Shown here: piece by piece, positions 1 to 64,000 of the stretch
How positions within the stretch are numbered: position 1 is the first letter of the stretch
Layout: the number at the start of each line of letters is the position of its first letter
NCBI GenBank assembly: GCA_965203445.1
Contig: OZ241883.1
Span: forward strand, 160,001 to 224,000
Origin: Candidatus Oxydemutator sp.
Lineage (GTDB): Bacteria > Pseudomonadota > Gammaproteobacteria > Poriferisulfidales > Oxydemutatoraceae
Direction: 5' to 3'
DNA: 64,000 bases
Notes under the pieces: generated by a model
Told to the model about the DNA's origin: nothing
Seen by the model: only the letters and a program-made list of their open reading frames with translations
The model's database searches: none
Program-made: the position numbers and the translations under genes

Positions 1-1457
1 GAACGAAACGAAGTCACGAGGCGCCGCGTGCGGTTCAGGGTTCGCCTGGCATCGGCCGGCCCGGCCACCTCTCGGGTGCGTTCATCGCCCCGGGCGCCCA
101 TCGGATCACCGTTATGCGTCAAATCCGGGTTGGAAAATCGGCGCAGTTGGGCGCACCCGAAGGATCCTTGCTCGCGACACTGGAGGTCATAAGCCATGAT
201 CGTTCTCCAGCGGGCGGATTGCGGAGCGCCCGGTTCAAACGCCCGCTGGTTGACGTAACCGAAGCTGTATGGGTGTAGCGACTCGTCCAGGATAACCCTG
301 CTCTCATAGCGATCATGGTGCAACCCCATGCTGTGGCCCAATTCATGTGCGAAGGTGTATCCGCCCCCAAGACATGCAACACGGGAGATGCTGAAGGCGT
401 CCCGCTCCTCCCATGGACTTTCGGCGTTCATTATGTACGCGGCGCCACAGTCGTCCCCATACCTGACGATGAGATGCACTATGTCGGCCGCATACCGGTT
501 GCGGATGACGTGGGCCTCATCCAGAATGCCATCGGACGGGTTCCACAGGCTCCGCAGATCATCACCGAACGACCCGGTTCCGGTAAAAGTTACCATCTGC
601 GAGTGCGCCAGGTGCAGCCACTGGTGCACTCCGCTCTCCCGATAAGCCGCGTTGGTGTCCACGATCAACATGTCTATCAGCGCCTTGATTCCCGTGGTTC
701 CACCTCGCGCGTCCCTTGCGGCCGGCGTATAGAGAACGAGCACGTCGATCCGCGAGGACTCTTCGGCGGGGTCGGAGTCGGCCTGCGCCTGCTGCATGCT
801 CACCGCCACCTTCGCGCCGCCCGTGGCGACGGGCGGGGCGGCGGGCGCGGGCGCCGACGGCTTACGCGGATGAACGTCCGGCGGCAGCAGAGATGGATTC
901 ACTTGACGAACCACGTGCAAACCCGAACTCGTCGGCCGAATCGTGTAAGTCGCGCCGATTGTCCGCACCGCGCCCACCACCACGGCGCCGTTCACCGCCA
1001 AGGTCACCTCACCCTCCGGCGTACCCGCAAGATGACCCGACAAGACGTAACCGGACGCCGTCGGATGCACGCGCCCGACCCTGGCCTCAAACGTGGCGTC
1101 ATCGAAGAGATTCAGTGTCAGCGGTCGGCCTCGTCCACGCGCCGCAAAGAGCTTGGTGAAATCAACCCGGACTACGCGGCTGCGAAGCGTCGTACGCGCC
1201 GTCGAAGGCTCCTGTCGCGTCGCGGAAACCGCCTCGACCGCGGTGAACAACCCTTGCGCAGGAGCATGTGCGAACGCGGGCTGCACCCAGGTCGCGACAA
1301 AAACAGCCAGCAGACAAGAACAAACGGTCGAGAAACAATCGAACCGCCCGCTATGGCAATGGTTTGCCCGGAACGTAACGCCTTCGCCCGACGACGAATC
1401 GTCGCAAGGATAATGCTTACATACGCAATATATGACAAAGCCAATGGGCATTTTCAT
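1..1457 (-). CDS. Secreted M12B/reprolysin-like zinc metallopeptidase; 3' end runs off the window
   Basis: Manual translation of the minus frame, absent from the ORF track, is open from ATG 1457/1451 to the left edge. It shows a signal-like CLLAVFVATWVQPAFA, a prodomain-like LTLNLFDDATF, IDVLVLYTPAA, the Zn motif HELGHSMGLHHD and the Met-turn RTIMAY. Start uncertain. Confidence 0.88.
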   Translation of the reverse strand, partial: MKMPIGFVIYCVCKHYPCDDSSSGEGVTFRANHCHSGRFDCFSTVCSCLLAVFVATWVQPAFAHAPAQGLFTAVEAVSATRQEPSTARTTLRSRVVRVDFTKLFAARGRGRPLTLNLFDDATFEARVGRVHPTASGYVLSGHLAGTPEGEVTLAVNGAVVVGAVRTIGATYTIRPTSSGLHVVRQVNPSLLPPDVHPRKPSAPAPAAPPVATGGAKVAVSMQQAQADSDPAEESSRIDVLVLYTPAARDARGGTTGIKALIDMLIVDTNAAYRESGVHQWLHLAHSQMVTFTGTGSFGDDLRSLWNPSDGILDEAHVIRNRYAADIVHLIVRYGDDCGAAYIMNAESPWEERDAFSISRVACLGGGYTFAHELGHSMGLHHDRYESRVILDESLHPYSFGYVNQRAFEPGAPQSARWRTIMAYDLQCREQGSFGCAQLRRFSNPDLTHNGDPMGARGDERTREVAGPADARRTLNRTRRLVTSFR

Positions 1458-1509
1458 TCCCTTTGTATAGCGCAGTTGCCGCGCGGCTCCCAAACGAAGC
1501 GACACACCG

Positions 1510-2103
1510 TCACAACAAATGGAACCCGGCCTTCTCAAGCAACCGCGACAACGCGATCACCGGCAGGCCGGGCAGCGCGGTGGGGTCGTCGCTCTCTATG
1601 CTCTCGCACAAAAACCCGCCGAGGCCCTCGGAGCGAAAACTGCCGGCGCAATCGTACGGTTCGTCGCGCCTCAGGTAAGACTCGATGCGCGCGCGCGTAA
1701 GCCGCCGAAAGCGCACGCGGGTTTGGACGTTCTCGAACCAGTGCCGGCGCGCGCGCGCGTCGAGCACGCAAACGCCAGTGTGAAACACCAGCGTCCTGCC
1801 GGAACAGGCGAGCAACTGGGCGCGCGCACGCGCAAAGCCGCCGGGCTTGCCGATCAGTTCGTCGTCGAGGCTCGCGCACTCGTCCGAACCGATGATCAGA
1901 GCCTCGGGATAGCGCGGCGCGACGGCCTCCGCTTTCGCCTTCGACAGGCGCTCGACCAGGCTCTCGACCGACTCGCCCGCATGCGGTGTCTCACGGACGC
2001 CGGGCGTGCACGCCACGTGCTCGAGGCCCAGGCGACGCATTTGCGCGCGGCGGTATTTGGAGCTTGACGCCAACACCAGCGCCGGCTGCTTGTTTTCGTT
2101 CAC
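1510..2103 (-). CDS. maf: Maf/YceF nucleotide pyrophosphatase
   Basis: LVLASSSKYRR, IIGSDE, GKPG, CAGSFRSEGLG and GLP motifs; divergent from yceD-rpmF as usual; GTG start at 2103 chosen. Confidence 0.92.
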   Translation of the reverse strand: MNENKQPALVLASSSKYRRAQMRRLGLEHVACTPGVRETPHAGESVESLVERLSKAKAEAVAPRYPEALIIGSDECASLDDELIGKPGGFARARAQLLACSGRTLVFHTGVCVLDARARRHWFENVQTRVRFRRLTRARIESYLRRDEPYDCAGSFRSEGLGGFLCESIESDDPTALPGLPVIALSRLLEKAGFHLL

Positions 2104-2170
2104 GGGCGTCTCCCATTTTTGACGGGTGCGATGGTAGCCTATAAAATCTGAAATTCCATGAGAAATACCC

Positions 2171-2689
2171 ATGCTTGACAAACTTCCCGCACGCGCGCGC
2201 CCGGCGATGCTGGCAAAACACCGTACGCGGCTTGGCGGACGTTTGTGCGCGGACGAGTTGCCGCGGCTGGCGGAATTGTGCCGGTCGCGCGCGGCGCGCG
2301 TGGACGCGGCGCTCGAGTTCGCGTTCGAGAACGCAGGCGGGCGCTTGGTGATGCAAATACACGTGCGCGCCGAGCTGCGTCTGACGTGCCAGCGTTGTCT
2401 GGCGGCGATGACGTGGCGCGCGGATCACCGAAACCGCGTCTTCATCGTAAGCAACCACGAAATCGCCAGAAGCCTGCCACGCGGCGCCGACTACGTCGTG
2501 TGCGCGTCGCAGGATATTGCGCCCGCCAACGTGGTCGAAGAGGAAGTACTGCTGCTGTTGCCGCAGATACCGGCGCACGAAAACGTCGAACAATGCGATT
2601 CCGGCGTGATCGCGCATCTGCGCGACGGCGACACCCGCAACGACCCGCGCGGCAATCCATTTGCAGTCCTAGAGAACGTCCGACTATAA
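2171..2689 (+). CDS. yceD: YceD/DUF177 family protein
   Basis: CQRCL, VEEEVLLLLP and NPFAVL motifs; directly upstream of rpmF. Confidence 0.9.
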   Translation: MLDKLPARARPAMLAKHRTRLGGRLCADELPRLAELCRSRAARVDAALEFAFENAGGRLVMQIHVRAELRLTCQRCLAAMTWRADHRNRVFIVSNHEIARSLPRGADYVVCASQDIAPANVVEEEVLLLLPQIPAHENVEQCDSGVIAHLRDGDTRNDPRGNPFAVLENVRL

Positions 2690-2704
2690 CCGCAGGAGAA
2701 AAAA

Positions 2705-2917
2705 ATGGCCGTACAGAAAAACAAAAAGACCCGCTCGAAACGCGACATGCGCCGTTCGCACGACGCGCTGAAGGCGCCGACGCTGTCGGTGGAGCCGACC
2801 ACTGGCGTGCGCCACCGCCGCCACCACATCAGCGCCGACGGCTACTACCGCGGCCGGGAGATTATTCCCGACAAGACGCCCGCGGACGAAGACGAAGAAG
2901 AGGAAGAAGCCAGCTGA
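2705..2917 (+). CDS. rpmF: 50S ribosomal protein L32
   Basis: [22 protein letters not shown]...[11 protein letters not shown]; GGAG RBS upstream. Confidence 0.98.
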
Positions 2918-2960
2918 CCTCGCGGCAGCCCGCGCGCGGCCGCAAGCGAGCAAAAACATC

Positions 2961-3977
2961 GTGGCTGAACCCATCCACGTCGCGATAGACGCGATGAGCG
3001 GGGATCACGGCATGGATGTAATCATCCCCGCCGCGCTCGACGCCACCGCCGGTTTTGGCGACCTGCACCTGATACTCGTCGGCGACGAGCAGCGCATCGC
3101 CGCCAGGCTCGCCGACAGCGGCGCCACGCGGACGGCGCGCCTGCAATGCGTCGCGGCGACGCAGGTGATCGGGATGAACGAGGCGCCGGCGCACGCGCTA
3201 CGCGCGAAAAAGGACTCCTCGATGCGCGTCGCCGTCAATCTGGTGCGCGAGGGGCGCGCGCAGGCGTGCGTCAGCGCCGGCAACACCGGCGCGCTGACCG
3301 CAATCGCGCGCTACGTGCTGCGCACGCTCGCCGGCATAGACCGTCCCGCGATCACGACCGCGCTGCCGACGGTCGGCGGCCACACCCACATGCTCGACCT
3401 CGGCGCCAACGTGGACTGCAAAGCCGAGCATCTGTTTCAGTTCGCGGTCATGGGTTCGGTGCTGGCAAACGCGGTGGACAACCTCGGCAGCCCGCGCGTC
3501 GGGCTGCTGAACATCGGCCAGGAGGCGATCAAGGGCAACGACCAGGTCAAGGAGGCGGATCATCAGTTGCGCGCGAGTTCGCTGAATTACATCGGCTACG
3601 TCGAGGGCAACCATATTTTCGAGGATCGCGCCGACGTCATCGTCGCCGACGGTTTTATCGGCAACGTCGCGCTGAAAACCAGCGAGGGCACGGCGCGCTT
3701 CATCTCGAACATGGTCAAGGAGGCGTTCGCCAGGAACCTGCTGTCGAAATTCGCGGCCACCGTGGCCACGCCGGTGCTGAAATCCATCGCCCGCACCACC
3801 GACCCGCGCCGCTACAACGGCGCCAGCCTGCTCGGCTTGCAGGGCGTCGTCATCAAGAGTCACGGCGGCGCCGACGCGCTCGCGTTCCGGCGCGCGATAG
3901 AGATCGCGCGCACCGAGGCGATCAAGCAGATCCCGCAGCTGATAGACAAGCGCCTCGAGGAAATCCTGCTGCACTGA
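2961..3977 (+). CDS. plsX: Phosphate acyltransferase PlsX
   Basis: [29 protein letters not shown] and KSHG motifs. Confidence 0.97.
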
Positions 3978-4002
3978 TGCACCGGGGGACGCCGTACGAA
4001 CC

Positions 4003-4935
4003 ATGAACGTCTACGCCAGAATCACCGGCACCGGTTCACACCTGCCGGACAAAGTGCTGACCAACGACGATCTGTCGAAGATCGTCAATACTTCGGATCA
4101 ATGGATCCGCGAGCGCACCGGCATCAAGCGCCGCCACGTCGCGGCCGACGGCGAGACCTGCTGCGACCTGGCCGAGCGCGCGGCGCGCGCCGCGTTGGAC
4201 GTGGCCGGGGTCGCCGCGCGCGACGTGGATCTGATCGTGCTGGCGACGACGACCCCCGACAAGGTCTTTCCGAGCACCGCGTGCCTGCTGCAAAAACGCC
4301 TCGACGTCCACGGCTGCCCGGCGTTCGACGTCCAGGCCGTGTGCACCGGCTTCGTCTATGCGCTCGATATTGCCAAGCGCTTTATCGAGACGCGCGGTGC
4401 CACGCGCGCGCTCGTCGTCGGCGCCGAGGTGCTGTCGCGCATTCTCGACTGGAGCGACCGCGCAAGCTGCGTGCTGTTCGGCGACGGCGCCGGCGCCGTC
4501 GTCGTCGAGGCCGGCGACGAACCCGGTATTCTTTCGACGCACCTGCACGCCGACGGCCAGTACGAGGAACTGCTGCACGCGCCCGAGGACTACATCCGCA
4601 TGCGCGGCAGCGAGGTCTTCAAGATCGCGGTCAAGACGCTGGAGCGCGTCGCCGACGAGACGCTCGCCGCCAACGGCCTGAGCCAGGCCGACGTCGACTG
4701 GCTGGTGCCGCACCAGGCGAACTACCGCATCATCGCGGCGACCGCGAAGAAACTGAAACTGCCGATGGAGCGCGTCGTCGTCACCGTGGACGAGCACGGC
4801 AACACGTCGGCGGCCTCGATCCCGCTGGCGCTCGACCGCGCCGTGCGCGACGGCCGCATCCAGCGCGGCGAGACGCTGCTGCTCGAGGCCTTCGGCGGCG
4901 GCTTCACGTGGGGTTCGGCGCTGCTGAAGTTTTAG
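4003..4935 (+). CDS. fabH: 3-oxoacyl-ACP synthase III
   Basis: [26 protein letters not shown] and GGGFTWG motifs. Confidence 0.97.
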
Positions 4936-4956
4936 CGGCGCGCGCGTCGCCCCGCA

Positions 4957-4989
4957 CCACGTCTGTCCCACGTTCGTCCCACGTTTGTC
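4957..4989. repeat. Three tandem 11-bp units CCACGTYYGTC
   Basis: ccacgtctgtc/ccacgttcgtc/ccacgtttgtc between fabH and the UDG gene; partial fourth copy at 4994-5002. Confidence 0.7.
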
Positions 4990-5665
4990 CCGGCCACGTG
5001 TCTTGAGCGCGAACGCGCACTTCGACGCGAACTGCAAGCGCTGCAAGCGTCTTGCGCGCCATCTCCGCGAAGTCCGGCGCCTGCACCCCGACTACCACTG
5101 CGCGCCGGTGCCGGCGTTCGGCGACGCGCGCGCACGGCTGCTGATCGTAGGCCTGGCGCCGGGGCGCCACGGCGCCAACCGCAGCGGGCGCCCGTTCACC
5201 GGCGACTACGCCGGCACCCTGCTCTACCGCACGCTGCACAAGCACGGCTACGCCGACCGCGCGGCGTCGCAAAGACGCGGCGACGGCCTGACGCTGACCG
5301 ACTGCCGCATAACCAACGCCGTCAAGTGCCTGCCGCCGGCCAACAAACCGAACGCCGCCGAAATCCGCGAATGCAACCGCTTCCTACGACAAGAACTGGC
5401 GGCGCTGCCCGCGAACTCGCTGATCATCGCGCTCGGACGAATCGCGCACGGCGCGGTGCTGCGCGCGCTCGGCATAGTGCAGGCGCGCCACCCCTTCCGC
5501 CACGGCGCAACGCACAAACCGGCACCGGGACTGACGCTGCTCGACTGCTACCATTGCAGCCGCTACAACGTGCAGACAAAGCGCCTGACCCCGCGCCAGT
5601 TCGACACCATCTTCCAACGCGCCAAAAAAATCCTGGCAGCGCAACGCACCACAAAGAAGCGATGA
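4985..5665 (+). CDS. Uracil-DNA glycosylase, family 5 (UdgB-like, Fe-S)
   Basis: CxxCxxL, GLAPGRHGANRSGRPFTGD, NAVKCLPPANKP and YHCSRYN motifs; start uncertain. Confidence 0.92.
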   Translation: MSRPRVLSANAHFDANCKRCKRLARHLREVRRLHPDYHCAPVPAFGDARARLLIVGLAPGRHGANRSGRPFTGDYAGTLLYRTLHKHGYADRAASQRRGDGLTLTDCRITNAVKCLPPANKPNAAEIRECNRFLRQELAALPANSLIIALGRIAHGAVLRALGIVQARHPFRHGATHKPAPGLTLLDCYHCSRYNVQTKRLTPRQFDTIFQRAKKILAAQRTTKKR

Positions 5666-5745
5666 TGGAAAAGATCATGGAAAGTTCCTCGAGGAGCGTA
5701 AGCCATCCATTGTCGAGATATTCAAGAAGTGGGGAATGACAACGC

Positions 5746-6255
5746 ATGAACGAAGCCAAACTCAAAGACACGTTGCGCTCGCTGATTCACCGATACGGTT
5801 TCGAGCGAGTGAACCGGTCTCTACATCGGATCGGATCCTCGGAGTATCGCCGCAAGAGTACCGCAAAGGGCAAAGAACCGCCTGCTAAGACCGCGCAAAC
5901 GAAGTCTCGCAAAAAGAAGGCGAAAACCAGCGCATCGGAATACGTCGCAAAATTGGACGTTCCTGCGGGGAAAAAACCGGTGGTGATCGAGCTGGCGAAA
6001 AGGTTTGAGGACAAATCTTTTTTGCCGAGCCTCGGCGACGTCAGAGAATTTTTCCGGGTATATGGAATTACCGAACCGGTGCCCAAATCTCGCGCCAGTG
6101 CGGTCCCGAAGGTTTTCAAGTTCATAGCGAAGATGGAGACAAACGAAGTCCAGGGCATACTCGAAAACGGGATGTTTTCCGGCCCGTCCCGACTCGGACC
6201 TATCGCGGACGCAATTCTGCGAAGGGGCGACGCCTCCCGCAGGCAAAAATTATAG
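5746..6255 (+). CDS. Hypothetical basic protein
   Basis: 169-aa ORF with protein-like composition and lower GC, filling the gap between udg and the radical SAM gene. Confidence 0.7.
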   Translation: MNEAKLKDTLRSLIHRYGFERVNRSLHRIGSSEYRRKSTAKGKEPPAKTAQTKSRKKKAKTSASEYVAKLDVPAGKKPVVIELAKRFEDKSFLPSLGDVREFFRVYGITEPVPKSRASAVPKVFKFIAKMETNEVQGILENGMFSGPSRLGPIADAILRRGDASRRQKL

Positions 6256-7323
6256 AAAAGACAGTTGGGCGCCGCCGCTGCCGGGGGCCTGGAACAAATC
6301 GGTTCTCAGGGGCGGCAGGCGTGTCTTGTCCAGGCCGTGTTTGCGGCGCGCCGCGGCGAAGCGCGCCGCCAGCAATTCCGCGAACGGGCCTTGGCCGCGC
6401 ATGCGCCGCCCCCACGTCGGATCGTTGGCCTTGCCGCCCCGGGTGTCGCGCACGGCGTTCATCACCCGTTTGGCCTTCAGCGGGTAATGTTCGGCGAGCC
6501 ACGCCTCGAACAAATCCTTGACCTCGAGCGGCAGCCGCAACAGGATGTAGTGCACCGCCCGCGCGCCGGCGGCCGCAACCTGCTCGACTATCGCCTCCAG
6601 TTCATGATCGTTGATGAACGGAATCATCGGCGCCGCCATCGCGCCCGTCGGCACGCCGTGTTCGTGCAACCGCCGGATGGTCGCAAGCCGCGCCGCGGGG
6701 CTTGCGGTGCGCGGCTCCAGTTTTCTCTTCAATTCGTTCGACAGGGTCGTGACGCTGACGTAGGCGTGCACCAGTCGCAGGCTCGCCAGCTCGGCCAACA
6801 GATCCGCGTCGCGCAGTATCAACGTGCCCTTGGTAACTATCGTCACCGGATGCCGGTGTTCGAGCGCCACCTCGAGGATCGTGCGCGTGATCGCCAGGCG
6901 CTTCTCGGCGGGCTGATACGGGTCGGTGTTGGTGCCCATCGCAATCGGACGGCACTGATACGAGGGGCGCCCCAGTTCGCGGATGAGCTTCTCGCGCACG
7001 CCGGTCTTGTAGAAAATCCTGGTCTCGAAATCGAGGCCCGGAGAAAGATCGAGATAGGCGTGCGTGGGGCGCGCGAAACAGTAGATGCAACCGTGCTCGC
7101 ATCCCTTGTAGGCGTTGATCGAACGGTCGAAGGATATGTCCGGCGAGCGGTTGTAGGTAATGACGCGAACCGCGTCGTCCGCCGTCAGCCGCGTCGCCGG
7201 AGAAGGCGCCGCCTCCTCGTCCGCCTCCCAGCCGTCGTCCACCGCCTCGACGCTCGTCTTCAGATAGCGCCCCTGCGGACTGATCGTGGCGCCTCGGCCT
7301 TTGTGTACAGTGTCGCGGGTCAT
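6250..7323 (-). CDS. PA0069-family (SplB-like) radical SAM protein
   Basis: SINAYKGCEHGCIYCFAR (CxxxCxxC), GTNTDPYQP and LEPR motifs; C-terminal QLSFL. Confidence 0.93.
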   Translation of the reverse strand: MTRDTVHKGRGATISPQGRYLKTSVEAVDDGWEADEEAAPSPATRLTADDAVRVITYNRSPDISFDRSINAYKGCEHGCIYCFARPTHAYLDLSPGLDFETRIFYKTGVREKLIRELGRPSYQCRPIAMGTNTDPYQPAEKRLAITRTILEVALEHRHPVTIVTKGTLILRDADLLAELASLRLVHAYVSVTTLSNELKRKLEPRTASPAARLATIRRLHEHGVPTGAMAAPMIPFINDHELEAIVEQVAAAGARAVHYILLRLPLEVKDLFEAWLAEHYPLKAKRVMNAVRDTRGGKANDPTWGRRMRGQGPFAELLAARFAAARRKHGLDKTRLPPLRTDLFQAPGSGGAQLSFL

Positions 7324-7334
7324 TGCAGACGGCG

Positions 7335-8147
7335 CTACGCCCTGCCTGATAATTTTTGCTTATACATGGCCAGGTCCTTGTCGGTCACGGCCTCAGGCGG
7401 CACCAGCCGGTAGTGTCGCTCTGCGACTACCCGCACATCGTCGTCTTGCCGCCCAAACTCGAACAGCGCGATGCAATCGTCCCGCATCAGCTGGGTTCCG
7501 ACGGGCCGACAGATCAGAGTCGGCAATTTGTCGGCACACAACGCGATATCCTGTTCGATCTGCACCCGATTGAGCTTGTCACTCCCACCTTTGGCCTGCA
7601 CGGGCACCACGTAATGAGACCCTCCTTTGTCCACGCCCACGTATATCTCGTCCGTCTCTACTTGCCCCATGCCGGGAACCGTCGTCCGAAAATGGTTCTG
7701 GAGGGACAGACAGGCGATTCCGAGGAAGATATCTATCAATCGGTTGTAACGCACGCGGGCCAACACGGCTTGCTCGTCGTTAAACGAATACCTGGCGATG
7801 ATCCCGGGGGTCGAGTCAGGCACCTTCGTGACCGCAAGGTTTGGATTGGGAACGAGCGGCGCGTCGCCGACCAGGACGAACCGGTATTTGCCTCGCCCCG
7901 CCGCTCGAATGATCCAGGTTTCGCCCGCGGGTGCCCGTGCCAGAATCTTTTCCGGGAGATCCGCGCGGTAGCGGAAGGTATATATCAGATCGCCCAGATT
8001 CTTGGGCAGTTCGATATGCAGCCGGGACGCGAACGTGACAATGTCTTCTCGTTCAAAGTCCACCTCGCGTTGCCCGCGCCGATACCTGGCCTCGAAGATA
8101 GCCTCGATAATCGCCGCGTAGCGGCTTTGGGGAAGAACAGGCGCCAT
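7335..8147 (-). CDS. Putative restriction endonuclease, PD-(D/E)xK-like
   Basis: QVETDEIYVG...VPVQAKGG motif; 9 bp downstream of a DNA methyltransferase gene. Confidence 0.7.
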   Translation of the reverse strand: MAPVLPQSRYAAIIEAIFEARYRRGQREVDFEREDIVTFASRLHIELPKNLGDLIYTFRYRADLPEKILARAPAGETWIIRAAGRGKYRFVLVGDAPLVPNPNLAVTKVPDSTPGIIARYSFNDEQAVLARVRYNRLIDIFLGIACLSLQNHFRTTVPGMGQVETDEIYVGVDKGGSHYVVPVQAKGGSDKLNRVQIEQDIALCADKLPTLICRPVGTQLMRDDCIALFEFGRQDDDVRVVAERHYRLVPPEAVTDKDLAMYKQKLSGRA

Positions 8148-8156
8148 CTTTCCTAT

Positions 8157-9542
8157 TCAACGACGACCCGGCCATTCCAGCAGAACCACTTCTTCGCGCA
8201 GTTGCTCGCCGGTCACCGTCGACGTCCTGGTGCGAAACAAGTCAATGCCGATGACTTTGTAGTGCAATGATTGGGCCAAATCGGCAAGAAGTCGGCCGGT
8301 GCGAATCATGACCCGCAGATAAGACGCCTGGTCGCCCACCACGTAGGCGAGCCTCGCGCCTGGTTTCAGGGCCGGACGCAAGGACGCAAGATGCCGCAGC
8401 ATGCCGCCAAAATACAGCTGGGTAACACGCGGATACAGGCGCTCAAAGCCGGAGGTCTTGCCCAGCTCGAGGCGGCGCCTCTCGATGGCATCGGCAATTT
8501 TCCGTATCTCGGCGTTGTCCGCCACCTCACGATCGTCCACGTCGGATTTGTACACTCCTCTGGTATTGGATCTGACCAGGTCTTGTTTCAGCGACCGTAA
8601 TTCCCGCCTGCTGCGGATGAATCCAAGAACGACGGATTCCAACCGCGTCGTACGCGTATAATCTTTCTCATTCGGATACGGCGGAGACGTAATCACAACG
8701 TCAATGGATCCCGGTGCAAGCACCGCACCGGTTTCCCGGGCATCGGCCTTGACCACCCGAACGGGCACGCCGGCCCGGTCGGCGCTACGGCCGACGTCGC
8801 CGGCGATTGCCCGCATGCCGTCGAACCACGTCCCGACGACCGGGGCATCTTCCTTGATCCGGCCAACCCCCACTTCCGGCCCGAATTTCAAATTGCCGAT
8901 ATGCCGCACAAGAGCGTTCGCAAGCGCGAGCCGTCCATACCGCCGCTCGCGATGCCCGCCATGCCGGTCAATGGCATCGAGTAGCACCAACGTTTTGTGC
9001 AGCGGCAGCGGACTGATGGAATTCTTCAGCAACAGTTTCGACCGTTCGGGCGGGAGCACACGAAGCGGATTGCGGATGACCCGCCGCCGCAGGGCGCTTT
9101 TTGCCGCCGCCGCGACGGTTTCAGCGTAGTCCGTAAGCTTGGCGCAGTCAGCCGACCAGTCAACCTTTACCGTGCTTGCGAAATGCGCGACGGGGTTTGA
9201 TTCCATCCCGATGCTCCCGATGCCGAGTTTCTTGCACGCAACCAGGGTGGTGCCGGTTCCACAGAATGGATCGAGAACCGTAGCGGCGGAACCGGCCACA
9301 AACCGGTCCACGTAGTCATGCACCAGATGCGGTGGAAAAGACAAAACGAAACGATACCAGTCGTGGACGGCGCGGTCCTCGGAACGCAACCTGTTCCGGT
9401 TGGCTTGAGCGGCGACGGGGAGGGTCTCGGCCAACGTCGGTTTCCTATGCATCGGTATCGAGCAAATATGCGCCGGCAAGAGGGGGGACGGCCGGTCGGA
9501 GCGCAAGGAGCAGCATAGCGGTAATGAAGTATGCGCGAACAT
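8157..9542 (-). CDS. Site-specific DNA amino-methyltransferase (likely N4-cytosine)
   Basis: HDWYRF, SAM-binding LDPFCGTGTT preceding catalytic TSPPY; true start may be ATG near 9452. Confidence 0.9.
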   Translation of the reverse strand: MFAHTSLPLCCSLRSDRPSPLLPAHICSIPMHRKPTLAETLPVAAQANRNRLRSEDRAVHDWYRFVLSFPPHLVHDYVDRFVAGSAATVLDPFCGTGTTLVACKKLGIGSIGMESNPVAHFASTVKVDWSADCAKLTDYAETVAAAAKSALRRRVIRNPLRVLPPERSKLLLKNSISPLPLHKTLVLLDAIDRHGGHRERRYGRLALANALVRHIGNLKFGPEVGVGRIKEDAPVVGTWFDGMRAIAGDVGRSADRAGVPVRVVKADARETGAVLAPGSIDVVITSPPYPNEKDYTRTTRLESVVLGFIRSRRELRSLKQDLVRSNTRGVYKSDVDDREVADNAEIRKIADAIERRRLELGKTSGFERLYPRVTQLYFGGMLRHLASLRPALKPGARLAYVVGDQASYLRVMIRTGRLLADLAQSLHYKVIGIDLFRTRTSTVTGEQLREEVVLLEWPGRR

Positions 9543-9676
9543 GGTCGCAGAGTAAAGGCCTTATAGGGCGCTATCTGCGAGCACCTCGGGGGCGCAGGCA
9601 TACGGATGATTATCGCTTGAGGAAACATTGATCGGCACCGATATAGTAGCGTACCAAGTCTGCTATAATCGCTCTC

Positions 9677-10105
9677 ATGGCAGTTACGGCACAACATTTC
9701 GACACCCTCAGGGCGGCGGAAGAATTAGAAACCGCCGGGCTTCCGGCGCCCGCGGCCAAGGCCATCAGCATGGTCATTGATCGCAGCCGGGAGAGCGGTG
9801 TGCGTGAGAGCAGGATCGAAAAGATCGAGAACGATATATTGATACTCAACGACAAGGTGGAGAGACTTGATAACAAGGTAGAGAAACTTGATAGCAAGAT
9901 AGAGAAACTCGACGGCAGGGTAGGGAGACTTGAAACCAAGGTGGAGAGACTTGACAGCAAGGTGGAGAGACTTGATAGTAAGATAGAGCAACTTGACGGC
10001 AAGATGGAGAAACGGATTACGGAACTCGAAACTCAGTTGATCAAGTGGACGGTGGCGGTTGGTGCCGTTGTCACCGCCGTGATCAGTGTGGTCGTAAAAC
10101 TGTAG
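9677..10105 (+). CDS. DUF1640/CCDC90-like coiled-coil protein with C-terminal membrane anchor
   Basis: FDTLRAAEELETAGLPAPAAKAI head, heptad stalk, LIKWTVAVGAVV transmembrane tail. Confidence 0.8.
   Translation: MAVTAQHFDTLRAAEELETAGLPAPAAKAISMVIDRSRESGVRESRIEKIENDILILNDKVERLDNKVEKLDSKIEKLDGRVGRLETKVERLDSKVERLDSKIEQLDGKMEKRITELETQLIKWTVAVGAVVTAVISVVVKL
9854..10000 (+). repeat. Seven tandem 21-bp units encoding KVERLDS-like heptads
   Basis: aaggtggagagacttgataac / aaggtagagaaacttgatagc / aagatagagaaactcgacggc and further copies. Confidence 0.9.
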
Positions 10106-10395
10106 GTTTGTTTCGCGTCTGGACGAGGGATAATCCCGACGTCCCCTCAATCATTGTCAGCGAAGGACGGGTTACGCCCCGCCTGACAATCTCCGCTTAT
10201 ATTCAGCCGAGTCCTCGCCGACCACGGCCACGCGCGGCGTCGGATGGAGATTGCAGTATCGCCGCGTCATAGATACCGCAGACGCCGCGCCCGGCGTAAC
10301 CAGGCTCAAGTAAAGATGCAAGCAGCCAGGACGCTCCTCGCCCGTGCCAACGGCAACGGGCGGATACAGATACTGAAAAGCCCGCCAACAAATGC

Positions 10396-10656
10396 TCAAA
10401 CGCGATCGTCAACCGCGACTATGCTCAAAAGTTCCCTGTTTCTCAGAAGCTCCCAAAATTTTTCAGCAGCCCCCGCAGGCATCTTAGTCTCGAGCACTTC
10501 GGGATATATCAGGGTAGACATGACCAGCTTAAAAGAACCGCTATTCAGACTTTGTACAACCGATCTTATTCTCTGAATTCTGCTTGTATCTTCATTATCC
10601 CCCTTGATCCAGCTGATGAAAAACGACGAATCCCAACAAATCAAATCCTGCTTCAT
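10396..10656 (-). pseudogene. Truncated PIN-domain (VapC-like) protein
   Basis: ICWDSSFFISWI and STLIYPEVL are typical of the PIN N-terminal half; stop at 86 aa precedes the C-terminal acidic motifs; overlaps the upstream gene by ATGA. Confidence 0.7.
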
Positions 10657-11477
10657 TGTGGACCCTTGTTCCAGGCATTGCGCGATTCTTTTACAAATTC
10701 TTCCGTAGTCTTGTCCCCGGTCGCCTCGGGGGCCACTCCATACAAATCCTCCAAAGACGGAAGTCTTTCGCTTGGGGGCAAAACGGACATCTCACGCACG
10801 TCTATCTTGTAAGGAAATGGCGCCTCGGGACGATACCAGCACTCACCAGAAACGGAAACAAACTTCCCTAGAGAGTTCTGCACTTTCCCCAGCAAATCCT
10901 GTGGAAATTTGCACCTCACGGAAAAGACGGCCGGCAAGGACGCATAAATCTTGAACGTGTTCGCTCCGTTGTGGATATTGATTTGCTCAAGCTTCCCGTC
11001 AATGGTATTGATGACCGTTCGCTCGTCGCTTCGAACCCTTCGCAATTTCTCGTTAAAGCGGTCATCCAACTTGTAAATGGCCGGCTCTTCACGAACTCCG
11101 CCTATGGTTCGTATTTCAGCACGGGCCACCTTATCAGGACTTAATTTTGCCAGTTTCTCAAGAGCAGAAAGAGAGTCATCAGAAAGACCCCGGCCTTCAC
11201 ACTTCTGTACCGAATCGAAGATTTTATTGATGTGGCTAAAGGTGGCGTTATCAACGAGACGACGCGTATCACTGAATCTTGTCTCGCACACTATTGTCGC
11301 CGGACTGGAGTGAGAAAGCTTTACGACGTGGAACGTAACTCGTTTGTCGCTGTCTTTTACACGGCTTTTCAAAGTGTCCAGAAATTGCCCGACTTTTTCG
11401 GCGAAAACGGACAACTCCAAATGATTGCCGTTTGCCTCCGGGCCTTCAAGGATGAAAGCAATTTTCTGCTCTGCCAT
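10653..11477 (-). CDS. Hypothetical protein translationally coupled to the PIN gene
   Basis: 274-aa lower-GC ORF; beta-rich C-terminal half (GKLEQINIH...VRCKF...VSVSGE) followed by LPSLEDLYGVAP. Confidence 0.8.
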   Translation of the reverse strand: MAEQKIAFILEGPEANGNHLELSVFAEKVGQFLDTLKSRVKDSDKRVTFHVVKLSHSSPATIVCETRFSDTRRLVDNATFSHINKIFDSVQKCEGRGLSDDSLSALEKLAKLSPDKVARAEIRTIGGVREEPAIYKLDDRFNEKLRRVRSDERTVINTIDGKLEQINIHNGANTFKIYASLPAVFSVRCKFPQDLLGKVQNSLGKFVSVSGECWYRPEAPFPYKIDVREMSVLPPSERLPSLEDLYGVAPEATGDKTTEEFVKESRNAWNKGPQ

Positions 11478-11636
11478 GGGCGGATGATTCTATCAAAAAT
11501 ACAGCCACCGACAACCGCCCGGTTGTCTGGTTGACAGCGTAACCCTTTGTTGCAAAGACCGCCATAGAGAGATATATCGGATCGCGCCCCCGCCCAATCC
11601 GGCCTCGCCGGATTTTCGCTACAATGGACGCGGACG

Positions 11637-13475
11637 ATGAGCAAAACTTCACTGCCAGACGAGCGCTTCGACGCGGCGAACTTCACGGACACCCTGCCGC
11701 GGGAACCCGGCGTCTATCGCATGCTCGACGCCGACGGCGCGATACTCTACGTCGGCAAGGCCAAAGACCTGAAGAAAAGAGTCTCGGCCTATTTCCGCAG
11801 GCGCGGCCTGAGCCCGAAGACGCGCCGCCTGATGGAGCGCGTCGCCGACGTCGGCGTCGCGGTCACACGCTCCGAGGCCGAGGCGCTGTTGCTCGAGAAC
11901 AACCTGATCAAAAAGCACCGTCCGCGCTACAACGTGCTGCTGCGCGACGACAAAAGCTACCCCTACATCTACGTCTCGGAACAAGACGAGTTCCCGCGCA
12001 TCGGCTTCTACCGCGGCGCGCGCAAGGCGCCGGGACGCTACTTCGGCCCCTATCCGAACGCGGCCGCGGTGCGCCAGACGCTGAACCTGCTGCAAAAACT
12101 GTTCCGGCTGCGTCCATGTCAGGATTCGTTCTTCCGCAACCGCACGCGCCCGTGCCTGCAATACCAGATCAAGCGTTGCAGCGCGCCGTGCGTCGGCCTC
12201 ATCGGCGAAGACGACTACCGCGCCGACCTGGCGCTTGCGACCGAGTTCCTGTCCGGCAACAGCCGCAAGATCATCGAGACGCTGATCGCGCGCATGGACG
12301 ACGCCGCGCGCGAGACGCGCTACGAGGACGCGATCCGCTACCGCGACCAGATCGCGCTGCTGCGCCAGGTCGCCGAGCAGCAGTCGGTCAGCAGCGACGG
12401 CGGCGACAGCGACGTCATCGCCTGCCACCTGCAAGGCGGCTTCGCGTGCGTGCAGGTGTTCAACGTGCGCGGCGGCGTCAACATCGGCAACAACGCGTTC
12501 TACCCGATCCTGCCCGACGACGAGATCGGCGCGGCGGCGCTGCTGACCGCGTTCGCCGGCCAGTACTATCTGACCCACGAGGTGCCCGGCGAGATCGTGT
12601 GCAGCCACGCGCCCGACGACGCCAAAGCACTCACCGAGATGCTGTCGGACAAGGCGCGGCGCAAGGTCGCGCTGACCACCGCGCCGCGCGGCAAAAAGCG
12701 GCTGTGTCTTGCGACCGCGCGCAACAATGCCGAAATCGCGCTGCACTCGAGACTGGCGTCGCGCGCCGGAATGCGCCGGCGTTTGCAGGCGCTGCAAGAG
12801 GCGCTCGACCTGCCGACGCTGCCGACGCGCATGGAGTGTTTCGACATCAGCCACACGATGGGAGAAAGACCGGTGGCCGCGTGCGTGGTGTTCAACCAGG
12901 AAGGGGCGGCGAAGCAGGAATACCGCCGCTTCAACGTCGACAACGTCGCCGCCGGCGACGACTACGCCGCGCTGCGCCAGGCCATCGAGCGCCGCTACCG
13001 CCGTCTCAAGCGCGGCGAAGCGCGACTGCCCGACGTGCTGTTCATAGACGGCGGCAAGGGACAGGTCAACCAGGCCAGGGCGGTGCTGAGCGAACTTGCG
13101 ATCACCGGCGTCGAGGTCATCGGCGTCGCCAAGGGCGAGGCGCGCAAGGCCGGGCTGGAAACCATCGTCTACGGCGATTACGGCGAGACCACCAGACTCA
13201 GGCCCGATTCCACGGCGCTGCATCTGATCCAGCAGGTACGCGACGAGGCGCACCGCTTTGCGATCACGGGCCACCGCCGGCGCCGCAACAAGGCGCGGCG
13301 GCGGTCGCCGTTGGAAGACATCGCCGGCCTGGGCCCGAAGCGCCGCCGGCAGCTGTTGCGCTACTTCGGCGGGGCGCAAGGCGTCGCACGCGCCAGCACC
13401 GACGAACTCGGCAAAGTGCCCGGCATCAGCCGCCGTCTCGCGGCGTCCATCTACGAGACCCTGCACGGCCAATGA
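11637..13475 (+). CDS. uvrC: Excinuclease ABC subunit C
   Basis: GIY-YIG PGVYRM/YVGKAK, LRDDKSYPY, ECFDISH, IDGGKGQ, RDEAHRFA, HhH C-terminus. Confidence 0.98.
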   Translation: MSKTSLPDERFDAANFTDTLPREPGVYRMLDADGAILYVGKAKDLKKRVSAYFRRRGLSPKTRRLMERVADVGVAVTRSEAEALLLENNLIKKHRPRYNVLLRDDKSYPYIYVSEQDEFPRIGFYRGARKAPGRYFGPYPNAAAVRQTLNLLQKLFRLRPCQDSFFRNRTRPCLQYQIKRCSAPCVGLIGEDDYRADLALATEFLSGNSRKIIETLIARMDDAARETRYEDAIRYRDQIALLRQVAEQQSVSSDGGDSDVIACHLQGGFACVQVFNVRGGVNIGNNAFYPILPDDEIGAAALLTAFAGQYYLTHEVPGEIVCSHAPDDAKALTEMLSDKARRKVALTTAPRGKKRLCLATARNNAEIALHSRLASRAGMRRRLQALQEALDLPTLPTRMECFDISHTMGERPVAACVVFNQEGAAKQEYRRFNVDNVAAGDDYAALRQAIERRYRRLKRGEARLPDVLFIDGGKGQVNQARAVLSELAITGVEVIGVAKGEARKAGLETIVYGDYGETTRLRPDSTALHLIQQVRDEAHRFAITGHRRRRNKARRRSPLEDIAGLGPKRRRQLLRYFGGAQGVARASTDELGKVPGISRRLAASIYETLHGQ

Positions 13476-14029
13476 TGCACCCGGCGGCATTGCCGAACTT
13501 CCTGACCATGCTGCGCGTGCTGCTGACGCCGGTGTTGGTCGTGCTGTTCCACCTGCCGTGGGCGTGGAGCGGCGCGGCCTGCGCCGGCGCCTTCGTGCTG
13601 GCGACGTTGACCGACGCGCTCGACGGCTGGATCGCGCGCCGCCTAAGGCAGGAGACGCGCTTCGGCGCCTTTTTGGATCCGGTCGCCGACAAGCTGATCG
13701 TCAGCGCCGCGCTGGTCATGATTGTAAGCCGCGATCAATCGCTGATAATCACGGCCCCGGCGATGATCGTGATCGGGCGCGAGATCGCGGTGTCCGCGCT
13801 GCGCGAGTGGATGGCGCAGCTCGGTCAGCGTAAACTGATAGACGTATCCCAACTCGGCAAAGTCAAGACCGCGGCACAGATGGTGGCGATCAGCCTGCTG
13901 CTCTACAACGAGCCGCTCCTCGGCCTCGATACCAGGCAGGCAGGCCTGGTGCTGCTCTACGTCGCCGCGATCCTGACGCTGGTCTCCATGACCGCGTACC
14001 TGCAGACCGCTTGGCGGCACCTGCGATAA
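13472..14029 (+). CDS. pgsA: CDP-diacylglycerol--glycerol-3-phosphate 3-phosphatidyltransferase
   Basis: PNFLTMLR, TDALDGWIAR, FGAFLDPVADK and GKVKT motifs; overlaps the uvrC stop. Confidence 0.96.
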   Translation: MMHPAALPNFLTMLRVLLTPVLVVLFHLPWAWSGAACAGAFVLATLTDALDGWIARRLRQETRFGAFLDPVADKLIVSAALVMIVSRDQSLIITAPAMIVIGREIAVSALREWMAQLGQRKLIDVSQLGKVKTAAQMVAISLLLYNEPLLGLDTRQAGLVLLYVAAILTLVSMTAYLQTAWRHLR

Positions 14030-14123
14030 CGGTCGGGTTTGCGGCGCCGGGAGGCGCAAAGCGATTCGTCGGGAAAAGACCGGGAGCCTCGCTCGCGCGC
14101 ATAGGCCCGGCGCAACGGAGCGC

Positions 14124-14199
14124 TGGAGCGGGAAACGGGGTTCGAACCCGCGACCTCAACCTTGGCAAGGTTGCGCTCTACCAACTGAGCTATTCCCGC
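14124..14199 (-). tRNA. tRNA-Gly (GCC)
   Basis: GCGGGAATAGCTCAGTTGGTAGAGCGCAACCTTGCCAAGGTTGAGGTCGCGGGTTCGAACCCCGTTTCCCGCTCCA on the minus strand. Confidence 0.98.
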
Positions 14200-14217
14200 G
14201 CCACTTTCGCGGGCGCC

Positions 14218-14246
14218 ATTTTCCACCAACGCCGCCACTCAGTCAA
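14218..14246 (-). promoter_or_regulatory. Possible sigma70 promoter of the inverted tRNA-Gly
   Basis: TTGACT-17 bp-GAAAAT followed by a GC-rich discriminator on the minus strand. Confidence 0.4.
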
Positions 14247-14258
14247 CACGATGTACGG

Positions 14259-14325
14259 CTGCTTCGGGAACGCCCGCGGGGGCGTTCCCTTACCTTTCAG
14301 GGGCGCTCATGGGGCGTTTCCTCGC
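14259..14325. repeat. REP-like palindrome, copy 1, plus a degenerate tandem copy
   Basis: GGGAACGCCC-GCGG-GGGCGTTCCC at 14266-14289; near-identical to the reverse complement of 40915-40982. Confidence 0.8.
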
Positions 14326-14503
14326 CTCGGGTTGCTATCAGGCGAGAGGGTGACTCCGCGTCGCACTCGAAGTGCGTGCCACCTGCATTCGGATAAGGTG
14401 CTGCGGCTGACCCCGAATGCGCCTTGGGTTGCAGACAAGCCGTGTTTGTCCCAGAATAGTAGGGGAATTATATATCTAAATCTACAGAATAGTGGTGAAG
14501 TAC

Positions 14504-14531
14504 TTGATTTTCTATAGGAATATGGTATGAT
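14504..14531 (+). promoter_or_regulatory. Putative sigma70 promoter of tnpB (extended -10)
   Basis: TTGATT-16 bp-TATGAT with TGn extension, ending 5 bp before GTG 14537; no Shine-Dalgarno visible. Confidence 0.55.
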
Positions 14532-14536
14532 GTTTT

Positions 14537-15769
14537 GTGATGAAAGTCCATAGAACAATCCGGTATAGGTTGCATCCTGGTACGCAGGCCAAAGCCCGCA
14601 AGTTGGCGGGATTGGCGGGGGCGTGCAGGTTTGTATGGAATCATTTCGTAGGGAAGTTAAGGGACGAATATCTGGCATATGGATGCTGTAAGCCTTGGTA
14701 TTTTACATTGGGCAAGCAGTTCACTCTGTTACGTCGCCACTGTGAACCCTGGTTGCAGGAATACTCGGCCAACATAGTAAAGGCATCTTTGAAACAGTTG
14801 GAAACGACGTACAAGCAGTTTTATAAGAAAGAGGGCGGATTGCCGAGGTTCCATGCAAAATATATGCATCCCGATAGTTTTCCCTTGGTGACGGGGACGT
14901 TCCATCTGAAAGGCCGTTACTTGCACATCGCCAAGATAGGCGAGGTGCTGTTGCTTGGCCACTATCCCTATCCGGACGGCGTGCCGAAGTCCGGCGCGGT
15001 CAAGCGGGAATGCGGCAGGTGGTATGCGTATATCACGTATGAAGTGGAACAATCCGAAGCATTGAAACCTGTAAGAGAAGTCGGCATAGACCGCAACGTC
15101 GGTCAGGTAACATTATCCGACGGGACGATGTATCGTATGCCGGATACGGCAAAACATGAACGTCGCGTCAGGCGTTATCAGAAGAAGATGGCCAGGCGAC
15201 AGGGGCCGAACCGCAAGAAAGGGATCAAGGCGTCGAACCGGTGGAAGCGCGCACAGTTGCTTCATCAGAAGGCACAGGCCACGTTGCGACACGTCAGACG
15301 GAATTGGTGCCATGGCGTATCGAGGGAAGTGGCCGATAAATACTCCCTTGTGCACCTGGAGCAGTTGAACAATCCAGGGATGACAAGAAGCGTCAAGGGA
15401 ACAAAGGAGAAACCCGGAACCAACGTTCGCGCGAAGAGCGGCTTGAACCGCGTGATCCTGGCGTCATGCTGGGGCAAGTTTCACCAGTGCCTGGACTACA
15501 AGACGAATACGAATTACATAAACCCTGCATACACAAGTCAGACATGCAATAAATGCGGGAACGTAGATAAAGAAAACAGAAAGACGCAGGCGGCGTTTAT
15601 TTGCACCGCTTGCGGTCATCGGGACAATGCGGATGTAAATGCCACATCGAATATATTGGCCTTCGGGAATGGGGCTACTGGACGTGGAGGCGGCGAGGTT
15701 ACTCGGCCTGTGAAGCGTCAAATGGATACCAGAAATCAACAAGAAAGTCTTGTAGATTTAGGTATATAA
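14537..15769 (+). CDS. tnpB: RNA-guided endonuclease TnpB
   Basis: N-terminal YRLHP...AGACRFVWN; RuvC-I VGIDRN, RuvC-II HLEQLN, PAYTSQTCNKCG...CTACG zinc ribbon, RuvC-III NADVNA; D-E-D intact. Confidence 0.95.
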   Translation: MMKVHRTIRYRLHPGTQAKARKLAGLAGACRFVWNHFVGKLRDEYLAYGCCKPWYFTLGKQFTLLRRHCEPWLQEYSANIVKASLKQLETTYKQFYKKEGGLPRFHAKYMHPDSFPLVTGTFHLKGRYLHIAKIGEVLLLGHYPYPDGVPKSGAVKRECGRWYAYITYEVEQSEALKPVREVGIDRNVGQVTLSDGTMYRMPDTAKHERRVRRYQKKMARRQGPNRKKGIKASNRWKRAQLLHQKAQATLRHVRRNWCHGVSREVADKYSLVHLEQLNNPGMTRSVKGTKEKPGTNVRAKSGLNRVILASCWGKFHQCLDYKTNTNYINPAYTSQTCNKCGNVDKENRKTQAAFICTACGHRDNADVNATSNILAFGNGATGRGGGEVTRPVKRQMDTRNQQESLVDLGI

Positions 15770-15774
15770 TTCCC
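15658..15774 (+). ncRNA. Candidate omegaRNA/reRNA scaffold overlapping the tnpB 3' end
   Basis: Nested hairpin GACG..AGGC..CGAG-GTTA-CTCG.GCCT..CGTC (15681-15719) followed by TCAA; position is typical of TnpB guide scaffolds; boundaries inferred. Confidence 0.45.
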
Positions 15775-16032
15775 AATAGTAGAACATCCCATTGGCGTTC
15801 GGCGCTTGTCGCCATGGGCTTCCATACGGTTTGCACAGGAAGCTATTTTACGCAACCCTGGGACGCGGTAGCCGACGTGCTTTATCTGCACTTCGGCTAT
15901 CTTTTTGTGGCCAGGATATTGGCCAGTACGTTTCTGGCCCTATACAGAGTAATCCGCGCCGAATAGTGGTAGTCTTTGCGCCATGGGTTCGTCGCGGATT
16001 TCACAAGCCCGTGCGAGGATCACCTATACGGG

Positions 16033-16103
16033 GGCTAGTTGGCAGAGTGGTTATGCAGCGGCCTGCAAAGCCGTGTACGCCGGTTCGATTCCGGCACTAG
16101 CCT
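16033..16103 (+). tRNA. tRNA-Cys (GCA), CCA not encoded
   Basis: GGCTAGT...GCCTGCAAAGC...GGTTCGATTCC...ACTAGCCT cloverleaf. Confidence 0.95.
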
Positions 16104-16136
16104 TCACCCGCACCGTCGCCGGCGACGGCGAAAAAC

Positions 16137-16220
16137 GGGGACGTGGCGGAATTGGCAGACGCTTTGGACTTAAAATCCAATGGCTTGAGAGCCGTGCGGG
16201 TTCGAGTCCCGCCGTCCCCA
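16137..16220 (+). tRNA. tRNA-Leu (TAA), CCA not encoded
   Basis: GGGGACG...TTGGACTTAAAATCCAA, long variable arm, GGTTCGAGTCC...CGTCCCCA. Confidence 0.95.
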
Positions 16221-16239
16221 CCGCTTCGGCGCACCGCCG

Positions 16240-17883
16240 GTGACACAAAGCGCCGGCGCGAGAAAAACCCGCGTCGTGATCGTCGGCGGCGGCTTCGCCG
16301 GCGTGTTCACCGCGAAATACCTGCGCCGCTACGCCGCGGGCGCCGACGTCGAGCTGATCAACGGCAACAACTATTTCGTGTTCCAACCACTGTTGCCGGA
16401 AGTCGTCGCCGGCACGATCGGCATTGCCGACGCGGTGTCGCCGCTGCGCCTGCTGTTGCCGAAAACCCGCTTTCGCATGGCCGACGTTGCGTCGTTGGAC
16501 CTGAAGAAACAGATGGTGCGCGTGCTGCAGGGCATCAAAACCCGCTACATCCGCGTACCCTACGACCACCTTGTCATCGCCTGCGGGCTTGCGCCCGGCC
16601 TGGAGTCGCTGCCCGGCTTCGCCGAGCACGGTTTGGCGCTGAAGAACGTCGCCGACACCTACGCGCTGCGCAACCACCTCATCCAGTGCCTGGAACACGC
16701 CGACGTAACCAACGACCCGGAACTGAAGAAGAGACTGTTGACCTTTGTCGTCGCCGGCGGCGGTTTCTCCGGCGTCGAGACCGTCGGCGAAATCCACGAG
16801 ATGCTGCGCCGCACGGTGCGTTACTACCCGTACGTGTCGCCCGCCGAAATCCGGCTGGTCATCGCGCACGGCGGCGCGCGGCTGCTGCCGGAGTTATCGC
16901 CGGCGTCGAGCCGCTACATACGCCGGCTGTTCGAGAAACGCGGCATCGAGGTTCTGCTCGACCGCCGCCTGGCCAGCGCCACCGGCACTTCGGTGCGTTT
17001 CGAGGACGGTGGCGAAATCGAGACGATGACGCTGATCACGACGGTCGGCATGACGACGGCGCGGGTGATCGCGTCGTCGCCGCTGCGCCTGAGGCGCGGG
17101 CGCGTCGTCACCAACCGCCTGCTCCAGGCCGACGGCTACGACAACGTCTGGGCAATCGGCGACGCCGCCTGCATCCCGCTCGACGACGACGGCGGGGAAT
17201 ACGCGCCGCCGACCGCGCAATTTGCGGTGCGCGAGGCGAGGCAACTCGCAAAAAACGTCGCGGCGTCCATCGCCGGGCGCGCACCGGCGCCGTTCTCGTA
17301 CACAAGCAGGGGCGCGCTCGCGTCGCTCGGCAACCACCGAGGCATCGCCGAAGTCTTTGGCGTGCGCCTGTCCGGTATCTCCGCGTGGCTGTTGTGGCGC
17401 AGCCTGTACCTGTCCATGCTGCCGGGCGCCGCTACGCGGCTGCGGGTTGCGATCGACTGGCTGTTCGATCTGTTCCTGCCGCGCAGCATCGTCCAGATCG
17501 AGCAAAAAACGGGGCACGCCTGCCGCATGCTGCGCTTCCGGAAAGGCGACCTCGTCTCGCAACCGGGGCAAGTGACGCGGGGGCTGTACACGGTCGTGTC
17601 GGGGGCGCTCGAGGAATATTCTCGGGATCCGCGGACTGGCGAGGAACTGGTGCGGGTGCTCGGCGCCGGCACGCACTGGGGCGAACGCACCGCCAGCGAC
17701 GAGACGCCGACGGTCGGCACGTTGCGCGCGATCAAAGACAGCGTCGTGCTGGTGCTCGACAAACGGGACTTCAGACGGCTGCGCCGCTCGTTCAACGTGC
17801 TGAACGAATACTTCGAGCAGCTGCCCGAATCGCTCTACCCGAGGGAGCAGCAACACCGCGTGCCGCACTCCGACGACGAATGA
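16240..17883 (+). CDS. Type II NADH dehydrogenase family protein with C-terminal cyclic-nucleotide-binding-like domain
   Basis: VIVGGGFAG, FQPLLPEV, VVAGGGFSGVE, AIGDAA, PPTAQFA; C-terminal FRKGDLVSQPG...LYTVVSG...LGAGTHWGE. Confidence 0.88.
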   Translation: MTQSAGARKTRVVIVGGGFAGVFTAKYLRRYAAGADVELINGNNYFVFQPLLPEVVAGTIGIADAVSPLRLLLPKTRFRMADVASLDLKKQMVRVLQGIKTRYIRVPYDHLVIACGLAPGLESLPGFAEHGLALKNVADTYALRNHLIQCLEHADVTNDPELKKRLLTFVVAGGGFSGVETVGEIHEMLRRTVRYYPYVSPAEIRLVIAHGGARLLPELSPASSRYIRRLFEKRGIEVLLDRRLASATGTSVRFEDGGEIETMTLITTVGMTTARVIASSPLRLRRGRVVTNRLLQADGYDNVWAIGDAACIPLDDDGGEYAPPTAQFAVREARQLAKNVAASIAGRAPAPFSYTSRGALASLGNHRGIAEVFGVRLSGISAWLLWRSLYLSMLPGAATRLRVAIDWLFDLFLPRSIVQIEQKTGHACRMLRFRKGDLVSQPGQVTRGLYTVVSGALEEYSRDPRTGEELVRVLGAGTHWGERTASDETPTVGTLRAIKDSVVLVLDKRDFRRLRRSFNVLNEYFEQLPESLYPREQQHRVPHSDDE

Positions 17884-17896
17884 GGGACGCGCCCGA

Positions 17897-18409
17897 CTAC
17901 CCCGGCGCGCGGTATTTCCGCCGCGCCTGCAACAACAGATCGCACGCCTCGCGCACCGCGCCACAACCGCCCGCGCGCGACGCGACCCAATCGGCGCACG
18001 GCAGCACCTCGCGGTGGGCGTCGGCGGGCGCCAGCGCAAGCCCGGCGCACCGCATCGCCGGCAAATCCACCAGGTCGTCGCCCATGTAGGCGGCCCGCGG
18101 CGCGTCGAGACTGAGACGCACCAGCAACGCGGCAAGCACCGCGGCCTTGTCGCGGCAGCCTTGGTACACGTGCGCGACGCCGAGCTCGCCCATTCTCGCG
18201 GAGACAACGGCCGACTCGCGCGCGCTGGCGACGGCGACCTCGACACCGTGGTGCAGCAACAGACGAACGCCGTGCCCGTCCTTGACGTCGAAGCGCTTGA
18301 TCTCGCCGCCGTTTGCGCCGAAATACAACTTGCCGTCGGTGAGCACGCCGTCCACGTCGAACACCATCAGGTGCACGTTCGCGGCCTTGCGCAGGATGCC
18401 CTCGTCCAT
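17897..18409 (-). CDS. kdsC: KDO 8-phosphate phosphatase (HAD family)
   Basis: FDVDGVLTDG, DGHG, YMGDDLVD and GGCGAVRE motifs. Confidence 0.93.
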   Translation of the reverse strand: MDEGILRKAANVHLMVFDVDGVLTDGKLYFGANGGEIKRFDVKDGHGVRLLLHHGVEVAVASARESAVVSARMGELGVAHVYQGCRDKAAVLAALLVRLSLDAPRAAYMGDDLVDLPAMRCAGLALAPADAHREVLPCADWVASRAGGCGAVREACDLLLQARRKYRAPG

Positions 18410-18498
18410 CGAAAAAGAACCGACGGCGAAACGCGCGGCCAACGGTGATAAAATCGCCCCGTATCGCCGGCCCGCCTCGGCGCGCACATACTACAACA

Positions 18499-19824
18499 AT
18501 GCTGGCAACCGCTCCACTGCTGAAGACCTCCCGGCGCCTGGCGCTGACGCCCGGCGTACAACAAGCGCTGCGGCTGCTGCGGCTGTCCGCGGCCGAGTTG
18601 CGCGAAGAGGTGCAAAGCGCGTACGAGGCCAATCCGCTGCTCGAGGCGGAACACACCGACCCGGGCGAAACGCGCGTGTTTTCCGGCGCCGCCCCACAAG
18701 ACGCACCTGCGCTCGAGCAGCTCGCAAGTGAAAACCTGAGCCTGTCGCAACACCTGCTGCGCCAAACCGCCATGCTCGGCCTGGACGAACGCCGCCAAGC
18801 CGCGGTCGAGACCATTGTCGGGGCGCTGGACGACGACGGTTATCTGCGCGAGCCGCTCGAAACGCTGCAAGATCACCTGCGCGCGCCGCCGCCTTCGGCC
18901 GCGGAGCTTGAGCAGCTGCTGCGGCTGGTGCAAAAACTCGACCCGGTCGGCTGCGGCGCGCGCTCGCTCTCCGAATGTCTGGCGGCGCAACTCGGGCAGC
19001 GCCCCGCAAACCGCGCGCACGCCGCACTGGCGAGGAGCATCGTCGAAAAGCATCTCACGGCGCTGGCGGCGCACGACTACCGCAAGATAAGGCGCGCGTG
19101 CGGGTGCGGACAGACCGAGCTGGAGGCGGCGGTGACACTGATCCGCGCGCTCAACCCCAGGCCCGGCTCGCAAATCGGCGACGACCACTCGATCTACGTG
19201 ATTCCCGACCTGATCGCGACCCGCGACGACGGACGCGGCTGGAGGCTGCGGCTGAACCCGCGCCTGCTGCCGCGCCTCTCGATCAACAAGAATTACCGGC
19301 GATTGCTGACACAAAGCGCCGCCGCCGGCGACCGCGACTACTTGAAAAAGTGCCTGGCGCAGGCACATCAGCTGATCTACGGCGTCAACGGCCGCAACCG
19401 GACGCTGCTCAGGGTCGGACGCGCGATCCTCGAGCGGCAACGCGGTTTCATCGAACACCGCGAGCTTGGCCTCAGGCCGCTGACGGCGCGGCACGTCGCG
19501 CAGCGCTTGTCGCTGCACGAGTCCACCGTGTGTCGCGCGACCAAGGAAAAATACATGATGACACCCGCCGGATTGTACGAGTTGCGGTATTTCTTCTCGA
19601 CCGGCCTCGGCGGCGAAAACGGCCACTCGGCGGCGGCGACCAAGGCGAGGATACGCGAACTGCTGGCGCACGAAGACCGCGCCGCGCCGCTCAGCGACCG
19701 CCGGATCGCCGAACGCCTCAACGCCGGCGGCGTCCGCATCGCGCGCCGCACGGTCGCCAAATACCGCGAAAACATGCGCATTCCGACGGCCTCGGTGCGA
19801 CGCGCGATGCGATTCGCAATATAA
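18499..19824 (+). CDS. rpoN: RNA polymerase sigma-54 factor
   Basis: QQALRLL region I, LDDDGYL, HESTVCR, LSD, RpoN box ARRTVAKYRE. Confidence 0.95.
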   Translation: MLATAPLLKTSRRLALTPGVQQALRLLRLSAAELREEVQSAYEANPLLEAEHTDPGETRVFSGAAPQDAPALEQLASENLSLSQHLLRQTAMLGLDERRQAAVETIVGALDDDGYLREPLETLQDHLRAPPPSAAELEQLLRLVQKLDPVGCGARSLSECLAAQLGQRPANRAHAALARSIVEKHLTALAAHDYRKIRRACGCGQTELEAAVTLIRALNPRPGSQIGDDHSIYVIPDLIATRDDGRGWRLRLNPRLLPRLSINKNYRRLLTQSAAAGDRDYLKKCLAQAHQLIYGVNGRNRTLLRVGRAILERQRGFIEHRELGLRPLTARHVAQRLSLHESTVCRATKEKYMMTPAGLYELRYFFSTGLGGENGHSAAATKARIRELLAHEDRAAPLSDRRIAERLNAGGVRIARRTVAKYRENMRIPTASVRRAMRFAI

Positions 19825-19859
19825 TCGCCGTTTGTCACCGGAAAAACCAGGAGCAGTCC

Positions 19860-20183
19860 ATGCAAGTACAGATCTCAGCGCAGCATTTCGACATGACCGA
19901 AGCCATCGAGCGGCACGTGCACGACAAGCTGGCACGCCTGAAAAAACATTTTGACCACGTCGTCAACGCCCACGTCGTCCTCAAGGTGCAAAAGAGCGGG
20001 CACGTCGCCGAGGCGACGATACACGTCAGGCACCACGACTTCTTCGCTGACGCCCGCGCCGAAAACCTGTACACCGCGATAGACACGCTGGTGCACAGGC
20101 TAGACCGCCAGATCCTGAAGTACAAGGAAAAGGTCAGGGATCACCACAACCAGGAGAGCCAGCACCACCTGCCGCCCAGGTAA
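19860..20183 (+). CDS. hpf: Ribosome hibernation promoting factor
   Basis: MQVQISAQHFDMTEAI...LYTAID...LDRQILKYKEK; follows rpoN. Confidence 0.95.
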   Translation: MQVQISAQHFDMTEAIERHVHDKLARLKKHFDHVVNAHVVLKVQKSGHVAEATIHVRHHDFFADARAENLYTAIDTLVHRLDRQILKYKEKVRDHHNQESQHHLPPR

Positions 20184-20190
20184 CGCCGCG

Positions 20191-20652
20191 ATGCACTTCA
20201 GCAGCTACCTGAACACTGACCACATCAGGCTACTTTCCTCGATCAGCAGCAAGAAAAAGACTCTCGAGCTGCTGGCCGAGCTGCTGGCGTCGCAAAACGG
20301 CGCGCTCGACGCGCACCGGATTTTCAACCAGCTGGTCGAGCGCGAGCAGATGGGCAGCACCGCGATCGGCCACGGCGCGGCGATTCCGCACTGCCGCCTG
20401 GCCGGCCTCGACGCGCCGCTGGCGGCGCTGCTGCGGGTGGACGCCGGCGTCAACTACGACGCCGACGACGGCCTGCCGGTGCGCCTGTTGTTCGCGCTGC
20501 TGGTGCCGGAAAACGCGACCAAACAGCACCTCGAGCTGCTGGCCGGGCTGGCGACGCTATTGAACGAACCGGTGTTCGTGCGGCGCCTGCTCGAGGCGGA
20601 CGGCGAACAACAGGTGCTCGACCTGCTCAAACGGGAGGCGCAACCGCAATGA
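20191..20652 (+). CDS. ptsN: PTS EIIA-Ntr
   Basis: SKKK, REQMGSTAIGHGAAIPHCR motifs. Confidence 0.93.
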   Translation: MHFSSYLNTDHIRLLSSISSKKKTLELLAELLASQNGALDAHRIFNQLVEREQMGSTAIGHGAAIPHCRLAGLDAPLAALLRVDAGVNYDADDGLPVRLLFALLVPENATKQHLELLAGLATLLNEPVFVRRLLEADGEQQVLDLLKREAQPQ

Positions 20653-21581
20653 GCGACTCGCTGACCGTCGCCGAACTCCACGACAATCTCCGCGACCAGT
20701 TGAAACTGGAGTGGATCGCCGGCAGGAACGCCGACGACAGAAAATTCATCAAACTGCAGGAAGGCTCGCCGATCGGGATGGCCGGATATTTCAACCCGAT
20801 CCATTCGAGCCAGGCGCACGTGATGGACGAGGCGGAGATGAACCACCTGCGACGGCTGGAGCCGGACAGGCGCGAGATTGCGTTCGAGAGGCTGTTCGGC
20901 AAGGCGTGCCTTGCGGTCATCATCACCGGCGGGCAGGCGCCGACGCCGGAAATGCGCGCGCGCGCCGACGCCAGCCACGTCGGCCTGTTCACTTCGAGCG
21001 TGTCGGGGGAACACGCGGTCAACGATCTGCGCTATTTCCTGGCGCGCTCGCTCGCCGAGAAAGTCACGATGCACGGCGTGCTGATGGAGATCACCAGCGT
21101 CGGCGTGCTGCTGACCGGGGAAAGCGGCGTCGGCAAGAGCGAACTGGCGCTCGAACTGATCACGCGCGGACACCGCCTGATCGCCGACGACGCGCCGGTG
21201 TTCACGCGCATCGCACCGGACATCGTCGAGGGCCGCTCGCCACCGGTGATCCAGGACCTGCTCGAGGTGCGCGGCCTCGGCATACTCAACATCCGCAAGA
21301 TGTACGGCAACAGCGCGATCAAGAAGAGCAAATACCTGAAACTGATCATCCACTTCGAGAGCGCGCGTTCCGGCGGCGGCGACCGCATCACCGGCATTCG
21401 CGCGGGCCGGGACGTGCTCGGGCTGCCGATGCCGGTGTTCAAACTGCCGGTGGCGCCGGGACGCAACCTCGCGGTCATGGTCGAGGCCGCGGTGCGCAAC
21501 CACCTGCTGCAAGTCGAGGGCGACTTCACCGAAAAAGAAATCAGCGAACGCCAGAAAGCCGCGATGGCCGCGGGTGCATGA
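20649..21581 (+). CDS. hprK: HPr(Ser) kinase/phosphorylase
   Basis: HGV, GESGVGKSE, LIADD, LEVRGLG and PGRN motifs. Confidence 0.96.
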   Translation: MSDSLTVAELHDNLRDQLKLEWIAGRNADDRKFIKLQEGSPIGMAGYFNPIHSSQAHVMDEAEMNHLRRLEPDRREIAFERLFGKACLAVIITGGQAPTPEMRARADASHVGLFTSSVSGEHAVNDLRYFLARSLAEKVTMHGVLMEITSVGVLLTGESGVGKSELALELITRGHRLIADDAPVFTRIAPDIVEGRSPPVIQDLLEVRGLGILNIRKMYGNSAIKKSKYLKLIIHFESARSGGGDRITGIRAGRDVLGLPMPVFKLPVAPGRNLAVMVEAAVRNHLLQVEGDFTEKEISERQKAAMAAGA

Positions 21582-22483
21582 GGATCGTCATCATCAGCGG
21601 CCTGTCCGGCGCCGGCAAATCGGTGGCGATGCACACGCTCGAGGATCACCAGTTCTACTGCATAGACAACCTGCCGCTCGATCTTTTCGGCGGCTTCATC
21701 AGCGGCATCGTCGGCGGCAAAACCTCGCTCGGCGACAACGTCGCAGTCAGCGTGGACGCGCGCAGCCTGCACGCGCCCGGCGCCGACTTCAAGGAGGCGC
21801 TCGAGTGCCTGAAGGAGGCCGGCATAGAGACCGACGTGCTGTTCATAGACGCCGACAAGGAGACCCTGTTGCGGCGCTACAACGAGACGCGCCGCCCGCA
21901 CCCGATGGCGGTGTATCAGCCGCACAAGAGCCTCGAGGAACACGTCGACAACGAAAAGGAGCTGCTAGGCGACGTCCTGATGAGCGCGACGATAAAAATA
22001 AGCACCGCCGACCTCAACCAGAATCAACTGAGGGACCTCGTGGCGCGGGAGTTGTGCCGAGACAAAACGGCGCTGTCGGTACTGCTGCAATCGTTCGGCT
22101 ACAAGAACGGGGTGCCGTCGAACTCAGATTACGTGTTCGACGTGCGCTGCCTGCCCAACCCGTACTGGCAGCCCGAACTGCGCAACTACACCGGCAACGA
22201 CGAACAGGTGGCGCGGTTTCTCGACGGCGACCGACACTGTAGCGAGCTGCTGGAGGACGTGTACCGTTTTCTGCACAAGTGGCTTCCGCAATTCAGCCTC
22301 GACGCGCGCAGCTACGTGACGGTCTCGGTCGGCTGCACCGGCGGGCGCCATCGCTCGGTGTACGTGGTCGAAAAACTCTACCGGCGGCTGCGCCGAGAAA
22401 TACCCGAAACGCAATGCATCACCGCCAGACGGCACCGCGATCTCGCCGACGCCCACGCCGCTGGCGGCACCGGGACGCAGTGA
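21578..22483 (+). CDS. rapZ: RNase adapter RapZ
   Basis: SGLSGAGKS, CIDNLP, SFGYK, FDVRCLPNP and GCTGGRHRS motifs. Confidence 0.96.
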   Translation: MRIVIISGLSGAGKSVAMHTLEDHQFYCIDNLPLDLFGGFISGIVGGKTSLGDNVAVSVDARSLHAPGADFKEALECLKEAGIETDVLFIDADKETLLRRYNETRRPHPMAVYQPHKSLEEHVDNEKELLGDVLMSATIKISTADLNQNQLRDLVARELCRDKTALSVLLQSFGYKNGVPSNSDYVFDVRCLPNPYWQPELRNYTGNDEQVARFLDGDRHCSELLEDVYRFLHKWLPQFSLDARSYVTVSVGCTGGRHRSVYVVEKLYRRLRREIPETQCITARRHRDLADAHAAGGTGTQ

Positions 22484-22490
22484 ACTCCCC

Positions 22491-22892
22491 ATGCCCACGC
22501 CGATACTGCTGATCACACACGACGGCATCGGCGAGCAGCTGCTCGAGACGGCGGCGGCGATCCAGCCGCTGGCGACCGAGGCGCGCGTGCTGCCGGTGCC
22601 GTTTTCGTGCGATCCGGAACGAGCCGTCGAGAAGGCGCGACGCCTGTGCGACGAGATGGACCGCGGCGCGGGCGTCCTGATTCTGACCGATCTCTACGGC
22701 GCCACGCCGTGCAACGTCGCCACCCGCCTGTGCGCCCCGGACAAAAGGCGCGTCGTCAGCGGCGTCAATCTGCCGATGCTGCTGCGCTCGCTCAACTATT
22801 GCGAGCTCGGCGTCGAGGAACTGGCGGCCAAGGCCGCCGAAGGCGGGCGCGACGGCGTCGTCGCCCTCGCCCACCGGGGGCCGCCGGCGTGA
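22491..22892 (+). CDS. PTS mannose/fructose-type EIIA component
   Basis: LLITHDG, LTDLYGATPCN and GVNLPML motifs. Confidence 0.92.
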   Translation: MPTPILLITHDGIGEQLLETAAAIQPLATEARVLPVPFSCDPERAVEKARRLCDEMDRGAGVLILTDLYGATPCNVATRLCAPDKRRVVSGVNLPMLLRSLNYCELGVEELAAKAAEGGRDGVVALAHRGPPA

Positions 22893-23158
22893 TCGAGAAA
22901 CGAGTCACCATCGTCAACAAGCTCGGGCTGCACGCGCGCGCGGCCTCCAAACTGGTGACGCTGGCGTCGAACTTCGCAAGCGACGTGCAACTATCGAAGA
23001 GCGGACAGACCATAAACGGCAAAAGCATCATGGGCGTGATGATGCTGGCCGCGTCCCAGGGCACGACGCTGGAAATGACCGTCAGCGGCGAGGACGAGCA
23101 GGAGGCCGCGGCGCGGCTCGAGCGCCTGATCCGGGAACGTTTCGGGGAAGACGAGTAA
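22889..23158 (+). CDS. ptsH: HPr/NPr phosphocarrier protein
   Basis: NKLGLHARAA (His15) and GKSIMG (Ser46). Confidence 0.93.
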   Translation: MIEKRVTIVNKLGLHARAASKLVTLASNFASDVQLSKSGQTINGKSIMGVMMLAASQGTTLEMTVSGEDEQEAAARLERLIRERFGEDE

Positions 23159-24882
23159 TGACTCTGCTGCTTACCGGCGTCGGCGTATCGCGCGGCATCG
23201 GCATCGGCCCGGTGCACGTGCTCGAGCGCGGCAGGCCTGAAAGCATCCGTTACGCGATCGCCGACGACCGCCTCGGGGAAGAAGTCGCACGTTTCAGAAA
23301 AGCGCACCGCCGCGCGTTGAAACATTTGAAACACATCCGCAGCGCGATCCCCGACGACGCGCCGCGCGACATCGCGGCCTTCATAGACTCGCACCTGCTG
23401 ATGATAGACGACGCGCTGCTGAAAACAACGCCGGCGGAAATCATCAGGCGCCAGAAATGCAACGCCGAGTGGGCCCTGCAAACGCAGGAAAACGAACTGG
23501 TGCGCGTGTTCGACGAGATGCAGGACGGCTACCTGAAGACCCGGCGCGACGACGTCGAACACATCATCCGCCTGATACGGGGTTTCCTCGACGACGAACA
23601 CTACGCGCTGAAGGATCCGCACAAGAACCTGAAGGGACACGTCATCGCCGCCGACGACCTGACGCCGGCGGACACTATCATGCTCGAGCACCGACACATC
23701 GCCGGCTTCATCACCGAGTGCGGCGGGCCGACGTCGCACACCGCGATTCTGTCGCGCAGTTTCGGCATCCCGTCCATCGTCGCGGTCGCGGGCGCGCGCG
23801 CGCACCTGGTCGAGGGCGAGCGCGTCGTCATAGACGGCACCAGGGGGCTGCTGGTGATCGGCGCGGACAACAAAACCCTGCGCGAATACCGGCGCCGTAT
23901 AAAACTCGAAAAAGAGCACCAGAAAAAGCTCGAGACCATCAAGGACAAGCCGACGCGCACGCGCGACGGCACCCGCGTCGCGCTGATGGCGAACATCGAG
24001 CTGAACGAGGACATCCGCGCGCTCAGGCGCCACGGTGCCGACGGCGTCGGGCTGTACCGCACCGAGTTCCTCTACATAGATCGCCACCGCGCCGCCGACG
24101 AGGACGAGCAACTCGCCGCCTACCGCAGGATATTGCGCGCCGCAAACGGCAACCCGGTAACAATCCGCACGCTCGACCTCGGCGCCGAGAAGGAATTTGA
24201 CCCCAACTATTCCGGGCCGCTCGCGCCCAACCCGGCGCTCGGCCTGCGCGCCATCCGGCGCTCGTTGAAAAACCCGGAGCTGTTCCTACGGCAGCTGCGG
24301 GCCATCCTGCGCGCCTCGGCCCACGGAGAGTTGCGCATCCTGATACCGATGCTGACCAGCAGCCACGAGGTGTGCCAGATCATGGAGCTGTACCGGCTCG
24401 CGCAAAAGCAGCTGGCGACGGCCGGGAAACGCTTCGACGAAGGCATCGCGATCGGCGGCATGATAGAGGTGCCGGCGGCGGCGGTGGCGGCGGAGACGCT
24501 CGGCCGCGACCTCGACTTCCTGTCCATCGGCACCAACGACCTGATCCAATACGCCCTCGCGATAGACCGCATAGACGAGGAGGTCAGCTATCTCTACGAC
24601 CCGCTGCACCCGGGCGTGCTGCGATTGATAGACGCGGTCATCCGCGCCGGTCGGCGCCTGAAAATTCCGGTCGCAATGTGCGGGGAAATGGCCGGCGACC
24701 GGCGCTTCACCCGGCTGCTGCTGGCGATGGGCCTGCGGGAATTCAGCGTCCAGCCGAACGACCTGCTGGAGATCAAAAGCATCATCCTCGACAGCGACGT
24801 CCCGGCGCTGCAACGCAAATACCGCCGCGTCCTGGCGTCGCGCAAACCGGAGCGGGTGGCCGAAATGATGGACGACTGCTGA
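23158..24882 (+). CDS. ptsI: PTS enzyme I
   Basis: GGPTSHTAI, GLYRTEF, NPALGLRAIR, SIGTNDL, MCGEMAG; no GAF domain. Confidence 0.95.
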   Translation: MTLLLTGVGVSRGIGIGPVHVLERGRPESIRYAIADDRLGEEVARFRKAHRRALKHLKHIRSAIPDDAPRDIAAFIDSHLLMIDDALLKTTPAEIIRRQKCNAEWALQTQENELVRVFDEMQDGYLKTRRDDVEHIIRLIRGFLDDEHYALKDPHKNLKGHVIAADDLTPADTIMLEHRHIAGFITECGGPTSHTAILSRSFGIPSIVAVAGARAHLVEGERVVIDGTRGLLVIGADNKTLREYRRRIKLEKEHQKKLETIKDKPTRTRDGTRVALMANIELNEDIRALRRHGADGVGLYRTEFLYIDRHRAADEDEQLAAYRRILRAANGNPVTIRTLDLGAEKEFDPNYSGPLAPNPALGLRAIRRSLKNPELFLRQLRAILRASAHGELRILIPMLTSSHEVCQIMELYRLAQKQLATAGKRFDEGIAIGGMIEVPAAAVAAETLGRDLDFLSIGTNDLIQYALAIDRIDEEVSYLYDPLHPGVLRLIDAVIRAGRRLKIPVAMCGEMAGDRRFTRLLLAMGLREFSVQPNDLLEIKSIILDSDVPALQRKYRRVLASRKPERVAEMMDDC

Positions 24883-24883
24883 C

Positions 24884-25756
24884 GTGGAAACCATCACCTA
24901 CCTGGTCGCCAATTACAACAACGCCCGCTACGTCGAGGACTGCCTGGTGTCGCTGAAAAACCAGAGCTGCGACCGCTGGCGGTGCATCGTCTGCGACGAC
25001 CACAGCACCGACGACTCGGTCGCGATCATCAAAAGACACCCGGACTCCAGGATTCGTTTGCTGGAGAACTCGAGAAACGTCGGCTATATCAAGACCCTGA
25101 AAAGGATGATCGCGGCCGCGCCGAGCGATATCGTCGGCATTCTGGACTCCGACGACGCCTTGGGAAAAGACGCCACCGCGTGCGTGCTGCAAGCATACGC
25201 CGACGACAAAAACGCAGGCTTTGTGTTCACGAGATATACGACCATGGATGAAAATCTATCACGTCAAATCAGAGGTCCTATCACCCCCAGCATTGAAGGC
25301 GGCAAATATTCGGCGCTGCTGGACACCAGCGGCGTCGGCCAACTGAGAAGCTTCAGAAAATCGCTTTATTACCGCACGCAGGGACTCGATGAGAGCATGC
25401 TCTACGCGGAGGACAGAGACTTGATCTACAAGATGGAAGAAGTAACCCCCCTGGTTTTCGTCGACGAAGTCCTGTACAAATACCGCCTAGTCGGAAATTC
25501 GCAATCTCACGACCCGGTAAAGGTCGTAATCGGCGCGCGCAACCACCTTAGGGCGCGAAAAAACGCACTGCGCAGAAGGAACGTCACAGGTCCGTATTAT
25601 GCCCTTCACTTCGTTTACAATACGGCCGTTCACTATCGCTATCTGTATGAGGGTTCTACCAAAATACATCTGCGGTGTCTGGTAAATATCCTCAGGAAAA
25701 TCGAGTACGTGTTTCTGCGCGTCCTGCGCGCGGGATGCCGCGGATGGGGAACATAG
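24884..25756 (+). CDS. GT2 glycosyltransferase, copy 1
   Basis: ANYN, CDDHSTD, ILDSDD and AEDRDL motifs. Confidence 0.92.
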   Translation: METITYLVANYNNARYVEDCLVSLKNQSCDRWRCIVCDDHSTDDSVAIIKRHPDSRIRLLENSRNVGYIKTLKRMIAAAPSDIVGILDSDDALGKDATACVLQAYADDKNAGFVFTRYTTMDENLSRQIRGPITPSIEGGKYSALLDTSGVGQLRSFRKSLYYRTQGLDESMLYAEDRDLIYKMEEVTPLVFVDEVLYKYRLVGNSQSHDPVKVVIGARNHLRARKNALRRRNVTGPYYALHFVYNTAVHYRYLYEGSTKIHLRCLVNILRKIEYVFLRVLRAGCRGWGT

Positions 25757-25787
25757 CCACCCCAGAAATATCAACGGAACTACACCG

Positions 25788-26663
25788 ATGGGAACCATCA
25801 CCTACCTGGTCGCCAATTACAACAACGCCCGCTACGTCGAGGACTGCCTGGTGTCGCTGAAAAACCAGAGCTGCGACCGCTGGCGGTGCATCGTCTGCGA
25901 CGACCACAGCACCGACGACTCGGTCGCGATCATCAAAAGACACCTGGACTCCAGAATTCGTTTGCTGGAGAACTCGAAAAACGTCGGCTATATCGGGACC
26001 CTGAAAAGGATGATAGCGGCCGCGCCGAGCGATATCGTCGGCATTCTGGACTCCGACGACGCCTTGGAAAAAGACGCCACCGCGTGCGTGCTGCAAGCGT
26101 ACGCCGACGACAAAAACGCAGGCTTCGTGTTCACGAGATTCGCGTACATGGATGAAAACCTGCGATGTCAACTGCGCGTTTCCGGTGCCCCCGACTTCAC
26201 AAACGCCAGACCTTCGGCGCTGTTGGACACCGACGGCGCCAGCCACCTGAAAACCTTCAGAAAATCGCTTTATTACCGCACGCAGGGACTCGATGAGAGC
26301 ATGCTCTACGCGGAGGACAGAGACCTGGTCTACAAGCTGCAAGAAGCAACCCGCCCGGTCTTTATTGACGAAGTCCTGTACAAATACCGCGTAACCAGAA
26401 ATTCGCAATCTCACGGCGACCCGGTAAGTACCGTAATCGGCATGCGCAACCATCTTAGGGCGCGAAAAAACGTGCTGCACAGAAGGAACGCCACAGGTCT
26501 ATATTATGCCCTGCACCTTGTTCACTCCACGGTTTACTGCCATATGTACGTGTACGAGGCTTCCACCAAAATACATCTGCGGTGTCTGGCAAGTATCCTG
26601 AGGAAAATCGAGCCCAGGCTGCGGCGCACCCTTCGCGCCAGACGCGGCGAATCGGATGTATAG
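25788..26663 (+). CDS. GT2 glycosyltransferase, copy 2
   Basis: Same motifs; near-identical 5' half to copy 1. Confidence 0.92.
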   Translation: MGTITYLVANYNNARYVEDCLVSLKNQSCDRWRCIVCDDHSTDDSVAIIKRHLDSRIRLLENSKNVGYIGTLKRMIAAAPSDIVGILDSDDALEKDATACVLQAYADDKNAGFVFTRFAYMDENLRCQLRVSGAPDFTNARPSALLDTDGASHLKTFRKSLYYRTQGLDESMLYAEDRDLVYKLQEATRPVFIDEVLYKYRVTRNSQSHGDPVSTVIGMRNHLRARKNVLHRRNATGLYYALHLVHSTVYCHMYVYEASTKIHLRCLASILRKIEPRLRRTLRARRGESDV

Positions 26664-26694
26664 CCGCCCCGGGAATATCAACGGAAATACACCG

Positions 26695-27636
26695 ATGGAA
26701 ACCATCACCTACCTGGTCGCCAATTACAACAACGCCCGCTACGTCGAGGACTGCCTGGTGTCGTTGAAAAACCAGACCTGCGACCGCTGGAGGTGCATCG
26801 TCTGCGACGACCACAGCACCGACGACTCGGTCGTGATCATCAAAAGACACCCGGACTCCAGGATTCGTTTGCTGGAGAACTCGAAAAACGTCGGCTATAT
26901 CGGGACCCTGAAAAGGATGATAGCGGCCGCGCCGAGCGATATCGTCGGCATTCTGGACTCCGACGACGCCTTGGAAAAAGACGCCACCGCGCACGTGCTG
27001 CAAGCGTACGCCGACGACAAAAACACAAGTTTTGTGTTCACGAGATTCGCGTACATGGATGAAAACCTGCGATGTCAACTGGGCGTTTCCGGCGTCCCCG
27101 GCAGCAGGGCCGGCGGACATTCGGAACTGCTGTTGACCTGCGGCAACGTCAGCGCCTTGAGAAGCTTCAGAAAGTCACTTTATTACCGCACCGAGGGACT
27201 CGATGAGAGCATGCTCTACGCGGAGGACAGAGACCTGATCTATAAGCTGGAAGAAAAAACCCGCCCGGTTTTCATTGACGAAGTCCTGTACAAATGGCGC
27301 GTAATCGGCGATTCGCAATCTAACGACCCCGTAAAGAACAGAATCGGCAGGCACAATCACCGCAGGGCGAGAAAAAACTCGCTATGCAGGAGACAAATCC
27401 GGGGTGCACAATATTTTCTTTTGCGCGCCTACCTGAGACTGATCGCACATTCCCCCACCTCCCCCAAGGGGGAGCGATGGCCGAAGCGCCTATGCAGAAC
27501 CGTGATCAGGGCCGCGCAAAACGGACTTGCACGGCGCATTACGCCCTTGGGCACTCACGCGGCCGCTGATCAGGCCACAACCGGGAAAATGCCGGCTGGC
27601 TGCGGCGACGCCAAACACGCCCCGCGCCGTCTCTGA
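26695..27636 (+). CDS. GT2 glycosyltransferase, copy 3
   Basis: Same motifs; divergent C-terminus. Confidence 0.92.
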   Translation: METITYLVANYNNARYVEDCLVSLKNQTCDRWRCIVCDDHSTDDSVVIIKRHPDSRIRLLENSKNVGYIGTLKRMIAAAPSDIVGILDSDDALEKDATAHVLQAYADDKNTSFVFTRFAYMDENLRCQLGVSGVPGSRAGGHSELLLTCGNVSALRSFRKSLYYRTEGLDESMLYAEDRDLIYKLEEKTRPVFIDEVLYKWRVIGDSQSNDPVKNRIGRHNHRRARKNSLCRRQIRGAQYFLLRAYLRLIAHSPTSPKGERWPKRLCRTVIRAAQNGLARRITPLGTHAAADQATTGKMPAGCGDAKHAPRRL

Positions 27637-27643
27637 ACGGCCG

Positions 27644-28813
27644 CTATACCATCAGGTCGCTTTCCGCGGGCAGGGAGACTCCGCGCAGGTCCCGCGCAAT
27701 CGCCCGTGCTTTCAAATAGGGCAGCAATAAATCGAACAAGAATTGAGACCGAAACTTATAGCGGGCGCCGACAAAGGGCAGGACAAATTTTCCTAGAAAC
27801 GGCCTCATCCAATGATATTCGAGTACGTGCCTTAAGGTTGCCCGCCGCGGGATTTGCAACACGCGAACGTCGGGAAGAAGCCGGCTGTCCCGACCGCCGA
27901 ACAAGGCGACGAATTCCTCAAACGAGACAACCTCGAGATCGCGCTCGAAGGCGGCGACGTAACCGTGCCACTTCTCGCCGCCGCACGATGGCCCTGCATC
28001 CCGGCTGAGACCGTAGTACCCTTCCTTCACTATCGAATCGTCGGTCTGGTAGCGTCGCAGCCACTGGTGCAACCCGTAGTGCCGTTGCAGACATTTCAGA
28101 TGCCAGAATCCGAAACCAGCGTCTACGTGCCGACACCGCGGCAGGTGCAGCACTTCATATCGGTCGGTATGGACAAAGTACGTGTCCCGTGACACCGGGA
28201 AAAACATCAGGTCACCGCCGCCGCAGACCGGGTAGCGCAGGTACACGCCGAGGCTGCCCGCGCGCGAACGCGCCAGATTGACGCCCAAGACGTGCACGAC
28301 GCCGTCGTCGGCGCGACCGCTGCGCACGAAATCGGCAATTTTCGCAAAACGCGAAAAATACAAGTGGTCAGCGTCGTGCTTGATGACAAAGCGCCGCGTA
28401 GTCCTCGCCAGCGCGTAGTTGCACAGCGCCGCGATCGTGTGCGGCGATTCGGCACCCTGCGCCGCGTGCTCCCTGGTGTTCGGCGGAAAAACCTCGTGCG
28501 GGTACTCGTACACCTTGAACCGATCCGGGTACGCGGCCGCGTATTCATGCAGAATTTGCGGCGTGTCGTCGCTGCATTGGTGATGCACGGCGACGATCTC
28601 GTCGAACACGTCGATGCACGAATCCAGGCCGATACGCAGAAACTGCGCGCCGTCGCGCACCCGCAGCATCGCGCTGATACCGTCGGCGCGCTTGTCGCTC
28701 ACGATACGTGGGGGGCGGCCGCCGGCGGCGCGGGCGTCAGGCGCGTACGGTTCATGGATGCGTTTATGGGTTTCCGTCGCCGCCTGCAGCGGCATTGTCG
28801 GAACGGGCGACAT
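27644..28813 (-). CDS. GT-A fold glycosyltransferase, CgtA-like
   Basis: ISAMLRVRDGAQFL...CSDDTPQIL...YPHEV...CNYAL...IKHDADHLY pattern. Confidence 0.75.
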   Translation of the reverse strand: MSPVPTMPLQAATETHKRIHEPYAPDARAAGGRPPRIVSDKRADGISAMLRVRDGAQFLRIGLDSCIDVFDEIVAVHHQCSDDTPQILHEYAAAYPDRFKVYEYPHEVFPPNTREHAAQGAESPHTIAALCNYALARTTRRFVIKHDADHLYFSRFAKIADFVRSGRADDGVVHVLGVNLARSRAGSLGVYLRYPVCGGGDLMFFPVSRDTYFVHTDRYEVLHLPRCRHVDAGFGFWHLKCLQRHYGLHQWLRRYQTDDSIVKEGYYGLSRDAGPSCGGEKWHGYVAAFERDLEVVSFEEFVALFGGRDSRLLPDVRVLQIPRRATLRHVLEYHWMRPFLGKFVLPFVGARYKFRSQFLFDLLLPYLKARAIARDLRGVSLPAESDLMV

Positions 28814-28895
28814 TATAACAGTGGGAAAACCCCGCCAATCCGTTTACAGGAAAACTTGTATAATTCCCTTCCCTTTTTATCCACCCTTCGGAGCG

Positions 28896-30233
28896 GTGAG
28901 CAACGAAGCCACAGTCGAGAATCTGACCGAGTTCCTGCAGGACGGAGCGACGCTGCACGTGCGGGAGACCCTGGGCGGCATGCACCCCGCGGAAATCGCC
29001 GATCTATTGGAAGCGCTGCCGATTCCGCAACGCCACGTCGTCTGGGAACTGACCGATACACGACGGGAAGGCGAGGTGCTGGTGCACGCCAGCGACGAGG
29101 TGCGCGCCAACCTGATCGAAATGACGAACGACCACGACCTGGTACTGGCGACCGCGGGACTGGACATAGACGACCTCGCCGATCTGATGCGGGATCTGCC
29201 CGATACGGTCACCGACCGCGCCCTGGCCGGCATGGACCGGCAGCACCGCAGACGCCTCGAGCGGGTACTCGCGTACGACGAAAATACCGCCGGCGGCCTG
29301 ATGAACACCGACGTCGTCACGGTGCGCGGCAACGTGACGCTCGACGTCGTGCTGCGCTATCTGAGAATGCGCCGCAAGGTCCCGAAGCAGACCGACAAAC
29401 TGATCGTCGTGGATTACTCGAACCGCTACCTGGGCACCCTGCCGCTCGCCAGACTGGTGACGAAGGAGCCGCGAACCCGCGTCGCCGAAGTGATGGAGAC
29501 CGACACCAGGCCGATACCGGTCGCGACGCCGGCGTCGGAGGTCGCGACCCTGTTCGAGAACCGCGACCTGGTGTCGGCGGCGGTCGTGGACGAGGACGGA
29601 AAACTGCTCGGGCGCATCACCGTGGACGACGTCGTCGACGTCATCCGCGACGAGGCGCACAAGGAACGCAAGGGTTTCACCGGCATGTCGGGCGAGGAGG
29701 ATCTGTTCGCGCCGGTGTTCGCGTCGGCGAAGAGACGCGCCGTGTGGCTAGGCGTGAACCTGGCGACGGCCTTCCTGGCGGCGTGGTTTGTGAGTCTTTT
29801 TCAGGACACGCTGGAGAAGGTCATAGTGCTCGCGATACTCGTACCGATCGTCGCCAGCATGGGCGGAATCGCCGGCGGTCAGACGCTGATCGTCGTCATT
29901 CGCGGCCTTGCCACCGGCCACGTCGTCGGCGGCAACTCGCCGCTGCTGCTGGTCAAGGAACTGCTCGTCGGGCTGCTGAACGGCCTGTTCTGGGCGGCCA
30001 TCGTCGCGCTGTTGACCGTGTTCTGGTTCGAGGATCTGAGAATCGGCGGCATCATCGGCGTGGCCATGGTCGCCAACCTGCTGTGCGCGGCGCTGGCCGG
30101 CGTCTCGATCCCGATCTTCTTAAAGAAACTCGGCATAGACCCGGCGCTGGCCGGCGGCGTCGCACTGACGACGGTCACCGACGTCATCGGCATCATCGCT
30201 TTTCTCGGCCTGGCGACGCTGTTGCTATTGTAG
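28896..30233 (+). CDS. mgtE: Magnesium transporter MgtE
   Basis: MHPAEIA, TAGGLM, CBS pair, GRITVDD, DPALAGG and TTVTD motifs. Confidence 0.96.
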   Translation: MSNEATVENLTEFLQDGATLHVRETLGGMHPAEIADLLEALPIPQRHVVWELTDTRREGEVLVHASDEVRANLIEMTNDHDLVLATAGLDIDDLADLMRDLPDTVTDRALAGMDRQHRRRLERVLAYDENTAGGLMNTDVVTVRGNVTLDVVLRYLRMRRKVPKQTDKLIVVDYSNRYLGTLPLARLVTKEPRTRVAEVMETDTRPIPVATPASEVATLFENRDLVSAAVVDEDGKLLGRITVDDVVDVIRDEAHKERKGFTGMSGEEDLFAPVFASAKRRAVWLGVNLATAFLAAWFVSLFQDTLEKVIVLAILVPIVASMGGIAGGQTLIVVIRGLATGHVVGGNSPLLLVKELLVGLLNGLFWAAIVALLTVFWFEDLRIGGIIGVAMVANLLCAALAGVSIPIFLKKLGIDPALAGGVALTTVTDVIGIIAFLGLATLLLL

Positions 30234-30348
30234 GCGGGATGAAGACCGGCGACGCCGTCGCGGTTGGTGGCGGCGCTGCCGCCCGATTTCTTGACCGGAT
30301 TCCGCTTTCGCGGGGACGACGCGCGCGGGAGGCGGGGAGCCGGTGCGG

Positions 30349-31374
30349 TTATGCGGCTTCCATCGCGGCGTCGTAGGCGCCGTCCGACGCCGCGCCGTTC
30401 AGGCGGGCGCGTTTGCAAATTGCCTCCTGCGCCTGCGTCGCGCGCGACGCATCTCCGCCCCACACCGTCAGCGCGCGCTGCTGCAGGGCGCGCCCGTAGG
30501 AAAAAGTAATCCGCCACGGCGCGCCCTCGGCGGCGGCGAGCCGGTTGATCGCATCGAGGTTCGCGGTCGCTTCCTCGTCGCCCTGGCCGCCCGACAAAAA
30601 CGCGACGCCGGGCACCGCCGCCGGCACCGTGCGCTTCAGGCAGCGCAACGTCATCTCGGCGACGCGCGCGCAACCGGCCTGCAGCGGGCACTCGGAGCCG
30701 GAAACCACCATGTTCGGCTTCAGCACGATGCCCTCGAGCACGACGCCGCGCGCCGCCAGTTCGGCGAACACCGCGCGCTGGACAAATTCGGTCGCCTCGA
30801 AACAGCGCTCGATAGAGTGGCCGCCGTCCATCAGCACCTCCGGTTCGACGATCGGCACCAGGTCTTGCTCCTGGCACAACGCCGCGTAGGCCGCCAACGC
30901 CTGCGCGTTGGCGCGCGCGCACGTCGCGGACGGCAGCCGCTCGGCGACGGCGATGACCGCGCGCCACTTGGCGAAACGCGCGCCGAGGCCGGCGTATTCG
31001 GCGAGGCGCTCGCGCAAACCGTCCAGACCCTCGGTCACCTTCTCTCCGGCACAACCGGCGAGCGGCTTCGCGCCCTTGTCCACCTTGATACCGGGAATGA
31101 TGCCGGCGGCCTCGAGATGCCCGGCAAAAGCGGCGCCGCCGTCGGTGCGCTGGCGTATCGTCTCATCGAACAAAATCGCCGCCGAGACGTGGCGCCCGAG
31201 ACCGGGGGCGGTGACCAGCATCTGCCGGTAGCAGCGGCGGCTGTCGGCGTTCGCCTCGACGCCGATCCGGTCGAAGCGCTTCTTGCAGGTCGGGTGGCTC
31301 TCGTCCATCGCGAGAATGCCCTTGCCGGCGGCCACCATCGCGCGCGCCGTCGTTTGCAGTTTGTCCATGTTCAT
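30349..31374 (-). CDS. Fructose-bisphosphate aldolase class I
   Basis: GKGILAMDES, GIKVDKG, FAKWR, PIVEPEV, LKPNMV, FLSGGQ and FSYGRALQ motifs. Confidence 0.96.
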   Translation of the reverse strand: MNMDKLQTTARAMVAAGKGILAMDESHPTCKKRFDRIGVEANADSRRCYRQMLVTAPGLGRHVSAAILFDETIRQRTDGGAAFAGHLEAAGIIPGIKVDKGAKPLAGCAGEKVTEGLDGLRERLAEYAGLGARFAKWRAVIAVAERLPSATCARANAQALAAYAALCQEQDLVPIVEPEVLMDGGHSIERCFEATEFVQRAVFAELAARGVVLEGIVLKPNMVVSGSECPLQAGCARVAEMTLRCLKRTVPAAVPGVAFLSGGQGDEEATANLDAINRLAAAEGAPWRITFSYGRALQQRALTVWGGDASRATQAQEAICKRARLNGAASDGAYDAAMEAA

Positions 31375-31462
31375 GGGAAGTCCGTGGTCGTGCTCGCTTT
31401 TGCGGTGCGTGTAGTGTAAAGTATATAACTCCCGCAGTGAACGACTCGCTACAGTCAATCCG

Positions 31463-32908
31463 CTACGACACCGTAATGATCTTCATCGTGTTGGTGCCGC
31501 CGTGCAGGCCGACGGTCTCGCCGCGCGTCATGATGACGCGGTCGCCGTCGGCGACCGCGCGACGGCCGCGCAACGCGCCGATGACCTCGTCCCTGACGTG
31601 GCGCCCCGGGTCGCGCTCCACGAGCACCGGATAGACGCCGCGGTACAAGGTCACCTTGCGGCAGGTCTCAAGGTGCGGCGTCACCGCGTAGATCGGCGTG
31701 GCCGAGTCGAAGCGCGACATCCACAGCGCGGTCGCGCCCGATTCGGTCAGCGCCGCGATCACCGCGACGTCCATCTGCGTCGTCGCGTATATCGTCGAAA
31801 GCGCTATCGCCTTGTCGAAGCGCTCGACCTTCCGCCCCGGCGCGCCCGGGTCGAGCGCGCGGTACTCCTCGCCGCGCTCGGCGCCCTGGCAGATGCGGCT
31901 CATGGTCGCGACGGCGCGCGCCGGATGGCGCCCGATCGCCGATTCCGCCGACAGCATCAGCGCGTCGGAGCCGTCGAGCACGGCGTTGGCGACGTCGGAG
32001 ATCTCGGCGCGCGTCGGCACGGCGCTGTCGATCATGGACTGCAACATCTCGGTCGCGGTGATGACGATGCGCTCGGCGCGCCGCGCCTGCCGGATCAGGC
32101 GCTTTTGCACCGCGGTCAATTCGGCGTCGCCGATCTCGATGCTGAGGTCGCCGCGCGCGACCATCGCGCCGTCGGCGACCTCGAGTATCTCCTCGATGCA
32201 GCGCAGCGCCTCGACGCGCTCGATCTTGGCGATCAACGAGGCCGAACTGCCCGCCGCGCGCAGCAAGCGTTTCGCGTGGGAGATGTCGTCGGCGCTCTTC
32301 GGAAACGAAACCGCGAGATAATCCACGCCGATTTGCGCCGCGAGCTCGATGTCCCTTTTGTCCTTGTCGGTGATCGAGGGCGCCGACAAGCCGCCGCCGG
32401 CGCGGTTGATGCCCTTGTTGTTTGACAACTCGCCGCCGACCACGACCGTCGTGACGACGCCGTCCTCGCCGGAGGACGCGACCTCGAGGACGATGCGCCC
32501 GTCGTCGAGCAACAAGGTGTCGCCGGCCGCGACGTCGGCGTAGAGCCGCGGATAGGTGATGCCGACCGCGTCCACGGTGCCGGCGTCGCGCCCGAGAGAC
32601 GGGTCGAGCACGAAGCGCCGTCCGGCCTCGAGCGTAACCGCCCCGCGCTCGAACCGTTGCAGGCGGATCTTCGGCCCCTGCAAGTCGCCGAGTATGCCGA
32701 TGTGGTAGCGCTTCGAGTCGGACAGCTCGCGCACCATGCGCGCGCGCCGCACGTGGTCCTCGGTCTCGCCGTGCGAAAAGTTCAGGCGCACGACGTCGAC
32801 GCCGGCGTCAATCAGGTCGAGCAACACCCCCCGGTCGTCGGTGGCCGGGCCCAGGGTTGCGATGATCTTGGTCCTTCTCGGCGAAATCGCCTGTCGAATC
32901 TCGGTCAT
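31463..32908 (-). CDS. pyk: Pyruvate kinase
   Basis: RRTKIIATLGPA, RLNFSHG, DLQGPKIR and MVARGDL motifs. Confidence 0.97.
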   Translation of the reverse strand: MTEIRQAISPRRTKIIATLGPATDDRGVLLDLIDAGVDVVRLNFSHGETEDHVRRARMVRELSDSKRYHIGILGDLQGPKIRLQRFERGAVTLEAGRRFVLDPSLGRDAGTVDAVGITYPRLYADVAAGDTLLLDDGRIVLEVASSGEDGVVTTVVVGGELSNNKGINRAGGGLSAPSITDKDKRDIELAAQIGVDYLAVSFPKSADDISHAKRLLRAAGSSASLIAKIERVEALRCIEEILEVADGAMVARGDLSIEIGDAELTAVQKRLIRQARRAERIVITATEMLQSMIDSAVPTRAEISDVANAVLDGSDALMLSAESAIGRHPARAVATMSRICQGAERGEEYRALDPGAPGRKVERFDKAIALSTIYATTQMDVAVIAALTESGATALWMSRFDSATPIYAVTPHLETCRKVTLYRGVYPVLVERDPGRHVRDEVIGALRGRRAVADGDRVIMTRGETVGLHGGTNTMKIITVS

Positions 32909-32913
32909 TGCGG

Positions 32914-34122
32914 CTATTCCGGTCGCTTCCGCAATCGCGGATTCTCTTTTCTTTTGCGCAAAATCTCAATCGCGGGAAGGCGGCGCCCGGCGACGAACTC
33001 CAAAAACGCGCCGCCGCCGGTCGAAACGAAAGAAACGTCGGCGCCGACGCCGAAGCGGGCGATGGCCGCGAGCGTGTCGCCGCCGCCGACCAGCGACCAC
33101 GCGCGGCTGCGCGCGACCGCCTCGGCCAGACGCCGCGTCGCGCCCGCAAACGGCGCGTACTCGAACGCTCCGAGCGGCCCGTTCCACAAAATACGGTCGG
33201 CGGCGGCGAGCACCCGCTCGATGCGTTCGAGCGTGCGCGGTCCGACGTCGAAGATCCCGTCGTCGCGCGCGAGCGCGTCCAATTCCTTGACTTGCGCGCG
33301 CGCCGTGTGCGTCAACTCGCCGGCGCACACCACGTCGCAGGGAAGCAGCAAGGTGCAGCCGCGCTCGCGCACGCGCTCGTACAACGCGCGCGCCGCCGGC
33401 AGCGACTCCTTTGCGTACAACGAGCGCCCGACGTCGTGGCCGCGCGCCGCCAGCAGGGTGTTGGCTATGCCGCCGCCGACGATCAGCGTTTGCACGCGCT
33501 CGGCGAGCGCCTCGAGCACTTCCATCTTGCCGGCCACCTTGGCGCCGCCGATGACGGCCACCGAGCGCGCCGCGTCGCCGCCCGCGAAGAATTTCTCGAG
33601 GCTTGCGACTTCGCGCGCGAGCAGCGGTCCGGCGCACGCCGCCGCGGCGTGTGCGGCGACGCCGTGGGTCGAGGCGTGGGCGCGGTGGGCGCAGCCGAAG
33701 GCGTCCATCACGAACACGTCGCACAACGACGCGAGCGTGCGCGCGAGGCCGTCGTCGTCGTCGCACTCGCCGTGCTGGAAGCGGATGTTCTCGCACAGCA
33801 CCGCGCGCCCGGGCGTGGCGCGCACCTCATCGACAGGCCCCTCGTGCAACGCGACCTCGGTGCCCAGCAATTCCGACAGGCGCGCCGCCACCGGGCGCAG
33901 CGAGAGTTGCGGATCGCGCACCCCGGCGCGCGGGCGACCCAGATGCGACACCAGCACGACCGGCGCGCGCGCCTCCAGCGCGCCGCGGATCGCCGGCAGG
34001 CTCGCGCGGATGCGCGCGTCGTCGGCGACGCGCCCGTCGCACAACGGCACGTTCAGGTCGCAGCGCACCAGCACGCGCCGCCCGGTCAGCTCCAGTTCGT
34101 GCATTTCGGTGAAGTCGGCCAC
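32914..34122 (-). CDS. pgk: Phosphoglycerate kinase
   Basis: DLNVP, SHLGRP, DAFGCAHR, WNGPLG and STGGGAFLE motifs. Confidence 0.97.
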   Translation of the reverse strand: MADFTEMHELELTGRRVLVRCDLNVPLCDGRVADDARIRASLPAIRGALEARAPVVLVSHLGRPRAGVRDPQLSLRPVAARLSELLGTEVALHEGPVDEVRATPGRAVLCENIRFQHGECDDDDGLARTLASLCDVFVMDAFGCAHRAHASTHGVAAHAAAACAGPLLAREVASLEKFFAGGDAARSVAVIGGAKVAGKMEVLEALAERVQTLIVGGGIANTLLAARGHDVGRSLYAKESLPAARALYERVRERGCTLLLPCDVVCAGELTHTARAQVKELDALARDDGIFDVGPRTLERIERVLAAADRILWNGPLGAFEYAPFAGATRRLAEAVARSRAWSLVGGGDTLAAIARFGVGADVSFVSTGGGAFLEFVAGRRLPAIEILRKRKENPRLRKRPE

Positions 34123-34140
34123 CGGCGCGCGCCCGCTTCC

Positions 34141-35154
<1,014 letters not shown>

Positions 35155-35214
35155 GCAAGATGCCTCCCGGGCAATCGTACCCCGTCCGTGTCCCGCCGCG
35201 CCGCGCGCGCGACG

Positions 35215-37251
35215 TCATCCGTCGCCGTCCATCAACGAGACGCCCGCCCGGTACACCCGTTCCGGCGTGAACCCGAAATGCGCGAGCGCCTCGCCGCCGG
35301 GCGCCGACACGCCGAACTCCTCGAGGCCGACGACGGCGCCCTCGAGACCGACGTAACGCCGCCACCAATCGCCGCGCCCGGCCTCGACGGCCAGGCGCGG
35401 CACCCCCGCCGGCAGCACCGACTCGCGGTACTCTTGCGGCTGGCGCTCGAAACATTCGGCGCACGGCATTGCGACGACGCGCGAGTTGCGTCCCTCTTCG
35501 CACAACCGCTCGTGCGCGGTGAGCGCCAGCGAGACCTCCGAACCGGTCGCAATCAGCACCAGCCCGGCGGCGCCTTCGCAGTCGCGCAACACGTAGCCGC
35601 CGCACTCTATGGCCGCGAGCTGCGCGTCGTCGCGCGCCACGTGCGCCAGCGTCTGGCGCGAAAACACCAGGGCGCTGGGCGTCGTCTTCGATTCGAGCGC
35701 GGCCTTCCACGCGACCGCCGACTCGACCGCGTCGCACGGCCGCCACACGTCGAGGTTCGGGATCAGGCGCAACGCCGCCAGGTGCTCGACCGGCTGGTGC
35801 GTCGGCCCGTCCTCGCCGAGGCCGACCGAATCGTGGGTATATACGAAGACGACGCGCTGTCTCATCAGCGCCGCCATGCGCACCGCGTTGCGCGCGTAAT
35901 CGGAGAACGTCAGAAAGGTCGCCGCGTACGGGATCAGGCCGCCGTGCAGCGCGATGCCCGACGCGATCGCCGACATCGCGAACTCGCGCACGCCGAAATA
36001 AATGTAGTTGCCGTCGCCGCCGTTGCCGTCCACGGCGCGGCAGCCTTGCCACAACGTGCCGTTTGAACCGGACAGATCGGCGGAACCGCCGATCAACTCC
36101 GGCAGTTCGCCGCTGAAGGCGGCGAGCGCGCGCTGCGACGCCTTGCGCGTCGCCAGGTCCTCGCCGGCGGCGTGCACGCCGACGACGAAGGCGCGCGCGC
36201 GCGAGTCCCAGCCGCGCGGCAGCCGTCCGGCGACGCTGCGCTCGAATTCGGCCGCCGCCTCGGGATGCGCGGCGCGGTAATCCTCAAAAACCTCGCGCCA
36301 ACGCCGCTCCGCGGCCGCGCCGCGCGCACGGGAGTCCCACCCTCGATAGACGTCGTCGGGCACCTCGAACGGCGCATACGGCCAGTCCAGCGCCTCGCGC
36401 GCCAGCGCCACCTCCTGCCGGCCCAGCGGCGCACCATGACAGGATGCACGCCCCTGCTTGTTCGGCGCGCCGTAGCCGATCACGGTCTTGCAGCAGAGCA
36501 GGCTCGGACGATCAGCCTCGTCGCGCGCGCGTTCTATCGCGGCGCGCACGGCGTCGGCGTCGTGGCCGTCCACGTCGCGCTCGACGTGCCAGCCGTAGGC
36601 GCCGAAGCGGCGCGGCGTGTCGTCGGTGAACCAGCCCGAGACCTCGCCGTCTATCGAGACGCCGTTGTCGTCGTAGAAGACGATCAGTTTGCCGAGCCGC
36701 TGGGTGCCGGCGAGCGAGCAGGCCTCGTGCGAGACGCCCTCCATCAGGCAGCCGTCGCCGGTGAACACCCAGGTGCGGTGGTCCACTACCGGGAAACCGT
36801 CGCGGTTGAAACGCCGCGCGAGCACGCGCTCGGCGAGCGCCATCCCGACCGCGTTCGCAAGCCCCTGCCCGAGCGGCCCGGTGGTCGTCTCGATACCGCG
36901 CGCGGGGTCGTATTCGGGGTGCCCCGGCGTCCCGGAATGCAACCGGCGGAAACGCCTGAGCTCGTCCATCGGCATCGGATAGCCGCTCAGGTGCAGCAGC
37001 GAATACAGCAGCATCGAACCGTGCCCGTTCGACAACACAAAGCGGTCGCGGTCGAACCACGACGGATTGCCGGGATTGTGCCTCAGGCAATCGTTCCACA
37101 AGACCTCGGCGACGTCGGCCATGCCCATCGGCATGCCGGGGTGGCCCGAGCGCGCGCGCTCGACCGCGTCCATGCTGAGGGCGCGCACGGCGTTGGCCAG
37201 TCGCCGGCGCGTCGCTCCCGAAGAGGAGCCGCGTGATGGCAGGGGTGGCAT
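35215..37251 (-). CDS. tkt: Transketolase
   Basis: [24 protein letters not shown] and GEDGPTHQP motifs. Confidence 0.97.
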
Positions 37252-37320
37252 TTGTCTGACTACGGTTTCAAGCGTCCGGCGGCGGCGTAGCGCCACCGCG
37301 CATTGTCGCAAAAGCGGCGG

Positions 37321-38238
37321 CTACCGGGCAAGTCCGGCGTCCGTCTCGGCGGCGGTCTCGGGAGCGGCAAAGCGGGCGACGCCGCTCATGCCGATCAGCA
37401 GTTTTTCGTCGGCGTCGAGTATCCGCGCGACCGCGGCGACGCTCTTGTTCAGCGCATCCGCCTCCGGCGCCAAACGCTCGAGGCGCGCGCGGTAATCGCG
37501 CCCGGCGACGCGCACGTCGAACTCGTGGCCGGGCGACAGCCACGCCAACCAATCCCACGGCAGCAGCAGGTGCAGGTGAGGCGCCGCGTCCTCGGCGACT
37601 TCGACGACCGGCTCAAGCGCCTCGACTTCCTCGTGCTCGGCGACGAACACCTTGATCACCAGCGCGTCGAAGGGGGCTACTATCGTGCAGTACTTGGACA
37701 GGGCGCGCGCGTGGTTGAGCGCGGCCAGCGCGGCTTCGGCCTGCAAGCCCGCCAGTTCGACCTGCTCTTTCGAGACCTCGCGGTTTTCGGCCTCGCGCCT
37801 TTTCGCGTTGTGGTTGAACTTCGCGAGCCGGTGGGCGATGCGCGCCTCCTCGAGCGCCGCGCGCTCGACCGAGCAATCAAACTCGACCAGCACGTCGCCG
37901 CGCTGGAAGCGCCGGCCCTGCTCGGCGTGCAACACCGAAACCGCCGCGTCCAGGCGCGCGCCCAGGCGCGCGCGGCGCGTCGGCGCGACGATGCCGTCGC
38001 GCTGATAGACCCGCGGCGCGGCCTGCTCTTCGGCCACCGCGTCTTGCGGCGGTGCCGTGGTCGCCGTGGTCGCCGTGGTTGCCGCGGTCGCCGCGGTCGT
38101 TGCGGTTGTCGTGGTCGCCGTGGCCGTCGCGTCCATCACGGTGGTCGTGGTCGCCGTGGTCGGCATCGTTTCCTGCGCCGGCGCCCACGCGCCGATCGAG
38201 GCCAGCGCCAGCAACGCGGCGGCGCGCAACCGCGTCAT
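37321..38238 (-). CDS. HlyD/efflux periplasmic adaptor-like protein with Thr/Ala-rich N-terminal linker
   Basis: Signal peptide, EQGRRFQRGDVLVEFDC lipoyl half, helical hairpin, IVAPFD, LIGMSG. Confidence 0.8.
   Translation of the reverse strand: MTRLRAAALLALASIGAWAPAQETMPTTATTTTVMDATATATTTTATTAATAATTATTATTAPPQDAVAEEQAAPRVYQRDGIVAPTRRARLGARLDAAVSVLHAEQGRRFQRGDVLVEFDCSVERAALEEARIAHRLAKFNHNAKRREAENREVSKEQVELAGLQAEAALAALNHARALSKYCTIVAPFDALVIKVFVAEHEEVEALEPVVEVAEDAAPHLHLLLPWDWLAWLSPGHEFDVRVAGRDYRARLERLAPEADALNKSVAAVARILDADEKLLIGMSGVARFAAPETAAETDAGLAR
38054..38162. repeat. Degenerate 9-bp tandem repeats encoding (TTA)n
   Basis: Repeated gtcgccgtg/gtcgccgcg/gttgccgcg units. Confidence 0.75.
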
Positions 38239-39683
38239 TCCGGTATCCTGATTGCGAAAAAGCGCGACCTTTCCCCGCGCACGACGAGCAACGTCGTAAA
38301 GTTGCCCGTGGGCAGCGACTCGACGATCTCGGCCAGTTCCGAGGGCGTGCGAAAACGCTCGTTGTTCATCATGACCAACACGTCGCCCTCGGCAATGCCG
38401 GCGTCGCGCGCCGCGCCGGGGCCGACTTTCTCGACGACGAGACCGCCGTCGTCCAGCCCCGGGCGCTCGCGTTCGCCGGGCGTCAACGAACGCAGCGACA
38501 AGCCCAGAACCTCCTCGGACGCGCGCTCCTCGCGCGCGCGCCCGGCGAGCCGCTGCTCCGCCGGCAGCTCGCCGACGACGACCGGCAGGCGGACGCGCTC
38601 GCCGTCGCGCAGCAGTTCGACCGTAACGCGCTCGCCCACCGGCGTACGCCCGACCAGCGGCGGCAACGACGAGGACAAGCCGACGTCCTCGCCGTCGAAA
38701 CGCAGCACGATGTCGCCGACGCGCAAGCCGGCGCGCTGCGCCGGGCCGTCCTCGACGACGCGCGAGATCAGCGCGCCGCGCGGCTTGTCGAGGCCGAACG
38801 ACTCGGACAGGCCGTGCGTGACCTCCTGGATGAACACGCCGAGCCAGCCGCGCGCCACCTCGCCCTTGTCGCGCAACTGCCCGACGACGTCCATCGCCAG
38901 GCCGATCGGCACCGCGAACGACAGGCCGCTGTAGCTGCCGGTGCGGCTGTAGATCTGCGAATTGACGCCGATGACCTCGCCGTCGAGGTTGAACAGCGGT
39001 CCGCCCGAATTGCCGGGATTGATGGCGACGTCGGTCTGGATGAACGGCACGTAGTTGCCCGACGGCAGGCGCCGCCCCTTGGCGCTGACGATGCCCGCGG
39101 TCACCGAGTGCTCGAAGCCGAACGGCGCGCCGATGGCCAACACCCACTGCCCGACCTTGATCTCGTCCGAGGAGCCGATGCGCACCGCGGGCAAGTCGTC
39201 GGCGTCGACCTTCAGCAGCGCGATGTCGCTCAGCTCGTCGGTGCCGATCAGCTCGGCGGGCAGCTCGCGGCGGTCGCTCAATTTGACGGTAATCTCCTCG
39301 ACACCGTGGACGACGTGGTGGTTGGTGATGACGTAGCCGTCGCCGGTAATGATGAAGCCGGAACCGACCGAATTGGGCGGCCGCGGCATGGGCAACGGCG
39401 CGCGGTGCTCGAAAAATTTCTCGAAAAACTCATGCCACGGAACGCCGGGCGGGGCTTCGGGAGACTCGTCGTCCTGGTCGCGCGACGGCGGCTTCCTGAG
39501 CGTGCTGATGTTGACGACGGCGGCGACGTTGGCCTCGGCCAGCGCCGAAAAATCAGGCATGCCGCGCGCCTCGGCGGGCGCGGCGAAAACCAGCACGAGC
39601 AACGACGCCGGCCACGCCCGGCGCCCGGCGCCGATCACCGGGCGCCGGGCGACAATCCGTGAAAAAGCAGACATATTGCGCAT
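38235..39683 (-). CDS. degP: DegP/MucD (HtrA) serine protease with two PDZ domains
   Basis: GSGFII, TNHHV, DIALL and INPGNSGGPL motifs. Confidence 0.93.
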   Translation of the reverse strand: MRNMSAFSRIVARRPVIGAGRRAWPASLLVLVFAAPAEARGMPDFSALAEANVAAVVNISTLRKPPSRDQDDESPEAPPGVPWHEFFEKFFEHRAPLPMPRPPNSVGSGFIITGDGYVITNHHVVHGVEEITVKLSDRRELPAELIGTDELSDIALLKVDADDLPAVRIGSSDEIKVGQWVLAIGAPFGFEHSVTAGIVSAKGRRLPSGNYVPFIQTDVAINPGNSGGPLFNLDGEVIGVNSQIYSRTGSYSGLSFAVPIGLAMDVVGQLRDKGEVARGWLGVFIQEVTHGLSESFGLDKPRGALISRVVEDGPAQRAGLRVGDIVLRFDGEDVGLSSSLPPLVGRTPVGERVTVELLRDGERVRLPVVVGELPAEQRLAGRAREERASEEVLGLSLRSLTPGERERPGLDDGGLVVEKVGPGAARDAGIAEGDVLVMMNNERFRTPSELAEIVESLPTGNFTTLLVVRGERSRFFAIRIPE

Positions 39684-39690
39684 AGTACCA

Positions 39691-40910
39691 TCAAACCGGG
39701 ATCCCGGCGGCGGTCGCCTGACGCCTGATAGAGCGTCCCAGCGACGGCACCGCAAAGGAGTACCGGCCATGGCGGTTTTTGAACACCAGACCCTTGTCGC
39801 CCATGGCCGCCAACATCTGGCTCACGTGACTGGCGCTGAACGGCTTCGAGCGACCGGCGCGCGATTTTTCCACGATTTGCCGCACCGCGAACTCCTCGTC
39901 GCAATGTTCCAGCTGCGCCACGACCGATAACAATTCGCGTTGGCGGTCGGTCGCGTTGGCCCAGCGCCCGGCGAAGAAATCCGCGTCTAATTTCTGCACG
40001 ACGGGAATGAGAGAGACCGCGGCGTCGCCGCCACGTTCCGTCTGCTGCAAATATGCGTCATATACTTCGCGGCAGATGAACTGGATAAAATAAGGATAGC
40101 CGCGGGAAGCCTCGCAAATGGCATCTACCGAGCGTCGGCTTAGACGAACCGGGCAGCGTTCGTCGGCGATCGGTTTTTGCACGGCACTGACGCTTTCCTC
40201 ACGCGACAGCCGGCCGAGGAACAGCACCCGAAACATTCTCTCGGAGAACGTCCGCGCCTCGACGAGCTTGGGGAACAGAGTCGGCAGGCCCGTCAGCGCC
40301 AACATCAACGGCAACCCCTTCCTCTGAACGCCTTGAAAGGCATCCAGCGGCAGCGACAGCGGAAATTCGCCTGCGCCATGATCCGAAAGATTCTGCGCTT
40401 CGTCGTACCCGAAAATAACGCCGCGCGACACCCCGTTCACCGCGGACAACGCAGCCCACGTCGTCTCCAACACCGCCTTGAGTTTGTCCACGGCCAGCCC
40501 CGGAGTTCGCCGGTATATCCCCGCCAACAGCTCGTAATCGAGGGTCTGCCCGCTGCGGGTGCCCTGGGCGACAAAACCGATACCGCGCAGGACTTTCTTT
40601 CGGACGACGATATCGCCGGTAACCAGCGACAGATCGGCGCACAATCGGACGGCGACGCGCTCCTCGCTGGCGCTGCCGACTCGGAAAGATCGGCGCCGAC
40701 CCAACGCCAACCCTGCCGAATTGCGTCCTGCTTGAAGACATCCAACGGCACGGTTTTCCCTATGCCACGCAAACCCGTCAAAATAAGATTCTCCAATATC
40801 GTACGCTGCTCCAGCAAACGCCGAAACTCGGCACACTCGGCACCGCGCCCCGCCAGATGGGGCGGCGGATGGCCGGCGCCGGGACGGAATGGATTCTCAA
40901 AAGTAACCAT
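39691..40910 (-). pseudogene. Frameshifted AAA/STAND-like P-loop ATPase with C-terminal wHTH
   Basis: NPFRPGAG.PP.LAGR and Walker A GLRGIGKT lie in one frame; Walker B YDEAQ, GYPYFIQ and GRYSFAVP lie in another; one base appears to be missing near 40675. Confidence 0.82.
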
Positions 40911-40914
40911 AGAG

Positions 40915-40982
40915 ACAAGGGAACACCTCACGGGCGTCCCCGAGAAGCAAGGGAACGCCCCCACGGGCGTTCCCGAAGCAGT
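40915..40982. repeat. REP-like palindrome, copy 2, plus a degenerate tandem copy
   Basis: GGGAACGCCC-CCAC-GGGCGTTCCC at 40951-40974; degenerate copy at 40919-40940. Confidence 0.8.
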
Positions 40983-41040
40983 ATTCAGAATATTTTCTTA
41001 ATTTTATCAACGATTGCCCCCCTTCCCATACAATCGCCAC

Positions 41041-42696
41041 ATGGATGATCGCACGCCCAAATCGCGCTACGACGTGGTCATCGTCGGCTGCGGTGCCGCC
41101 GGGCTGAGCCTGGCACTCGAGTTGGCGGACGACGTCTCGGTCTGCATCCTGGCCAAGGGCGAGCCGACGCTGAGCAGCACCTGGCACGCGCAAGGCGGAA
41201 TCGCCGCCGCCGTCAGCGAACTCGACTCGGTTGCGGCCCACGTCTCGGACACGCTGAAAGCCGGCTGCGGATTGTGCGACGAGCACGCGGTGGCGACCAT
41301 CGTCGGCGAGGCGCCGGCCACGATAGAGTGGCTGGAGCGTATGGGGGTCGAGTTCACGCGCGAGCAGCAGGGGCGCGGTGCGACTTTGCATCTGACGCGC
41401 GAAGGCGGTCACCGGCGGCGGCGCATCGTCCACAGCCGCGACACCACCGGGCGCACGGTGCAGGGCGTGCTGCTCAAGCGCGCGCGCCAACGGCGCAACG
41501 TGGAGTTCCGCCACGGCCATATCGCGGTCGACCTGATCACCGCGCGCGCACCGCGCGGCGAGAGCAAACGCTGCATCGGCATCTACGCGCTGAACGCGCG
41601 CGACGGGCGGGTGCACGCGATTGCCGCCGCCAGCGTCGTGCTGGCGAGCGGCGGCGCCGGCAAAGCCTATCTCTACACGACAAACCCCGACAGTTCGTCC
41701 GGCGACGGTATTGCGATGGCGTGGCGTGCGGGCTGCCGCGTCGCCGGCATGGAATTCATGCAGTTCCATCCGACCTGCCTCTATCATCCGAGCGCCAAAT
41801 CCTACCTGATCAGCGAGACCCTGCGCGGCGAGGGCGCGCGCCTGACGCTGCCGGACGGCACGCCGTTCATGCACCGCTTCGACGCGCGCGGAGTGCTGGC
41901 GCCGCGCGACGTGATCGCGCGCGCGATAGACCACGAGATCAAGCGCTTAGGCCTCGACTACGTGCACCTCGACGTATCGCACAAGCCCGAGGCTTTCGTG
42001 CGCGAGCGTTTCCCGGAAATTCACCGCCGCTGCCTGGCGTTCGGCTTCGATCTTGCGCGCGAACCGATTCCGGTGGTGCCGGCGGTGCACTACACCTGCG
42101 GCGGCGTCGTCGCCGACACCGACGGGCGCACCGATGTAGACGCGCTCTACGCCGTCGGCGAAACCGCGCACACCGGACTGCACGGCGCCAACCGCCTGGC
42201 CAGCAACTCGCTGCTCGAGTGCATCGTCTGCGGGCGGCGCGCGGCGCGCGCGATGGGCGGCGACCTGGCGGCGCGGGCCGTGCGCACGCCACAAACCGAA
42301 GGCGCCGAGACGCCGCCGTGGGACGAAAGCCGCGTCACCCAGTCGGACGAGGAGGTCGTCGTCGCGCACGGCTGGCACGAGTTGCGGCGCGTGATGTGGA
42401 ACTACGTCGGCATCGTGCGCAGCGAGCGGCGCCTGCTGCGGGCCAAGAAGCACGTCGAGCTGCTGCTCGAGGAGGCCGACGAATACTACCGCCGCTACCG
42501 CATCAACGGCGATCTGATCGAATACCGAAACCTGGCCCAGACCGCGCACCTGATCGTAGTCTCGGCGCTGGCGCGCAAGGAAAGCCGCGGCCTGCACTAC
42601 GTCAAGGACTACCCGCAAACCAACGCCGCCCTCGACGGCAGGAACACGGTGCTGGCGCCGGCGGGCGGTTCTATTCGCTGTTCGCTCCGGAGTTGA
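41041..42696 (+). CDS. nadB: L-aspartate oxidase
   Basis: GCGAAGL, AQGGIAA, REGGH, QFHPT, HYTCGG, GANRLASNSLLE and ESRGLHY motifs. Confidence 0.97.
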   Translation: MDDRTPKSRYDVVIVGCGAAGLSLALELADDVSVCILAKGEPTLSSTWHAQGGIAAAVSELDSVAAHVSDTLKAGCGLCDEHAVATIVGEAPATIEWLERMGVEFTREQQGRGATLHLTREGGHRRRRIVHSRDTTGRTVQGVLLKRARQRRNVEFRHGHIAVDLITARAPRGESKRCIGIYALNARDGRVHAIAAASVVLASGGAGKAYLYTTNPDSSSGDGIAMAWRAGCRVAGMEFMQFHPTCLYHPSAKSYLISETLRGEGARLTLPDGTPFMHRFDARGVLAPRDVIARAIDHEIKRLGLDYVHLDVSHKPEAFVRERFPEIHRRCLAFGFDLAREPIPVVPAVHYTCGGVVADTDGRTDVDALYAVGETAHTGLHGANRLASNSLLECIVCGRRAARAMGGDLAARAVRTPQTEGAETPPWDESRVTQSDEEVVVAHGWHELRRVMWNYVGIVRSERRLLRAKKHVELLLEEADEYYRRYRINGDLIEYRNLAQTAHLIVVSALARKESRGLHYVKDYPQTNAALDGRNTVLAPAGGSIRCSLRS

Positions 42697-43408
42697 AACG
42701 CAACAATTTCTTCCACTGGATCAAACCATCCTCACAAAAACGCTCGATAAAAGATTGGGAGAATTTATTGATAACGCGAACGTAATTTTCCATAAATGCT
42801 TCATTTCTCTCTTTCGCCTTATGCCCCAAAGGTTCGATTATCTCAACGTATAAATCAGAATTACCGGATATGAATTCCCAAAATCTCTGCCCGCAGTACT
42901 TGAGATAAATACCTTTGTCCGGCTGATTGTCCTTTCCATAGCAACAACCGTTCACCGCCTGGATATTCATGTTTCCACCACCTTGCCTAAGAATTCTTTG
43001 CACTTGAACAAAATTCTCCTTCATCCGTTTAATCTGGCTGCTGTTGCCCCAATTTGGGCCGGATTTTATCGAAACCACGTAGCGAATATCTTCCTTGTTG
43101 AACTCGAGGTCTATCCCCTCGGCAGATGATTTCCAACCTCCGTACACGCTTTCATTTACGAATACGGCAAGCCCTTCGAGAAACTTCCCGAACAATGACT
43201 CTTCCTGGGAAGACAAATGAGCATCGAGAAAGATCTTCACAAGATCGGGAGCAGTAATTACGTTTTTGGCCCTGAACAAATAAGGGTTTTTTCTTTTCAG
43301 AACCTTATCCAGTTCCAAATCTTCCAACTTTCTCAATCGCGTGGAATGAAAGTCTCCTATGTTATTCTCGACGTAATCTCTTACGTCATCAATCGTGATT
43401 TTGGGCAT
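42671..43408 (-). CDS. Putative type II restriction endonuclease (PmeII/EcoO109I-like)
   Basis: KRKNPYLF, FGKFLEGLA, GIDLEF and SIKSGPNWGN (PD-xK type); AT-rich; overlaps the MTase gene. Confidence 0.8.
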   Translation of the reverse strand: MPKITIDDVRDYVENNIGDFHSTRLRKLEDLELDKVLKRKNPYLFRAKNVITAPDLVKIFLDAHLSSQEESLFGKFLEGLAVFVNESVYGGWKSSAEGIDLEFNKEDIRYVVSIKSGPNWGNSSQIKRMKENFVQVQRILRQGGGNMNIQAVNGCCYGKDNQPDKGIYLKYCGQRFWEFISGNSDLYVEIIEPLGHKAKERNEAFMENYVRVINKFSQSFIERFCEDGLIQWKKLLRFNSGANSE

Positions 43409-44264
43409 ATCTTCCAGCTCTCTTTTCCATCAGTCTATGTTGCTTTTTCACTCCTTCCGAGATCGTAATCATGCGTTCATAAAAGCCCCGGTTGACCTCG
43501 ATTCCGATGGAGTTTCTGTTGAGCTCGCCCGCCGCTTCCAGGGTCGTGCCGGAACCGGCGAACGGATCAAGAACCATATCCCCTTCTTCGGTGAACAGCC
43601 GGATAAACCACGCCGGAAGAGACTTCGGGAACACCGCGCTATGTCCCTTGTTAGCGCACTCCGTGGCCATGTGCAGAACGTTCGTCGGGAACGCCCTGTC
43701 CCTGCCGATCCAGTTGGAAATTTTCTTGCCGAAACCGCTTCCGACCTTCGACTCGTCTCTTATTTTGTCCGTAGCGCTCAAATTTCTAAGCCGCTTCTTT
43801 GCCCACTCCCCGGTCGGCACCATCACCGATTCCTGATACATGTGGAATTTCTTGCTTTTGTTAAACTGCAACAGCCGCTCCCATGAATCCCTGAATCGGT
43901 TGGGCCACTTGCCCGGATAGCAATTTTTTTTGTGCCAGACAAATTCTTCCGTCCAGTGCCATCCTTGCTTGCGCATCGCCAATATGAGTTCGATGACGTA
44001 CGTGTGGCGTTCTCCACCCACGACTCTTTCCTTTATGTTGAGGATGAAGGTCCCGCTCGGTTTCAATACTCTCAAGAGGTGTTCGGAAATCGGCAGAAAC
44101 CATTCGACGTACCGCTCCGGGGCAACCCCGCCGTAGCTGTTTTTTCTCTGGTCGGCATAGGGGGGAGAGGTGATTATCAGGTCGACGGAATCGTCCTCGA
44201 TTTCCTCAAGCCTGCGCCGGCAATCTCCGAGCAGTATTCGGGGCGGCGCGCACGTGACTATCAT
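43389..44264 (-). CDS. DNA N4/N6 methyltransferase, beta order
   Basis: TSPPY precedes HSAVFP and LDPFAGSGTT. Confidence 0.93.
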   Translation of the reverse strand: MIVTCAPPRILLGDCRRRLEEIEDDSVDLIITSPPYADQRKNSYGGVAPERYVEWFLPISEHLLRVLKPSGTFILNIKERVVGGERHTYVIELILAMRKQGWHWTEEFVWHKKNCYPGKWPNRFRDSWERLLQFNKSKKFHMYQESVMVPTGEWAKKRLRNLSATDKIRDESKVGSGFGKKISNWIGRDRAFPTNVLHMATECANKGHSAVFPKSLPAWFIRLFTEEGDMVLDPFAGSGTTLEAAGELNRNSIGIEVNRGFYERMITISEGVKKQHRLMEKRAGRYAQNHD

Positions 44265-44300
44265 CTCGGTATGATACGACCTTATGCGCCGGGTGGTGCC

Positions 44301-44855
44301 CTACGCCGATCCCAGGCGCAGAAAATTGCGGCGGTAGTGGCGCAGTTCCTCGATGGATCCGCGGATGTCGCTCAGGGCGCGGTGGCGGCTTTCTTCTTCC
44401 TTGCGCGCGACGATTTCCGGTTTCCAGCGCCGCGCCAGTTCCTTCAGCGTGCTGACGTCGAGGTTGCGGTAGTGAAAAAAACTTTCGAGTTCCGGCATCA
44501 GCCGCGCCAGGAAGCGCCGGTCCTGGCAGATGCTGTTGCCGCACATCGGCGACTTTCCGCGCACGGCGTGGCGCTTCAGGAAGTCTAGCGTGCGGCGCTC
44601 GGCCTCGGCGCAACTGACGCGGCTCGCGCGCACCTCTTCGACGAGGCCGGATGCGGTATGATGGTCGCGGTTCCACTGATTCATGCCGTCGAGAACGTCC
44701 TGCGGCTGATGGATCGCAAGCGCGGGACCTTCGACGGGATTTTCCAGATGTTTATCGGTTACCAGCGTCGCGATTTCGAGGATGGCGTCGGCAAAGGAAT
44801 CCAGCCCCGTCATCTCGAGATCCACCCACACCAGGTTGGATTCGTCCGGCTGCAT
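44301..44855 (-). CDS. orn: Oligoribonuclease
   Basis: LVWVDLEMTGL, CGNSICQDRRFL, HYRNLDVSTLKEL and HRALSDI motifs. Confidence 0.97.
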   Translation of the reverse strand: MQPDESNLVWVDLEMTGLDSFADAILEIATLVTDKHLENPVEGPALAIHQPQDVLDGMNQWNRDHHTASGLVEEVRASRVSCAEAERRTLDFLKRHAVRGKSPMCGNSICQDRRFLARLMPELESFFHYRNLDVSTLKELARRWKPEIVARKEEESRHRALSDIRGSIEELRHYRRNFLRLGSA

Positions 44856-44891
44856 GGGCGCCATTCTAACGGAAAACGCGGTCGCTGCGCG

Positions 44892-45173
44892 CTGCTGTTG
44901 GCGACGCTGTGCCTGGCCACGGTCGCGGCCGCGGAAGCCACGGCGCCGGCGCACTACCAGGCGTCCTGCGTCGCGTGTCACGCGCGCATGGTCGGCGGCG
45001 ACGGCGGCCTGCTCCACACCCGCCCCGACCGTCTCGCAAAAAATTACGCCGCGCTGCACGAGCGCGTCGTTTATTGCCAGAAGCAGCTGCGACTGCACTG
45101 GAGCGAGGCGCAGGTGCGGCGCACGGCGGACTACTTGAACGAGCGTTACTACCGTTATCCGCGTCCCGAATAG
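44892..45173 (+). CDS. Small periplasmic monoheme cytochrome c
   Basis: Signal-like LLLATLCLATVAAA, CVACH heme motif, YLNERYY C-terminus; start uncertain. Confidence 0.75.
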   Translation: MLLATLCLATVAAAEATAPAHYQASCVACHARMVGGDGGLLHTRPDRLAKNYAALHERVVYCQKQLRLHWSEAQVRRTADYLNERYYRYPRPE

Positions 45174-45252
45174 CGACGGCGCGGCGCCGGCGTCCCGCGC
45201 GCGGCGCGCCCACGGTCGTCCACGGTCGCCCGGGCACAGCACCTGCAAAGCG

Positions 45253-46416
45253 TCACGGCGGCTCGGCGCCCTCGTTCAAGATCGACAGATAGCGGTCATA
45301 GGCGAACACGCGGCCGCGCTTTTTGCCCGTGATTTCACGCACCATTCGGTGCTCGAGCAGCAATTGCAGCACCGCGGCGACGGTCGTAGTGGAAAGCCTC
45401 GTGCGCCGGCATATCCGGGACGGAGACAGGAGCGGGCGCCTCATAAACGCCGCATGCACGCGCAAGGCCGAACCGGCGCGGCGGCCCTGCCGCTGTATCC
45501 ATGCCCGATCCGACTCGAACGTCTCCGACAAGCGACGCGCCGTGGCCACCGCGTTCTCCGCGGTCTCCCTTACCCCCTCGAGGAAAAAAGCAAGCCACGC
45601 TTCCCAGTCGCCGGTGCCGCGCACGTGCATCAGCAGGTCATAGTAGGTGCTTCTGTGCTGCTTGAAGTACAGGCTCAAATACAACAGCGGTTCGGGCAAC
45701 AAGCCGGCCTGGTACAACTGAAGCGTCGTCAACAGCCTGCCGATACGCCCGTTCCCGTCGAGGAACGGGTGTATCGTCTCGAACTGCACGTGCGCAAGCC
45801 CGGCCCGCACCAGTGTGGGCAACTCGTCGCCATCGGCATGGAGAAAGCGCTCGAACGCGGCCATGCACTCGGGCACCTCGGTGTGCGGCGGCGGCACAAA
45901 GGCCGCGTTGCCGGGCCGCGAGCCGCCGATCCAGTTCTGCGACGTGCGGAACTCCCCCGGCGCTTTGTCGCTGCCGCGCCCGTGCGACAGCAAGACGCCG
46001 TGAATTTCCCGGATCAGGCGGTTGCACAACGGAAAACCGTCCGCCAGACGACGCAGGCCATGCTCCAACGCCGCCACGTAGTTGGAGACCTCGACGACGT
46101 CGTCGAACGGAACGCCGGGCGTTTCCTCCAGCTCATAGAGCAGGAGATCGGACAACGACGACTGCGTTCCCTCTATTTGCGAGGAAAACACCGCCTCCTT
46201 ACGCACGTAAGTGTAGAGAAAAAGTTCCGGGTCGGGCAGCAGCGGCGAAACCGCGCCAAGCCCGCCGACGGCAACCGCCGCCGACTCGAGCGCCCGTTGC
46301 AGCGGGCCGCCCAGAACGAGGGGAGGCACGGGTGGAAGCGGTGCCGGGACGCAGGTACGGACAAGTTCGTCGCCGACGTTCATAGTCCGGTATCCTCCGT
46401 TTTCGCCACGTCGCAT
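45253..46416 (-). CDS. Fic family protein with C-terminal HTH
   Basis: EAVFSSQIEG, HPFLDGNGRIGR and EITGKKRGRVF motifs. Confidence 0.95.
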   Translation of the reverse strand: MRRGENGGYRTMNVGDELVRTCVPAPLPPVPPLVLGGPLQRALESAAVAVGGLGAVSPLLPDPELFLYTYVRKEAVFSSQIEGTQSSLSDLLLYELEETPGVPFDDVVEVSNYVAALEHGLRRLADGFPLCNRLIREIHGVLLSHGRGSDKAPGEFRTSQNWIGGSRPGNAAFVPPPHTEVPECMAAFERFLHADGDELPTLVRAGLAHVQFETIHPFLDGNGRIGRLLTTLQLYQAGLLPEPLLYLSLYFKQHRSTYYDLLMHVRGTGDWEAWLAFFLEGVRETAENAVATARRLSETFESDRAWIQRQGRRAGSALRVHAAFMRRPLLSPSRICRRTRLSTTTVAAVLQLLLEHRMVREITGKKRGRVFAYDRYLSILNEGAEPP

Positions 46417-46459
46417 AGCAAAGATCTCCTGATAAGGGTTCAAGGCTTTTCTCTATTCA

Positions 46460-46660
46460 AAGCCTTCCACTGATTCGAATATTGGAATAAGGGATTCCGT
46501 TATTAAGTTTTCATAGTTGAAAGTTTAATAAGGGCTTCCACTAATCCAGTATCTTGAATAGCGTATTCTACTATTAAGTTCTCATGACTTAAAGTTTAAT
46601 AAGGGCTTCCACTAATCCAGAATGTGGAATAAGAGAGTTCGCTATTACACTTTAAGATAT
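46460..46660. repeat. AT-rich tandem repeat with a 71-bp period upstream of fic
   Basis: cttccact at 46464, 46535 and 46606; tatta at 46501, 46572 and 46643; aaagtttaataagggcttccactaatccag is identical in two units. Confidence 0.85.
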
Positions 46661-46717
46661 TAAAATTGAGTAACAGCACCGATAATATATCCTAATATAT
46701 GTGAATTCCCCTCCCCC

Positions 46718-47914
46718 TCAACCCAGCACCCGCACGTATTCCTCCATACTGATCACCCCGTCGCGCAGCAGTTTCAGCCCGGATTGCTCCAGACTCGACA
46801 GGCGTCGCGCGTTGATCAGCGTGTTCGCCTCGGCCGGTGCTTTGCCGTAGCCGGTGACGGCGCGGCGCAAATCGTCGTCCATCGCCACCATCTCGTACAC
46901 CGCGCAACGCCCGGCGTAGCCGGTGTCGCGGCAATGCGCGCAGCCGCGGCCTCGGTAGAGCGGCACGTCGCCTATGGATTGCGCCAGCGGCGGCGCCTCG
47001 GACGCGGCCTGCGCTTCCTTGCAGTGCGGGCAGATTTTGCGCACCAGGCGCTGCGACACCACTATGGTGAGCGCCGCACCCACCAGGTATTCCGGCAGGC
47101 CGACGTTGATCAGGCGCGTGATCGTGCCGGCGACGTTGCCGGTGTGCAAGGTGCTCATGACCAGGTGGCCGGTCAGCCCGGCCTTGAGGGCGACGTCGGC
47201 GGTCTCGAAATCGCGGATCTCGCCGACCAGGATGACTTCCGGATCCTGGCGCAGAAACGCGCGCAGCGCGTCGGCGAAACCGAGCCCGATCTGCTCGCGC
47301 ACCTCGACCTGGTTGATGCCCTCGATGCGCCGCTCGACCGGATCCTCGGCCGTCAGGATGCTGACGTCCTCGCCGTTCAGCTCGCGCAGCGCCGCGTACA
47401 GCGTCGTCGTCTTGCCGCTGCCGGTCGGCCCGGTGACGAGTATCAGACCCTGGCTCATGCGCAGCGCGCGCCGGAACAGCGCGAGTTCGCGCGCGCCCAT
47501 GCCAAGGTTGTCCAGCGCCGAGTCGAAACCGCCGCTGTCCAGGATACGCAGCACGATGCGCTCGCCCGAGATCAGCGGCACCACGGACACGCGCACGTCG
47601 GCGGTGCCGCGCTCGCAGGCGAACGAGAAGCGCCCGTCCTGCGGCAGGCGCCGGTCGGCGATGTCCAGCCCGGCGAGCAGCTTGACGCGCGTCGACACGC
47701 TGGCGTATTCGTCGAACAAAAACGCGCCGGTCTCTATCTCGCGCAGCACGCCGTCCAGGCGATAGCGCAGGCGCGCGCGGCTCTCGTATTTTTCGAGGTG
47801 CGCGTCGCTGGCGCCGAACGAGACCGCCTGGCGCAGCATGCGCTCGACGAACACCACCGCCGACGTCTGCCCGGTCAACGCCGGACGCCGCGCGCCCTCG
47901 CCCGGCGCGCTCAA
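46718..47914 (-). CDS. GspE/PilB family secretion ATPase (short form)
   Basis: ASDAHLE, RLPQDGR, GPTGSGKTTT, EDPVE, LRQDPE and GHLVMSTLH motifs. Confidence 0.93.
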   Translation of the reverse strand: MSAPGEGARRPALTGQTSAVVFVERMLRQAVSFGASDAHLEKYESRARLRYRLDGVLREIETGAFLFDEYASVSTRVKLLAGLDIADRRLPQDGRFSFACERGTADVRVSVVPLISGERIVLRILDSGGFDSALDNLGMGARELALFRRALRMSQGLILVTGPTGSGKTTTLYAALRELNGEDVSILTAEDPVERRIEGINQVEVREQIGLGFADALRAFLRQDPEVILVGEIRDFETADVALKAGLTGHLVMSTLHTGNVAGTITRLINVGLPEYLVGAALTIVVSQRLVRKICPHCKEAQAASEAPPLAQSIGDVPLYRGRGCAHCRDTGYAGRCAVYEMVAMDDDLRRAVTGYGKAPAEANTLINARRLSSLEQSGLKLLRDGVISMEEYVRVLG

Positions 47915-49359
47915 CGCACGATCTCCGGCAGGATGAACACCATCAGTTCGCGCACGTCGCGCCGCGCCCTGGTGTCGCGAAACAGTCCGCCGACCAGCGG
48001 CAGTTCCCCGGCGACCGGCACGCGGCCTTGCGCGTCCACGCGCGTGTCCAGGCGGATGCCGCCGATGACCACCATGTCGCCGTCGGCGACGAGCAGGCGG
48101 CTTGCGATTTCGCGGCGCGTGATCGGCGGGTTCGGCACGCGGACGTCCACCGTGTCCTTGTTGATCTCGACGTCGAGCAGCAGATGGTCGTCGTCTATCA
48201 CCGACGGCGTCACCGCCAGGCGCAGCCCGGCCTGCTTGAACTCGGTGCGCGTGCCGTCCTGGGAGACCGTCTGGTAGGGAATTTCATCTCCCTGGAAAAT
48301 CACCGCCTGCCGGTTGTCGAGCGTGAACACCCTGGGGTTCGATATGATGCGGCTTTTGCCCTCGTTTTCGAGCGCCGTCAACTCGAGGCGGATGCGCGAC
48401 TTGCCGAAACGCAGGCCGAGGCCGGTGGCGGCGCCCGCCGCCGGCAGGTTCACGAACGCGCCGTCGGCGCCGCCGACCGCGCCATAGACGCGCGGCAGGC
48501 GTCCGGGCGCGGCGTCGCGCGCCAAGCGCGCGCCCAAATTGCGCTGGAAGTCCTCGCCGGCCTCGACGATGAACGCCTCGATCAGCACCTGCCGGTGGCG
48601 CGTATCGAGTTCCCGGATCAACGACGCGGCCAGCGCGACGTCGCGGCGGCCGCCCTTGACGATGACCGCCTGGCTGCGCTCGTCGCTGACGACCACGGTG
48701 CCCTTGCGGCCCTTGCCGCCCTGGCGCTCGAACAGCGCGTCTAACAGTGGCTTGACCTCGGCCGGGCGCGCGAAACGCAGCCGAAACATCTCCACCTGCC
48801 CCGGTTCTTCGGCGCGCGCCGCAGCGCCCGGCGCGGCGTCGCCACCCGCGCGCAGAGCGATCAGACGCGCCGGCTCCCGCTCGTGCACGACCAGGCCGTG
48901 CATACCGGCGACGGTCGCCAGCGCGTCGCGCCAAGCCACCGCGTCAAGACGCAGGTGCAGCGCCGCCTCGGCAGCGGCGTCGGCGACGACGTTGTAGCCG
49001 CTCGCGCGCGACAACATGCGCGCGAACACCGGCAGCGGCAATCCCGCGGCGCGCAGCACCATCGGCGCCGAGGCGGTGACCGCACGCGGCGCCACGGCCG
49101 GCAGGATCGTGACGCGCTCCTCGAAGCTCCCCGGTCGCGCGCGCGGCGGCACCGGCACGCGCGTGCCCGGGGTGTCCAGGAGTTCGCGCGTGAATTGCCG
49201 CTCGTCTATCAGGTAGCGCGGCGCCGCCGGCGCGTCGTGTTGCAGCGGTGAACAGGCGACGCACGCGGCGCCGACGATCACGCAGGCGCAGGCGCGGAGC
49301 AGGAACGTCGAGACCGGCCCGGCCGACGGGCCTCGCCAAAAACCGGAACGCGCAGTCAT
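47911..49359 (-). CDS. PilQ/HofQ-like secretin
   Basis: DERSQAVIV, QVLIEAFIVE, ISNPRVFT, QGDEIPY and ELMVFILPEIV motifs. Confidence 0.9.
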   Translation of the reverse strand: MTARSGFWRGPSAGPVSTFLLRACACVIVGAACVACSPLQHDAPAAPRYLIDERQFTRELLDTPGTRVPVPPRARPGSFEERVTILPAVAPRAVTASAPMVLRAAGLPLPVFARMLSRASGYNVVADAAAEAALHLRLDAVAWRDALATVAGMHGLVVHEREPARLIALRAGGDAAPGAAARAEEPGQVEMFRLRFARPAEVKPLLDALFERQGGKGRKGTVVVSDERSQAVIVKGGRRDVALAASLIRELDTRHRQVLIEAFIVEAGEDFQRNLGARLARDAAPGRLPRVYGAVGGADGAFVNLPAAGAATGLGLRFGKSRIRLELTALENEGKSRIISNPRVFTLDNRQAVIFQGDEIPYQTVSQDGTRTEFKQAGLRLAVTPSVIDDDHLLLDVEINKDTVDVRVPNPPITRREIASRLLVADGDMVVIGGIRLDTRVDAQGRVPVAGELPLVGGLFRDTRARRDVRELMVFILPEIVR

Positions 49360-49372
49360 GCCGGCGTGCCGT

Positions 49373-49720
49373 TCAAAACGCGGCCGGCAGGGGACGGATA
49401 CCGCCCGCGGTGCGCACGTCGACGCCGGCCTCGGTGATCCGCGCCACCTCGCCGCGGTCGCGCCCGATGGTGTCGCCCACGCGCACGACGTGGAACTCCC
49501 CGTCGGGCGTCTGCAAGGCCGCGAGCGCGTGCCCGCGCAGCAGCAAAACGCCGCGCACCGTGTAGCGCTCAAGCGCGTAGCCGCGCGGCGCGGCGGCGGG
49601 CGGCGGCTCGTCGGCGACAAAAGGGTCGCGCGCCGGCTGCGCCCGAAGAGGGTCGTCGCAGGCACAGGCCAGCAGCGCGACGCAAACCAGGCGAACGACG
49701 CGAAAGGAGAAGGGACGCAC
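49373..49720 (-). CDS. PilP-like lipoprotein
   Basis: LLACAC lipobox-like, RDPF, VRVGDTIG; upstream of the secretin. Confidence 0.75.
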   Translation of the reverse strand: MRPFSFRVVRLVCVALLACACDDPLRAQPARDPFVADEPPPAAAPRGYALERYTVRGVLLLRGHALAALQTPDGEFHVVRVGDTIGRDRGEVARITEAGVDVRTAGGIRPLPAAF

Positions 49721-49722
49721 GT

Positions 49723-50310
49723 CTAAGAGTCCTCCACGCCGTCGAAGCGGTAAAAAGAAAGCGTCAGATCGGCCGCCAGGCCGTCGCCGTCGCCATGCGT
49801 CAGGCGTTCGCCGGCGACGTGCACGATGACCGGGCGATAGGCCGCCAGGGCGCGCTTGAACGCCAGGTAATCGAAGTAGGCGCCGTGCAGTTTCCAGGTC
49901 GCGCGCGCGTGCGCGAACGGCGCCGTGGCCGCGTCCCACGCGGCCGCGACGTCCATGCCGACCACGCGCATGCGGCAGTCGCGCGCCAGGCGGTTCAGAT
50001 CCCGGTGCACCTCGCGCAGCGGCACGTCGGCGCGCAGTTCACGCACCAGCGACAACGCCGCGGACCGCGCCGCGTCCGCGGCTTGCGCGGCCTCGCGGTG
50101 GCGCCGTTCGGCCGCGGCGGCGCGCGCCACAACCTGCGGTATCGCGGCGGCCGCGGCGCGTATGCGTTCGTTGGCGACCGCCGCCGGGCGCACGAAACCG
50201 AAAAAATAAACCGCCAGCAGGAGCGTGCAGAGCGCCGCCGACAGCGCCGGCGGAGTCAGCCACCGACGCACGCCGGGCGGCACCGAGACGACAGCGGGCA
50301 GGCGCCTCAT
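49723..50310 (-). CDS. PilO-like protein
   Basis: N-terminal TM, coiled coil, LHGAYFDYLAF; operon position. Confidence 0.6.
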   Translation of the reverse strand: MRRLPAVVSVPPGVRRWLTPPALSAALCTLLLAVYFFGFVRPAAVANERIRAAAAAIPQVVARAAAAERRHREAAQAADAARSAALSLVRELRADVPLREVHRDLNRLARDCRMRVVGMDVAAAWDAATAPFAHARATWKLHGAYFDYLAFKRALAAYRPVIVHVAGERLTHGDGDGLAADLTLSFYRFDGVEDS

Positions 50311-51821
50311 GCGGCCTTCGCCCCCTCGTCTATCGTACATTCGATTTCAAAGCGCTTGGCGCCGCCGGCGCCCCCCGGAGAAACGCCGTCTATCGTGACC
50401 TTGCGAATGCCCTCGGTATTTTCGAGGCGTTCGGCAAAAGCCGCGATGGCCTCGTACGACGGCGCGATTCCGGTCAGGCGGCAGCGCGCGGGCGACGCGC
50501 AGTCGAGCCGCTCCAGACGCAGGCCGCCCGCGACCGCGAGGCCCAGGTTCTCGAGCAGGCGCGGGATACGCTCCTGGCGCCCGAACAAGTCGCCCGCGGC
50601 GGCGCGCATCTTGCTCCAGCGCACGAGCCGGCGCTCGGCGGCCTCGGCGGCCTCGGCGTGGCGGCGGTGCTCGGCGTCGAGCGCCGCGTGGCGCTCGGCG
50701 TGCGCGGCCAACGCGAAGCTTTGCGTATGCAGTTCCCGCTGCCACGCCGCGAGCGCCAGCGCCAGCGCCAGCGACACCAGACAATACGCCGCCGCGGCGC
50801 GGTAATCCGGTGCCTCGCGCACGACGAAGCCGGCCGGCGCCGGACGCCGTGCGGCGACCAGCCTCGCCGGCAGGGAAGCCGGGCGCGGCGCGACCTCGGT
50901 GCGCCAGCGCGCGAGCGCCAACGCGCGGCTCAGTGAATGATCGAGGTTCGCGTCGGCGTCGGCACCGACGGCGACCGGCGCCAGGCGAACGCCGGGCAAC
51001 AACGGGCGCAACGACGCCAAGCGCGCCTCGCATACCTTCGAGTCGAGCGTCGTGGCAAGCTCGAGCGCGGCCGCCGCGGCCGCTTGCGGCGCCCGTGCGG
51101 CGCATCCCCGCAACTCGGCGGCCAGGCGACCCAGCGCCGGTTTCAACGCGGCTTCATCGGCCCGCCCGTCCAGGATCAGGCGCCGATCGGCGGCGCCGAT
51201 CTCGAGCGCACTCAGATCGAAGGCGCGCGCGGCGAAGCACGCGACGTAGGCGTCGCACTCGTCGAGCACCAGAAAACGGCGCGGCTTCCCGCAAGCGAGC
51301 GCGGCGTAGTAATAATCGAGACACGCAAGCCCGACGACGCGCAAGCGCGCCCCGGTGGCGCGCGCGGCGGCGAACAACTCGTGACAGAAAGCGACTTCTT
51401 CCTTGGGCGCCACCATCAGCAATAGCGAGACGCGGCGCGACGCGGCGTCGCGCGACGTGACCTGCCAGGCGAGTTCGTGCGTGCCCGAGGTCACGCCGAA
51501 ATGCCTGCGCCACAACTGCGCGCCGGCGACGACGCGCCTGAGCTCGCGCGATTTCATCCACGGCAGCGTCACGATCGAAGCGCGGCCGCGGCTGTACGGC
51601 AGCGTCGTCACGCAGCCGCCGCCGCGGACGCCGGCGTCGCCCAGGCATCGCGCCAGCGCCGCGCCGCACTCCCGCGCGCACTCGCGCATCCGTTCCCAAT
51701 CGGCGTAACCCAGCGGCGCGTGTGCCGCCGCCAGAACCCGCCGCCCGCGACGATCCACGCGCACGACGCGAATCGCCGACGGCGACAATGCGACCCCGAT
51801 GCTGTCTTCCGTTTGTGCCAC
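50307..51821 (-). CDS. PilM-PilN-like fusion protein
   Basis: IGVALSPSAIRVV PilM-like start; internal TM; C-terminal LTGIAPSYEAIAAFAERLE PilN-like segment. Confidence 0.62.
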   Translation of the reverse strand: MAQTEDSIGVALSPSAIRVVRVDRRGRRVLAAAHAPLGYADWERMRECARECGAALARCLGDAGVRGGGCVTTLPYSRGRASIVTLPWMKSRELRRVVAGAQLWRRHFGVTSGTHELAWQVTSRDAASRRVSLLLMVAPKEEVAFCHELFAAARATGARLRVVGLACLDYYYAALACGKPRRFLVLDECDAYVACFAARAFDLSALEIGAADRRLILDGRADEAALKPALGRLAAELRGCAARAPQAAAAAALELATTLDSKVCEARLASLRPLLPGVRLAPVAVGADADANLDHSLSRALALARWRTEVAPRPASLPARLVAARRPAPAGFVVREAPDYRAAAAYCLVSLALALALAAWQRELHTQSFALAAHAERHAALDAEHRRHAEAAEAAERRLVRWSKMRAAAGDLFGRQERIPRLLENLGLAVAGGLRLERLDCASPARCRLTGIAPSYEAIAAFAERLENTEGIRKVTIDGVSPGGAGGAKRFEIECTIDEGAKAA

Positions 51822-51992
51822 GTCCGCGCCTCCGAGAGCAGTCTCGCGCGGCGCGGCGCGCGCGCCGCAATTTCACGGACGAACGCGCGCAAATAGCCGA
51901 CGAACAGCAGGCCCGGGCGCCGCCGGGCGCGGGCGCCGCGCAAGACTCGCGCGAACGAACAATACCGGAAACGGCACAGCGGGCGCCGGTCG

Positions 51993-53546
51993 CTATTCGA
52001 CGCCCCTCTGCAAGCGCCTGAGCCACGGCGAGACCGCAAGCAACGCCAGCCCGAAACCGACCCCGGCGTAGAACAGCAGCTCGAACAGCCCGCGGTAGGC
52101 GTCGAGCAGCACGGCCGCCTGCGGCGCGCCGGCGCGCACGTCCACGCTGGCCATGGCCGCGAGCACGCCGGACACGTAATCGGCGAAGGCCGTCGCCAGA
52201 AACCACGTGCCCATCATCATGCCGGTCACGCGCGCCGGCGTCAGCTTCGTGATCATGGACAGGCCGACCGGCGACAGGCACAGTTCGCCGGTGGTGTGCA
52301 GCAGGTAGGCCAGGACGATCCAGATCACCGCCACCTTGCCGGCCTCGTCGGCCAGCGCGATGCCGAGCACCAGCGCGCCGAAGCCCAGCCCGGCCTGGAC
52401 GATGGCGAGCGCGAACTTCGCGGCGACGCCCGGTTCGCGCCGGCGCCGCGCAAGCGCCGCCCACAACGCGGCGAACGGCAGGCCCAACAACAGGATGAAT
52501 CCGGCGTTCAGCGACTGAAACTGCGACGCGGCGATCTCGACGCCGGCCAGCTCGCGATCCACGACGCGGTCGGTGAACAGGTTCATGGACGACCCGGCCT
52601 GCTCGAACAACGCCCAGAAACAGACCCCGCAAAACGTCAGCACGATGACCAGCGTCATGCGCGCGCGTTCGTCGCGGGTGCAGTTCTTCAGCATGTACCA
52701 GACGAAGAAACCGTAGGCCAGGGCCAGCGTGGCCACCAGCGCCTGCCCGACCAGCGGCGGGCGCTGCACCATGAACCAGGCCAGCGCGGTCAGCAGCAGC
52801 GCGCCGAGATAAATCGCCCGCTCGCGGGTAACGCCCGGGACGCCGGCGACGACCGGCTCGAGCAACCATTGCGGGCGCGGCGGCTCCATGGTGCCGGCCA
52901 GGTGGCGCCGCCCGCGCAAAAACACCAGCAGCCCCGCGACCATGCCGACGCCGGCGAGACCGAAACCGTAGCGCCAGCCGTAGAACTCGCCGATGCCGCC
53001 GACGATCAGCGTCGAAAGAAAGGCGCCCAGGTTGATGCCCATGTAGAAAATGGTAAAACCGCCGTCGCGGCGCGCGTCGCCCTCGGCGTAGAGTCTGCCG
53101 ACGGCGCTCGAGACGCTGGGCTTGAGAAAGCCGACGCCGGCGATGATCAGCGCGAGCGACAGATAGAAAATCTGCTCGACGGCGTCGTCGCGCCGCACCT
53201 CGCCGGCGACGACGACCGCGGGATCGCCCTCGACCGCCATCCCCAGATGGCCCAGCGACAGCAGCACGCCGCCGAGCACGACGGCCTTGCGAAATCCGAG
53301 CCAGCGGTCGGCGACGATGCCGCCGATGACCGGCAGCGCATAGACCATTCCCAGATAGGCGCCGTAGATATGGCCGGCTTCCTGGTCGGAAAACAGAAAG
53401 TGCCGCGTCAGGTAGAGCACCAGCAGCGCGCGCATACCGTAGAACGAAAAGCGCTCCCACATCTCGGTCGCGAACAGGACGTACAGCCCGCGCGGGTGGC
53501 CGAACGGCTCTCCCGGCGACGTCGCGGCGCGGATCGTGGCGGTCAT
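51993..53546 (-). CDS. POT/PTR family peptide:H+ symporter
   Basis: GHPRGL, EMWERFSFYGMR, FYMGINLG and GELCLSPVGLS motifs. Confidence 0.95.
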   Translation of the reverse strand: MTATIRAATSPGEPFGHPRGLYVLFATEMWERFSFYGMRALLVLYLTRHFLFSDQEAGHIYGAYLGMVYALPVIGGIVADRWLGFRKAVVLGGVLLSLGHLGMAVEGDPAVVVAGEVRRDDAVEQIFYLSLALIIAGVGFLKPSVSSAVGRLYAEGDARRDGGFTIFYMGINLGAFLSTLIVGGIGEFYGWRYGFGLAGVGMVAGLLVFLRGRRHLAGTMEPPRPQWLLEPVVAGVPGVTRERAIYLGALLLTALAWFMVQRPPLVGQALVATLALAYGFFVWYMLKNCTRDERARMTLVIVLTFCGVCFWALFEQAGSSMNLFTDRVVDRELAGVEIAASQFQSLNAGFILLLGLPFAALWAALARRRREPGVAAKFALAIVQAGLGFGALVLGIALADEAGKVAVIWIVLAYLLHTTGELCLSPVGLSMITKLTPARVTGMMMGTWFLATAFADYVSGVLAAMASVDVRAGAPQAAVLLDAYRGLFELLFYAGVGFGLALLAVSPWLRRLQRGVE

Positions 53547-53607
53547 CGTGGTCTTAGGTCGGGGCAGGCAATTTTCGCGGCAGGCGCACGTTCCGGCAAC
53601 GCCGGGC

Positions 53608-53613
53608 TATAAT
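53608..53613 (+). promoter_or_regulatory. -10 element of the tRNA-Leu promoter
   Basis: TATAAT in a GC-rich context 10 bp upstream of the tRNA. Confidence 0.55.
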
Positions 53614-53623
53614 AACGCGCCGC

Positions 53624-53706
53624 GCCGGGGTGGCGGAACGGCAGACGCGCCGGACTCAAAATCCGGTGGGGTAACACCCGTGTGGGTTCGAATCCCACCC
53701 CCGGTA
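53624..53706 (+). tRNA. tRNA-Leu (CAA), CCA not encoded
   Basis: GCCGGGG...CCGGACTCAAAATCCGG, variable arm, GGTTCGAATCC...CCCCGGTA. Confidence 0.95.
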
Positions 53707-53773
53707 GCAAGCCGACCACGGGCCTGCGTCCGGTTCGCGGGCCGCGCCACCGCGCGCAAAAGACGAACCCGGA

Positions 53774-54307
53774 TCAACGCGCGTCGCGGCGCTCGCGCAG
53801 CGCCCCGACGAAGGGCAGATGGCGCCAGCGTTCATCGCAGTCGAGACCGTAGCCGACGACGAAACGGTCGCCGACGGTGAAGCCGACGTAATCGGCGCGC
53901 ACGTCCGCGCGGCGGCGCGCGGGCTTGTCCAGCAGCGTAACGACGCGCACCGACGCGGCGCGCGCGCCGAAATAGTTCAGCAGCCATCGCAGCGACGCAC
54001 CGGTATCTACGACGTCCTCGACGAGCACGACGTCGCGCCCGGCGCAGTCGGCGCGCGGCGCGCTTTGCAGCGTGACGCCGCCGGCCTCGCGCCCTCGATA
54101 GCTGGCGAGGCGCACGAAGTCGCACTGCACCTCCGTGCCGACGCGGCGCACCAGATCCGCCATGAACACCCAGGCGCCGGTCAGCACGCCAATGAACAAC
54201 GGCACGCCGGCGTCCGGCAGGTCGCGCGAAAGTTCCCGCGCCAACTCGCCGACGCGCGTCTCGATCCGCGCCGCCGTGAACAAAACCTCGACCGGATCGT
54301 CCGTCAC
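53774..54307 (-). CDS. hpt: Hypoxanthine phosphoribosyltransferase
   Basis: GVLTGAWVFMADL, LVEDVVDTG, LLDKP and FVVGYGLD motifs. Confidence 0.92.
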   Translation of the reverse strand: MTDDPVEVLFTAARIETRVGELARELSRDLPDAGVPLFIGVLTGAWVFMADLVRRVGTEVQCDFVRLASYRGREAGGVTLQSAPRADCAGRDVVLVEDVVDTGASLRWLLNYFGARAASVRVVTLLDKPARRRADVRADYVGFTVGDRFVVGYGLDCDERWRHLPFVGALRERRDAR

Positions 54308-55116
54308 TTTGCGGTGGCGCCGGTCAAGGCGTCGAGCACGATGCGCACGGCGGCGCGGTCCCTGGCGTCGCGGCGGCGGCTTTTCTCGCGCGCGGCGGTG
54401 TTGGACATGAACGATTTCTTCAGCGGCCACACGTCCGACACCACGAACAACGCGCCCGCCGCTATGCCGGCCACGGCCGCGGCGCCGCACACCGCGGAAC
54501 CTTCCATGTCGACGCCGATGCAGCCGTGTTCGGCGGCCATCCGCTCGAGATGCGGAAACTGCAACACGAGGCTGTCCACGCTGGCGACGACGCCGCGATG
54601 CAGCACCGGATCGCGCCCGCCGCCGCAGCGTTTGCGCGCGGCCGCGGCGACGCGCCGCGACAACTCCGGCGCGGGCGCAATCGGCGTGAACAGACAATCG
54701 GCCAGATCGGGCGCGAGGTAGCGCGAAAAACCCTCGCCGCGCAGCATTTTCTCCGGCAGCAACAGATCGCCGATGCGCATGTTCGCGTCAAGGCCGCCGG
54801 CGGAACCGGTCAGCATCAGCAGCTCGCACGGCGTGCACGCGAGCGCCGCGACGACGTCGCCGGTGCGCGCCGCGCCGATACCGGGGCACAGCAGCGTCAC
54901 CGCCTCGTCGCGGTAGCGCAGCTCCCAGACCAAACCCTCGACCAGCGTATCCAGCCGTTGCGCGCACCGCCCGAAAACCTCGCCGCCCCAGATGGGCGAC
55001 AGCACCACTTTGCGCCGAATCCGCCGCGGCTCGCAGCGCAGCAAAGCCCGGACGACGTCGGCGGCGGCGACGCCGTAGTCGTCCAGACGCAAAAAAGCGG
55101 GCAGACCCTTCGCCAT
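54304..55116 (-). CDS. Nucleoside phosphorylase family (PNP_UDP_1) protein
   Basis: GIGA, TGSAGGL, RGEGFS, GVDMEGSA and VVSD motifs. Confidence 0.85.
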   Translation of the reverse strand: MAKGLPAFLRLDDYGVAAADVVRALLRCEPRRIRRKVVLSPIWGGEVFGRCAQRLDTLVEGLVWELRYRDEAVTLLCPGIGAARTGDVVAALACTPCELLMLTGSAGGLDANMRIGDLLLPEKMLRGEGFSRYLAPDLADCLFTPIAPAPELSRRVAAAARKRCGGGRDPVLHRGVVASVDSLVLQFPHLERMAAEHGCIGVDMEGSAVCGAAAVAGIAAGALFVVSDVWPLKKSFMSNTAAREKSRRRDARDRAAVRIVLDALTGATAK

Positions 55117-55139
55117 GAACCGGTCGCAACGGCGGCCGT

Positions 55140-56681
55140 TCAGGCGCGCGCCTCGCGGCGCAGCGCCATCCAGACGCATACCATCATACCCAGAAGCACG
55201 AAGGCGAACGGCAGCCCGGTGATCAACGACGCCGCCTGCAACGACGTCAGGCCGCCGCCCAACAGCAACGCGATCGCGACCAGTCCCTCGAGGCCGCACC
55301 AGAACACGTGCTGCGCCCTGGGCGTGCCCAGCTTGCCGCCCGCCGAGATGTTGTTGACGACCAGCGAGGCGGAGTCCGACGACGTGATGAAGAACACCAT
55401 CAGCAGGATGACGCTGGCGAAGGAGATCAGGCCGGCCAGCGGCAGCCGCTCGAGCATCTTGAACAGCACCAGTTCGGGGCGCCACGCGGCTATCGCCTCG
55501 GTCACGCCGGTGTAGCCCTCGACGATGAACTGGTGCAGCGCGGTGCCGCCGAAGATGCCCATCCACAACAGACAGCACAGCGTCGGCAGCAGCAGCACCC
55601 CGATCACGAACTCGCGGATCGTGCGTCCTTTCGAGACGCGCGCGATGAACATGCCGACGGCCGGCGCCCACGCGATCCACCAGGCCCAGTAAAACGTCGT
55701 CCAGCCGTGCATGAAATCGAGGTCGCGGCGCCCCACCCAGTTGCTCAGCGGCACGAACTTGGCGGCATAGTCGACCAGGCCGGCGCGCAGGCCGTCGAAG
55801 ATGTACAGGGTCGGCCCGGCCGCCAGCACGAACAGCGCCAGCGCCAGCGCCAGCAGCGCGTTGAACTGGCTCAGGCGCTTGATGCCGACGTCGATCCCCG
55901 CCAGCACCGAGATCGTGGCGCAGGCGGTGACGACGACGATGAACGCCACCTGGGCGAACTCGTTCGACGGCACCCCAAACAGGTAGTTGAGGCCGGCCAC
56001 GGCCTGCCCGGCGCCGATGCCGAGCGACGTGGCCAGGCCGAACAGGGTGGCGAAGATCGCGAGCACGTCCACGACGTGCCCCGGCCACCCCCAGACGCGC
56101 TCGCCGAACAGCGGCTGGAAGGCCGAGCGGATGGTCAGCGGCAGCCCCCGGTTGTACGCGAAAAACGCAAGGCTCAGACCGACGGTCGCGTAGAACGACC
56201 ACGCCGACAGTCCCCAGTGAAAGGTCGAGGCGGATATGCCGATGGCGCGCGCCGCCTCGGTGTCGGCGGGGTCTATGCCGAGCGGCGGTTTGCGGTAGTA
56301 GTACACCGGCTCGAGCACGCCGTAGAACAACAGGCCGATGGCGACGCCGGCGGTGAACAACATCGAAAACCAGGCGCTGCGGGAGTATTCGGGGCGCGCC
56401 CGCGCGCCGCCGAGGCGCACGCGGCCCAGCGGCGACAGCACCAGGAACAGACAGAACAGGAACAGCAGGTTGCCGACGCCCATGAACACCCAGTCAAACT
56501 GCGTGGTGATGTCCACGCGCAACCCGCCCAACAATTCCGCGGCGCGCTCCCTGAACACCAGGGCCGCAAGGATGAACGCCACGGTGACGACCGACGAGAC
56601 CACGAACACCGGGGCGTTGACGTCGAAACCGGGCATCCGGACGTTGCCGCTCCCGGCTTGAGGTGCCGGCACGGTGTCCAT
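55140..56681 (-). CDS. BCCT family transporter
   Basis: WFSMLF, FHWGL, WTTFYWAWWIAWAP, FIARVSKGRTIREF and FFITSSDS motifs. Confidence 0.95.
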   Translation of the reverse strand: MDTVPAPQAGSGNVRMPGFDVNAPVFVVSSVVTVAFILAALVFRERAAELLGGLRVDITTQFDWVFMGVGNLLFLFCLFLVLSPLGRVRLGGARARPEYSRSAWFSMLFTAGVAIGLLFYGVLEPVYYYRKPPLGIDPADTEAARAIGISASTFHWGLSAWSFYATVGLSLAFFAYNRGLPLTIRSAFQPLFGERVWGWPGHVVDVLAIFATLFGLATSLGIGAGQAVAGLNYLFGVPSNEFAQVAFIVVVTACATISVLAGIDVGIKRLSQFNALLALALALFVLAAGPTLYIFDGLRAGLVDYAAKFVPLSNWVGRRDLDFMHGWTTFYWAWWIAWAPAVGMFIARVSKGRTIREFVIGVLLLPTLCCLLWMGIFGGTALHQFIVEGYTGVTEAIAAWRPELVLFKMLERLPLAGLISFASVILLMVFFITSSDSASLVVNNISAGGKLGTPRAQHVFWCGLEGLVAIALLLGGGLTSLQAASLITGLPFAFVLLGMMVCVWMALRREARA

Positions 56682-56684
56682 CGC

Positions 56685-58070
56685 CTATCGGTAGAGATCG
56701 AAGTAGTAGCGCACGTTGACGTTGTAGCGCTTGTGCCAACGGTCGTTGCCGTTGGCGCCGACGTGGTTGACGCCGTAGAGGCTGGTGTAGTCGTCCCCTT
56801 CGTTGCCGATGAAGAAGTTGCCCTTGGCCACGCCCACCTCGGTATAGACGTACAGGTCGCCGCTGAAATCCCACACCGCCCCGCCCGTCCACGTCGGGCT
56901 GTGTGCAAGACCGCTCCTGGTCTTCATCAGCGCGCTCCACTCGACAAACGGCGTGACGCCGTCCAGCCACGACAGCCCGGAGACGTCCGCGCCCCGGTAG
57001 CGCAGCGACAGCGCCGGTATCCAGCCCGCGGCCGCCACCGGCCACGCAAAATCATACGCGCCCATCGGGATCAGATCGCCGGTTCCCCACGGCGTGTCGT
57101 CGGTGACGTCGTACTCGTAGTAGGTGATCTGCGAAAGCAGAGAAAAATCGCCGAGCGCGTTCTCGGCGTGCATCGAGACCGCAAAATGATCGGCGCCGTC
57201 GTCCTCGACGTTGGTTCCGTCGAGCAGCCCGTATTGAAAGGACGCCCCCACGGTGCCGTAGTCCGCGGTCGCGTAGAGCAGGCGCAGGTTGAACTGGTGC
57301 CGCTCCTCGAAACCGTTGCGGCCGCAGGCGAAGACGGCACCGGCGGCGTCGGCGCAACTGCTCCAGCGCACCGGGTCGTAGCTGTAGCGCGCACTGTCGC
57401 GGCTGTCGCCGTCCCAGTGTCCCTCGTCGGCCAGATAGTAGGCGGCGTCGACGGTCACCTCGCCGAAGGATTTGGTCCAGCGCACGCCGAAGTCCCTGTC
57501 GTCGGACAGGCCGACGTAGAAATGCTGGTCGAAAAACCAGCTGGTCGAGACTCCCCACGGCCCGGGGCCGAAGGGCACGCGTACGATGCCGGCCTTGAAC
57601 GTGCCGTAGTCCCGTGAGCGGTAGCCGAGCCACGCCGTGTGCATCATCGCGTAGGTGTCATAAAACCGGTATTCGGCCCTGCCGATAACGTTGCCGCGCT
57701 CGAGGTCGGCGTGAAAACGCAGCAACTCCAGGTCGACGTCGCCGATTTTGTCGCCTCTGCGGGTCGGGCGGCGGGTGTCGTTGTCGCGGTAGTCGCCGTA
57801 AACGTAGTTGACGCCCAACGCGCCGCCGACGCTCAGCGGTTTTTTCCGCGGCGCCGGCTTCGCGGCGGCACGGCGCGCCTCGGACTCGGCCAGCCGGCGA
57901 CGCGTCTCGGCCAACTCGCGCGTAAGCTCGCCGATGCGCTCGCGCAAAACCTCGACGTCATCGGCCGCGGCCGCACGCGGCGACGGCGGCCAGGCGAGCA
58001 GCAACGAGACGGCGCAACCGGCGGCAAACCATCCCTTGTATATACGCTTAACGTGCATGAACGCGGACAA
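56685..58070 (-). CDS. Putative outer-membrane porin
   Basis: Signal peptide, short coiled coil, aromatic/Gly/Asp-rich beta strands, C-terminal YNVNVRYYF. Confidence 0.75.
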   Translation of the reverse strand: MSAFMHVKRIYKGWFAAGCAVSLLLAWPPSPRAAAADDVEVLRERIGELTRELAETRRRLAESEARRAAAKPAPRKKPLSVGGALGVNYVYGDYRDNDTRRPTRRGDKIGDVDLELLRFHADLERGNVIGRAEYRFYDTYAMMHTAWLGYRSRDYGTFKAGIVRVPFGPGPWGVSTSWFFDQHFYVGLSDDRDFGVRWTKSFGEVTVDAAYYLADEGHWDGDSRDSARYSYDPVRWSSCADAAGAVFACGRNGFEERHQFNLRLLYATADYGTVGASFQYGLLDGTNVEDDGADHFAVSMHAENALGDFSLLSQITYYEYDVTDDTPWGTGDLIPMGAYDFAWPVAAAGWIPALSLRYRGADVSGLSWLDGVTPFVEWSALMKTRSGLAHSPTWTGGAVWDFSGDLYVYTEVGVAKGNFFIGNEGDDYTSLYGVNHVGANGNDRWHKRYNVNVRYYFDLYR

Positions 58071-58104
58071 TGGGGCGATACGATAACACGTCCGGGGGCG
58101 CCGC

Positions 58105-59430
58105 CTAAGCGCGGCACGCGCGCGGCGCGTACGGGTTCGGCGTCGCGTGAAACTCGAGCGAGACCGGGGTGCCGGTCAAACGCAGTTCCTTGCGCAGGTA
58201 CGCGGCGAGATAGCGCTTGTAATCCGGCGCCAGCCGGTGCACGCGGCTGCCGTGGATCACGAAGTGCGGCGGATGGCTGCCGCCCTGGTGCATGTAGCGC
58301 AGTTTGACCGCGCCGCGCACGGCCGGCGGCGGGTGGCGCGCGAGCGCGGCCTGCAACAGGCGGTTGCACTCGGGCGTCGGCACGCGCACCGAGGCCTGGT
58401 CCCACGCCGACACGGCCGCGCGCAGCAGGCCGGCCACGCCGTCGCCGCGCAACGCCGACACGCGGCGCACCTCGACGTAGTCGAGAAAACGCAGGCGCGT
58501 ATCCACGCTGCGGCGGACTTCGGCCTCGCCGCGCGCGGCCACCAGGTCCCACTTGTTGAGCGCCACGACCAGCGCGCGCCCGTGCTCGACGACGCGCGCC
58601 GCAAGATTCGCGTCCTGGTCGGTCACGCCCGCGCCGGCGTCGCACATCAGCACCGCGACGCCGGCGGAATAGACGTTCTCCAGCGTCTTCAACGTGCTGA
58701 TCTTCTCGGCGCCGGCGGAGGTCCTGGCGCGGCGGCGGACGCCGGCGGTGTCCACCAGCGTCAGCGCGCGCCCGCGGAACGAAAACGGCACCGCGATCGC
58801 GTCGCGCGTCGTGCCCGGTTCGTCGCAGGTCACCAGGCGCTCGTCTTGCAGCAGGCGGTTGATCAGCGTGGACTTGCCGGCGTTGGGGCGTCCTATGAAC
58901 GCGACGCGCACGCGGTGCCCGGCGGCGGCGCAAGCCTCGCCGCCGCGCCCCAACAGCTCGCGCGCGAGCAGGCCGACGCCGGCGGAGGTCGCGCGCCGCG
59001 CCGACGTGCAGAACACCGGCGCGACGCCGAGCGCGGCGAACTCGCCGACGAGCGCGCCGCGCTCGCGCCCGTCGCTCTTGTTGACGATAAGCCACGACGG
59101 CTTGCCGCATCTGCGCAGTTCGGCGGCGAGCAGTTCATCGCCGGGCGTCACACCCTCGGCGGCGCTGACGACGAGACAGACGAGGTCGGCTTCGGCGACG
59201 GCGAAGCGCGTCTGCGCCTCGACCGGTTCGGCGACGGCACCGTCCTCACCGGCGATGCCGCCGGTGTCGGCGAGCAACAGCGCGCGCGAGTCGCGGCGCA
59301 CGACACCGTAGTGGCGGTCGCGGGTAAGGCCCGGCGACGCCGACACGATGGCCGCGCGGCTTCTCGTCAGCGCGTTGAACAACGTGGATTTGCCGACGTT
59401 GGCGCGGCCCAGCAGCGCGACCTTGAACAT
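58105..59430 (-). CDS. der: Ribosome biogenesis GTPase Der
   Basis: Two G domains: GRANVGKS/DTGG/NKSD and GRPNAGKS/DTAG/NKWD. Confidence 0.96.
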   Translation of the reverse strand: MFKVALLGRANVGKSTLFNALTRSRAAIVSASPGLTRDRHYGVVRRDSRALLLADTGGIAGEDGAVAEPVEAQTRFAVAEADLVCLVVSAAEGVTPGDELLAAELRRCGKPSWLIVNKSDGRERGALVGEFAALGVAPVFCTSARRATSAGVGLLARELLGRGGEACAAAGHRVRVAFIGRPNAGKSTLINRLLQDERLVTCDEPGTTRDAIAVPFSFRGRALTLVDTAGVRRRARTSAGAEKISTLKTLENVYSAGVAVLMCDAGAGVTDQDANLAARVVEHGRALVVALNKWDLVAARGEAEVRRSVDTRLRFLDYVEVRRVSALRGDGVAGLLRAAVSAWDQASVRVPTPECNRLLQAALARHPPPAVRGAVKLRYMHQGGSHPPHFVIHGSRVHRLAPDYKRYLAAYLRKELRLTGTPVSLEFHATPNPYAPRACRA

Positions 59431-59439
59431 CGCGCGAAC

Positions 59440-60660
59440 TCACCGTTTGCGGCCGCGCGGGCCGGCGACGGTCACCACCGTCAGGTCGCCGTCGCGGTCG
59501 AGCACCGCGACCTCGCGCCGCCCGGCGACGCGCGGCGGCGCCAGCGGCGACGACGCGACGTCGGTAAACTCGAGCAGCGCGCCGCTGTTGCGCGACAGCC
59601 AGTAGAGGTCGCCGCGCCCGGTGCCGACGACGACCAGCGGCCCCAGGCGCAGCGGCGCGCCCAGGTTGGCCCGCGACAGCCGCTCGTTGACCCACAACTC
59701 GCGCCCGCTGTAGCGATCGTACGCGGCGACGCGGTTGTCGACGGTAACCACGTACACGTTGTCGTCGTCCACCTCCAGCCCGGAGTGCGACGACAGGGGC
59801 ACGCTCCACAGCAACTTGCCGCGCTTTACGTCGACCGCGATCATGCGTCCCTGGTAGGCGACGGCGTAGAAGAAGCCGCCGCGCACGACCATGCGCCCGT
59901 CTATGTCGACGATGCGGTCGAGGTCGCTGGCGCCGGCGCCGATACCGAGTTTCATCCGCTGTACAACGTTGCCGCTTTCGAGGTCGAAGACCAGCAGGCG
60001 CCCGCTGTCGAAACCGACGAACATCAGCTGCTGGTAAAACACCGGCGCGCTCATGCCCTTCAGCGTCAGCGACGGCAGCCGCTCCTGGAAACTCCAGTGC
60101 TTCTCGCCGTCCTCGGCGGCGAGCACGAAAACGCCGCCGTCGGCGGTGCGCACCGCGACGCGCCCGCGATGCACCGCGGAGATTGCGGCCACGTCCTCGC
60201 CGACGTCGCGCCGCCAGACTTCGGCGCCCGAATCCGCGGCCAGCGCGACCACCTCGCCCGCGCCCGTGGCCACCAGCAGCACGCCGTCGCCGCCGCCGAC
60301 GCCGGCGCCGATCGAGACGCCGAGATCGGTGCGCCACAGAAGCTCGCCGTCGGCCGCGGCCAGCGCGGTCACGCGACCTTCGCCGTCGCTGACGTAGATG
60401 CGCCGCTCCTCCACCAGCGGCGACAGCGCCGCGTACTCGTCGCCCGAACCCGCGCCGACGGAACGCGACCACAGCGTCTTGACCACCAGGCGCGAGGGCA
60501 CCTCGGTGACGTAACCGTCGTCCTCGAACCAGCCGTCGAACGCGCCGACGCCGCCGCAGCCGGACACCGACAGCGCGGCGGCGACGAACAACGTCCGCGA
60601 CTTCGCACCCGGCGCGCGCGCGCGCGCGCGCGGACGGCGGCGGCGGCGCCACGCGCTCAT
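59440..60660 (-). CDS. bamB: Outer membrane assembly factor BamB
   Basis: Lipobox VSGC, PQQ-like beta-propeller repeats, located between yfgM and der. Confidence 0.88.
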   Translation of the reverse strand: MSAWRRRRRPRARARAPGAKSRTLFVAAALSVSGCGGVGAFDGWFEDDGYVTEVPSRLVVKTLWSRSVGAGSGDEYAALSPLVEERRIYVSDGEGRVTALAAADGELLWRTDLGVSIGAGVGGGDGVLLVATGAGEVVALAADSGAEVWRRDVGEDVAAISAVHRGRVAVRTADGGVFVLAAEDGEKHWSFQERLPSLTLKGMSAPVFYQQLMFVGFDSGRLLVFDLESGNVVQRMKLGIGAGASDLDRIVDIDGRMVVRGGFFYAVAYQGRMIAVDVKRGKLLWSVPLSSHSGLEVDDDNVYVVTVDNRVAAYDRYSGRELWVNERLSRANLGAPLRLGPLVVVGTGRGDLYWLSRNSGALLEFTDVASSPLAPPRVAGRREVAVLDRDGDLTVVTVAGPRGRKR

Positions 60661-61505
60661 CGCATCATGTTCGGTACGCCGGTGTCGCCGGGAGCTTCGA
60701 CGGGCGCCTGCGGCGTCCTTCCCAACCCGCCCTCGTCGGACGCCGGGGCGCCCAGGGTCTGCAACTTCATCTCGATGAACCCCTGCTGATCCGACAGTTT
60801 CGACAGCGCCTCGCGGTAGGCCTCGATTGCCTGGCCGGGGCGCCGCTGCGCGTTGAGGACGTCGCCGTTGACGTCGCCGACGACGGCGTCGAAACCGCGC
60901 GGAAAATCGTTGTCTATCAGCACGTCGGCGGCTTCCTCGGTGTTGCCCATCTCGAGCAGGACGCGCATCAGCCGCACCAGCGCCAGCGCCTTGAATTCCT
61001 CCTGGTCGGCGTTGTCGGCGGCCCACCGCAGGCGTTGCGCGGCCGCCGCCAGGTCGCCGGCCTCGACGTGCACTCTCGCCAGCGCCAGCGCCGCTAGCAC
61101 CGGATACGGCGTGTCCCCGAAGCCGTCGTGCAAATCGGCGAACAAACGCGCGGCGGCCTCGTGCGCCTCCGATTGCGTGGACGCTCGCGGCGGCGGCGCG
61201 GCGTCCTCATCGTCGGCGTCGGCGGCGAACGACTCCGCCGCGGGCACGGCGTCCTCGACTTGTTCGAGCAACTCGGCGTAGACGCCCGCGGCCTCGCGCA
61301 TCGTCATCTGATGACCGTGTTCCCACACCCGCCAGCCGCCGACCGCGGCCAGGCCGATGACGGCGCTGACGACGAGATACACGCCGTTCTCGTGCCACCA
61401 TAGCTTCAGCGCCTCGAGCGTATCGTCGCCGCCGCCGCCGGCCGCGTCGCGCGGTGGCTTGCCGCGCGGCGCGGCCGGCGGCGCGGCGTTGTTCGGTTTC
61501 GCCAT
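60657..61505 (-). CDS. yfgM: YfgM family TPR membrane protein
   Basis: LKLWWHENG, TM, TPY, TPR helices; follows hisS. Confidence 0.88.
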   Translation of the reverse strand: MAKPNNAAPPAAPRGKPPRDAAGGGGDDTLEALKLWWHENGVYLVVSAVIGLAAVGGWRVWEHGHQMTMREAAGVYAELLEQVEDAVPAAESFAADADDEDAAPPPRASTQSEAHEAAARLFADLHDGFGDTPYPVLAALALARVHVEAGDLAAAAQRLRWAADNADQEEFKALALVRLMRVLLEMGNTEEAADVLIDNDFPRGFDAVVGDVNGDVLNAQRRPGQAIEAYREALSKLSDQQGFIEMKLQTLGAPASDEGGLGRTPQAPVEAPGDTGVPNMMR

Positions 61506-61521
61506 CGTCAATGCACCCGGA

Positions 61522-62799
61522 TCAATGCGCGCGTTCGCGCGCAAAGTGATTCTCTATGCACGACGGCAGTTCGCCCAGCGGCTTTCTCTGCTGCCCGCGG
61601 CCGCCGCGCAGGTCCTTGACGGTCACGACGCCGTCGCGCACCTCGTCGTCGCCGATAATCAGCGCCAGTTTCGAGCGCGATTTGTCGGCGTGGCGCAGCT
61701 GCGCCTTGAGGCTGCCGCCGCCGCAGTGCACCATCAGCCTGAGGCGCGGCATGCGCTCGCGCAACTGCCGCGCCACGCGCAGCGTCTGGCGGCGCGCCGG
61801 CTCGCCGACGGCCACCGCGTAGACGTCGACGTCGCCGCCGTCCGACGCGCGGCGCTCGAGCAGCAGCGCGATGCGCTCCACGCCGAAGGCGCAGCCCACG
61901 GCCGGCGTCGCGCGCCCGCCGAGGCGTTCGACCAGCCCGTCGTAACGCCCGCCGGCGCACACCGCCGACTGCGAACCGCCGTCGGGGACGACCCACTCGA
62001 ACACGGTTTTGGTGTAGTAGTCGAGGCCGCGCACCAGCAACGGGTCCAGCGTGAACGCGACGCCGAGGTCGTCCAGCGCGCGTTGCAGTTCATCGAAATG
62101 GGCGCGCGATTCGGGGTCGAGGTAATCGCTGATCAGGGGCGCGCCGCGCGTCGCTTCGCGCACCGCCGGATCCTTGCTGTCGAGCAGCCTCAGCGGGTTG
62201 TCGCGCAGGCGCAGACGCGCCTCGTCGGTCAGCGCCGAGGCGCGCGTCTCCAGGTGGGCTACCAGTGCCTCGCGGTAGCGCGCGCGCACGTCCTCGGTGC
62301 CGAGCGAGTTCAGCCGGAGTCGCACGTCGCCGACGCCGAGGCGCCGGCGTACGCCGTCGGCCAGCGCGATGACCTCGGCGTCGGCGTCGGCGCCGGCGAC
62401 GCCGAAGACCTCGACGCCGGCCTGATGGAACTGGCGCCGGCGCCCTTTTTGCGGACGCTCGCGGCGAAAGAACGGGCCGGCGTACCACAGGCGACGGCCA
62501 CCGCCCAACAGGCCGTGCTCGATGGCGGCGCGCACGCAGCCGGCGGTGCCCTCGGGGCGCAGCGTCAGCGACTCGCCGTTGCGATCCTCGAAGGTGTACA
62601 TCTCCTTGCGCACGATGTCGCTGGTCTCGCCGATGGAACGCGCGAACAACCCGGTCTTCTCGAGCAGGGGCAGGCGGATTTCCCGGTAGCCGAACGACTC
62701 GAACGTGTCGACGCAGCAGGCCTCGACGCGCCTCAGCAACGCGCTTTCCCCGGGCAGGACGTCGGACATGCCGCGCACCGACCGCACGCAATCGTTCAT
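61522..62799 (-). CDS. hisS: Histidine--tRNA ligase
   Basis: RGMSD, KEMY, LRPEGTA, RERPQKGR, RGLDYY and GGRYD motifs. Confidence 0.98.
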   Translation of the reverse strand: MNDCVRSVRGMSDVLPGESALLRRVEACCVDTFESFGYREIRLPLLEKTGLFARSIGETSDIVRKEMYTFEDRNGESLTLRPEGTAGCVRAAIEHGLLGGGRRLWYAGPFFRRERPQKGRRRQFHQAGVEVFGVAGADADAEVIALADGVRRRLGVGDVRLRLNSLGTEDVRARYREALVAHLETRASALTDEARLRLRDNPLRLLDSKDPAVREATRGAPLISDYLDPESRAHFDELQRALDDLGVAFTLDPLLVRGLDYYTKTVFEWVVPDGGSQSAVCAGGRYDGLVERLGGRATPAVGCAFGVERIALLLERRASDGGDVDVYAVAVGEPARRQTLRVARQLRERMPRLRLMVHCGGGSLKAQLRHADKSRSKLALIIGDDEVRDGVVTVKDLRGGRGQQRKPLGELPSCIENHFARERAH

Positions 62800-63707
62800 C
62801 GCGCCCCCGGAACCTTTTCCAGGTGGAAAAAAGCGGTGTGGTTGAGCGGATGGACGTGCCGCGACAGGTCGTATTCCCGGCCGTCTATCCACAGGCGGAT
62901 GCCGCGCGCGTCGCCCAGCGCGAAGTACAGCGGCAGCGGCAGGCCGTCGAAGCTTCTATCATAGCCGGCGGGAATAATCCTGTGTATGACCACGTCGCGC
63001 GCGCCGTCGTGTATCAGCGCCCAACTGCGCGCGCCGGCGGTGATCTTCATATCCGCATACAGCGCGTCACCGCGGTCGGGCGCGGCCGCCTCCGCCACCG
63101 CGGGCGCCTCCGCCACCGTGGGCGCCTCTTTCTTGGCCGCGGCGGCGCGTTCCCAGGCGCCCGCGTCCGGGGCCTCCGGGGCCTCCGGGACGTCCGGAGC
63201 ATCCGACGTGGCCGGGGCGTCCGGCGTGGCCGGGGCGGTCGCCGCCGCACTGACGCCGTTTGCGGCGGCGTCCACCCGCGCCGCGCCGTCGTGTATCGGC
63301 ACCGTGTCCGACGTGCGTTGCAGTTGCGTCTCGCGCCACCACAAAGAGAGCAGCACGGTCACCACGGCCAGCACCGCGACCGTGCCCCAGACGCGCGTCA
63401 GCCTCTGGACGTGTTCGTTGACCACCGCGTCCTTCGGATGCGCGCCGGGCAGCGAATCGCCGCCCGACGCGGCGCCGCTCTCGTGCAGCGCCAGCACCGG
63501 CGCGGCGTCCACCCCGAGAAACTTGCAGTAGGAACGGATGTAGCCGCGAACGTAGACCGCCTCCGGCAGCTGCTTGTAATCGTCGCGTTCGAGACCCGCA
63601 ATCGTCGCCGCCGACAGGCGCAGCGCGCGCGCGACTTCCGCGACGGAAATCCCGCGCTTCTCCCTCTCGTAACCGAGATATTGCCCCGGCAGCCCCTGTC
63701 CAGCCAT
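62796..63707 (-). CDS. rodZ: RodZ cytoskeleton protein
   Basis: HTH ending in YVRGYIRSYCKFLG, TM, Ala/Pro linker, C-terminal DUF4115-like domain. Confidence 0.88.
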   Translation of the reverse strand: MAGQGLPGQYLGYEREKRGISVAEVARALRLSAATIAGLERDDYKQLPEAVYVRGYIRSYCKFLGVDAAPVLALHESGAASGGDSLPGAHPKDAVVNEHVQRLTRVWGTVAVLAVVTVLLSLWWRETQLQRTSDTVPIHDGAARVDAAANGVSAAATAPATPDAPATSDAPDVPEAPEAPDAGAWERAAAAKKEAPTVAEAPAVAEAAAPDRGDALYADMKITAGARSWALIHDGARDVVIHRIIPAGYDRSFDGLPLPLYFALGDARGIRLWIDGREYDLSRHVHPLNHTAFFHLEKVPGAR

Positions 63708-63768
63708 CTGTCGCCAAGATAAACGTTGCATTATAGCAAGGTGTCCGCACGCCCCCGCCCCCTGCCGA

Positions 63769-64000
63769 TCAATGCGCCTCATCCCAGTTGTCGCCGGCGG
63801 CGACGTCCGCGACCAGCGGCACCGCGAGTTCGGCCGCGCCCTCCATGCACGCGCGACACTGGCGCATCACCGGCTCCACCTGCTCGGCGGCCGCCTCCAG
63901 CACCAGTTCGTCGTGCACCTGCATGATGATCGCGGCGTCGGTGCCGGTGTGCGCGAGCCACCGGTGCAGGCCGATCATCGCGCGCTTGATGACGTCCGCC
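63769..64000 (-). CDS. polA: DNA polymerase I, C-terminal end (partial)
   Basis: ADVIKRAM...MQVHDELVLE...VPLVADVAAGDNWDEAH. Confidence 0.95.
   Translation of the reverse strand, partial: ADVIKRAMIGLHRWLAHTGTDAAIIMQVHDELVLEAAAEQVEPVMRQCRACMEGAAELAVPLVADVAAGDNWDEAH

Follow-up and report, generated by a model that had tools for sequence, protein, structure and literature searches.

TnpB is thought to benefit elements that excise scarlessly (IS605, IS607) by restoring them. Why, then, does this nuclease also ride DDE transposons, which make target-site duplications (TSDs) and probably leave breaks behind? A tnpB locus of Candidatus Oxydemutator sp. poses this question in a compact form. We analysed 64,000 nt of its genome, referred to here as the window (GCA_965203445.1, contig OZ241883.1, forward strand, 160,001-224,000). 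Positions are given in window numbering, and coordinates elsewhere in the same genome (2.38 Mb, 100% complete) carry the prefix G000.

A tnpB gene between inverted repeats and a target-site duplication

A single tnpB lies in an element of 1,312 bp that is bounded by 24-bp terminal inverted repeats (TIRs, matching at 23/24) and an exact 8-bp TSD, AATAGTAG (Table 1). The element has a G+C content of 47-56%, compared with 63-71% in its neighbourhood, and is flanked by tRNA-Gly on one side and tRNA-Cys/tRNA-Leu on the other. A repeat finder paired the two arms (24 nt, 96% complementary). When the window was searched with the TIR 24-mer, allowing up to three mismatches, exactly two places were found, and two matches occurred in 0 of 100 shuffles; genome-wide the same 24-mer has 15 matches at up to three mismatches and a control pattern has none. 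The two copies of the TSD abut both arms, as read directly and also as found by script. Between 14463 and 15774 no transposase is encoded, and tnpB is the sole long ORF. The first-pass annotation had described the locus in these terms, as one tnpB without an internal transposase, enclosed by near-perfect TIRs and an 8-bp TSD, and each of these points was confirmed.

The tnpB ORF encodes 410 aa when read from GTG at 14537, and comparison with the other genomic copies indicates ATG at 14540 as the likely start. Its stop codon falls inside the right TIR, 5 bp short of the terminus; in all 13 genomic copies of tnpB (see below) the stop codon is located 5-19 bp from the right end. The protein matches the Pfam families OrfB_IS605, Cas12f1-like_TNB and HTH_OrfB_IS605, scores 200.5 bits against the NCBIfam model guided_TnpB (cut-off 100) and matches ISDra2 TnpB over its full length (E 3e-16). 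Against IS200_TnpB it scores 143 bits, below the cut-off of 425. The intact D-E-D triad and zinc ribbon noted at first pass were borne out by comparison of the 13 copies: D185, E275 and D363 are invariant and correspond in the alignment to GVD, E and D-x-D motifs in ISDra2 TnpB (8h1j/8exa), and the zinc ribbon has three invariant cysteines (C337, C340 and C359) and a fourth, C356, that is nearly so. Judged by its sequence, the window's protein has these hallmarks of a TnpB/OMEGA nuclease. With dN/dS values between copies of 0.09-0.21 over the protein body, TnpB is, by this comparison, under purifying selection in all copies. In the tail of the gene, synonymous change is depressed.

Table 1. 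Features of the tnpB element and its flanks (window numbering).
Feature	Position	Strand	Basis
Candidate TAM (target-adjacent motif) position, left flank CCCAG 5' of the TSD	14450..14454	+	Flank statistics
Left TSD copy, AATAGTAG	14455..14462	.	Identical to 15775-15782
Left TIR, IS1595-type end, begins GGGAATTATATA	14463..14486	+	Repeat finder, shuffles, genome count
tnpB, RNA-guided nuclease	14537..15769	+	ORF, Pfam, NCBIfam, copy comparison
Predicted omegaRNA-like conserved structured RNA, overlapping the tnpB 3' end	15655..15774	+	Alignment, RNAalifold, pair counts
Right TIR, with its inner 15 nt as 3' arm in the predicted terminal RNA hairpin	15751..15774	-	Repeat finder, shuffles, hairpin analysis
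Right TSD copy, AATAGTAG	15775..15782	.	Direct reading and script
Putative guide-encoding flank (TSD and next 8 nt)	15775..15790	+	Scaffold reaching the terminus

Copies, relatives and a partner transposase

The first-pass annotation went on to propose that the nuclease gene is carried by a non-autonomous DDE cassette mobilised in trans, and named as checks other tnpB copies with the same type of TIR and different TSDs, an autonomous element with the same TIR, and TIRs across the clade. All three supported this proposal. The genome encodes 13 full-length tnpB copies, all of which have GGGAAYTAT... TIRs. The TIRs match at 19/24 or better in 12 copies, and the remaining copy reaches 14/24 because of a 2-bp deletion. 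Perfect 8-bp TSDs flank eight of the 13, every one different; four further copies have imperfect TSDs of 6-7/8 and one has 4/8.

The same ends enclose a transposase gene elsewhere in the genome. This partner element spans 2,616 bp (G000 1978350-1980965) and has the TIR GGGAATTATATACTTAAATCTACA, which matches the window's left arm at 22/24 and its right arm at 23/24, as well as its own 8-bp TSD, ATCAGAAA. Its transposase, of 314 aa, contains the domains DDE_Tnp_IS1595 (PF12762, 1.3e-43) and Zn_ribbon_IS1595 (PF12760, 1.6e-07) and scores 205.9 bits against NF033547 (cut-off 75). A search of the genome with PF12762 returned this protein as the single match, and it is the sole intact IS1595-family DDE transposase present. 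Its nearest annotated plasmid homologues are labelled 'IS1595 family transposase', at no more than 44% identity. The element also carries a passenger, a methylase-HNH. Read from the sequence, it has a stem beside one TIR.

The ends of the tnpB element, GGGAATTAT, fit GGnnatTAT, which we, like the first-pass annotation, take to be the consensus of the ISNwi1 group of IS1595. Both marks of an IS1595 derivative were found, namely TIRs in common with an element encoding the Zn-ribbon and DDE_Tnp_IS1595 domains and an 8-bp TSD. To our knowledge, the transposition chemistry of IS1595 has not been established. Y1_Tnp (PF01797) had no match in the complete genome, and the same search was positive in six of 14 reference genomes. 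Judging from the ends, the transposase that moves the window's element is probably supplied from another site in the genome.

The inner TIR of the single resident transposase element recurs in only four of the 13 copies, T1, T2, T12 and T13. Inner TIRs differ in the remaining nine, for which the genome offers no matching transposase and which may for this reason be immobile here. Cassettes with tnpB exceed the transposase element in number by 13 to 1. A 163-bp MITE-like element (G000 113341-113503) shares the TIRs alone with the cassettes; it was considered as a stand-alone omegaRNA and rejected, as it has no RNA scaffold.

Among relatives we found 76 loci and examined the 58 that are near full length. 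TIRs matching at 18/24 or better within 200 nt are present in 27 of the 58, and 12 of these 27 have perfect TSDs. Six more perfect TSDs were recovered by a wider search and five from extra loci, and the independent perfect TSDs collected in total number 33. A metagenome scan added four loci, one of which has clear TIRs and a TSD. Homologues in other genomes, at 50-61% protein identity, have TIRs of the GGGAATTAT type together with 8-bp TSDs, so tnpB has moved with the TIRs many times. IS1595 transposase homologues occur in 5/5 other genomes tested, and two of the transposase elements in those genomes have GGGAATTATATACTTA... TIRs with perfect 8-bp TSDs.

Among the elements resolved, none carries both the transposase and tnpB. 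Two sets of candidates for such joint carriers were rejected: a 3.6-kb element in locus L061, which contains a nested, unrelated transposase-like ORF of 525 aa, and elements of 1.8-1.9 kb, which contain a decayed partial duplicate of tnpB. The empty-site joint (14462 to 15783) was absent from contigs of the two DNA runs that contain the locus, which derive from one sample with fragmented cover. The public runs listed include no RNA run.

It is hardly credible that the locus is an ordinary tnpB-only element of the IS200/IS605 (IS1341) type that depends on a Y1 TnpA and whose repeats and duplication are coincidental or reflect subterminal hairpins: the TnpB is typical of that family, as the full-length ISDra2 match and the IS200_TnpB score (though below cut-off) indicate, and a hairpin does exist at the right end, but TIRs in all 13 copies, eight distinct perfect TSDs there and 33 overall, a complete genome free of Y1_Tnp, an IS1595 transposase element enclosed by the same TIR, and a hairpin, formed with the inner TIR, at 26/33 right ends compared with 3/33 left ends, where IS200/IS605 requires hairpins at both, all speak against it. 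Copies, partner element, relatives and the absence of Y1 together support the proposed DDE cassette mobilised in trans.

Predicted RNA scaffold, guide and flanking motif

We aligned 42 elements and folded the alignment with RNAalifold. The predicted structure consists of H1 (15661-15664 with 15671-15674, enclosing the loop GGGAAT at 15665-15670), H2 (15681-15685 with 15715-15719), H3 (15689-15691 with 15706-15708) and a terminal hairpin (15726-15765). Covariation backs these four helices, which reach about 110 nt upstream, into the coding region. Pairing amounts to 93.1%, compared with 79.5% in shuffles, and double changes to 87, compared with 21.3, with 0 of 500 shuffles as high; controls in which the scaffold was slid along are 25-47% paired, compared with 93% for the scaffold itself. 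This covariation predicts a structured RNA that shares sequence with the 3' end of tnpB and reaches the transposon boundary. No Rfam family was found at 14300-16000 even under a permissive threshold, where the one snoRNA hit is at chance level (19 bits, gathering score 65).

Downstream of the hairpin, the tail ATTCCC (15769-15774) is complementary to the GGGAAT loop of H1. The complementarity holds in 93% of cells, a level reached by 186 of 500 shuffles, the columns being nearly invariant; four rows (L037, L063, L072, L084) have an uncompensated mismatch. The terminal ATTCCC probably pairs with the upstream loop as a pseudoknot, and the proposed pairing is similar to the pseudoknot that lies beside the guide in other TnpB RNAs.

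Across sub-lineages, the inner TIR has co-varied with its pairing partner in the RNA, which requires long joint evolution. This bears on the possibility that tnpB entered a pre-existing IS1595-derived MITE once and that the composite has been immobile since. Derivatives with the same ends and without tnpB do exist, such as the 163-bp element described above, but there are 13 genomic copies with distinct TSDs and dozens elsewhere with the same architecture at 50-61% protein identity, and together with the co-variation they leave a one-off capture with next to no plausibility.

The right-end hairpin could also lie outside any guide RNA and act as a transcription terminator or as a DNA structure that regulates the transposase. 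Hairpins near IS ends are common, and the partner element likewise has its stem beside one TIR. We nevertheless regard this as very unlikely, given that ATAATTCCC follows the hairpin, without a T-run, that three more covarying helices extend up to about 110 nt upstream within the coding region, and that synonymous change is depressed in the hairpin/helix region. The design also agrees with what is described for Fanzor RNAs in TIR elements (in part of Yoon et al., 2023, NAR, PMC10711439).

Because the predicted scaffold ends at the right terminus, a guide should start with the duplicated target. The 16-mer at 15775-15790 that would supply it is unique in the genome and has ATTCCC directly before it. 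At position -1, left of the TSD, the 27 main-group sites have G in 22 cases and A in five, while on the right side, where this pattern is not mirrored, C at +1 occurs at five of the 27 (Fisher p = 7e-6). In a divergent subgroup the base at -1 is T in 6/6 sites, and C is found at -1 in 0/33 overall. The asymmetric purine at -1 suggests a TAM. The asymmetry could instead reflect an end-specific preference of the transposase, and transposase-bearing insertions with perfect TSDs number three, too few to separate the two.

In a related alternative, the cassette would be mobilised by the DDE enzyme and the purine would reflect the target preference of the transposase, while TnpB would have a role other than homing, for example in regulation or inter-element conflict, or be neutral. 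Cut-and-paste DDE excision would leave a break by itself, and a homing nuclease would be less useful there, a point made in part of a 2026 review (PMC13565253); moreover, IS1595-lineage elements here bear unrelated passengers, e.g. the methylase-HNH. On balance we consider a non-homing TnpB unlikely. Its RuvC triad is invariant and selection on it appears purifying in all copies, and the predicted scaffold stops exactly at the terminus, the geometry for a guide that reads from the flank. The flank motif is asymmetric relative to the orientation of tnpB and differs between the two TnpB subgroups, which is not expected of a DDE reaction with symmetric ends. Finally, the excess of cassettes over the transposase element also speaks against it.

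Proposed mechanism and relation to known systems

We consider it very likely that the 1,312-bp element belongs, as a non-autonomous member, to an insertion-sequence lineage of the IS1595 (DDE) family and has a TnpB/omegaRNA module as cargo, a reading that includes mobilisation in trans, the fitting of the RNA to the ends and a putative homing function. A complete TnpB/omegaRNA module would have taken the place of the transposase in an IS1595-lineage element. An IS1595-family transposase would recognise the 24-bp TIRs in trans and make staggered cuts 8 bp apart at AT-rich targets; in this genome the sole intact candidate is that of the 2,616-bp element. The omegaRNA scaffold would have adapted to the element's ends, with the inner right TIR supplying the last stem with its 3' arm. 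Read-through transcription past the right end would then provide a guide made of the TSD and flanking DNA. TnpB could cut an unoccupied or vacated allele, with a purine-ending TAM contributed by the left flank directly 5' of the TSD, and the occupied site, with CCC in front of the match, would be spared. Through homologous repair, such a cut would promote re-copying of the element.

The element resembles known systems in several respects. Like the IS1595 family, it has 24-bp TIRs, an 8-bp TSD and a partner with the Zn_ribbon_IS1595 and DDE_Tnp_IS1595 domains, and passengers occur in some IS1595 members; unlike that family, the window's element has no transposase and carries an RNA-guided nuclease with a predicted RNA that makes use of the TIR. 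With the IS1341 group and ISDra2 TnpB it shares the protein family and the aligned catalytic D, E and D, and, as in ISDra2 TnpB/omegaRNA, the predicted scaffold takes in the 3' end of tnpB and stops at the right boundary, with a guide presumably taken from the flank. Unlike IS200/IS605, which has asymmetric hairpin ends and inserts without a TSD beside a fixed tetra- or pentanucleotide, it has TIRs and 8-bp TSDs, its genome encodes no Y1 TnpA, and the putative guide would start with a variable TSD, the TAM not being set by transposase cleavage.

A non-autonomous TIR element encoding the nuclease alone is also described for Fanzor1 and Fanzor2* in part of Yoon et al. (2023), according to which Fanzor RNAs incorporate the TIR and TSD (PMC10711439). 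The present system is bacterial, in contrast to eukaryotic Fanzor. The short, fixed TSD of Fanzor is said there to join the scaffold, whereas the TSD of the window's system is 8 bp long and variable and must for that reason belong to the guide.

The caution on novelty in the first-pass annotation was justified. DDE-associated TnpBs (DDE-1 to DDE-6) with inverted terminal repeats, and solo TnpBs that share their ends, appear in the main text of Altae-Tran et al. (2023), PNAS (PMC10691335). As described there for DDE-1 to DDE-6, tnpB lies here within an inverted-repeat transposon with its 3' end less than 250 bp from the transposon end (here 5-19 bp), and, as with the solo TnpBs, its ends are near-identical to the ends that bound a transposase-bearing element, which implies that it is mobilised in trans. 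Unlike in the DDE-associated branches, transposase and tnpB reside in separate elements in every element resolved. The term 'IS1595' has no occurrence in that main text, in which only IS630 (DDE-6) is named, and the IS1595-ended tnpB lineage could either belong to DDE-1 to DDE-6 or stand apart from them. In the relevant part of Kojima (2026), ISL2, IS630 and IS1031 are listed as TnpB-associated and the TnpB-DDE association is called rare (PMC13565253). Among literature records judged by title or the start of the abstract, none had TnpB with IS1595, or RNA-guided IS1595, as its subject, and those for ISNwi1 were not relevant by title. The arrangement is a rare one, of a general kind (DDE-associated and solo TnpBs with inverted ends) already reported in 2023 in the text cited above.

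For the role of TnpB in DDE elements, this genome offers a compact natural system, with 13 intact cassettes that represent several TIR sub-lineages, a single partner transposase, no Y1 enzyme, a scaffold that appears fitted to the TIR and insertion sites from which a candidate TAM can be read. It indicates that the same nucleotides can serve both for recognition by a transposase and as guide-RNA scaffold, and that the two can co-evolve. More tentatively, and with the balance somewhat against it, TnpB/omegaRNA may be a parasite of IS1595 transposons, whose TIRs would double as transposase substrate and as parts of the scaffold (stem arm and pseudoknot strand), with a variable-TSD guide, a purine TAM and homing on empty alleles. 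If this is true, a bacterial DDE transposon that makes TSDs would be able to home by RNA guidance, the asymmetric flank motif would be a trace left by this drive, and the 13 to 1 excess of cassettes would be explained.

A tnpB-only cassette and its copies

The cassette lies within a tRNA cluster, and its G+C content is 47-56% vs 63-71% in the surrounding region. Its first-pass description, as a single tnpB enclosed by terminal inverted repeats (TIRs) and an exact 8-bp duplication, proved exact (see table). When the 24-mer TIR was searched with up to three mismatches, the window held no match beyond the two arms, and none of 100 shuffles contained two. The encoded protein matches Pfam OrfB_IS605, Cas12f1-like_TNB and HTH_OrfB_IS605, scores 200.5 bits against NCBIfam guided_TnpB (cut-off 100), and aligns over its full length with ISDra2 TnpB (8h1j, 8exa; E ~3e-16), including the three RuvC acids. 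Public-contig depth over the cassette region peaks only at the tRNAs. Elsewhere in the window, a weak solo TIR match ending TATATAACTCCC, in G+C-rich sequence, could be an end remnant or a chance match.

Coordinates of the cassette, its setting and related elements (window positions unless another source is named; G000 is the genome holding the window)
Feature	Coordinates	Strand	Size	Remarks
TIR arms	14463-14486 and 15751-15774		24 nt	96% complementary
Target-site duplication AATAGTAG	14455-14462 and 15775-15782		8 bp	adjoins both arms
tnpB	14537-15769	+		sole gene inside element; Pfam, NCBIfam matches
tRNA-Gly(GCC)	14124-14199	-		upstream of cassette
tRNA-Cys(GCA)	16032-16105			downstream of cassette
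tRNA-Leu(TAA)	16137-16222			downstream of cassette
Solo TIR match	31410-31433	-		18/24
IS1595-family transposase element	G000 1978350-1980965 (locus L036 1001-3616)		2,616 bp	outside window; shared TIR
MITE-like element	G000 113341-113503		163 bp	30% G+C
Internally deleted tnpB cassette	G000 247602-248387		786 bp	C-terminal 225 codons between intact TIRs
Nested transposase-like ORF	locus L061 267-1844		525 aa	another family

The first-pass annotation looked to further tnpB copies with the same TIRs and different duplications, and these are present in the complete 2.38-Mb genome. A protein search returned 18 tnpB matches. Thirteen (T1-T13) are near full length and free of stop codons, and repeats of about 24 bp beginning GGGAAYTAT bound them all. 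Paired ends agree at 19/24 or better in 12 cassettes and at 14/24 in one, because of a 2-bp deletion. Perfect 8-bp duplications, each different, flank eight; the match is 6-7/8 in four and 4/8 in one. This pattern shows that the tnpB element has moved many times, inverted ends included. Protein identity to the window's copy ranges over 64-96%, so the family is old and comprises several sub-lineages. Across the copies, the TIR is nearly constant in its outer 12 nt; its inner 12 nt vary by sub-lineage yet agree between both ends of each copy.

Two other elements of this genome carry related ends. The MITE-like element has the same TIR family and no clean duplication, and shares only its TIRs with the cassettes. 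The internally deleted cassette, also without a matching duplication, may be the product of deletion or of recombination between two copies.

Homologous loci elsewhere bear out the association with TIRs and duplications. When one genome per species was scanned, 76 loci turned up, in uncultured Gammaproteobacteria, Arenicellales, 'Porisulfidus', Oxydemutatoraceae and one Opitutales record; identity on the best segment is 46-79%, and full-length matches lie mostly at 50-61%. We examined 58, leaving out 18 short or truncated matches. In 38 of the 58, GGGAATTAT-like 9-mers flank both sides within 200 nt; repeats reach at least 18/24 in 27, of which 12 have perfect 8-bp duplications and 17 match at 6/8 or better. 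A wider search of 31 unresolved loci added six elements with perfect duplications, including some of 1.8-1.9 kb and one of 3.6 kb. Four Arenicellales elements (L057, L064, L077, L109) owe their length of 1.8-1.9 kb to an extra 0.6 kb that looks like a decayed partial duplicate of tnpB, some 0.55 kb ahead of the intact gene. The L061 element reaches 3.6 kb, with the nested ORF at the duplicate region.

A partner transposase of the IS1595 family

The DDE-transposase element with the same TIR that the first-pass reading called for is found outside the window. Its repeat matches the window arms at 22/24 and 23/24, and it has its own 8-bp duplication, ATCAGAAA. One of its products, 314 aa long, has Zn_ribbon_IS1595 and DDE_Tnp_IS1595 domains (NCBIfam IS1595 model, 205.9 bits); the other is a 436-aa fusion of an N6/N4 DNA methylase (Pfam N6_N4_Mtase, 5e-50) with a C-terminal HNH nuclease domain (HNH, 6e-12). 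The HNH part gives weak, sub-threshold matches to IscB/Cas9 HNH models.

This transposase was the sole match in a DDE_Tnp_IS1595 domain search of the genome, and its element is the only intact one of its kind there; a second fragment is 42% identical over less than half of the protein. No Y1 transposase was found in the genome by a search that was positive in 6 of 14 reference genomes. All five relatives' genomes tested encode IS1595-family homologues (best match 43-64% in four, a partial 48% match in G005), and two of these elements have GGGAATTATATACTTA... repeats at 23/24 with perfect 8-bp duplications. Among the elements examined in this and other genomes, none contained both transposase and tnpB.

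Taken together, the 13 copies with TIRs, the IS1595 element sharing them and the lack of a Y1 enzyme support the earlier inference of an RNA-guided nuclease in a non-autonomous DDE cassette, probably mobilised in trans. The cassette is of IS1595 type, lacks a transposase and carries a TnpB/omegaRNA module as cargo. At least six types of inner TIR half occur among the 13 cassettes, and one type alone has a resident transposase element. Four cassettes (T1, T2, T12, T13) share its inner repeat; the other nine lack it and therefore may be stranded in this genome. This distribution could mean that the transposase accepts different inner repeats, that most cassettes are stranded, or that they were acquired by transfer.

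A predicted guide-RNA scaffold that includes the repeat

We aligned the last ~120 nt of 42 elements, 11 of this genome and 31 from elsewhere; the alignment shows strongly conserved blocks within the tnpB tail. RNAalifold and separate pair counts support four helices: paired cells amount to 93.1% vs 79.5% in shuffles and double-sided changes to 87 vs 21.3 (0/500 shuffles as high), and pairing falls to 25-47% when helix partners are slid. In the long hairpin that forms the last helix, the inner right repeat supplies the 3' arm, and the upstream arm changes along with that repeat between sub-lineages. At the right end, 26 of 33 elements have at least 10 of the 15 nucleotides of the inner repeat paired with sequence upstream, against three of 33 at the left end, which suggests that the hairpin belongs to an RNA and is not a symmetric feature of the DNA.

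The element ends in the hexamer ATTCCC, which complements the GGGAAT loop of the first helix, and the loop often tracks an altered terminus (GGGAAC/GTTCCC in T11, GGGACT/AGTCCC in L074, GGGATT/AATCCC in L077); four rows have an uncompensated mismatch, and these columns barely vary, leaving a formal test without power. Copies compared with one another give a dN/dS of 0.09-0.21 for the protein body and of 0.4-0.9 for the tail, where synonymous change is depressed, as would fit nucleotide-level constraint. No Rfam family matched the RNA region. The predicted layout agrees with the guide-adjacent pseudoknot described for IS607-type TnpB RNAs and with Fanzor RNA scaffolds, which include TIRs (PMC10711439). 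We regard these results as direct evidence that the predicted scaffold and the TIR share nucleotides.

Insertion sites, a candidate TAM and significance

A scaffold ending at the terminus would give a guide that begins with the duplicated 8 bp and continues into the right flank; in the unoccupied allele the left flank would precede the guide-matching sequence. We compared the flanks at 33 independent insertion sites whose duplications are perfect, 8 in this genome and 25 in others. In the main group of 27, a purine always stands directly 5' of the duplication (22 G, 5 A), and on the right just 5 sites have C at the mirror position (Fisher p = 7e-6). Six long elements from one Arenicellales genome all have T at -1, preceded by A in five; C at -1 occurs at none of the 33 sites. 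An end-specific preference of the transposase could also produce such asymmetry; a DDE reaction on near-identical ends would not predict an orientation-specific preference, and a target-adjacent motif (TAM) required for the insertion to be kept or to spread would. Under a TAM requirement, the occupied site would be spared from cutting because CCC precedes the match. For each of 13 putative 16-nt guides, its own junction is the sole perfect genome match. TnpB may have a homing role.

The general kind of arrangement is already in print. Altae-Tran et al. (2023; PMC10691335) described six branches of DDE-associated TnpB. All have inverted terminal repeats, and the TnpB 3' end usually lies no more than 250 bp from the transposon end. 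The main text of that paper names IS630 as the only DDE family and does not mention IS1595; the present lineage may be among the six. ISL2, IS630 and IS1031 are listed as TnpB-associated by Kojima (2026; PMC13565253), who calls the association rare in prokaryotes. Judged by titles and the opening lines of abstracts, literature searches yielded no paper linking IS1595 to TnpB or to RNA-guided systems. This genome offers a clean natural system in its 13 cassettes, single partner transposase and lack of a Y1 enzyme, and the window adds to the known arrangement the sharing of nucleotides between predicted scaffold and TIR and a candidate TAM legible from insertion sites.

What the first reader, a model, noticed from the sequence alone, without database searches (positions are those of the whole stretch)
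15658..15800. Guide RNA puzzle: the tnpB stop codon lies inside the right TIR
Seen: the ORF ends at TAA 15767-15769, within the right TIR. A nested hairpin (15681-15719) ends in TCAA (15718-15721), about 30 bp before the TIR. Established: TnpB omegaRNA scaffolds overlap the ORF 3' end and the guide is the DNA just beyond the element end. Inference, two testable models: (a) the scaffold ends at TCAA and the guide (ATGGATACCAGAAATCAAC...) is fixed inside the element and travels with it to hit a constant target; (b) the TIR is part of the scaffold and the guide is TSD plus flank (AATAGTAGAACATCCC...), which cuts empty alleles. Either would be an unusual way to program TnpB.
Basis: inference. Interest (0 to 1): 0.78.

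Follow-up and report, generated by a model that had tools for sequence, protein, structure and literature searches.

The report
TnpB guide RNA built into an IS1595-type inverted repeat
A small mobile element carries only a TnpB RNA-guided nuclease gene between IS1595-type inverted repeats, and comparison of many copies indicates that its guide-RNA scaffold runs through the right repeat to the element's last base, so the guide is read from the neighbouring host DNA.

Summary
The element is window 14463-15774, with 24-nt TIRs and an 8-bp TSD (AATAGTAG). The tnpB stop TAA 15767-15769 lies in the right TIR, and the nested hairpin 15681-15719 ending in TCAA is real and shows covariation.

The element is a non-autonomous IS1595-family insertion sequence whose only gene is tnpB. 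The genome's single IS1595 transposase sits in a 2616-bp element with near-identical TIRs. There are 13 full-length TnpB copies in this genome and more than 70 loci in other MAGs.

In 84 aligned 3' ends, sequence is conserved up to GGATAC (15729). A hairpin of variable sequence follows (15729-15762), whose 3' arm is the inner TIR. The last 6 nt of the element (ATTCCC, 15769-15774) pair with an upstream hairpin loop (GGGAAT, 15665-15670), with compensatory changes. This matches the guide-adjacent pseudoknot of known TnpB RNAs.

Model (b) is therefore supported: the TIR is scaffold and the guide is TSD plus flank. Model (a), a fixed internal guide, is disfavoured. An orientation-specific G just 5' of the left TSD (27 of 34) looks like a TAM.

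No RNA data exist for this organism. TnpBs in DDE/TIR transposons, and Fanzor RNAs that contain TIRs, are already published, so this is a new member of a known kind.

The parts
14455..14462 (.). Left copy of the 8-bp target-site duplication AATAGTAG
   Evidence: Read directly and paired with 15775-15782. 34 of 65 related elements with both ends found have TSDs with at most 1 mismatch.
14463..14486 (.). Left terminal inverted repeat; the outer 13 nt GGGAATTATATAT belong to the family-wide GGGAATTATATAC motif
   Evidence: Inverted repeat I1, 24 nt, 96% complementary. The same ends flank the IS1595 transposase element at genome 1978350-1980965.
14504..14531 (+). Sigma-70-like promoter match TTGATT-16-TATGAT (TG-extended) just upstream of the tnpB start
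   Evidence: The only promoter-like site in 14400-15900. The count is not above the shuffle expectation (1 found against a mean of 1.6), so this is a lead only.
14537..15769 (+). tnpB ORF, 410 aa, RuvC D-E-D triad and zinc-finger cysteines conserved; the last ~13 codons read through the RNA scaffold and TIR
   Evidence: Pfam PF07282, PF12323 and PF01385. NCBIfam guided_TnpB 200.5 bits against a cut-off of 100. Aligns to ISDra2 TnpB 8h1j_A, E 2.6e-16. D184, E274, D362, C336, C339 and C358 are invariant and C355 nearly invariant in 12 paralogs. The tail is not conserved.
15637..15774 (+). Predicted omegaRNA scaffold (covariance-model match), ending at the last base of the element
   Evidence: Model R1 scores 138 bits, E 2.5e-29, and is the only strong match in the window. 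There are 15 matches in the genome, 13 at full-length tnpB copies and 2 at truncated ones; the ends I compared with the TIR table coincide with right ends.
15659..15675 (+). Stem A hairpin (GCCTT 15659-15663 / GGGGC 15671-15675) with apical loop CGGGAAT; GGGAAT 15665-15670 is the 5' strand of the pseudoknot
   Evidence: RNAalifold. Helix 1 is 93.3% paired with 2 pairs changed on both sides; the pseudoknot helix is 96.7% paired.
15681..15719 (+).
   Evidence: Stem B: GC in 66 and CG in 17 at the first pair; AU in 79 and GC in 3 at the second. Stem C: 4 of 4 pairs changed on both sides.
15729..15762 (+). Hairpin D: sequence varies but pairing is kept; the 3' arm 15748-15762 overlaps the inner right TIR (15751-15762)
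   Evidence: Per-sequence folds of 52 relatives. In the swap test cognate arms average -8.21 against -4.77 kcal/mol, and 0 of 5000 permutations reach this.
15751..15774 (.). Right terminal inverted repeat; contains the tnpB stop TAA 15767-15769 and the pseudoknot 3' strand ATTCCC 15769-15774
15775..15794 (+). Predicted guide template: right TSD copy (15775-15782) plus host flank, AATAGTAGAACATCCC...
   Evidence: Inferred from the position directly after the pseudoknot strand, as in ISDra2 (PMC10711439). Unique in the genome at up to 2 mismatches. No similarity between the flanks of different copies.

Best explanation
Window 14463-15774 is a non-autonomous insertion sequence of the IS1595 family (DDE transposase, TIRs, 8-bp TSD) whose only gene is tnpB. 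It is moved in trans by the IS1595 transposase encoded elsewhere in the genome.

The TnpB guide RNA (omegaRNA) is transcribed from the 3' end of tnpB through the right TIR into the flank. The last six bases of the element (AUUCCC) pair with the apical loop of hairpin A (GGGAAU) to form the guide-adjacent pseudoknot typical of TnpB RNAs.

The guide is therefore host DNA beginning at the right TSD copy (AAUAGUAGAACAUCCC...). It would direct TnpB to the uninterrupted allele, read as left flank ...CAG, then one TSD copy, then right flank. The occupied allele escapes for two reasons. The left TSD copy is followed by the TIR, giving only an 8-nt match. The full match on the right is preceded by ...TTCCC rather than by the purine/G seen 5' of left TSDs.

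Shown by computation: the element anatomy, the transposase partner, the RNA covariation including the TIR, and the flank asymmetry. Inferred: transcription, the exact first guide base, the TAM, and cleavage or homing.
For: (1) TIRs of 24 nt at 96% and an 8-bp TSD. Five of 7 TIR-bounded elements in the genome have perfect 8-bp TSDs, and 34 of 65 elements across genomes have at most 1 mismatch.

(2) There is one IS1595 transposase in the genome (PF12762 1.2e-43; NF033547; single hit). It lies in a 2616-bp element whose TIRs differ from ours at 2 of 24 positions. Five of 5 other TnpB-bearing genomes tested also hold IS1595 transposases, against 1 of 14 control genomes. Several of these carry the same GGGAATTATATAC ends and 8-bp TSDs.

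(3) The TnpB looks intact and active. There are 13 full-length copies.

(4) On 84 aligned RNA regions the structure is 95.2% paired, against 86.7% in shuffles, with covariation 0.261 against 0.127. None of 500 shuffles reached any of the five measures, and slid controls gave 24-59% paired.

(5) In the pseudoknot helix, 96.7% of cells are paired. Pair 33/257 is AU in 53, UG in 15, CG in 7 and UA in 1. Pair 34/256 is UA in 76 and CG in 1. Where the two TIRs differ at the terminal 6 nt compared here (L004, L006, L013, L044), the loop follows the right end, not the left.

(6) Hairpin D covaries with the inner TIR.

(7) Similarity between copies stops at the last element base, and no intrinsic terminator lies in 14400-15900.

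(8) The base 5' of the left TSD is G in 27 of 34 and never C. The mirror position after the right TSD is C in only 6 of 34 (Fisher 5.5e-7), while the TSD itself is roughly palindromic and AT-rich.

(9) Published TnpB RNAs form a pseudoknot between the 5 nt flanking the guide and an apical loop, and this is required for ISXfa1 activity (PMC10711439, passages).
Against: There is no RNA evidence of any kind. No listed sequencing run is RNA, so transcript ends are inferred.

Pseudoknot exceptions exist. Pair 33/257 is unpaired in 6 of 82 cells, pair 34/256 in 4, pair 30/260 in 3 and pair 31/259 in 2. Examples are GGGACT/ACTCCC (L047), GGGATT/ATTCCC (L068), GGGAAT/AGTCCC (L084) and GAGAAT (L056, L082).

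The double changes trace to few independent events, about three lineages by my reading. The sequences are related, so the shuffle counts overstate significance.

In the hairpin D test the cognate arm is the best partner in only 9 of 28 representatives.

The G at -1 could be a transposase preference. Only 5 transposase-carrying elements could be compared (G or its mirror at 3 of 10 ends; Fisher 0.006), and 31 of 65 elements were dropped from the flank count for having 2 or more TSD mismatches.

The signal spans only 1-3 nt, shorter than the 4-5-nt target motifs that the review lists for IS200/IS605.

In Fanzors the TSD is read as scaffold rather than guide, so the first guide base is uncertain here.
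Confidence: 0.7

Rival explanations
1. Fanzor-like register. The scaffold includes the TIR and also the 8-nt TSD copy. The guide starts only at 15783 (AACATCCCATTGGCGT...), and the AT-rich TSD itself acts as the TAM in the empty allele.
For: In Fanzor1 and Fanzor2* elements with TIRs and TSDs, the TSD is predicted to be part of the scaffold and the RNAs extend about 15 nt beyond it (PMC10711439, passages). The TSD here is AT-rich, like the IS200/IS605 target motifs named in the review (TTAC, TTGAT).
Against: The TSD varies in sequence between copies, so it cannot form a fixed scaffold part. The pseudoknot strand ends at 15774, and in ISDra2 the guide follows the pseudoknot directly. A TAM lying wholly inside an 8-bp TSD would also be present at the occupied right junction, so the element would target itself. 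The asymmetric signal lies 5' of the TSD, not inside it.
Confidence: 0.15
2. The scaffold ends at TCAA or GGATAC, and a fixed guide inside the element (15722 or 15730 onwards) travels with it and hits a constant target.
For: Sequence conservation drops after GGATAC (15729) and the next stretch differs between subfamilies, as a guide would. IS608's right end is cleaved after TCAA (recalled, not from a call).
Against: TCAA lies in the 3' strand of covarying stem B. The variable stretch is 14-35 nt long and pairs in cis with the inner TIR, through stems that contain bulges and mismatches unsuited to guide-target pairing. The bases beyond it are again conserved and form the pseudoknot. Candidate guides 15722-15741 and 15730-15749 match only themselves and the 97%-identical twin copy in the genome. 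The plasmid search found nothing, and the phage search found two hits at E 0.4.
Confidence: 0.04
3. The conserved right-end structure serves the DNA or the mRNA and is not a guide-RNA scaffold. It could be a transposase-related end structure, or an mRNA stabiliser or attenuator. TnpB would then be a passenger with no flank-derived guide, or with a regulatory, non-cutting role.
For: No RNA or activity data exist. The tool descriptions warn that covariation among related sequences can be inflated. Exapted, non-cutting TnpB relatives are known (reference list entry; title only seen).
Against: The structure is one-sided. Compact elements have the tnpB start codon directly after the left TIR, with no matching hairpin there. 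The IS1595 transposase element lacks hairpin D in the 16 nt before its right TIR. The loop-to-end pairing follows the right end rather than the left TIR. The architecture matches that described for TnpB RNAs. The RuvC triad is invariant, and copies are mobile with fresh TSDs.
Confidence: 0.08

Closest known systems
IS200/IS605 TnpB-omegaRNA (ISDra2 type)
   Same: Same protein family, with RuvC triad and zinc finger. The RNA overlaps the 3' end of tnpB and runs to the element end. A pseudoknot forms between the nucleotides flanking the guide and an apical loop (for ISDra2; here). The guide is inferred to come from flanking DNA.
   Different: No Y1 TnpA and no subterminal DNA hairpins as ends. 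This element has 24-nt TIRs and 8-bp TSDs, which the IS200/IS605 family lacks (review PMC13565253, passage). The NCBIfam IS200_TnpB score is 143, below its cut-off of 425.
DDE-transposase-associated TnpB branches (Altae-Tran et al. 2023, PMC10691335)
   Same: TnpB lies inside inverted terminal repeats, with its 3' end within 250 bp of the transposon end. Solo TnpBs are flanked by ends nearly identical to those of transposase-carrying copies and are probably moved in trans (passages).
   Different: The main text names IS630. The 2026 review lists ISL2, IS630 and IS1031. IS1595 occurs 0 times in the main text. Supplements were closed, so IS1595 may still be among their six branches. No RNA structure or pseudoknot analysis of such elements appeared in the passages I read.
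Fanzor1 / Fanzor2* reRNAs in eukaryotic TIR/TSD transposons (PMC10711439)
   Same: The nuclease hitch-hikes on cut-and-paste-type elements. [quoted passage not shown]
   Different: This case is bacterial. The pseudoknot is retained, whereas it is reported lost in Fanzor1. The TSD here is 8 bp and variable, and it probably belongs to the guide rather than the scaffold.
IS607 TnpB (ISXfa1)
   Same: The pseudoknot is needed for activity, and the RNA boundary is adapted to the partner transposase.
   Different: Its partner is a serine recombinase, and it has no TIRs or TSDs. The NCBIfam IS607_TnpB score is 88, below its cut-off of 350.
IS1595-family insertion sequences with passenger genes
   Same: IS1595-type transposase (Zn-ribbon plus DDE_Tnp_IS1595) with the same TIRs and 8-bp TSDs. 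The autonomous copy in this genome itself carries a passenger ORF with methyltransferase-like and HNH-like motifs by eye.
   Different: The window's element has lost the transposase and carries tnpB instead. That ISfinder lists passenger-bearing IS1595 subgroups and 8-bp repeats is recalled, not taken from a call.

Membership tests
TnpB (OMEGA RNA-guided endonuclease) | Sequence match to TnpB models | tested here: met
   PF07282 7.1e-15, PF12323 5.9e-08 and PF01385 1.1e-07, all above their cut-offs. NF040570 guided_TnpB 200.5 bits against a cut-off of 100.
TnpB (OMEGA RNA-guided endonuclease) | Intact RuvC D-E-D triad and CxxC...CxxC zinc finger | tested here: met
   D184, E274, D362, C336, C339 and C358 are invariant and C355 nearly invariant in 12 paralogs. 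The protein aligns over residues 9-375 to ISDra2 TnpB 8h1j_A. The assignment of these residues to the triad is by motif (GIDRN, LEQLN, HRDNAD) and rests partly on recall.
TnpB (OMEGA RNA-guided endonuclease) | Structured RNA overlapping the gene's 3' end, with a pseudoknot next to the guide | tested here: met
   Covariation on 84 sequences, including the pseudoknot helix. This is computational only.
TnpB (OMEGA RNA-guided endonuclease) | RNA is expressed, bound by TnpB, and guides TAM-dependent DNA cleavage | not testable with these tools
   No RNA run is listed. An asymmetric G at -1 is the only hint of a TAM.
IS200/IS605 family element | No TIRs, no TSDs, subterminal hairpin ends, Y1 TnpA partner | tested here: not met
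   24-nt TIRs and an 8-bp TSD. The feature definition comes from the review passage. No search for a Y1 TnpA was made.
IS607 family element | Serine recombinase partner, no TIRs or TSDs, ends in GG | tested here: not met
   TIRs and TSDs are present and the ends are GGG...CCC inverted repeats. IS607_TnpB scores 88 bits, below its cut-off of 350.
IS1595 family insertion sequence | Encodes a DDE_Tnp_IS1595 transposase with an N-terminal zinc ribbon | tested here: not met
   The window's element encodes only TnpB. The transposase is supplied by genome 1978350-1980965, so the window copy is a non-autonomous derivative.
IS1595 family insertion sequence | Shares TIRs and TSD length with transposase-carrying members | tested here: met
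   TIRs match at 22 of 24 positions, and the autonomous copy has the 8-bp TSD ATCAGAAA. The same terminal motif and 8-bp TSDs occur on transposase elements in other genomes.
DDE-associated TnpB branches (Altae-Tran 2023) | Inverted terminal repeats around tnpB, with the tnpB 3' end within 250 bp of the end | tested here: met
   The stop codon is inside the right TIR. The criterion comes from the passage.
DDE-associated TnpB branches (Altae-Tran 2023) | Phylogenetic placement in one of branches DDE-1 to DDE-6 | not tested
Fanzor-type reRNA | TSD is incorporated into the scaffold and the pseudoknot is lost (Fanzor1) | tested here: inconclusive
   The pseudoknot is retained. The TSD varies in sequence, which argues against a scaffold role, but the register could not be tested.

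The most novel reading that the evidence does not exclude
This would be a bacterial case in which TnpB homing has been fitted to a TSD-making DDE transposon. The transposase's own recognition bases (the TIR tip) double as the guide-adjacent pseudoknot. The variable 8-nt TSD forms the start of the guide. A minimal TAM, a G or purine and never C just 5' of the TSD, separates empty alleles from occupied ones. The one-sided G at -1 in surviving copies would then be a footprint of TnpB-driven retention acting after TAM-blind insertion by the transposase. It would offer a natural system for asking why OMEGA nucleases are rare on prokaryotic DDE elements.
Probability: 0.3. Interest if true: 0.65.

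Novelty: new member of a known kind. Interest (0 to 1): 0.45.

Why it matters
A 2026 review (PMC13565253, passage read) treats the rarity of OMEGA nucleases on prokaryotic DDE transposons as unexplained. It suggests inflexible target recognition as one possible cause.

This family is abundant: 13 copies in a 2.4-Mb genome and dozens of loci in other MAGs. It shows how a TnpB RNA can coexist with transposase-imposed TIRs, because the TIR tip serves as the pseudoknot strand and the inner TIR as one arm of a stem.

It also gives concrete, testable predictions for the guide register and the TAM. It is a compact system of about 1.25-1.3 kb that could be rebuilt in E. coli to test whether RNA-guided homing helps a TSD-generating element.

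Tried and rejected
RNA evidence. The look-up of sequencing runs listed no RNA holder, only two DNA-type contig runs, X1 and X2, from one sample. Laying them on 14300-16000 gave fragmented short contigs, no joints and no empty allele. The loose ends belong to the other copies. This says nothing about expression or polymorphism.

Rfam. The search found only the three tRNAs above threshold and no omegaRNA family.

Metagenome scan. It added only 4 distant loci.

Empty site in relatives. Three same-genus genomes have a spacer of about 63 bp between tRNA-Gly and tRNA-Cys and no element. Their spacer is too diverged and too short to serve as a clean pre-insertion allele.

A repeated 9-mer. CAGAATAGT occurs at 14452 and at 14485, and a similar stretch lies in the tRNA spacer. 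I considered it as a sign of target homology and rejected it. By my estimate about 5 exact 9-mer repeats are expected by chance in 1.65 kb.

Self-targeting of the TIRs. I considered whether the 5' arm of hairpin D acts as a guide against the element's own TIRs, with a TAM in the conserved GGGAATTATATAC. I rejected this because the arms carry bulges, indels and internal loops in most copies.

Alignment of the variable hairpin. MAFFT and RNAalifold could not align hairpin D, so it is absent from the consensus structure and from model R1. It was tested separately.

Supplements of papers were closed. The SI of PMC10691335, which lists the DDE families, could bear on whether the IS1595 link is new.

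Literature searches behind the 'not in print' statement. The terms TnpB plus IS1595 gave 9 papers, none about this association judging by the listed titles and abstract starts. The terms TnpB, terminal inverted repeats, target site duplication and omegaRNA gave 33 papers, of which 20 were listed. IS1595 has 0 occurrences in the main text of PMC10691335.
Full report

- An ORF of 410 aa runs 14537-15769 and ends at TAA 15767-15769.
- The repeat finder gives an inverted repeat 14463-14486 / 15751-15774, 24 nt and 96% complementary, so the stop lies inside the right arm.
- The 8-mer AATAGTAG directly flanks both arms, at 14455-14462 and 15775-15782.
- The nested hairpin is an outer stem 15681-15685 / 15715-15719 around a hairpin at 15689-15708. 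TCAA at 15718-15721 overlaps the 3' strand of the outer stem.
- The 241-nt stretch 15560-15800 folds better than all but 1 of 200 shuffles, z = -3.31.

**What the element is.**

- The ORF is a TnpB. It matches Pfam PF07282, PF12323 and PF01385 and NCBIfam guided_TnpB at 200.5 bits against a cut-off of 100. It falls below the IS200_TnpB and IS607_TnpB cut-offs.
- It aligns to ISDra2 TnpB (8h1j_A, E 2.6e-16); the best solved relative is 9j09_A (E 9.7e-22).
- In an alignment of 12 paralogs, D184, E274, D362 and three of the four zinc-finger cysteines are invariant, and the fourth is nearly so.
- The genome (2.38 Mb, 63.6% GC) holds 13 full-length copies at 60-100% amino-acid identity.
- A search for the TIR found 7 TIR-bounded elements, 5 of them with perfect 8-bp TSDs.
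- One of these, at genome 1978350-1980965 (2616 bp, TSD ATCAGAAA), encodes the only IS1595-family transposase in the genome. It matches DDE_Tnp_IS1595 at 1.2e-43 plus Zn_ribbon_IS1595, matches NF033547, and is the single PF12762 hit. It also carries a passenger ORF with methyltransferase-like and HNH-like motifs by eye.
- Its TIRs differ from ours at 2 of 24 positions.

The window's element is therefore a non-autonomous IS1595-type element whose cargo is tnpB.

**Relatives in other genomes.**

- 76 related loci were found in other assemblies, all MAGs (Arenicellales, 'Ca. Porisulfidus', Oxydemutatoraceae, other Gammaproteobacteria, one Opitutales).
- Of 65 elements for which I could find both ends, 25 have perfect 8-bp TSDs and 9 have one mismatch. 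The other 31 have 2-7 mismatches and were set aside.
- Five of 5 other TnpB-bearing genomes tested also hold IS1595 transposases, against 1 of 14 control genomes.
- Among the 13 transposase loci inspected (12 from those genomes plus the window genome's own, L157), 4 showed both ends with the GGGAATTATATAC-type motif. Three of these had TSDs with 0-1 mismatch.

**Where conservation drops.** Aligning the 3' ends of the 13 paralogs and of 53 sequences across genomes gives a clear pattern.

- Sequence is conserved up to ...GAAGCGTCAAATGGATAC (15729).
- A stretch follows that varies in sequence and in length, 14-35 nt among the 13 paralogs.
- The conserved terminal GTATATAATTCCC comes next.
- After the last C (15774) there is no similarity at all.

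So conservation does not end at TCAA. It ends at the element end, with a variable insert in between.

**RNA structure.**

- RNAalifold on 52 sequences found stem A (hairpin with loop CGGGAAU), stem B and stem C. Seven of its 15 pairs show compensatory changes.
- I built a covariance model from these (R1). It matched 84 regions in the loci held, including the more distant Arenicellales clade and three metagenome loci at 41-43% protein identity.
- On that alignment I counted a structure that adds a pseudoknot between loop A (GGGAAU, window 15665-15670) and the last six bases (AUUCCC, 15769-15774).
- Overall, 95.2% of cells pair, against 86.7% in shuffles. Twelve pairs carry changes on both sides, against 6.5. 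Covariation is 0.261 against 0.127. None of 500 shuffles reached any measure, and sliding the partners by 1-3 columns drops pairing to 24-59%.
- The pseudoknot helix is 96.7% paired. Its fifth pair is AU in 53 sequences, UG in 15, CG in 7 and UA in 1, with 6 unpaired. Its sixth pair is UA in 76 and CG in 1.
- Concretely:
  - GGGAAU/AUUCCC in most sequences
  - GGGAAC/GUUCCC in one paralog (L013)
  - GGGACU/AGUCCC and GGGAUU/AGUCCC in the Arenicellales clade
  - GGGAUU/AAUCCC in L061
  - GGGAC/GUCCC in the metagenome loci
- Where the left and right TIRs differ at these positions (L004, L006, L013, L044), the loop stays complementary to the right end. This fits RNA pairing rather than transposase recognition.

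Limits on this evidence:

- Exceptions exist: L047, L068, L084, L056 and L082.
- The double changes come from few lineages.
- The sequences are related and the alignment was fitted to the model. Both lean towards the structure, although the pseudoknot itself was not part of the model.

**Hairpin D.** The variable stretch folds in nearly every one of the 52 sequences into a hairpin whose 3' arm is the inner part of the right TIR. In the window this spans 15729-15762. I took 28 representatives whose inner-TIR arms differ at 5 or more of 15 positions. Cognate 5' regions pair with their own arm at a mean of -8.21 kcal/mol, against -4.77 for foreign arms, and 0 of 5000 permutations reach this. The cognate arm is the single best partner in only 9 of 28. 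The hairpin is one-sided. Compact elements have the tnpB start codon directly after the left TIR, and the transposase element shows no such arm in the 16 nt before its right TIR.

**Reading.** Passages of PMC10711439 state two relevant points. In ISDra2 the pseudoknot forms between the five nucleotides flanking the guide and an apical loop. In ISXfa1 a pseudoknot is required for activity. The arrangement here is the same, with the TIR tip serving as the guide-flanking strand. That puts the first guide base at 15775, the first base of the right TSD copy.

**A TAM-like signal.**

- In the 34 elements with good TSDs, the base just 5' of the left TSD is G in 27, A in 5, T in 2 and C in 0.
- Position -2 is C in 1 of 34, and position -3 is A in 16.
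- The mirror position after the right TSD is C in only 6 of 34 (Fisher 5.5e-7).
- The TSD itself is AT-rich and roughly palindromic, as expected for a DDE transposase.
- At the occupied right junction the corresponding bases are ...CCC.
- Five transposase-carrying elements show G or its mirror at 3 of 10 ends (Fisher 0.006). That sample is too small to exclude a transposase preference.

If the signal is real, it marks a short TAM directly 5' of the TSD. That fits a guide starting at the TSD, not after it as reported for Fanzors.

**The stop codon.** In 78 relatives the tnpB stop falls at three recurrent places inside the right end: -8 in 28, -16 or -17 in 30, and -20 to -30 in 16. One lies at -48 and 3 run past the end. 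The residues after KRQMDT are not conserved. The stop in the TIR is thus a by-product of the gene reading through its own RNA scaffold in a very compact element. It is not a feature under selection in itself.

**Comparison with what is known.**

- PMC10691335 (passages) reports six DDE-associated TnpB branches. All have inverted terminal repeats, and the TnpB 3' end is usually within 250 bp of the end. It also reports solo TnpBs flanked by ends like those of transposase-bearing copies. It names IS630, and IS1595 does not occur in its main text.
- The 2026 review PMC13565253 lists ISL2, IS630 and IS1031.
- PMC10711439 predicts that TIR and TSD are part of the Fanzor scaffold.

The kind is therefore known. 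The new points are:

- the IS1595 partner, as far as the texts I could read go;
- the covariation evidence that the TIR tip is the pseudoknot strand;
- the probable use of a variable 8-nt TSD as the start of the guide;
- the one-sided flank signal.

**Limits.** No RNA or activity data exist. The search of earlier findings and paper supplements were closed. The locus in three congeners lacks the element but offers no clean empty site.

**Verdict.** Model (b) is supported at about 0.7, counting both 'the scaffold reaches the element end' and 'the guide is flank-derived'. The +1 register alone I put at about 0.55. This is a new member of a known kind, of moderate interest.

Noticed in passing
outside the window: genome G000:C1:1978350-1980965 (locus L157 covers part): The only IS1595 transposase element of the genome (2616 bp, TSD ATCAGAAA). 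It also carries a 449-aa passenger ORF with adenine-methyltransferase-like motifs and a C-terminal HNH-like motif by eye. Only the transposase was run against Pfam.
   Followed up: partly
window 31410-31433: Solo TIR-like sequence TGTAGTGTAAAGTATATAACTCCC, 6 mismatches to the TIR, abutting the start of a minus-strand gene. It is probably a remnant of an old right end. No partner left end was looked for.
   Followed up: partly
outside the window: genome 113341-113503 and 247602-248387: A 163-bp MITE-like element with the same TIRs, and a 786-bp deletion derivative that keeps the 3' half of tnpB and the RNA scaffold.
   Followed up: partly
window 14124-14199, 16032-16105, 16137-16222: The element sits in a tRNA cluster, between tRNA-Gly(GCC) on the minus strand and tRNA-Cys(GCA) and tRNA-Leu(TAA). 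In three same-genus genomes the Gly-Cys spacer is about 63 bp. Here it is about 470 bp plus the element, so other DNA was gained at this spot too.
   Followed up: partly
L040 and L043 (contig titled Opitutales MAG): Two TnpB copies at 56-57% identity have the same stems A-C, but their loop reads TGGAACT and I could not recognise a GTATATAATTCCC-type end. They may be a different end type or decayed copies, in a different phylum from the rest.
   Followed up: no
compact relatives, e.g. L033, L034, L083 (left ends): In the shortest elements (about 1247 bp) the tnpB ATG follows the left TIR directly (...CGCAATGAAA...). This leaves no room for an internal promoter. The window's subfamily has 50 extra bases there, with a TTGATT-16-TATGAT match.
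   Followed up: no
L078 (1559-1673 and 3183-3308) and L058: Some loci show two RNA-scaffold matches, or a tnpB match stretched over about 1.7 kb. This suggests nested or interrupted copies.
   Followed up: no
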